Shown piece after piece: positions 1-28,513 of a stretch of DNA of 28,513 nucleotides (position 1 is the stretch's first letter; every line of letters begins with the position of its first letter). Made by a program: the position numbers and the translations under genes. This DNA comes from a virus (lineage: Duplodnaviria; Caudoviricetes), in the IMG/VR virus record IMGVR_UViG_3300047403_000123, positions 1-28,513 of that record, one strand, 5' to 3'. The notes under the pieces were generated by a model, which ran no database searches, was not told where the DNA came from, and worked only from the letters and a program-made list of their open reading frames with translations.

Positions 1-531
1 GCTTCAGGGCACCCACAAAAACAGGCCGTTGCCGCGGCGCTGGAGACTGCCCGGCGAGCCAAAAGGGCTATGGGCGGGGCGCTAATGGCTAGTGGCGGCC
101 ATCCTGCGGGTGAGGTCCATACCGGCGGCATTGTGTCCGACGTTCCCGGCCGTACCGATAAGCATCCGATGGACGTAGAAAGCGGGTCATATGTGGTTCC
201 CGCCGATATTGTCTCGGGAATGGGACAGGGCAACACGCTCGCCGGCCTGAACAAGCTCGCTGCAAAGTTTGGGGCGTCGCCGTTTGGCAAGCCGGTCCCG
301 AAGCGTCGCCGAGCCGCCGGTGGTATTTCCGGGTTCCCGGCTGAAGTCGATGTCCAGGCCGTGCCAATCATCGCGGCCGGTGGCGAATATGTCATCACGC
401 CGGATCGCGTCGCCGAGATCGGCGGCGGCAATCTCAGTCGCGGCCACGAAATGCTTGATCGGTGGGTGATCGCCGAGCGCCGCAAACTAATCGACACGCT
501 TAAAAACCTTCCCGGCCCAGCGAAGGACTAA
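1..531 (+). CDS. Small virion-module protein (5'-partial, start lies upstream of the window) with two copies of a GG...G(S/E)YV(V/I) module
   Basis: Frame 1 is open from base 1 (ASGHPQKQAVAAALETARRAKRAMGG...); internal repeat HTGG..GSYVVPADIVSGMGQGN / AAGG..GEYVITPDRVAEIGGGN. Confidence 0.75.
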   Translation, partial: ASGHPQKQAVAAALETARRAKRAMGGALMASGGHPAGEVHTGGIVSDVPGRTDKHPMDVESGSYVVPADIVSGMGQGNTLAGLNKLAAKFGASPFGKPVPKRRRAAGGISGFPAEVDVQAVPIIAAGGEYVITPDRVAEIGGGNLSRGHEMLDRWVIAERRKLIDTLKNLPGPAKD

Positions 532-534
532 TCC

Positions 535-1011
535 ATGCCATCACCGTCCGTAGTTCGTCTCGCAACCCACGCCGATGAACCTGCGATTTTTGAAATGTGC
601 AAAATGCTGCACACTGAAAACGGCATGTTTCCAATGGACGATGATCTCGTCCGCGAAACAATGACGCGAGGTATAAAACGCGATAACAGCATTCTCGGCG
701 TGATCGGCCCGGAAGGCGGCGCATTGGAAGGCATGATCTTTATGCTGATTTCCAATTTCTGGTATTCTCGCAAGCCTCACCTGGAAGAGCTGTTTTCGTA
801 TGTTCCGCCGCAGTACCGTAAATCGAACCATGCTAAAGAGCTTATCGAGTTTGCGAAACGGTGCTCAAACGATGATGTCCGCCTTGTAATTGGCATAGTA
901 TCCAATCATCGGACGGAAACCAAAGTCAGGCTATATCAACGCCGCCTCGGAAAGCCCGCCGGAGCGTTTTTCGTCTACCCGCCGCCCATTGCTGCGGTCA
1001 GCCACGGATAA
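535..1011 (+). CDS. GNAT-fold acetyltransferase-like protein
   Basis: N-terminal VRLATHADEPAI and the acetyl-CoA-binding-like motif YVPPQYRKSNHAKELIEFAK; RBS aagga; lies directly before the ejection genes, as in many podoviruses. Confidence 0.75.
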   Translation: MPSPSVVRLATHADEPAIFEMCKMLHTENGMFPMDDDLVRETMTRGIKRDNSILGVIGPEGGALEGMIFMLISNFWYSRKPHLEELFSYVPPQYRKSNHAKELIEFAKRCSNDDVRLVIGIVSNHRTETKVRLYQRRLGKPAGAFFVYPPPIAAVSHG

Positions 1012-1016
1012 AGAAA

Positions 1017-4000
1017 ATGGGTTCTAAAGGCAGCCAAATCTCGACCTCGCAAAGCACGGCGACCACGAGCGCCGATCCGCAAGCTGCGGCGTTGTATCGT
1101 AGCATTCTAAGCCAAGCGCAGCAGGCTGCGCAGACGCCATATCAGGCGTATCAGGGCCAGCAAGTCGCCGGATTTACCCCGGACCAGTTGCAGGCAATGC
1201 AAACTGTTGCCGGCGCACAGGGATCGTATCAGCCGGCGCTTGCCACAGCGATGCAGTACGGCACGCAGGCGGGGCAGGCGATTACGCCGTCGCAAATCCA
1301 AGCCGCGATGAGCCCATACACGCAAAACGTCGTGCAGTCCACTATGGACGTCATGAACCAGCAAAACCAGCAGGCAATGTCGCAGCTCCGCGGCACGGAA
1401 GCCCAGCAGGGCGCGTTCGGCGGGACGCGGGCAGCCGTGGCGGAATCCAATCTTGCGGCGCAGCAGGAACGCAGCAAAGACCAGATTGTGGCTGGGCTGA
1501 TGCAACAGGGATATTCCCAGGCCGTGGCGCAGGCGCAGGCGGATCGGGCCGCCGCAGGGACTGGTGCGGGGCTCATGTCCGGACTGGCCGGTCAGGCTGC
1601 CAATCTGCCGCTTTCGCAGGCTCAGGCGGAACTTGGTACAGGCGCGCTGCAACAGCAGCTTGCCCAGCAACAGTTAAATGTTCCGTATCAACAATTCTTG
1701 CAGGCGCAGGCTTACCCGTATCAGCAGTTGTCCTGGCTGGCCGGCCTGGGCACGGGCGTAGGCTCTCAGCTTGGCGGCACGTCCACGTCTGGCGGCACTA
1801 CGACCACGACGCCGGCTCAGCCGTCCTTGTTGTCGCAGATCGCGGGCGGGGCCTTGGCGCTTGGTAGCATCCCGCTCACCGGCGGGGCTTCGGCTCCGAC
1901 CGTAGCCGGCAAATTTATGAGTATGTTTACCGCCGACGGCGGCCGTGTCCCGCATAAAGCTGATGGCGGGGCTGTTGGCGGCGGGCTTGATGTTGTCGGC
2001 ACCATGGCGAAAGCGTTGCAGCTCGCCGATGCCGCGCCCATGGCCGACGGGGGCGCGCCGCCTATCCCGGCATTCGTGCAGCAGCCGCAAATGCATGAGC
2101 CCGGTTCCGACATCATCCAGGGCGCGCTAAAGATGGCATCCGCCATGCGGCAGGGCGCGAAAGCCCTCGGCGGTGGTGTGTCCCATATGGCCGATGGCGG
2201 CGTCCCAGGTGCGACGCTCGGCACGGCCGATATTCAGGGGCGCAAGGTCTTTACGATCTTTCCGCAGACGGCGGTCCATGCCGGCAAGGGCGCGCCGTCC
2301 GCTCCCGGATTTGTCGCTGGGTCCGCCCCGAAACAGCAGGACATGAGCGAGACCATCAAAGGTCTTGGCTCGATGTTCAAAGGTGCTGGGCAGACGACCG
2401 GGCAGCCGGCTGGACAACCATTAAGCCTTGATCCGCCCAATCCTACGCCTGCTGCGCCCGCCGTCGGCCCATATACGGGAACTGAAGGCGGCACGGGTGG
2501 CGGTCTAGGCGGTAGATATGCTTACGGCGGCGCGATCCATAAGGAAGGCGGCGGGTTAGCTGGTGACGCGGATGGGCCGATTTTTGAAATGCCGGCTGAC
2601 CAAGTGCCGACCGAAAAGCAAATGGCAGACTGGCGGGGCGGGGTCGATTTCGGTAAAGCCGCCGATCAGGATGTTGCCATGGCTGGGCAAGGCGTCCCCA
2701 TGCCACGGCCGCGCCCGATTGGGGCATACGAGCCTTTGCAAGAGCAGCCTGATTTTGGTCTAGCAACCGCATATGCTCCTACTGGGCCGTCTATCGCGAC
2801 AGCTCCCGCTGTCCAGGCCGCCCAGCAGGTTGCCCAGCCTGCCGGCGTCGGCCCGCGCCCCGAAACCATGGCAAAAGCCGAGCGGGCCACGTCCATCTTT
2901 GAAAAGCTCACCGGCATGGAATTGACGCCGGAAGCGCGCCAGGGCTTGATGGCCATGGGCTTGCGCATGATGACCACGCCTGGCAGCTTCGGCACGGCAA
3001 TCGGCGCTGGCGGTATGCAGGGCATGGCTACCTATGCCGAGGCGCAAAAACAATTGCAGGAAAGGGCCGCCCAAAAGGCTAAACTTGAGCAGGAAGAACG
3101 CATGGCAACTGCTCGGTTGAAACAGGCCGAAACCTTGCACATGACAATGACCCCTTATCAAAAGGAAATGCTAAACCGTGAAAACCTAAAATTTGTCGGC
3201 ACAAATGATGAAGGGTTTCCAGTATATACAGATACGAGAACCGGAAAAGAAGTTATAGGCTCCACTAAATTGCAGCAAAAGGCCCCACCTGGATATGTAA
3301 GAAATCCAGATGGTACAATGTCCGCAATTAAAGGCGGGCCGGCTGATCCTGAAATTATTCGTGGGGTAGCTCAGGCAAAAGCTGGGTCATCCATGAATGA
3401 TCAAACTGCTGATTTCTTGGCAGAAAGAGTAATTAACGGAGACAAGGCTGCTTTAACGGGTATAGGTAGGGGCGCGCAAGGCGCTGAGAATATCATAAAA
3501 ATTCAATCTATAATCGCTCAGAAGGCGGCGGATCGAGGACTTAGCCCTACCGATATCTTGGCGAAAACTGCTGAACAATTTGGATTGAATGCACAGCAAA
3601 GAACTTTTGGGACACAAGTTGCTAAAATGGCTGTTAATGCCACTGAAGCTGAGGGGGCTATTAAACAAGCTCTTGATGTTTCAAACTTGGTACCCAGAAC
3701 GTCATTCGTGCCAATTAACAAGCTAATACAACTTGCTGATGCTAATATATCTGATCCAAACTTGCTAAAGTTTAAGGCAGCAAATCTTGCTGTCATAAAT
3801 ACATATGCCAGAGCGATTTCACCGACGGGAACGCCAACCGTTCATGATAAGGAAGAAGCCGAAAAAATTGTTTCATCCGCGACTTCTCCCGAAGCATATC
3901 GAGCTATAATGGATCAAATGCTCACGGAAATCGCAATTGCTCATTCTGCACCTATGAAAGCTAAACAAGAGTTGGAACGAATTAGAAAATCTCCCGCTGC

Positions 4001-4211
4001 CCCGGAAGAAGGCCATCGTGAAGTTCCTTCCGGCGGAAAATCGGCTGAGAAAACTAACACCGCCCCGCCCGCAGTCGCTGCGCCGGCCGCATCTGCTGTT
4101 ACCACAGTAAAAAATCCGCCACCACCTGGAGCGGTCGGTACTAAAAAAGACATGCAAGGGAATTTGTGGTATTTTGACGCAAAAGGTAACAATATTGGAC
4201 GGGTGCAATAA
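1017..4211 (+). CDS. Internal virion / DNA ejection (pilot-like) protein, 1064 aa
   Basis: MGSKG start; Gln/Ala/Gly-rich N-terminus ([37 protein letters not shown]); [17 protein letters not shown] motif; position in the late operon. Confidence 0.8.
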
Positions 4212-7200
4212 TGGCTGACACTCCCGAATTTGACCCGAATGAACCGATAACTCCGATTGAAGGTCCGAAATTCGCCCCTGATGAGCCAATTGTTCCTTTA
4301 ACGATGGCCCAGCGCCAACGCGCTTATCGTGAGGCATTGCGAGCCGGCGAGCCGACTATGCGTGCTGGTGAAGCCGCACCTGCGGTAGCCATGGCCGAGG
4401 AACGTCGGACACCTGAGCAACTGGTCGAAGAATGGGGGCAAGTTGGAAAGGGTATAGCAAAAGGTGTCCCGGCCACTCTGTCAGGTGGTTTTGCCGGAGA
4501 CATTGAAGAACTGGCACGCCGGTTCGGCAAGGAATATGGCGTTGAACAAGAGCCATACCTTCCGACGACTGTGCAGGGCGGTTATCTTGGGCCGAAGGGC
4601 TTGGGCGTTATGGCACCCGCGGCCACTCCACTTGAAGCCGCCGGCATGTCTCTGGCTCCGGCGCTGATTCCCCTTCCAGGCGGCGTGTTAAAGGCATTTA
4701 AGGCAGCACGTGCCGCCGAAGCCGTTCCAGCTATTGAATCAATTGATTTGATGACCGGACTGCCGAAAAAACAAATCGGATTGCCGACGATACCCGCTGG
4801 CGAAGGCATCCCAGTGCCTGAAATCCGCGAAAAAGGCGCTCGCCTTCTTTCTCCGGAAGTTTCTCACGAGCCGATTGCGTTGCCATCCCGCGCGGGTGTT
4901 GGCGCGGAAGGCGCCGTTGGTCCGCTTGAAGTCATATCAACGGAAACAATCAATGGAATTGCCCGTCAGTTAAAGGAAGACGGTTGGACGCCATGGACCA
5001 TTGATGAAAAACTAGAAAATATGTCTCCGCACCAGTTTTTTGCGGAAGTCTCCCCGAATATGAAGAAAAACATAGCGCAAAATGCAGTCGGAGGCGGAGA
5101 AGCGCGAAACATAGTCGTTAACAACCTTTACCAGCGGCACGGTGAAACCGGCCAGCGGTTGAAAACTCTATACGATAATGCGTTTGGTCCGGTTGAAAAT
5201 GTTTTTGAGAAAAAGAAAGAACTTACCAAAGAACAAAAGGTAGAGGCCGGTAAGTTTTACGACCAGTTTAGGAAATTGGAAATTGCCCCTACTCCAGAAC
5301 TTGATGAAATCATTGCAACTTTGAATAACATCAAAGAAGCCGGTGGCCCTAATGTATTCAAGGAAGCCAAGGTTAAAGCCGCAGCCGAAAATAGGCCGTT
5401 TTCCGAAGGATATTTTAACGGCGAAGAAGTTAAACAGTATCCTAGTCCTGAAAGCTGGGACTACATCAAACGCGGGCTTGACAAAATCATAGATAATTCA
5501 TTCGAGGGCGGCTTCCGTCCTACTGATGATACTAGAGTTTACACATCTCTTAAAAATAAGCTCATCGACGCAATCGACAACCATCCTGATCCGAATGTTG
5601 CCGGCGTTTGGAAACAGGCAAGAGATGCTTATGCTTCGCGCGCAAAACTCAAAGATGCTTACGATCTTGGAAAAAAGCTGCTTTCAGATTCAATTGATGT
5701 CAATGAAGTCCCCGATTTAATCGGACGGGCCGGAGAGAAGGAATTAAAGGCAATCGCGACTGGCGTCCGCTATGACTTGGAAAACCAACTTGGCCGGCCC
5801 GGCGCTCAAGAGGGCCGGTCTATTCGACAAATGTTGTCCGAAAATGCACAAAAGAAAATTCGAAATCTTGTTGGCGAAGACAAAGCGGAAAAATTATTCA
5901 AGGCCGTTGAATCTGAAGGCGAGATATACGGCGCAAAAACTAACCTCGTTGGAGGGTCCGAAACCGGGACTAGAGTAGTTGGGGAAGCCGATCAATTCTG
6001 GAATAAGCCATCTCGTGCCGCTGAAATGGCTGGAACAGTTGCTGAAACCGGCGCTGGATTGATAAAGGAACCCGGCAAAACTGTAAGAAAAGCGGTATCA
6101 AAACTAGCTTCAGAAAAAATGAAAAAAGCGGCAGCAGAAAAAACCGCCAAATTGCGCGCCGAAGCGGCGAGAATATACACGTTGCAAGGACCGGAACGTG
6201 ATGCTGCCCTTCGATGGCTGTTGGAATATGGCGAAGACTGGCCCAAACCGCCGAAATCACCGAAAGGTTTTTATGGTCCAGGCAGCGAAGGCGGCGGACT
6301 TTCTGGTGGCAGAACATTGAGTGCCGCGTCGTCTGCGGCTGTTAGCGGTTATCCTACTGCTGGGTCTGCCGAAGCTCCTGCTCGTCAATCTAGTACTCCG
6401 TCAATCCAAGAGCGTTTGCAATCTTGGAAAAAAATATCTCCTGAAGAAGTTTCGGCTAGAGAAGAAGCAAAAAACGTCGCTTCACAAGTTAGCAGAATGC
6501 CGGACACGTTCCAAGATATGTGGAACGAACGCGCCGCCATTTTAGAAACTGATGCCGGTATTCCACGCCATGAGGCTGAATTAAAGGCATTCTCTGAAGT
6601 CAAATCGGCTTTTGAGCGCGAAAAATCGGCGCATCCTGAAAAGGTTGCGGGAGAAAAAATTAACTTCAAGGGATACAAGCAAAAAAGTAAGGCAAAGCCA
6701 TTCCAGTGGCAATTGACGCAAGAGCGTCGTGATGTTGCTGCTGAACGTGCTGCGCAAGGTAAAGGGCCGGGATTAAAGCGCCCGACACGCGAGCAAATGA
6801 TGGCCCCGGAGGAAATGCCGCCAGAAGGCAGTCTTGATCGCGTCAATGCTGAAATCGCAGCGCGACAAGCCGTTGGGAAACCTGAACAGTCAAGTTTATC
6901 AGCCTCCGATTTTCGATATCTTTCCGAACATGGATTAAAACGCGGCGGCACCGTCCTAGACAAGATGCACGAAGCTCGCCGGCGGGCGGAAGGTGGGGCG
7001 CTTGCACCCGGCATGATATCTCCGGGTAATATCGATCTTGATCACCGGCCTCGCGTGCATAATCCTGACGGCTCGATCAGCACCGTCCGGTCGATGGGCA
7101 TCAACGAGGACGGCCGCGAGGTCTTGATACCGACCGTGCGTCAAAACCCGTTCCGGCCGAAAACTGGCTGGATCATGACTGACCGCGAGGCGATTGATCA

Positions 7201-7312
7201 TTATCATCGGACTGGGCAGCATCTCGGAATATTCGATACACCCGAAAATTCCGACGCCTACGCGCAGAAACTCCACGAGGATCAGGCGCGTCAATATGGA
7301 GCTAAACGATGA
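4211..7312 (+). CDS. Large internal virion / ejection protein, 1033 aa, with a distinct C-terminal domain ([30 protein letters not shown])
   Basis: TAATG coupling to the previous gene; helical charged middle ([24 protein letters not shown]); last gene before the lysin. Confidence 0.75.
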
Positions 7313-8094
7313 TTTCCCAGAAAGCCATTGACCTGATCGTGGCGGCGGAGGTGTCGTCGCGGGCGTATTACGAAAAGGCGCTGCGGCACCCGGAATGGCC
7401 CGGTGGATCAAGTGGCGTGACAATCGGGATCGGATACGATCTTGGCTATGCCATGGCGGATAAGGTCCGCAAAGATTGGGGCAGCCGTGTCCCGCAACAC
7501 ATGCTGGCGGCCCTGCTGGACTGTGTTGGGGCAAAAGGCCCGCAAGCCAAGCTAGTTCTGCCGCATGACCGCATGATAATTGACATTCCGTGGCAGGCAG
7601 CCATGGACGTATTCATGCAAACCGATATCCCAGAATTTACGGACAAGGTATGCCGAGCGATCAAAGGCGCGGATAAACTGTCGCCGGATTGCCTCGGGGC
7701 GCTGGTTTCATTGGCCTACAATCGCGGCGTGTCTTTCGACAATCCAGATGAGCGCCATACGGAAATGCGAGCTATCAAGCGCCACATTGAAGCCGGCGAA
7801 CTGGACAAGGTGCCCGGCGATTTCCGCGCCATGAAACGACTGTGGCCGGATATGAAAGGGCTCCAGACCCGCCGGGGAGCCGAAGCCAAGCTGTGGGAAG
7901 GCGGTCTTGTCAACATGGACAATTCCATGCCGAAAGCCGCCCCCGCCTTGGTCGGAACCGCAATTGCCGGCACTATGCACGCCTCCGGGGCTCCGCCGCT
8001 GGCTACAATTATTCTTGCCGTTATCGCCGCCCTGGTTGTCGGGGCGGTAATTGCATCATATAGTGCCCCTGTCCTCGCACGCGCGAAAGGCTGA
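7309..8094 (+). CDS. Endolysin, pesticin C-terminal/T4 lysozyme-like muramidase with a C-terminal hydrophobic tail
   Basis: [46 protein letters not shown] motifs; hydrophobic C-terminus [17 protein letters not shown]. Confidence 0.88.
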
Positions 8095-8098
8095 TACC

Positions 8099-8425
8099 AT
8101 GAAGACCTTGCACACGTTGACCGTTCTTGTCTCGCTGGGTGTTATCAGTTATTTCGGTTATCAGTTCTATGCGGCCTATCGAGCTGCAACGGGTTCTCGT
8201 TGGTCGCGAGCACTGGCGGCAACTGAGAAAAGCGCCACGATCCTTTGGGCGCGATTTGTCGCGTTGATCGGTCTGCTGACGCTGGGACTTTCCAGCTTGG
8301 CTGAAACACTCGGCGCTCCCGGCGTCAGTGCCGCGATCCAACAATATCTTCAGCCGCAATATGTCGCTGCCATCATGATCGGTGTCGCCGTCATCACTGA
8401 AGTGGCGCGCAAACGGACGATGTAA
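8099..8425 (+). CDS. Multi-TM membrane protein, holin/antiholin-like
   Basis: RBS aaagg before ATG 8099; three hydrophobic segments; basic C-terminus; immediately after the lysin. Confidence 0.65.
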   Translation: MKTLHTLTVLVSLGVISYFGYQFYAAYRAATGSRWSRALAATEKSATILWARFVALIGLLTLGLSSLAETLGAPGVSAAIQQYLQPQYVAAIMIGVAVITEVARKRTM

Positions 8426-8427
8426 CC

Positions 8428-8817
8428 ATGTGGGGCTTTCTCGCGAACCTGATTGGCGGCCCTATCGTTAGCGGGCTGATTAACGCTTACAAGGCCAAGC
8501 TCGAAGCCGCCAACACGCGCGACCACATGGCCGTCGATCTTGCGGCCAAGGAAATCGAAGGCGAAATCGCGCAACGGCAGGCCGAAGCGTCGATTATTCG
8601 TCAGGAAGAAGGCCGGTGGTGGACGGCGTTGCCTCGTCCCGCCTTGGCCATGATTTTCGTGATTTACATCGGCAAGTGTGTCTTGTGGGACAAGGTGCTG
8701 GGCTTGGGATCGACCGACCCTCTATCGCCGGAGCTTGCCAATATCGAGATGATCGTTATTACCGGCTATTTCGGAGGCCGCACGATTGAGAAAGTCGCCC
8801 GAATTTTCCGACGATAG
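8428..8817 (+). CDS. Holin of the GTA 3TM-holin-like family
   Basis: WW...PRP..TM segment and the C-terminal GYFGGRTIEK signature. Confidence 0.7.
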   Translation: MWGFLANLIGGPIVSGLINAYKAKLEAANTRDHMAVDLAAKEIEGEIAQRQAEASIIRQEEGRWWTALPRPALAMIFVIYIGKCVLWDKVLGLGSTDPLSPELANIEMIVITGYFGGRTIEKVARIFRR

Positions 8818-8828
8818 GAAATCCCACA

Positions 8829-9089
8829 ATGGCAGACACATCGGATAGTGGATGGCATCTTGACAGAAAGGTGCCAATTGCGCTTATAATCGCGATTGCA
8901 ACTCAGATTATAACATTTATCTGGTGGGCTGCTCAGGCATCCGCGCGTTTGGATAATCTGGAAAAACAGACCATCGCCGCAGGTTCGCAGTTTGAGCGTC
9001 TGGTAAAACTAGAAACAAAAATGGACAACGTGTCTATGACTTTGGGCGAACTCAAATCACTGATGATCCGGCGACCCACCGGGCAGTGA
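8829..9089 (+). CDS. Small single-TM plus coiled-coil lysis-region protein
   Basis: RBS agga; WHLDRKVPIALIIAI TM segment followed by a heptad coiled coil. Confidence 0.7.
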   Translation: MADTSDSGWHLDRKVPIALIIAIATQIITFIWWAAQASARLDNLEKQTIAAGSQFERLVKLETKMDNVSMTLGELKSLMIRRPTGQ

Positions 9090-9150
9090 CGCCCTTTTTA
9101 GCTTCGGCAGTTATCGTTCGGTCACTGCCGGAGACAAGCCTCGATGACTT

Positions 9151-9184
9151 GGCCCAGCGTTTTTAACCGAACGCTGGGTCTTTT
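9151..9184 (+). terminator. Possible intrinsic terminator/attenuator upstream of the CHAP gene
   Basis: Stem GGCCCAGCGTT / AACGCTGGGTC followed by TTTT, just before the RBS aaaggag. Confidence 0.45.
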
Positions 9185-9200
9185 CACAAAGGAGCCTAGC

Positions 9201-9899
9201 ATGCACCGCAGCATTCTTGTCGGCGTGACTATCGCCACCATGGCATGGGCCAGTCCGGCCGACGCAGCGCGGCACCCGAATACGCCGGCAAAACAGTGTC
9301 GAGTGTTTATGCACGCGCCGACTGGTGCATTAAGGTATAGATGCAATGAAAAGTGGTATAGGATCAATGCTAAACAGGTGCGCCCTTTTCGCGCTTGGCA
9401 CCGGAATGACGTTTCTCGCTTTAGTAGCGGCGTCGGCAAAACGCATACAAAAGCGAGAAGTGCCAGCAAAGCCATACACAAGCCCGTGGATCGCCGAATG
9501 GCGCGGCAGGAATCTGGAGCCGCCGAACGTGTAAACTCTATCCAGCGGGCAGGAATTGGGAGTTTTGAAGGCGGCGTTCTGGCTTCAGTCGCAGGCCGGT
9601 ACATGGGCGGCAATCCTACCGGTTGGGCGCGGGTATGGTGCGGCGCTTTCATGCGCTTGGTGGTCCGGCAGGCCGGATTGCCGGATAATCCGGCCGGCAA
9701 TCTGGCTCGCTCCTGGGCGCGCTACGGGCGACCGAGCGGGCCACAGCCAGGCGCGATAGCCGTCATGCCGCACCACGTCGGGATCGTGCTTGCTGCCGCC
9801 GGCGACCGCGTGTTGATCCGATCCGGCAACCATGGCCACCGTGTCGCGGATGGCTGGTATTCGGCGAGCCGCATCATCGCCTACCGGGTGCCGTCTTGA
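9201..9899 (+). CDS. Secreted CHAP/NlpC-P60-like (TIGR02594-like) cell-wall peptidase
   Basis: RBS aaaggag; signal peptide [22 protein letters not shown]; catalytic WCGAFM..LARSW..HVGIV..SGNH..IIAYR. Confidence 0.8.
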
Positions 9900-10330
9900 C
9901 GGGCTGGCACGAGGATGGCCGCCCGCGCGAGATCGTGCCCGATCTGATCTGGTACGTCTCTATCGGCTTTTGGGCGACCTGCATATTCGGCACCGCTCTG
10001 GCGCTGATCGCGGCTCTGGTCTGGCTGACCGTGCCGGCGCGCGCCGCCGAGGTCGGGCTCGCCTCGGTCTATCGCGGACTGCCCTCAGAGGGCGGCCGGC
10101 GCACCGCCTCGGGGCGGCTGATCGATCCTGGCGCGCTCACGGCGGCGCACCGGTCGCTGCCGTTCGGAACGCTGGTTCGGGTCACTCACGGCGGCCGGTC
10201 GGTCGAGGTCCGCATCAATGATCGCGGCCCGTTCATCCGTGGCCGGGTGATCGACCTCACGCCAGCAGCCGCCGGGCGCATCGGGATTTCAGGGCTTGGG
10301 CGTGTTAGGATCGAGAGGGTACAGCGATGA
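9896..10330 (+). CDS. rlpA: RlpA-family (double-psi beta-barrel) lytic transglycosylase with an N-terminal TM/signal
   Basis: [42 protein letters not shown]; start codon uncertain (TTG overlapping the previous stop). Confidence 0.88.
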
Positions 10331-10557
10331 TTTACATAAGCACTGAGGGGGAAGATTGGCCGCGCCCTCTAGGTAGAGGGTTGTGGATTACACGAATGAG
10401 CGACGGCGGGTTTTCTCTACGTCTGATTTATAAGAAGGACCGCGCCCATTATTTTAGAATGAGAGGGTTTCGATTGAGGCGGTGGCCATTAAGGCAAAGA
10501 TTTGTTTACAGTTTTTTTGATGAATTAGGGCCGGGCAAAATCGATGTTGTGAAATAA
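10327..10557 (+). CDS. Hypothetical basic protein
   Basis: ATGA coupling and RBS gagagg; ends before the terminator; AT-richer than its neighbours. Confidence 0.55.
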
Positions 10558-10629
10558 CCGCCCAACGTGCTCGCGGCGGCTTATCTCCATCCACCCGCCG
10601 TCACGGGGTTTTGATGCCTCAGACTGAAA

Positions 10630-10663
10630 CGCCGGCCTCCTCGTGGGGGCGGCGCTTTTTTTT
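10630..10663 (+). terminator. Rho-independent terminator of the late/lysis operon (weakly bidirectional)
   Basis: CGCCG(G)CCTCC-TCGT-GGGGGCGGCG hairpin followed by an 8-T run, between convergent genes. Confidence 0.85.
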
Positions 10664-10681
10664 GTGGCCGGATGGGCGGCA

Positions 10682-11005
10682 TCACATGCTCTTATTGTTA
10701 GCGGTCAGCCAGTCCAATTGATGGCGCGCTATCCATGGCCCGACTAAATCATTGTCGATCAGCACATAGGCATCGCGTAATGCCTCAATCAGCCTGTCAT
10801 TTTCTTCGGACAACTCGACGTTTGCCATAGACCGCGCCTGCAACAAAACAGCTTCGGCTCCGATGTCGCGCTCATGTTTCGCTATTTCGCGCAGTCGCTC
10901 GATTTCCGCAACCAGCAATTCGTCAATGCGCGGTTCGTAGCCTTCAAATCGCGTTCGGCCTTCCGACACCTTCTTGACGATAGTCATTGCCTCATCGATG
11001 GTCAT
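10682..11005 (-). CDS. Hypothetical coiled-coil protein
   Basis: ATG at 11005 follows the linker AGAAAGGGCCGCCC; LVAEIERLR motif common in small phage proteins. Confidence 0.7.
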   Translation of the reverse strand: MTIDEAMTIVKKVSEGRTRFEGYEPRIDELLVAEIERLREIAKHERDIGAEAVLLQARSMANVELSEENDRLIEALRDAYVLIDNDLVGPWIARHQLDWLTANNKSM

Positions 11006-11024
11006 GGGCGGCCCTTTCTTCACT
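11005..11024 (-). repeat. Gene-boundary linker repeat, copy 1 (AGTGAAGAAAGGGCCGCCCA)
   Basis: 20/20 identical to 11668-11687. Confidence 0.9.
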
Positions 11025-11271
11025 TATGAACGATGACGTGGGGAACTGGCATTAAATCTGCCAGTAACTTGACGACACGATCATGCTCGTTTTGCAGTGG
11101 CCGAACCCGCGCCGCATGCTCATTCCATATTCGACTTTGTTCCAGGCGAGTGTCATGCTGGCAGGCCGCCAATTCTGTGATGCGCTGCCAAGTATTGGCG
11201 TATTCGTCGGCCAATCTCTGCGCATTGGCGCGCAGAAATGCGCGAGCGGCATCCATATCGGTTTCGAGCAA
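11020..11271 (-). CDS. Hypothetical helical protein
   Basis: Fills the gap exactly between neighbours; TTG start after TAGAGGCCGCCA. Confidence 0.6.
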   Translation of the reverse strand: MLETDMDAARAFLRANAQRLADEYANTWQRITELAACQHDTRLEQSRIWNEHAARVRPLQNEHDRVVKLLADLMPVPHVIVHK

Positions 11272-11280
11272 TGGCGGCCT

Positions 11281-11667
11281 CTACTGTTTCAAGTTGTTGA
11301 ATGGCGATCTGGCCCGGTTGAATTTATCGCGGGACACGATCCGGCGCAGAAAACCAAACCGAAGACCTACGGTCTCGTCGTTGTTCGGGCCGGCAAAAAT
11401 GGTCTCCTTGCAATCCTCGATCCGGTTGCCATGCGCCCAGCATAGGCATGGCACGTTGTTTTTTGTCCACATCCAAATATCGTGGCAGTGCTCGCATGTG
11501 GCGAACGTGTCGAAGTTCCCGCCCCATACCCCAGCAACATGCTCGTATTGCTCTCCCGGCAGAATACGGCCCCCGCACTCGCAGCATTTATGTTCCTTGC
11601 GCGCCCTACGGATAGCCTTGTTGTAGAAGGCCGGAGCGTCGTAGTCGCATGAACAGTCCCACGACAT
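11281..11667 (-). CDS. Cys-rich zinc-finger-like phage protein, allele A
   Basis: RARKEHKCCECG...TCEHC...PCLCWAHG; 120/128 aa identical to 12205..12591. Confidence 0.85.
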   Translation of the reverse strand: MSWDCSCDYDAPAFYNKAIRRARKEHKCCECGGRILPGEQYEHVAGVWGGNFDTFATCEHCHDIWMWTKNNVPCLCWAHGNRIEDCKETIFAGPNNDETVGLRFGFLRRIVSRDKFNRARSPFNNLKQ

Positions 11668-11687
11668 TGGGCGGCCCTTTCTTCACT
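11668..11687 (-). repeat. Gene-boundary linker repeat, copy 2
   Basis: + strand TGGGCGGCCCTTTCTTCACT, identical to 11005-11024. Confidence 0.9.
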
Positions 11688-11854
11688 CTGAATTCGGCAC
11701 CGGCTAACCGCTTTTCGTCCGCTATCCGCTGCATGCCGGCGGCGCGTCGATCCAGTCGGCTTGATCTCCTGCCACGCCCCGGTGCAACGTGGCCATATCC
11801 CATCTTCTTTATAAGACCGCAGCCGGAGACGGGATCGCGTCTGCGGAATTTCGT

Positions 11855-11864
11855 GGCCCTTTCT
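11855..11864 (-). repeat. Partial linker repeat (AGAAAGGGCC)
   Basis: 10-bp match located 10 nt after the stop codon of 11875..12195. Confidence 0.6.
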
Positions 11865-11874
11865 CTATCCGTCG

Positions 11875-12195
11875 TTAGCGACAATCGGCGCGCATTTCGG
11901 CGGCAGCCTCTGCCTCGGCCCGCGCCTCGCCATCGGCGCGCTCGATAAGTTGGTCGGATACCTCGTCGCTGGTATCGAATATGGCGCGCAGCCAGTCCGG
12001 CACATCGGCGCCGGTCTTGGCGTGCTTCACGGTGATAATTTCCAGCTCGGCTGGATCGCCCGGATATCCAGGATCACCGTTCCGCAGATAATAGACATGC
12101 GGAGTCTCCGGCCGGTAGGTGAATGTCACTTCAAACGCCACATCATCGATGCCTGCGATGGTCAGATATACGATATCGGTTTGCACATTAGCCAT
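11875..12195 (-). CDS. Hypothetical acidic phage protein (NGDPGYPGDPAE motif)
   Basis: ATG after TAGGGGCCGGCC; non-overlapping fit in the operon. Confidence 0.75.
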   Translation of the reverse strand: MANVQTDIVYLTIAGIDDVAFEVTFTYRPETPHVYYLRNGDPGYPGDPAELEIITVKHAKTGADVPDWLRAIFDTSDEVSDQLIERADGEARAEAEAAAEMRADCR

Positions 12196-12204
12196 GGCCG
12201 GCCC

Positions 12205-12591
12205 CTACTGTTTCGAGTTGTTGAAGGGCGATCTAGCCCGATTGAACCTATCGCGGGACACAATCCGGCGTAAAAAACCAAACCGCAGACCTACGGTCTC
12301 AGTATTGTTGGGGCCGCCGAAAATTGTCTCTTTGCAGTCCTCGATCCGGTTGCCATGCGCCCAACACAGACATGGCACGTTGTTCTTTGTCCACATCCAA
12401 ATATCGTGGCAACGCTCGCACGTCATGAACGTGTCGAAATTCCCTTCCCATACGCCGGCCACATGCTCGTATTGATCCCCCGGCAGAATGCGACCTCCGC
12501 ACTCGCAACATTTGTGTTCCTTGCGCGCCCGACGGATAGCCTTGTTGTAAAAGGCCGGAGCGTCATAGTCGCATGAACAGTCCCACGACAT
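12205..12591 (-). CDS. Cys-rich zinc-finger-like phage protein, allele B
   Basis: True start at 12591 by alignment to allele A; preceded by the linker. Confidence 0.85.
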   Translation of the reverse strand: MSWDCSCDYDAPAFYNKAIRRARKEHKCCECGGRILPGDQYEHVAGVWEGNFDTFMTCERCHDIWMWTKNNVPCLCWAHGNRIEDCKETIFGGPNNTETVGLRFGFLRRIVSRDRFNRARSPFNNSKQ

Positions 12592-12606
12592 TGGGCGGCC
12601 CTTTCT
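12592..12606 (-). repeat. Gene-boundary linker repeat, copy 3 (AGAAAGGGCCGCCCA)
   Basis: 15/15 match to copies 1 and 2. Confidence 0.85.
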
Positions 12607-12619
12607 GTATTGCCGGCGG

Positions 12620-12919
12620 CTAGGCCGCCAGCGCCTTCCTCGACACATAAACCTCAAAGTCGGGGTCAACCGTCTTTTCCCCGGTGCGGCCGAATTCGAG
12701 AATGATCTTGGAGCCGTCGCAGAGCGCATCAACGCCGACGATCTCGCGCCACGGATCATAACCGCAATCTTCGGCATAGGCCGAGAACGTGTAGCCGGTC
12801 GCATCCGGGTGACCCAGCAGCCATTTGGCTGTGACGGCTTGGCGCCCGCACCGCTCAGCGGCGTATTGGCCCGGCTGTTCGCTGGGAATGCGGTATTTGT
12901 GTTCGATGATGCCTGCCAT
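12620..12919 (-). CDS. Hypothetical protein, first gene of the leftward island operon
   Basis: RBS gggag 6 nt before the ATG; directly downstream of a promoter. Confidence 0.75.
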   Translation of the reverse strand: MAGIIEHKYRIPSEQPGQYAAERCGRQAVTAKWLLGHPDATGYTFSAYAEDCGYDPWREIVGVDALCDGSKIILEFGRTGEKTVDPDFEVYVSRKALAA

Positions 12920-12969
12920 TTCAATCTCCCACCGGTATCCCGTGACTCCCGTTTCGGGAGCGTGATTTC

Positions 12970-12998
12970 TTTATACGCCTATCGAAAAAAGAATGCAA
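12970..12998 (-). promoter_or_regulatory. Sigma70 promoter for the leftward island operon
   Basis: TTGCAT-N17-TATAAA. Confidence 0.75.
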
Positions 12999-13018
12999 TA
13001 GCCCGTGCGGATAATTTC

Positions 13019-13047
13019 TTGACTATTTGAACATCCGCCCATATAGT
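13019..13047 (+). promoter_or_regulatory. Sigma70 promoter for the resolvase operon (likely leaderless mRNA)
   Basis: TTGACT-N17-TATAGT, followed by 7 nt and then ATG 13055. Confidence 0.75.
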
Positions 13048-13054
13048 CGAGGGT

Positions 13055-13669
13055 ATGGGAAAGACTGTCCTGGCCGTCGCGGCCCCAAAGGGCGAATTGA
13101 TCGGTTATGCTCGGGTTTCGACCCGCGAGCAGACCCTTGACATGCAATTGGACGCCCTGCTGTCGGCCGGCTGCCTCGAAATCTATGAGGAAAAGCTGTC
13201 GGCGACCTCTAAGCGGCGCAAGGAATTGAACCTCGCGATCAAGGCATTGCGGCCCGGCGATACCCTGGTGGTATGGCGGCTCGACCGGCTGGCCCGGTCG
13301 ATGCGCGAGCTATACGAGCGGCTGGATCAGATCAGCGAGGCCGGCGCCGGGTTCCGTTCTCTGACGGAGCATTTCGATTTTACCACGGCGACCGGTAAGC
13401 TGGTGCTCGGGTTCCTGGGCCTGATGGCCGAGTTCGAGCGGCAGTTGACTATCGAGCGCACCATGGCCGGCATGAAGGCGGCCCGCGAGCGCGGCGCGTC
13501 ATTCGGCGCCCCCCGGAAATTCACTGCTGCCAAGCAGCGCGAGGCCAAGCGGTTGCTGGCCCTCAAGGGTGCGCACAAGCTGAACAAGAAGAAGATTGCG
13601 GCGCGGCTCGGGATCAGTGCCGGGCTGCTGCACCAATGGCTACGGCGCGGTGCGCCGATTGAAAAATAG
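13055..13669 (+). CDS. Small serine recombinase (resolvase/invertase family) with a C-terminal HTH
   Basis: IGYARVSTREQ, GDTLVVWRLDRLARS, MAEFER..IERT.AG..AARERG..FG.P, HTH IAARLGIS. Confidence 0.96.
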   Translation: MGKTVLAVAAPKGELIGYARVSTREQTLDMQLDALLSAGCLEIYEEKLSATSKRRKELNLAIKALRPGDTLVVWRLDRLARSMRELYERLDQISEAGAGFRSLTEHFDFTTATGKLVLGFLGLMAEFERQLTIERTMAGMKAARERGASFGAPRKFTAAKQREAKRLLALKGAHKLNKKKIAARLGISAGLLHQWLRRGAPIEK

Positions 13670-13679
13670 GAGCCGGCCG

Positions 13680-13835
13680 ATGGGCGTCTCGTGGCTTACG
13701 AACCGCGTCCGCAAGACGGAGCCCAAACCTGGACTTGGCTGGTGCATGCGTTGCGATAGGACGCTGATCGGCACGGGTGAGAAATGTAAGTGCTGCGGTT
13801 TCCGTAACACTAAGACAAAGGCGCGGAAGAAATAA
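13680..13835 (+). CDS. Small zinc-ribbon protein (51 aa)
   Basis: RBS aggag; CMRC...CKCC; basic. Confidence 0.65.
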   Translation: MGVSWLTNRVRKTEPKPGLGWCMRCDRTLIGTGEKCKCCGFRNTKTKARKK

Positions 13836-14278
13836 TGAGCGGGGTGGCCATGAGGCCCGTCAGTGCTGAGACTATCAATGATCTGGTAACGGCGGCGCTC
13901 GTCATTCTAGCGCGCAATAAAGTGACGCCAGATATCGGCGAACATCTCTTGTATGGCGACCCTATGCGTGGCGTGCCACCTATGGTGCTTCGCAAGATTA
14001 TCGAGCATGTCGCCAACCATATATTGATCCCCGCGCCAGCACCAACAGTCACCATCCCGCTCGCTGACTATGACCGGCTACTACAGCTTATCGAGTTCGA
14101 CGACATGCTAGTGACGTGTCAGGTCTGTGGTGCATGGCTCGATCGTAGTGATCCGGCATGTGCCGCAGTCGAAGATTTTAACGGCTGCTGGAAGGTCGCG
14201 AGCGACCGAAATTCTGATCAATCGCTGTGTCGCTCATACCGAGCGACCGTGCGCGAGCAACCAAAGACAACACCATAG
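13835..14278 (+). CDS. Hypothetical protein with a C-terminal Cys cluster
   Basis: TAATG coupling (alternative start 13850); CQVC..C..C..C. Confidence 0.7.
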   Translation: MSGVAMRPVSAETINDLVTAALVILARNKVTPDIGEHLLYGDPMRGVPPMVLRKIIEHVANHILIPAPAPTVTIPLADYDRLLQLIEFDDMLVTCQVCGAWLDRSDPACAAVEDFNGCWKVASDRNSDQSLCRSYRATVREQPKTTP

Positions 14279-14289
14279 GAGCCGACGCG

Positions 14290-14424
14290 ATGCGCGTATA
14301 TAAAGTCAATTGTTTATATGCTTCATCGGCGGTTGTGACGACGATCAGCATCACAGCCGCCAGCCCCGGAGAGGCGTGGACTATCGCAATGCTGCACGGC
14401 TACACGCCGATTTCGGTGCGATAA
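14290..14424 (+). CDS. Small hypothetical protein (44 aa)
   Basis: RBS aggag in TAGGAGCCGACGCG-ATG. Confidence 0.55.
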   Translation: MRVYKVNCLYASSAVVTTISITAASPGEAWTIAMLHGYTPISVR

Positions 14425-14453
14425 AAAGGGAGCGGCGATAAGCCCAACCGGGC

Positions 14454-14602
14454 TCCGGCCAATGTTTGCGCAGAACAGCCTGCGCATATTTGTCGATTTC
14501 GCAGAATGCAACCGTCCGCATCCCTGCCCGTTCCAGGCCAAGGCTAAAACCGCCTATGCCGCTGAAAAGGTCCAGAACGCGCACGACCGCTGCCCATATC
14601 AT
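14454..14602 (-). pseudogene. Truncated C5-cytosine DNA methyltransferase (N-terminal ~50 codons only)
   Basis: VRVLDLFSGIGGFSLGLERAGMRTVAFCEIDKYAQAVLRKHWP covers motifs I-II; no motif IV (GFPCQ) or ENV follows; the frame runs into island sequence and stops at 14381. Confidence 0.88.
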
Positions 14603-15153
14603 TCCATAATCTCATCATCCAGGTCAAACCATCGCGACCGCGACAAAATAATTGCCGGCAAGCTAACCGGTATTTTTCGCATTTCACCAAGGCCGATAAT
14701 TGGGTAATACATTGTTTTTGTTTCCGCAATAATGCCTAGTTTTTTTGCTTCCGGCTTGTATTTCGGAATATCCGGCTGGGATAGCTCAATCTTGCAATTA
14801 GAAATTTGACCGTTTCGGAATATAGCTCGTGGGTCTTTCTTCTTCCTCGCATTGCAAGCCACCATGACAACGGCGGAAATTGTTGTGTTTTCCTGTTTGG
14901 CTATTGACTCAAAGCTCTCTAATGCCGCCCAGGCGTCCATAATCCTATTATTGCGCTGATCTAGCTTTTCTTTAACCATATCGGCTTTGTATTTAACTCG
15001 GGGATCGCCTCTTTTTCGGGCGCTTCGAATAATATGTTCAATCATTTCTTTGGAATAATTTTCAGCTTTTGCAATATTTCTTACTGTATCTCCGGAAATC
15101 CACGCCTGGATGACACGTTCGTTTCGCTCTTTGCGTTGTTGGACTATAGACAT
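14599..15153 (-). CDS. Protein with two tandem HTH-like repeats
   Basis: RNERVIQAW..IAK.EN..ARKRGDPR / RNNRIMDAW..IAK.EN..ARKKKDPR; RBS ggagg. Confidence 0.7.
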   Translation of the reverse strand: MSIVQQRKERNERVIQAWISGDTVRNIAKAENYSKEMIEHIIRSARKRGDPRVKYKADMVKEKLDQRNNRIMDAWAALESFESIAKQENTTISAVVMVACNARKKKDPRAIFRNGQISNCKIELSQPDIPKYKPEAKKLGIIAETKTMYYPIIGLGEMRKIPVSLPAIILSRSRWFDLDDEIME

Positions 15154-15167
15154 GACGAATCCTCCAT

Positions 15168-15431
15168 TTACGCCGCTTTGCGCGCTGCGACGCGAACAGT
15201 CTGCACTTCGGCCACCCGCGTATGAGCCCGAATGAACTGAGGCGACAGCTTTTCGCGCACGGCATCCATGTCGAGCGTTTCGCGCTCGCTGACGGAAACA
15301 GTTGCGCGGAACAAGTCGCCCTCATAAGCGCCAGGGCCGGCAGACTTTAGTTCGGCCTTGATCTTGTTGGCCTCACGTTCAAGCGTCGCGATCTGCGCCA
15401 GCAATTCGCCGAGTTTGTCGATATTAGCCAT
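15168..15431 (-). CDS. Small early phage protein (coiled coil plus beta region)
   Basis: RBS aggag before MANIDK; has its own promoter. Confidence 0.8.
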   Translation of the reverse strand: MANIDKLGELLAQIATLEREANKIKAELKSAGPGAYEGDLFRATVSVSERETLDMDAVREKLSPQFIRAHTRVAEVQTVRVAARKAA

Positions 15432-15475
15432 TTTTGTCGTCTCCTGTGTTGTCGGGACCGCCGTCCCGATGCCTT

Positions 15476-15504
15476 TATATAGCACTACGCCATATTGTCG
15501 TCAA
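15476..15504 (-). promoter_or_regulatory. Sigma70 promoter with an overlapping 17-bp operator-like site (15486-15502)
   Basis: TTGACG-N17-TATATA; TACGCCATATTGTCGTC matches the palindrome at 28061-28077 at 13/17 positions. Confidence 0.7.
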
Positions 15505-15772
15505 GCTCTCTGAGCATCTGAGCATAGACTGCCATGTCATCTAGGCTGTCAGCGTGTCCGCCATTCTCGAAGGTGTTGGAATATCTGCATAATTTTTGCA
15601 CAATAAATGCAAACGTCACAAACCGCGTGAAATCGTGCGCTGTTTCAATCGTAACGGGGCCGCCGTATATGTCCCATAACACATTGCCAATATTGGCATA
15701 TTGGTCGCCATAGGTTTTGGCCCGTTCCTCGAACAATCCAGCGAGACTGCGCAATCGCTCTGGTACACTCAT
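15485..15772 (-). CDS. DUF6378/NMAD1-like all-alpha nucleotide pyrophosphatase-like protein
   Basis: ERAKTYG...KLCRY...HADSLDDMAVYA motif pattern. Confidence 0.65.
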   Translation of the reverse strand: MSVPERLRSLAGLFEERAKTYGDQYANIGNVLWDIYGGPVTIETAHDFTRFVTFAFIVQKLCRYSNTFENGGHADSLDDMAVYAQMLRELDDNMA

Positions 15773-15857
15773 GATTATTTACCGGCCCGGCATTGGCTTT
15801 CGTCCGTAGCGCGCGGCGCGACCCGCTAAATGAATAGACTGGGGAGGAGACGATTAT

Positions 15858-16148
15858 CTATTCAAAACCGCTGACAATGCCGCCAGCGGGCGCTATAGGA
15901 ACCGATCTCCCTGTTCGATATTGCCACACCCGGATCACCTCGGCCTGTACATATGGCCTCAACAATTCCGGAACTTTAGTTAGTTCGTCATGCCTAGCCT
16001 GCCTGTCAGGCAATGCTAGAATTTCAACGGATATTTTGTAAATCTCGAACGCGCATGCTGATTGTATCGACGCTTCTTCTTCCTCCAATTTGACTTTGCC
16101 GGCAAGGATATCATTGATCCTGTCGCTGCAAGTACGCCTCGAAGGCAT
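15858..16148 (-). CDS. Hypothetical protein following VRR-NUC
   Basis: Likely start MPSRRT at 16148; helical; overlaps the end of VRR-NUC. Confidence 0.6.
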   Translation of the reverse strand: MPSRRTCSDRINDILAGKVKLEEEEASIQSACAFEIYKISVEILALPDRQARHDELTKVPELLRPYVQAEVIRVWQYRTGRSVPIAPAGGIVSGFE

Positions 16149-16521
16149 CAATTGCGGCGTCGGCTCCCAAAGCGACGCAGACGAATGCGCCGGATTCTTT
16201 CGCCGCGATGAGGTAGTTTTCCTGGCCATCCTGCCACCGCGACTTGGTATGATCCCGGCGCTTGATTTCACAGACAAACGCCGGCGCACCTGGAATGATA
16301 ACATCAGCCGCGCCCGGTGTCATCCCCTCGGCTTTATGACGAGCTGCCTGCATATATCCCCGCATTCCCTCGTTGCGGATATGTACTGCCAGCCGTCCAT
16401 ACGTCTCAGGCCATCTTCGGCGAACTCTGGCAAAAAACGTGACCTGCTCGGCCGATTCAGACGGGCAAGAACCGCGAAAATCAGTGTCACCATAAACAAT
16501 GATTTCAGGCCGGAATTTCAT
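16111..16521 (-). CDS. VRR-NUC (PD-(D/E)XK) nuclease / Holliday junction resolvase
   Basis: ESAEQ..HIRNEG..AEGMTPGAADVII..VCEIKR..Q..YL. Confidence 0.88.
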   Translation of the reverse strand: MKFRPEIIVYGDTDFRGSCPSESAEQVTFFARVRRRWPETYGRLAVHIRNEGMRGYMQAARHKAEGMTPGAADVIIPGAPAFVCEIKRRDHTKSRWQDGQENYLIAAKESGAFVCVALGADAAIDAFEAYLQRQDQ

Positions 16522-18286
16522 CTGCTTTCCTATTGTATCCGTACACGCGATAAAACCCACTTTCCCGATCTTTCGCGTAAGTGATTGTGCCGGGCTGTTG
16601 GCCGTCCAGGGCTTGATACATTTGAAATTCGCGAATGGCTTTTGCCCATGTCGGATTCTTGTGCAACCAAAATGCAAACGACCGATATGGCGTTGTCACG
16701 TCAATCCGGTACATATCCCGCCCGGCTTTACTGATTGTTGGCACAACTGCCCAACTTACCACCATGTCAGTCTGTTTTGCATATGGGTCTTTTTTCATCT
16801 CCCGATATGCAATCTGCAGCTTTTCATTCGGATCGACGATCTCGCCCTTGCATTCCTCGCAATACCGCGCCGCAATGTCGTTTTCGTGCTCGCAATGTGG
16901 GCATCCTTTGCTGGTCCACCGATACTCGCACTGACGCATTTCACCGCGTACATTGTGAATCGCTTGGCATCGGCGGCCAAAATGGCCTGGCATCGCGCCC
17001 CATTCAGTGCTGATCGGGACATTATCCAAATCGCAAAAATAGCCGCTAGCGTCAATCGTGTAATTTTCCGGGTTTGGCCTAGCCCTGAATATGTTCATTT
17101 TCTTACATTCCGGGCATTTTACATCAAGAAACGTCTCGCCAGATTCTTTCGACAGCTTGATAGTCGGCGAAAATATATCGCCATCCGGGCAATGCCGTTC
17201 AAAATTCTCGGCATAATCCAACAGGAGGCAATCCGTCTTGCCTTCCGATATTCTAAGCCCACGGCCTACGATTTGCTGCATCAAACCAACGCTTTCCGTG
17301 GCCCGTAGCAGCGCCACGACATCGACGTGGGTTGCGTCGAATCCGGTCGTAAGCACGGCAACATTGACAAGATATTTGATCTCGCGGGCTTTGAACCGCG
17401 TCAATATATCGGCTCGGTCTTTTTGCGGTGTTTCGCCCGTGACAATGGCTGACAATTCCTCCGGCAAGCTGGCGAGGCATTCTTGCGCGTGTTGGATCGT
17501 GGCGGCAAAAATAAGCACGCCTTGGCGATTTTGCGCTTGGGCAATCACATCAGCAATAATAGCCGACGTTTTCCGCCCGTGCCCGTGATATGCGCGGTCT
17601 ATGTCCTCGGCGCTAAATTTGCCTTGGGCGTTCAATTCCATGTCCATGGTGCGATATGTATCAGCGTGGATCGCGCCAATTGTCGGCGGCGTCAAAAATT
17701 TCTGTTCGATCAATTCCGGCGCGCGGATTTGATACACGCAAGCGTCAAAATATGGGTTGCGCGTTTCGTGCTCCGATACTGGATTGCCGTTCGGCCATTG
17801 GCGGAAAATATAACCAGTTCCCAGCCGATATGGCGTTGCGGTCATGCCAACGACGCGCAAATTGTGGTTTGTCTCTTTTATCTTTTCAATGATGCCCTGA
17901 ACAGTCGGCGTGATCCCGTGGCATTCGTCCACGATCACCATGGCGAATTCATTGCCGAATTTCGCAATACGGTTGCGAACCGTCATTGGCGTCCCAAAGA
18001 CGACCGGATATCGTAATTCTTTCCGTCCGGCACTGGCCGAAAAAATAGACGCCGGCGAACCTGTCGCGATGTATTTCTCATAATTCTGCACCACCAACTC
18101 GGCGGATGGCGCGAGGCAAAGCACGCGCTTTCCATTGCTGATCCGATGGATTGTCTCGGCGACGGCGGAAATAATATGGCTTTTGCCCGCCCCCGTAGCC
18201 GCCTCGATCATGCACCGCGCCCGCGACTTGCGCACCCAATCAATGATCGCGTCATGCGCGGCTTGCTGGTATGGGCGGAGGGTCAT
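16505..18286 (-). CDS. SF2 DEAD/DEAH helicase (RadD/T1-like) with C-terminal zinc ribbons
   Basis: LRPYQ, ATGAGKS, DECH, TATP, LTTGFD, QIVGRGLR; CxxC pairs. Confidence 0.93.
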   Translation of the reverse strand: MTLRPYQQAAHDAIIDWVRKSRARCMIEAATGAGKSHIISAVAETIHRISNGKRVLCLAPSAELVVQNYEKYIATGSPASIFSASAGRKELRYPVVFGTPMTVRNRIAKFGNEFAMVIVDECHGITPTVQGIIEKIKETNHNLRVVGMTATPYRLGTGYIFRQWPNGNPVSEHETRNPYFDACVYQIRAPELIEQKFLTPPTIGAIHADTYRTMDMELNAQGKFSAEDIDRAYHGHGRKTSAIIADVIAQAQNRQGVLIFAATIQHAQECLASLPEELSAIVTGETPQKDRADILTRFKAREIKYLVNVAVLTTGFDATHVDVVALLRATESVGLMQQIVGRGLRISEGKTDCLLLDYAENFERHCPDGDIFSPTIKLSKESGETFLDVKCPECKKMNIFRARPNPENYTIDASGYFCDLDNVPISTEWGAMPGHFGRRCQAIHNVRGEMRQCEYRWTSKGCPHCEHENDIAARYCEECKGEIVDPNEKLQIAYREMKKDPYAKQTDMVVSWAVVPTISKAGRDMYRIDVTTPYRSFAFWLHKNPTWAKAIREFQMYQALDGQQPGTITYAKDRESGFYRVYGYNRKADEIPA

Positions 18287-18837
18287 TTTATTCCACAGCG
18301 TTCTGCTTCGATCATAAATTCATGATTTGCGGCAGGTGGCAGCCAAAATTCTAACTTTACGTTTAATTTCATGGTTTTGTCGGTTTGCGGCCATGGCTCT
18401 GGTTCTATTTCCATCGCTTGTTCGCGCTCGTCGTTTAATATCCGCGTATCGAATAATTTTACAAATTTAGAACAAGGCCATGCAAAATCATATTTTTCTG
18501 CAATTTTTTGCATTATGCCGTTTTCGATTTCAGCGTAATTTTTCAAATATGGTTTAATCGGCCGTGGAATGTCTCCAATATACGCCTCCGATGCGTCGTG
18601 CATTAACGCCTCACGGCAGATTGCTTGATCATATCCAAGTAACCTCATTTTCCGAGTAATAAGTACGCAATGCTCGGCGACAGAATAGAAGTCTAATGTA
18701 TGCCCAGCATATCGGTTTATCTTACTCAGAGATGCAGAAATATCCAAAATGTTAATATCCTCAATTCTTGGATCAAGCGGCCAAAACTGGCCGCCTGTAT
18801 GGGTTTGCATCCAGTCGCCTTTACGATCATTTTTCAT
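18283..18837 (-). CDS. HD-domain 5'-deoxynucleotidase-like phosphohydrolase (YfbR/YfdR-like)
   Basis: RYAGH..YSVAEH..ALMHDASEAYIGDIPRPIK. Confidence 0.88.
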   Translation of the reverse strand: MKNDRKGDWMQTHTGGQFWPLDPRIEDINILDISASLSKINRYAGHTLDFYSVAEHCVLITRKMRLLGYDQAICREALMHDASEAYIGDIPRPIKPYLKNYAEIENGIMQKIAEKYDFAWPCSKFVKLFDTRILNDEREQAMEIEPEPWPQTDKTMKLNVKLEFWLPPAANHEFMIEAERCGIK

Positions 18838-18848
18838 TGGTTTCGCCT

Positions 18849-19718
18849 CTAAATTAGTTTTTGTTGCCTGTCTACTTCATCCAGATATTTACATGCCTGC
18901 TTAAAGTAGCTTTCTTTTAACTCAACCCCGACAAATTTGCGGCCCAATTTTAAGGATTGATAGCCCTCGCTCCCAATCCCCATGAATGGAGAAAGGACGA
19001 TATCGCCAGGGTTCGACCACATGACGAGCGAACGCTCGATCACATCAAGCTGAAGCGGGCAAAGGTGGCGTTCATCGCCGGCAGCCTTCGCCGCCTTGAC
19101 GTTCAGCACGTTGGATTGATCGACCGACATCCAGACCGGAGACGCCCATTCCTGCCACTGATCGAGCGGGAAATCCTCGGGCGTGTGATTGATCGGCGAT
19201 AGGTTTTCACCAGGCTTGACGAATGTCAGCAGATAGTCCGGCATCCCGCCGCGCGATTTCGCACTATCCTTTTGCAACTGCTTGTAAAGCAGTCCGACGT
19301 GTTTCGTGCGGGTCATCTCGACAACCGGGCACTTCCAGATTGTCCGGCGCCCATGCAAAATCCATCCGGCATCTTCATGGATTTTGATGATCTGCCCGGA
19401 GAAATCCTTGATCCCAACCGCGCCGTCTTTCCATTTAGTCATCGGAAGATCCGAGCAGTGAACGGAAGTGATCCGCCCCGGCTTGGTAACGCGGAACAAT
19501 TCGCGCACGAGATAGGAATAATGCGCGGCAAATTCCTCGTCCGTCGAATTGCCCATATCGGCAGCCGACTCGCTATAAACGAACAGCGAACCGAAAGGCG
19601 GCGAATAGACCGAATGCCCGACGAAATCGGACGGAAACTGCGACACCACGTCCACACAGTCGCCGTTGAACGCCTGAAAAGAGGCGCCATGATATGAGTT
19701 CAAGCAGCGGATATCCAT
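18849..19718 (-). CDS. Amino (N4-C/N6-A) DNA methyltransferase, beta class
   Basis: Motif IV YSPPF, HLCPLQLDVIER, motif I SPFMGIGSEG, GVELKESYF. Confidence 0.9.
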   Translation of the reverse strand: MDIRCLNSYHGASFQAFNGDCVDVVSQFPSDFVGHSVYSPPFGSLFVYSESAADMGNSTDEEFAAHYSYLVRELFRVTKPGRITSVHCSDLPMTKWKDGAVGIKDFSGQIIKIHEDAGWILHGRRTIWKCPVVEMTRTKHVGLLYKQLQKDSAKSRGGMPDYLLTFVKPGENLSPINHTPEDFPLDQWQEWASPVWMSVDQSNVLNVKAAKAAGDERHLCPLQLDVIERSLVMWSNPGDIVLSPFMGIGSEGYQSLKLGRKFVGVELKESYFKQACKYLDEVDRQQKLI

Positions 19719-21091
19719 GGCGCGAGCTTTCCAGTCTTGTTCGGATGATAGGGAACCTTGGCGATAGCAGCCGAGCCGGTCGCTCGGCGCATGGCGTCGT
19801 ACATGGCACGCTTCATCTTGGCGTGGTCATCGGCCTTGCGATCAATCACGCGACCGATTTCATCCTCGCCTTCGGCGACGATCAGGTGGACTTGTAGCGT
19901 CCTAGTCTGCCCGAACCGCCAGCATCGGCGCACGGCATGATACCATGTCTCATAACTGTATGATCGGCCGACGAATGCCATGCGGGCGCAGTGCGACCAG
20001 TCAAGCCCATATCCAAGCATCGACGGCTTGCCGATCAAATATCTGATTTCACCGGCCTCGAATGCGGCAATCCGTTCTTCCTTTTTCTCGACTAGCATCG
20101 ACCCGCGCACGTCAACCGCATCTGGGATAGCGCGCAGCACGGCGTCAGATTCGTAATCGGTATCAACCCATATAAGCCAAGCCTCATCGGGATCGGCGGC
20201 CACCGCCGCAGCCAATTCTTCCGCCCGCGCCTCCGAGGTCTGGCGCTTCACGTCATGCAATCCGGTCGCGCTCATTTGCGGCGCGCCGAATAGATCGCTC
20301 AATTCACGGTCAATCCGGCTGTCCTTCGCGCGGTGCCGGATAACATCAAACGGCGGCAGCGTGAACCGCGCATCGTTTGCGGTGTCGCCAAGGTCTGACG
20401 GCTTTTCAGCCATCCGGGACCATGATGCCATCCAATCCCAAAACGCCCTGACAGCATGACCCTTTAGCCGCCATTCCTGCGATGCGGTCGAAGTGTCGTT
20501 GATGAAAAACCGCGACAGCATTTCGTTCGCGGCCATGACCTGCAGGAACTCGGCATAGTTTCCGAGTTCCATATGATCGTTTGGAGCCGGCGTCGCAGTA
20601 GCCACCAACCGGAAACGATAGCCGCGAAACGCATCGATCAGCGCCCGCGTCGTCTTGCCGGTAAACGATTTGAGGATAGATGCCTCGTCCAAGGACACAA
20701 TCCCGAACTGCGTCGGGTCGATCTTGTCCAGCCGGTCATAGTTGATAATGTTAATACCTGGGCCGGCTTCCGACTGGTCGCGGATCACTCGGGCTTCATA
20801 TCCATATTTATCAGCGCGGCGCTTGGTCTGCCCAGCAACCGCTAGCGGTGTCAGTATCAACGCGCGGCCGTTCGTGGCCTCGATAGCCTTTTGACACCAT
20901 TCAAGCTGGCATTCAGTTTTACCCAGGCCGGTGTCCAAAAACAGCCCAGACGTTCCGACGCGCAAGTTAAATTCAACGACTGTCCGTTGAAACTGAAACA
21001 AGTGTTCAGCCAATTCCGGGACTTTTGAAAGCCCGCGTTCATATGCTTTGACTTGTTTTGACTTTAGAAAAGCCTCGTATTCTTTTTTCAT
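19700..21091 (-). CDS. SNF2-like SF2 helicase associated with the methyltransferase
   Basis: DTGLGKT, DEAS, TATPAPND, RRCWRFGQ; ATGA-coupled start at 21091. Confidence 0.88.
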   Translation of the reverse strand: MKKEYEAFLKSKQVKAYERGLSKVPELAEHLFQFQRTVVEFNLRVGTSGLFLDTGLGKTECQLEWCQKAIEATNGRALILTPLAVAGQTKRRADKYGYEARVIRDQSEAGPGINIINYDRLDKIDPTQFGIVSLDEASILKSFTGKTTRALIDAFRGYRFRLVATATPAPNDHMELGNYAEFLQVMAANEMLSRFFINDTSTASQEWRLKGHAVRAFWDWMASWSRMAEKPSDLGDTANDARFTLPPFDVIRHRAKDSRIDRELSDLFGAPQMSATGLHDVKRQTSEARAEELAAAVAADPDEAWLIWVDTDYESDAVLRAIPDAVDVRGSMLVEKKEERIAAFEAGEIRYLIGKPSMLGYGLDWSHCARMAFVGRSYSYETWYHAVRRCWRFGQTRTLQVHLIVAEGEDEIGRVIDRKADDHAKMKRAMYDAMRRATGSAAIAKVPYHPNKTGKLAPWISAA

Positions 21092-21966
21092 TTCACCACC
21101 CAATACTCCGACGGCTTCCCGCGCCACTTTTCAAGGTCGGCGTTCGGAATAAGCTCTTTGATCGCTTTGGCATAGCTGATCGCGCCGGCTTTGCGGACTA
21201 GCGTTAAACTGCGCCCGGCAATCTTGGCATCCGCGCCGCCGGTCATTTCAATCATGCGGTCGATCAATTCGCGCTTGCGCTTTTCAGCCTCCGCGATCTC
21301 TCGACATGTATCATCGTATTCAGCCATCAACTGCGACGCGGCCGGCGACGTGATCTCCAATATCGCAGCCGCAAGATGGTCGCCGGGGTTTTCACGCTCA
21401 ACCAGATACTGCCGCCAAAAGGCGATTAATTTAGGGAACGCGCTGGCAATAAATCCCGGTGCATACGGCACCCGTTCCAACGCGGTGCCGTTCGGTGCCC
21501 ATTGATAAAAGTCGCACCACGCCCGATGCGTGACGTGCATCTGTATTTGCATCTGCGCCCAATAGTGCATTTGATCTTTGGCAGACCGAAAATCCGGGTT
21601 TTCCTCATTCCGCAGTCGAAACGGGCACTTGACCTCGATCAAACCGTCATTATCGACAAGCCCATCCGGCGACGCGCCAAGCCATTCTTCAAACTCATAG
21701 AATCCGGTCGATATGACCTTCCGCCCGGTTTCCATCTCGTATTCGACGATGGCGCCGGGCTCGTGCATGGTGCCCCATTGCGTCGCAATGTTGCCAGTAA
21801 ATTCAGGCTCCGCGCCATGCCATTCGCGCACCTTTCGGCGCATGACATCATCGGCCTTTTGAAATGGCGAATAGCCAAGGATGGCCCCGATCTCTGATCC
21901 TGTGATGCGCCCTTTTCGGGCCGCATACCATGCCGGACTTCGTTGTTCGTTCATGGAAAAACTCAT
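21088..21966 (-). CDS. YqaJ / lambda-exonuclease family recombination nuclease
   Basis: QRSPAW..RKGRITGS, WG..HE, GASPDG, IEVKCP, YWAQMQIQM; start 21966 or 21954. Confidence 0.92.
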   Translation of the reverse strand: MSFSMNEQRSPAWYAARKGRITGSEIGAILGYSPFQKADDVMRRKVREWHGAEPEFTGNIATQWGTMHEPGAIVEYEMETGRKVISTGFYEFEEWLGASPDGLVDNDGLIEVKCPFRLRNEENPDFRSAKDQMHYWAQMQIQMHVTHRAWCDFYQWAPNGTALERVPYAPGFIASAFPKLIAFWRQYLVERENPGDHLAAAILEITSPAASQLMAEYDDTCREIAEAEKRKRELIDRMIEMTGGADAKIAGRSLTLVRKAGAISYAKAIKELIPNADLEKWRGKPSEYWVVK

Positions 21967-21976
21967 TAAGGGAATA

Positions 21977-22001
21977 ACGGCGCGCTGGGTTAACGCGCCG
22001 T
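21977..22001 (-). terminator. GC hairpin after the SSB gene (weak terminator or mRNA stabiliser)
   Basis: ACGGCGCG-N9-CGCGCCGT; poor U-tract. Confidence 0.45.
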
Positions 22002-22011
22002 CAACTTTTAT

Positions 22012-22581
22012 TTAGAACGGCACGTCGTCCGAAACCGCCGTCGTTGCGGGCGCCGGCTTGGGAACCATTCGGCCGGCGGGCGCTGGTGTAGCGGCGGCCG
22101 CCCCATTCTTGGCGGAAACCTTCCTAATCCAGTTTCCGCGCATCTGCTTGTTGTCGTCCGTTGTCATTTCCCAAACCATGATCTCGACCATCATAGGCTT
22201 GTTTACAAGGCATGTGCCAAGCCGCTCGTCGTTCGGCTCGTCATCAGTAGACAACAGCTTGCCGCCGCAGTTCTTGTCAATCGCGGCAAACATCTTTTTA
22301 GCGTTATCGCGCTTTTTGTCAGCGTCCTTCGCGCGGGGGTCCGGGTCTCTAATCCAGAGCTTCTGGAACACTTTGCGGTTTTTGTATTCGGGCGGACTAA
22401 GTACCGTCCACCGCAAAGACACAAACTGATCGCCGATTTGAGTGGTGTCCCACTTTGCCTCATCGATCATAGCTACGGCAGTCGTGTTATTCGGGATCGG
22501 CTCAAGATTGCCGCCATCGGCTTCATAGGTGCCGTCAGTTTGGCGGAGGTCTTCGCCGGTTGAAGTTGTCCAAAAAGACAT
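22012..22581 (-). CDS. Single-stranded DNA-binding protein (DUF669-like)
   Basis: EPIP..YKNRKVFQKL..GNWI; Pro/Ala linker and acidic DDVPF tail; lies between the ATPase and exonuclease. Confidence 0.8.
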   Translation of the reverse strand: MSFWTTSTGEDLRQTDGTYEADGGNLEPIPNNTTAVAMIDEAKWDTTQIGDQFVSLRWTVLSPPEYKNRKVFQKLWIRDPDPRAKDADKKRDNAKKMFAAIDKNCGGKLLSTDDEPNDERLGTCLVNKPMMVEIMVWEMTTDDNKQMRGNWIRKVSAKNGAAAATPAPAGRMVPKPAPATTAVSDDVPF

Positions 22582-22583
22582 GA

Positions 22584-23345
22584 TTAGCTCCTAAGCGCGG
22601 GGATAAAAGCGACAAGCGGGTTTTCGCCGGTCGGGACGGGCAACGGCTCTGTGATGCCGTAGCGATTTTTCGAGACATTGGCTGCTGTTGCGTAAGTTAT
22701 CAACTCCCGCGCACCTGACGACACGGCCTTTTTTCGCTCGCCTTCGCCGGTCGTGTAGGTTTCCAGCCGCAGGAACCCTACAACGTCCACATCATCGACA
22801 TAAGCCGGCATCGACTTTTCATGCAGGCGCAGTGTATAACGCATATATGCGTCGCTGTCCGGCGGCTCGATCCTGGCCGTGTCGGCATGCGCGACAAATA
22901 CCGTGTGCATCCCGCGTTTTTCTGCCAGGATGCCGGCGGCTTTCCGCACGCGGCCGTGCATGGCCGCCACCGCATCGCGTCCGGCACCATAACCGCCGTG
23001 GGCTTGCTGAATGCCCTTCGGCTTTTTTGGATCGCTGTCGATCACCGATTGCACAAACAATCGCTCAAGCGCCGTAACGCTATCGACGATCAGCGTACCG
23101 TATTCGTGCGGCTCGTGGATCAACGCTTTTAGCTGCTCCCACAGATCGTCTACGCCTCCAAGCAGCGGGAACGCATCCGGGCGCGACTTTGCCGCGATGG
23201 CCTGCAAGCCATCTTCAGCTCGGATCACGATGGGATTAGGAAAAGTCGCCGCTAGGCTTGTCTTGCCAACGCCGCTATCGCCGCATATCGTCACGATCAC
23301 CGGCCGATCAGCGGGTTTACTGATCGATTTCATAATTGCGCTCAT
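22584..23345 (-). CDS. AAA_24 / Sak4-like ATPase (single-strand annealing recombinase)
   Basis: GDSGVGKTS, LIVDS, GGYGAG, FVAH, SKNRY. Confidence 0.88.
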   Translation of the reverse strand: MSAIMKSISKPADRPVIVTICGDSGVGKTSLAATFPNPIVIRAEDGLQAIAAKSRPDAFPLLGGVDDLWEQLKALIHEPHEYGTLIVDSVTALERLFVQSVIDSDPKKPKGIQQAHGGYGAGRDAVAAMHGRVRKAAGILAEKRGMHTVFVAHADTARIEPPDSDAYMRYTLRLHEKSMPAYVDDVDVVGFLRLETYTTGEGERKKAVSSGARELITYATAANVSKNRYGITEPLPVPTGENPLVAFIPALRS

Positions 23346-23368
23346 TGAGCACCTCTCTTTCTACGCCG

Positions 23369-23400
23369 TTGACAATGGCGGCGGCGCGGTCCAATGTCAA
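23369..23400. promoter_or_regulatory. Overlapping divergent promoters within an inverted repeat
   Basis: TTGACAATGG-N12-CCAATGTCAA gives TTGACA-N17-CAATGT on + and TTGACA-N17-CATTGT on -. Confidence 0.65.
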
Positions 23401-23424
23401 GCCCGTATTGTCGGAAATCACACA

Positions 23425-23616
23425 ATGCCCCGAAAAATCGACGTCGCGCGTTTGCGCGAGAAACTGGCCGACCGCAACTTAGTGGTCGTGTCCGCAAGAA
23501 CCGGAATACATGTCAATACGATAAGAGCTATTGCCACGGGCGTAACCCGCGCCCACCGGCCCGAAACCTTGCAACGGCTTCGGGCGTACCTGGAGGGGCG
23601 TCGCCATGTATCGTGA
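23425..23616 (+). CDS. Cro-like HTH DNA-binding protein (63 aa)
   Basis: LADRNLVVVSARTGIHVNTIRAIATG...ETLQRL; first gene before the primase. Confidence 0.78.
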   Translation: MPRKIDVARLREKLADRNLVVVSARTGIHVNTIRAIATGVTRAHRPETLQRLRAYLEGRRHVS

Positions 23617-25888
23617 ATTCTGGGCGGCAGGATATCGCATTTTTGGGCTTTACAGTGCAACGAAAGACGGCCGGTGCGCGTGCGGCAACCGCGACTGTAA
23701 AGCCGTGCTCAAGCATCCGCTGGCATCAAACTGGCAGCACACCCCGATCTGGTCGGAAGATCAGATCGAAGCCAGCGAGATGGCCGATCAATTCATCACC
23801 GGCTACGGCGTATTGTGTCGCAAGTTGCTCGTCATTGATGTTGATGCCCGGAACGGTGGCGTCGAATCATTAGCACGGCTGCTTCAACGCATCCCAGCCA
23901 TTGCTGGTGCCGGCTTGATTGTCGCCACAGGGTCCGGCGGCGGGTCGAAGCATTATTACTTCGGGATCGACGATGGCCTCGCGCTCCAAAGCCACCTTGC
24001 TGAATATCCCGGCATCGATTTCAAATCATCTGGCTACGTCGTCGGCCCTGGCTCATTACATGCCAGCGGCAATCGGTATGAAGTCCTCGTCGGCAGCCCC
24101 GGCGACATTGATGCGGCACCACCCGAATTGATTGAGCTATTACGTAAGCCGGAGCGCCACCGCGCGGATGTCGGCGGTCAAGTCATGGACGTATCCCACG
24201 CTGACATCGACGACATGCTGCGCCACGTTAATGCGGACACCGATCATGAAACGTGGATACGCTGCGGCATGGCTATCCATCATGCGACGGGCGGAACCGG
24301 GTTTGATGTTTGGGACAAGTGGTCCGCGACTGGCACGAAATACCCCGGCCGTGACAATCTTGAAAAGCGGTGGCACAGTTTCGGCAAGTCTGCAAATCCG
24401 GTGACGTTGGGAACGCTTGTGCACCACGCCGAACAGGGCGGATGGACGCAATCGGTGACGTTTGAATTGCCGCTAGACGAAACGCCGCCGGAACCGGGCG
24501 ACCTGCCGAAAAGCGGGATTCCATTCGACATCACAGGAATTGATCTCAAACGTCCGCCCGGTTTTGTCGGTCGGCTCACCGAGTGGATAAACGATCAATG
24601 CCGCCGGCCGCGCGAACACGTTGCCGTGGCAGCCGCGATCAACTGCGTCGGGAATATCGTGGGATTACGTTATACCGACGACTTGGATGCGGTCACAGCT
24701 AATACCATGATTTTCTGTGTTGCTGATTCCGGCACCGGCAAGGACGCAGTTCTCAAAGCGACAACAGAAATCAACGCGGCGGCCGGCATTCATCCAGCCA
24801 GCCACGGTTCGATCAAATCAGAGCAGGAAATAGCGCGCAATCTCACGCGCCACCAAGCCGCGCTATATTTCATCGACGAGTTTGGCATTTTCCTCAGCAA
24901 AGTCCGTAATGCTCAGAAAAAAGGCGGCGCGATATACCTTGACGGCGTGATCGGCTTGCTCATGTCGGCTTACACCAAAGCCGATGGCAGCTTGTTGCTA
25001 ACCGGCGACATGAAGGAACACGTCCTCGGCGAACTGATGCGGGAAGCCAAGCAGATCGAAAAACACATGGAAGAAAAAGGCGGTTCCCGCAAAATGGAGA
25101 TGCACATAAAGTCGATTCAGCATCAAATCGAAAACATTGATAAAGGATTGCAGCGCCCGTTTTTGTCGCTTCTCGGATTTACCACAGGGTCCACGTTTAA
25201 CGATCTGGTCGATTACAATTCGGCGACAAACGGCTTTATCGGCCGCGCATTGTTGTTCGTCGAGCACGAAAGCACGCCACGGGCAAAAGAGGATTTTCGC
25301 AAGCGGCCGATGCCGGAAAATCTCAAAATGGCGTTGTCCCAGCTATATACGGCCGGCGAGTATGACATGACCGATATCGGTCGCGTCGAGCACTATTTCG
25401 ATTTGATCAAAATCCCCACCGTCGAAAAAGCCATTGCCATGCTCAAGACGGCGCAAAAATGGTTCGACGACAAGGCAGAGGAATTGAAAAGCGCCGGAAA
25501 CCTCGAAGCTCTCGGGTTGCGCGCCTACGAGCTTGTAGCAAAGGTATCTTTGATCCTATCAGTTCCTGAAGGCATCCGCACCGAAGAACATGTCCGCTGG
25601 GCCTTCGCCCTTGTAAAGCGAGACCTTGAAACAAAATGCAATTTAGTCACCGCTAATGCACGAGACAAAGACGATCCGGCGCTCGCGATGAAGTCGAAAA
25701 TCATTTACATCATTGGCGGTGATGAAGGCGAAACGACATCCGTAATCTGCGACCGGCTGCGGAAATATAAACGCGCCGATATCGAAAAGTGTCTCGATCT
25801 GATGCAGAAAGAAGGCACGGTAACCGTGGAGGAAAGCGTGCATAAGTACAATAAAAAGAAAGTAAGGCGTTATCGATTTATCGGTTGA
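23606..25888 (+). CDS. Bifunctional primase-polymerase (Prim-Pol) plus PriCT-2 plus a C-terminal P-loop helicase-like (DUF3987-like) domain
   Basis: CACG..C..KHP, VIDVDARNGG, TGSGGGSKHYYF, GYVVGPGSLH, WIRCGMA..WDKWS..KY, Walker A ADSGTGKD, Walker B FIDEFG. Confidence 0.92.
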   Translation: MYREFWAAGYRIFGLYSATKDGRCACGNRDCKAVLKHPLASNWQHTPIWSEDQIEASEMADQFITGYGVLCRKLLVIDVDARNGGVESLARLLQRIPAIAGAGLIVATGSGGGSKHYYFGIDDGLALQSHLAEYPGIDFKSSGYVVGPGSLHASGNRYEVLVGSPGDIDAAPPELIELLRKPERHRADVGGQVMDVSHADIDDMLRHVNADTDHETWIRCGMAIHHATGGTGFDVWDKWSATGTKYPGRDNLEKRWHSFGKSANPVTLGTLVHHAEQGGWTQSVTFELPLDETPPEPGDLPKSGIPFDITGIDLKRPPGFVGRLTEWINDQCRRPREHVAVAAAINCVGNIVGLRYTDDLDAVTANTMIFCVADSGTGKDAVLKATTEINAAAGIHPASHGSIKSEQEIARNLTRHQAALYFIDEFGIFLSKVRNAQKKGGAIYLDGVIGLLMSAYTKADGSLLLTGDMKEHVLGELMREAKQIEKHMEEKGGSRKMEMHIKSIQHQIENIDKGLQRPFLSLLGFTTGSTFNDLVDYNSATNGFIGRALLFVEHESTPRAKEDFRKRPMPENLKMALSQLYTAGEYDMTDIGRVEHYFDLIKIPTVEKAIAMLKTAQKWFDDKAEELKSAGNLEALGLRAYELVAKVSLILSVPEGIRTEEHVRWAFALVKRDLETKCNLVTANARDKDDPALAMKSKIIYIIGGDEGETTSVICDRLRKYKRADIEKCLDLMQKEGTVTVEESVHKYNKKKVRRYRFIG

Positions 25889-25890
25889 TC

Positions 25891-26094
25891 TTACCTTTTT
25901 GCCTGCCGCATGACCACCTCCAGCTTGTGCTTGTCACCATCCACAAGAATTAAAACAGCCGCGACCGGCGGAGGCGGGCCTTTATTTTCAGCCCACCGTT
26001 GGCCAGTCCGTTTCGACATTCCCAAAGCTCTGCCGGCGTCTTCTTGAGACAATCCAAGCCGCTCGATCTCATATAGATATTGCTTCCGGGTCAT
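25891..26094 (-). CDS. Small XRE/Cro-like HTH protein
   Basis: MTRKQY..RLGLSQEDAGRALGMSKRTGQRW; ATGA coupling to gcrA. Confidence 0.8.
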   Translation of the reverse strand: MTRKQYLYEIERLGLSQEDAGRALGMSKRTGQRWAENKGPPPPVAAVLILVDGDKHKLEVVMRQAKR

Positions 26095-26513
26095 GCGGCA
26101 TTTTTCCTGTAAGCAATTCGGCAATGGCGGGCGCAATACGGATGACTATCAAACACCATCGCCCCGCAGAATAAAGTGTCCGATCTTTCTCCGCCGACTG
26201 GAAATCGACAAGTTAAGCCTGTCAATTCCATGATTTTTACATTTGTATTTATATCCTCCGCCGGCAAATCTGTGACTTGATCGCATAAGAATTTGGGCCA
26301 AATAGTAGTCGGTCTAATACCTTGTTTTTTAACAGGGTTTTCACTTCTTTTTCGAGGCGCGCGGACAATTCGATTGATTGATAATCCAATGCGATGCGCG
26401 CGGCCAATGACTGAATTACGGCTTACTCCGAGAATGTCGCCAATTTCCCGCGCACTCATTCGGTTAGCGATGCCGTCACGGATCATTTGATCCGTTTTAT
26501 TATCCCAACGCAT
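26091..26513 (-). CDS. gcrA: GcrA cell-cycle regulator homolog
   Basis: W..SAREIG..LGVSRNSVIGRAHRIGL and CRFPVG..FCG..PYCARH..AY. Confidence 0.93.
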   Translation of the reverse strand: MRWDNKTDQMIRDGIANRMSAREIGDILGVSRNSVIGRAHRIGLSINRIVRAPRKRSENPVKKQGIRPTTIWPKFLCDQVTDLPAEDINTNVKIMELTGLTCRFPVGGERSDTLFCGAMVFDSHPYCARHCRIAYRKNAA

Positions 26514-26694
26514 CTAACAATTCCTCTGCGCAAATAAAGATTTCGACCGACTGCCTTTTGATGCGGTCGATTTCGCTTTTCACAATCAATTTATCATCTG
26601 CGCTAATGGCTGATTCCAACCCGCTGGCTGAAAAACTAATTATCGTAAACGCCGCCATGATCTGGCCGGCAAGCTCAATCGGCTCGCGTTTCAT
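26500..26694 (-). CDS. Hypothetical protein
   Basis: AGGAGG 7 nt before the ATG at 26694. Confidence 0.6.
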   Translation of the reverse strand: MKREPIELAGQIMAAFTIISFSASGLESAISADDKLIVKSEIDRIKRQSVEIFICAEELLDALG

Positions 26695-26845
26695 TTTCAT
26701 ACCTCCTGGCGATAGGGTCTCGCCCTCCGAGCTCCTCGAGCACGTCGAGGGCGGCACTTATGGCGCGGTTAAACTCGCTGTTTTCCAACCCGCCAAGAGC
26801 GTTGATGCGCTCCCATGCAAGGTCCAGTTCGGTGATGATGTGCAT
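26675..26845 (-). CDS. Small hypothetical protein (56 aa, below the ORF-track cutoff)
   Basis: MHIITELDLAWERINALGG...LEELGGRDP...; starts right after the previous stop; RBS gggga. Confidence 0.6.
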   Translation of the reverse strand: MHIITELDLAWERINALGGLENSEFNRAISAALDVLEELGGRDPIARRYENETRAD

Positions 26846-26953
26846 TTACAATCCCCCCACCAAATAGCCAATCCACAGGTTCAGCATCGCCAGGAACGCG
26901 ACGACGGCGATAAGTTCGATCAATGTCATGATTGCAGCGCCAGCGAATTGCAT
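26846..26953 (-). CDS. Small single-TM peptide
   Basis: LIELIAVVAFLAMLNLWIGYLVGGL; fills the operon gap. Confidence 0.45.
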   Translation of the reverse strand: MQFAGAAIMTLIELIAVVAFLAMLNLWIGYLVGGL

Positions 26954-26954
26954 G

Positions 26955-27698
26955 TTAGTAATTCTCCGCTTCAATGCGAGTGATGAAAAAATGAATGCCG
27001 CTAGAGCATTCATTCTGCCAGTTTTCGTCCCATTTATCGGGTTTAACGCGCTGGCCAACGCGGTATTCGGTTTTGTTGTCGTGATCGGAAACAGCAACAT
27101 TCGCGCCTATAACTTCCAGCACGTCGGCAAATTCAGCGCGGCATTTACGGCCGAAAGCGTGGGATCGGCGCGCGTCTGACGGGATGCGCAGTTTTACGAG
27201 TATTTTGCCGGAGCACTTTTTCCAGCCGATCAGGTCGCCATCGGGAAGAATGCGCGTTTGTGCAACGGCAAGTTCTGAATTTTTGGTGCCGGCCAGATCG
27301 GCGCCGGCCAGATTGGCGCGGGCCAGATTGGCGCCGGCCAGATCGGCGCTGGCCAGATTGGCGCCGGCCAGATAGGCGTCGGCCAGATCGGCGCTGGCCA
27401 GATTGGCGCCGGCCAGATCGGCGCCGGCCAGATTGGCGCCGGCCAGATCGGCGCTGGCCAGATCGGCGCCGGCCAGATTGGCGCCGGCCAGATCGGCGCC
27501 GGCCAGATTGGCGCCGGCCAGATCGGCGCTGGCCAGATCGGCGCCGGCCAGATAGGCGTCGGCCAGATCGGCGCGAGTTTTAATTGCCCATTTCACAGCC
27601 AGCCCAAGTTTAATCGAATAATTGTCATCCGGGTTGCATTCGATTTCGGCGACGACTTGGACGGCACCAGTAAACCGGTTTTTGATTTCAAATTGCAT
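26955..27698 (-). CDS. Pentapeptide-repeat protein with a DUF5758-like C-terminal domain
   Basis: MQFEIKNRFTG start; 19 A(D/N/Y)LAx repeats; LIGWKK..KCRAE..ECSSGIHFF. Confidence 0.9.
   Translation of the reverse strand: MQFEIKNRFTGAVQVVAEIECNPDDNYSIKLGLAVKWAIKTRADLADAYLAGADLASADLAGANLAGADLAGANLAGADLASADLAGANLAGADLAGANLASADLADAYLAGANLASADLAGANLARANLAGADLAGTKNSELAVAQTRILPDGDLIGWKKCSGKILVKLRIPSDARRSHAFGRKCRAEFADVLEVIGANVAVSDHDNKTEYRVGQRVKPDKWDENWQNECSSGIHFFITRIEAENY
27288..27572 (-). repeat. 19 x 15-bp tandem repeat encoding the pentapeptide repeats
   Basis: Unit is approximately GCCGGCCAGAT(C/T)GGC on the + strand. Confidence 0.95.
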
Positions 27699-27699
27699 G

Positions 27700-28029
27700 T
27701 TAATGCGCCTTTCCCAACATTTGCACCGCTTCTTCGCCGCAATTATCGGCGATGAAATCGCGCAAATAGCTCGGGCAGCCATCTCCCAGCTGATCAAGAC
27801 GGTCATATACTGTTAGCGCCATATCGGCAGTCACGTCGCATGACGTGCCGGCAGCCAGGTCAACGCAGATCACGCGGGAAATGTCGCTATATTGCGCTTC
27901 AATGATGTCGCGCAACACAGTTTCTCGGCCCGTCTCACGGACAGGGCATTCGCGGACGTAATCATCATTTGTGCGGGTTGTGCGGATATACAGCCGCTCA
28001 ATCACCAGATACATTGGGATGGTTGTCAT
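27700..28029 (-). CDS. Hypothetical early protein
   Basis: RBS gaggag; first gene after the promoter. Confidence 0.78.
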   Translation of the reverse strand: MTTIPMYLVIERLYIRTTRTNDDYVRECPVRETGRETVLRDIIEAQYSDISRVICVDLAAGTSCDVTADMALTVYDRLDQLGDGCPSYLRDFIADNCGEEAVQMLGKAH

Positions 28030-28056
28030 TGTAACGTCTCCTCAGTTCGCAGGGGT

Positions 28057-28086
28057 TTTATACGACAATTTGTCGTACGGTGTCAA
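28057..28086 (-). promoter_or_regulatory. Strong early sigma70 promoter with a perfect palindromic operator (28061-28077)
   Basis: TTGACA-N18-TATAAA; TACGACAA-T-TTGTCGTA. Confidence 0.8.
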
Positions 28087-28105
28087 CACAAGGAATCGCG
28101 TTTTT

Positions 28106-28375
28106 CTAAACTTTTTTATGTGGCGTCCCAATCAATGCCGCTTTAGCCCGCCAATGGGCCGTTTTCGCACGGGCCAAAGCGGATGCGGTGCGGCGGATGT
28201 CGGCGTCTAGATCGGCTATTTCAGCCTCCACGGGCCGGATATTGGCCCCACGCCGCCGCCAACGCTCCAACGCACGCCGGCGCTGCTGTTCCAGGCTGGC
28301 GACCGCCAGCTCCAACCGGCGGACTTCCGCGCCGGTTTCCCGGCCGATTTGGTCGATTTCGCGGTATGGGATCAT
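28106..28375 (-). CDS. Hypothetical coiled-coil protein
   Basis: RBS gagg 5 nt before the ATG; heptad-like sequence. Confidence 0.5.
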   Translation of the reverse strand: MIPYREIDQIGRETGAEVRRLELAVASLEQQRRRALERWRRRGANIRPVEAEIADLDADIRRTASALARAKTAHWRAKAALIGTPHKKV

Positions 28376-28513
28376 GCCAGCCTCGTGATGTAGAGACGCC
28401 GATCAAAAGTGCGGGTAACATATTTTTTTTTATGAAAGTGCCCGTATACGCCAGCATATTGCCGAGCTTTTTTTAACGGATTGCCAACTCCCATGACGAC
28501 GGTTTCGCCAATT

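Follow-up and report, generated by a model that had tools for sequence, protein, structure and literature searches.

The window analysed here, a 28,513-nt Caudoviricetes sequence (IMG/VR record IMGVR_UViG_3300047403_000123, 62% complete), carries an array of small single-gene cassettes in two divergent arms around the gene of a small serine recombinase. Arrays of this layout are tied to one recombinase clade, each arm has its own junction core, and strain variants break at these cores. We favour, with a confidence just short of even, a reading in which recombinases of the active clade swap cassettes at the cores and, in trans, do the same for loci whose central protein is catalytically dead.

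The recombinase gene (13055..13669, plus strand) encodes 204 aa. Profile searches assigned the product to Pfam Resolvase (E 1e-40) with the PHROG label DNA invertase, and it has the make-up of a small serine recombinase: a Resolvase catalytic domain with Ser22 and the D-R-x-x-R motif intact, a C-terminal HTH and the resolvase fold. Transposases were absent among the 33 and 26 proteins scanned (Pfam and PHROG), a marginal PHROG transposase match (E 0.008) being the recombinase itself; a lone resolvase/invertase with no transposase is what the original prediction had described. The recombinase belongs to a phage clade. Among 35 clade loci the catalytic Ser is present in 34 members, and Arg20, Asp77, Arg78 and Arg81 are kept in all. 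Moreover, the recombinase's own stop codon is fused to a junction in 31/35 clade members, compared with 3 of the 121 other resolvases in the comparison set, and the clade was also recovered as one side of a tree branch. Since the alignment-based scans covered 24/64 viral and 2/64 metagenome parts, this sample of the clade is incomplete. No relative was found when viral contigs were scanned with the recombinase as a single-protein query, and annotated phages held nothing closer than distant invertases, at <60% identity. G032 has a second, unrelated resolvase with no array beside it.

Upstream lies a predicted back-to-back promoter region (12920..13054). A promoter scan detected the right promoter (13019-13047); the left (12998-12970) was placed by eye and has a weak -35. 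The predicted divergent promoters gain support from other loci, the back-to-back -35 pair being conserved in 21/42 against 0.7 expected. Good inverted repeats occur in 10/42 promoter regions (14/210 shuffles), several being the -35 pair itself, and neither a conserved res-like site nor convincing res-like repeats appeared among the 42 loci. The recombinase start is 8 nt past the putative -10 box and its mRNA is probably leaderless; the central gene mostly has no SD across array loci.

The layout agrees with that first described: the left arm (minus strand) has six ORFs and one slot in which no ORF is intact, and the right arm has three ORFs. Leftwards from the promoters, the first left gene (12620..12919; 99 aa, DUF2761, ordinary SD) is followed by junction J1 (12592..12606, GGCC core at 12600), cassette 2 (12205..12591; 128 aa, Cys-rich, first allele), J2 (12196..12207) and cassette 3 (11875..12195; 106 aa, no family). 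J3 (11855..11864), after which a start codon is absent, leads into the slot (11688..11854), which gave a single weak translated match. Beyond it come J4 (11668..11687), cassette 5 (11281..11667; 128 aa, Cys-rich, second allele), J5 (11272..11283), cassette 6 (11020..11271; 83 aa, TTG start, no family), J6 (11005..11024, 20 nt identical to J4) and cassette 7 (10682..11005; 107 aa, no family). A terminator-like hairpin with T run (10630..10664, plus strand, stem 10635-10650) separates the arm end from the lysis genes. In the right arm (plus strand), the first junction (13663..13679) overlaps the recombinase stop and precedes cassette 1 (13680..13835; 51 aa, Cys-rich, no family). Gene 2 (13835..14278; 147 aa) overlaps cassette 1 by 1 nt with no junction motif; a junction (14272..14289), cassette 3 (14290..14424; 44 aa, no family) and the last junction with arm end (14419..14451) complete the arm. 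Cassettes 2 and 5 are, as suggested, diverged alleles of one gene: they share 88% nt identity, differ at 30 synonymous and 8 non-synonymous codons, and their homology spans junction to junction. Genes for a YqaJ exonuclease and for an AAA_24 protein are also present in the window.

Outside the unit, a C5 cytosine methyltransferase 5′ fragment (14452..14602, minus strand) ends after about 50 codons, the remainder being absent from the 62%-complete record. Relocation of that remainder by inversion was rejected, nothing matching it in the window. The idea that the island truncates this gene is not established, because strain variants join the arm end to the backbone without the fragment.

The junctions are arm-specific, with core GGCC on the left and GGAG(C) on the right. 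The 10-mer AGAAAGGGCC has four copies, all at left-arm boundaries and none elsewhere in 28.5 kb. With matrices trained on other loci only, all six left internal junctions scored 10.2-13.1 bits and 3/4 right junctions 13.5-17.3 bits, compared with 2.6 bits at the median and at most 10.3 for 30 other window positions (25 true starts and 5 off-start). A GC linker had been proposed at nearly every boundary; the junctions do recur, but as two linkers, one per arm, and neither the plain 1-nt overlap in the right arm nor the first left gene carries one. Across loci, GGAGC occurs in 92/149 right junctions, 1/54 left junctions and 6/94 spaced controls, and (A/G)GGCC in 30/54 left junctions, 11/149 right junctions and 5/94 spaced controls. 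The motif is confined to the arms both in the window and in the 35 loci. Among 171 right and 58 left junctions we found neither hairpins nor any dyad other than the 4-bp GGCC itself, and folding z averaged about 0 to 0.3 on both strands.

Runs of at least four junctions were present at 17/35 clade loci and at none of 161 control stretches (0/45 and 0/76 other resolvase loci, 0/40 stretches of resolvase-free phage records), bearing out a tight phylogenetic tie of arrays to one recombinase clade. A linker-first search with the window's left linker gave 11 matches, one of them array-like with a divergent resolvase 0.85 kb away; the other 10 had no resolvase and lay outside arrays. A right-junction pattern search gave 48 matches. 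That 42 of these are isolated starts, that L275 and L282 have short junction runs without a resolvase, and that the right core is itself an SD would suit an explanation in which junctions are translation signals only, resembling the start-associated SAS, within a mosaic early region where the resolvase gene hitch-hikes. We consider this improbable. All six dense arrays among the 48 matches, and L265 likewise, have a resolvase-family gene at their centre; the left core does not form an SD; and ordinary early operons favour overlaps (61% of 228), with gaps of 5-25 nt at 18%, whereas such gaps make up 80-85% in arrays. Moreover, G is seldom found 7 bases before GGAG (3/171 versus 6/37 controls, p 0.001, in any stop register), the base at -7 being locus-specific, and translation alone fails to explain this constraint.

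Strain variants and rearrangement joints were sought among contigs. Strain variants share with the window an identical block of 931 bp that is flanked by two left cores. At J1 identity starts exactly at the GGCC core (12600), and one variant has 752 other bases in place of the first left gene; at J4 variants break just past the core into two different downstream sequences; and J6 is retained beside a different upstream neighbour. On the right, a variant departs immediately after GGAGC (13673) into another cassette, and 14426-14451 is retained behind a different cassette, with methylase-side 14452-14588 missing. The start of shared sequence falls at the core or inside it, which led us to reject a crossover 7-8 bases before GGAG, as the half-site geometry of invertases would suggest. 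In other loci, single cassettes are present in two non-adjacent copies that match at 99.8% and 100% identity and are core-bounded, with one copy first or second in its arm. Together, variants and duplicates uphold the prediction of variable single-gene cassettes with breakpoints at linkers, but in part only: many breakpoints are at cores, and about half of those in strain variants lie elsewhere (10879, 10927, 11895, 12932, 14451/14589), some inside genes. Left cassette 7, for example, retains its 3′ part with a different 5′ part. Neither excised circles nor inversion joints were seen among the contigs; for the 943-bp piece between the duplicates, contig depth exceeded that of the flanks in two runs but fell short of it in two others.

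These comparisons also bear on whether the recombinase moves the entire unit at its ends, as a mobile element or invertible segment, with the junctions secondary. A related backbone lacks the array at the corresponding position, and the array adjoins many different flanking genes across loci, as such movement would predict. However, long terminal inverted repeats are absent from the window, in close variants the two outer ends persist and the interior differs, and no inversion joint was found in contigs; we rate this reading marginally below the already improbable translation-signal one. Insertion anchored at tRNAs was rejected, tRNAs occurring in only 4/35 loci.

The original prediction of an autonomous unit is not supported. 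Six further arrays of the same design (L301, L311, L318-L321) have a central resolvase-like protein without the catalytic serine or arginines, and in 4/6 the genomes are 97-100% complete with neither a Resolvase match nor an above-threshold tyrosine integrase. Arrays therefore do not need a catalytic enzyme in cis. These loci show full cassette turnover with junction motifs preserved, and one holds a 100%-identity core-bounded duplicate. Dead proteins form a large, conserved family of 113 clusters, none of which has the canonical motif; profile comparison with the active family is weak (E 0.0013, probability 18%), and their link rests on fold. Of eight cross-locus cassette families, four are common to active and dead loci, the sharing that action in trans needs.

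The same arrays favour a close rival, which we rate somewhat short of even. Here the central protein would be a resolvase-derived regulator that represses the back-to-back promoters and perhaps binds junctions as stoperator-like sites, active-clade catalysis would serve another site, and general phage or host short-homology recombination would swap cassettes, selection keeping the junction events. Turnover in a conserved family without catalytic residues, the conserved -35 pair, a central gene mostly without SD, breakpoints inside genes and the YqaJ exonuclease and AAA_24 protein of the window all fit. Precedents exist for linker-mediated shuffling, in the T4-type phages that PMC2839356 covers, and for asymmetric repressor sites, in the examples of PMC9283540. 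Nevertheless, this rival requires an extra substrate for the conserved active site, has good inverted repeats in only 10/42 promoter regions, and leaves unexplained both the arm-exclusive cores and non-adjacent duplicates bounded by 5-6 bp; the related backbone with a YqaJ-like nuclease gene has no array. Core exchange by the recombinase has its own difficulties: the dead-centre arrays, junctions with no dyad or hairpin, off-core breakpoints, and no circles in contigs. Furthermore, long sites are normally required by resolvases and invertases, which act within one supercoiled molecule.

Under core exchange, related phages would swap promoterless single-gene cassettes within the stop-to-start junction, at a core of 4-6 bases, the central recombinase likely recognising roughly 12 bases of junction and likely catalysing exchange during co-infection. 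The predicted promoters would drive both arms early in infection, and differing cores would prevent recombination between arms and hence inversion. Ordinary early operons of phages may be the source of the cassettes, which would then be reformatted so that their own stop codon precedes the next ribosome-binding site. Central proteins that lost catalysis may be kept as promoter-binding regulators, their arrays served in trans by a co-infecting phage's active enzyme. Relatives of the Cys-rich cassette 2 sit in ordinary phage early operons, and the ESM Atlas returned only unnamed viral clusters for this duplicated 128-aa protein. The 274 called cassettes fall into 264 families. Pfam matches were found in 20 of 80 scanned (the longest, repeats excluded), many being DNA-modifying or RNA-repair functions (C5 and Dam methylases, Mom, glycosyltransferase, Thg1, RNA ligase, MazG).

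The two-armed architecture appears to fall outside every system considered, and we found no published description of such a phage cassette array in the mostly non-subscription literature searched. The array recombinase shares fold, active site, C-terminal HTH and divergent-promoter position with Tn3/gamma-delta resolvases, Hin/Gin/Cin invertases and shufflons. The array differs in having no transposase, no dyad junction site and no apparent invertible segment, and in content that changes by gain and loss instead of inversion in the contigs compared: convincing multi-subsite res repeats are absent, as are long inverted repeats, the arm cores differ, and contigs hold no inversion joint. IS607-family serine transposases, as outlined in PMC6188088, exchange DNA across a GG dinucleotide and ask little else of the target, and both array cores start with GG; yet the DNA-binding domain of their TnpA is N-terminal, and TnpA moves the element that encodes it.

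SAS of cluster K mycobacteriophages, in the description drawn on here (PMC3203893), are likewise asymmetric, oriented, SD-containing motifs with extra conserved bases before non-structural starts. Such a motif precedes starts in the right arm; the left core has no SD. SAS themselves are scattered across the non-structural half of a genome and keep to their gene families, whereas the arrays have two arm-specific motifs confined to a compact two-armed unit with a resolvase-family centre, and exchange at the motif. PeSLs of T4-type phages are promoter plus stem-loop units for which the account used (PMC2839356) identifies no dedicated recombinase. Like these and Botstein-Campbell linkers, the arrays exchange accessory phage genes at conserved linkers in a hyperplastic region, with linker-bounded insertions, deletions and replacements. 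The array linker is instead a short stop-SD junction with neither promoter nor hairpin, tied to one protein clade. If the rival reading holds, the array is a variant of linker-mediated shuffling. Whether phage small-gene swapping at gene boundaries is linker-directed or random plus selection is a long-standing question, which a 204-aa protein, a 12-base junction and a serine-less family as natural control make testable. Even if the enzyme is not responsible, this is an undescribed hotspot and a source of candidate counter-defence genes.

Integrons, as presented in the sections of PMC8618304 consulted, come closest in layout: a promoter next to the recombinase gene (a predicted one here) serves tandem promoterless single-ORF cassettes, the first junction adjoins that gene, and duplicates are non-adjacent; arrays without an active enzyme recall CALINs. 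The phage array is not an integron, because it has no tyrosine integrase and no attC hairpin. Its central gene is a resolvase-fold serine recombinase instead of tyrosine IntI, with possible catalysis at the junctions; its two divergent arms have different cores, one arm being co-transcribed behind the recombinase; and its 5-25 nt gaps hold no hairpin (folding z about 0 to 0.3). We suggest, as a possibility that we would not yet call probable, a serine counterpart of integrons, with one-sided RBS-junction sites, two orthogonal arms, a dead sister family served in trans and counter-defence-type cargo. Were the enzyme responsible, the array would mean that the integron idea arose a second time, independently, in a form whose site costs almost no DNA.

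As noted, a small serine recombinase (13055-13669) lies between two outward-reading rows of small genes: six leftward ORFs plus a slot that has no intact ORF to the left, and three rightward ORFs to the right. The assignment is based on family searches and a structure model (pLDDT 87.6) whose best Foldseek matches are the Tn3 and gamma-delta resolvases. Just one window cassette has a Pfam family, DUF2761. The related linker proposed at the gene boundaries is present: AGAAAGGGCC occurs four times in the window, exclusively at left-arm boundaries. When matrices derived from other loci were applied, the six inner junctions of the left arm scored 10.2-13.1 bits and 3/4 right junctions 13.5-17.3 bits, against a median of 2.6 and a maximum of 10.3 bits at 30 comparison positions in the window, 5 of which fell off start codons. 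However, the cores differ by arm. One gene, encoding a Cys-rich protein of 128 aa, is indeed present as two diverged alleles (88% identity, with 30 synonymous and 8 non-synonymous codons), and their homology spans junction to junction.

The window is an entire linear virus record of 28.5 kb, estimated to be 62% complete, probably from an alphaproteobacterial podovirus-like phage. The array sits where lysis and replication genes converge: to its left are ejection and lysis genes, to its right those for helicase, primase, YqaJ nuclease and GcrA. A protein with pentapeptide repeats and DUF5758 is encoded at 26955-27806, and strain variants carry a 385-nt replacement at the terminator (10639-10658) and a 131-nt deletion (15534-15666) within the gene at 15485-15772. 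The methylase beside the right arm is a 5′ fragment, but its truncation cannot be ascribed to the island, since variants lacking the fragment retain the arm end.

Relatives of the recombinase were drawn from viral, metagenome and genome contigs, the viral and metagenome scans covering part of the contigs. A tree built from 156 distinct recombinases places the window within a group of 35 (SH-aLRT 87, and 95 for its core of 26, by quick search; 96 for the group in a second FastTree run), hereafter the clade. The active site is intact in 34/35 members, and GGAG directly follows the recombinase's own stop in 31/35, compared with 3/121 others. Among the clade loci listed, arms of small genes read outward and gene content varies by locus. 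Among 176 right and 65 left junctions, 85% and 80% respectively have a gap of 5-25 nt, compared with 31% of 169 gaps elsewhere in clade loci and 18% of 228 from phages lacking a resolvase, as called by a simple gene caller whose calls include errors. Runs of at least four consecutive junctions were detected in 17/35 clade loci and in none of 45 and 76 other resolvase loci or 40 resolvase-free stretches (698 kb), with motifs learned from the clade, so that arrays with different motifs would escape detection.

The junctions are arm-specific. GGAGC occurs at 92/149 right and 1/54 left junctions, (A/G)GGCC at 30/54 left and 11/149 right. Seven bases upstream of GGAG, G is avoided irrespective of the stop register (0/58, 0/40 and 2/30), and the base at −7 is locus-specific (identity within locus 0.52 versus 0.37 permuted). 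Pairs sharing a tail of 7 nt or more upstream of GGAG number 15/457 within loci, 27/8588 between loci and 0/777 among controls. A back-to-back −35 pair lies upstream of the central gene in 21/42 loci, against 0.7 expected. Repeated TT(G/A)TCC-type boxes, which we liken to the DnaA box, lie near the central promoters of L035, L058, L068, L073, L043, L012 and L318 and at 13006-13014 of the window, and are a possible operator. In L048 and L023 a short gene, ribbon-helix-helix regulator-like by eye, separates promoter and recombinase. tRNA genes stand at the head, middle or end of arms (L043 7800-7873, L073 7815-7888, L058 12315-12388, L174 10029-10102), and at the arm ends of L016, L301 and L012 (3/42 loci) adjoining genes are transposase-like by eye, presumably of the IS1595 family.

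Exchange occurs at the cores. A contig from runs X6-X8 (one study) matches 11670-12600 with zero differences, from exactly the core of left junction J1 to just past that of J4, with other genes on either side. Its recombinase allele shows 68 differences in 617 nt, and a different cassette begins directly after GGAGC at 13673. A second contig, 99% identical in backbone, retains of the arms just J6 (11001-11022) and the last right junction (14426-14451). Sequence upstream of J6 in a variant resembles the left-arm leader (12930-12950), which suggests that the left arm is far shorter there or that the leader has been copied. Five junctions show breakpoints. The predicted coincidence with the linker is nevertheless incomplete, as breaks at 10879 and 10927 (within the last left gene), 11895, 12932 and 14451/14589 fall off the cores; an apparent break at 13548 is probably divergence only. 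Elsewhere, near-identical non-adjacent duplicates in L016 (514 nt, 99.8%) and L301 (202 nt, 100%), and a 581-nt block common to L068 and L073 (100% identity), have both ends at junctions, and an L318 duplicate has one end within a gene. The segment that these breaks have in common is GGAG(C) in the right arm and GGCC in the left. All breakpoints were read from assembled contigs, where strain mixing could produce some duplicates.

Arrays were also found from the linker side. The left linker of the window has 11 viral matches, the sole array-like one having a divergent resolvase. The right-junction pattern has 48, 6 of them in dense arrays. Half of these arrays are clade loci already known; the other three (L301, L311 and L312) are new, and they possess both arms and both cores but lack an intact resolvase. 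The central gene of L311 is a degenerate resolvase. That of L312 represents a 58-protein family (113 clusters at 50% identity); its model (pLDDT 88.2) has resolvases as the top 10 Foldseek rows and compares with Tn3 resolvase at VIA Z 11.8, rmsd 2.7 over 91 residues. The L301 gene, with a T5orf172 domain, groups with this family. The canonical motif is found in 0/113 clusters, and Arg, Ser and Arg are jointly retained in 2/100 aligned members. Two-armed arrays are likewise present at 3/3 additional viral loci of this family, and dense arrays found from the linker side centre on a resolvase-family gene in 7/7, three already known. Four genomes with such "dead" arrays, 97-100% complete, contain no Resolvase match and no tyrosine integrase above cut-off. 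Therefore catalysis in cis is unnecessary for array persistence and turnover, and the autonomy originally predicted for the unit is not supported. In the L301 central gene, P0295, P0296 and P0298, a serine-less resolvase-like protein is fused to a C-terminal T5orf172/MUG113 domain, which could be a source of DNA cutting or an antirepressor-type fusion. In L215, L008, L009, L172 and L173 the recombinase has Phe where the catalytic Ser should be, yet the arms are full. Short repeated start-associated motifs also occur in ordinary early operons without resolvase (L021 9765-10830, minus strand; L200; L282).

Cassettes are probably recruited from a wider pool. The duplicated protein has 143 relatives; no resolvase lies within 7 kb at its 23 best viral loci, and most of the 12 inspected are ordinary early operons in which genes overlap by 4 nt. 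These loci and two backbone relatives gave no Resolvase match (0/25 records). Eight of 11 helicase relatives were inspected, and those reaching lysis genes (L179, L180, L182, L183 and L185) lack recombinase and arms; the first four are apparently a single lineage (65-68% identity). The 274 called cassettes form 264 families, of which 8 occur in more than one locus, each keeping to one arm, though a two-gene block lies on the right in L073 and on the left in L311. Pfam matches, many to DNA modification or RNA repair, were found in 20/80 scanned cassettes (the longest of 202 of at least 60 aa, a few repeats omitted).

We infer, at close to even chance, that the active-clade recombinase performs the exchange. 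It would catalyse cassette exchange at the cores and would serve dead loci in trans; 4/8 multi-locus families link active and dead loci, as such action requires. This proposed catalysis would account for the conservation of the active site, for a junction lying at the recombinase's own stop, and for the orthogonal cores, the −7 constraint and the short-core duplicates. No dyad was found at the junctions, and the catalytic model must therefore assume an unusual, one-sided recombination site; IS607 is a precedent for GG at the exchange site (PMC6188088). Alternatively, and only slightly less probably, the central protein is a regulator and exchange does not proceed by its catalysis (for stoperators, see PMC9283540). 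This accounts directly for the dead family but leaves the conserved active site without a substrate.

A targeted literature search returned no description of such a two-armed, resolvase-centred array. The predicted likeness to an integron extends to the layout; by the definitions in PMC8618304 it is not an integron, having neither IntI nor attC. Linker-bounded exchange is shared with PeSLs, and an SD-plus motif with SAS, but the remaining features of each (PMC2839356 and PMC3203893, respectively) are absent here. The array system is real, widespread among uncultured phages and outside every family tested, and its mechanism lies between two testable models, active-clade catalysis and regulation.
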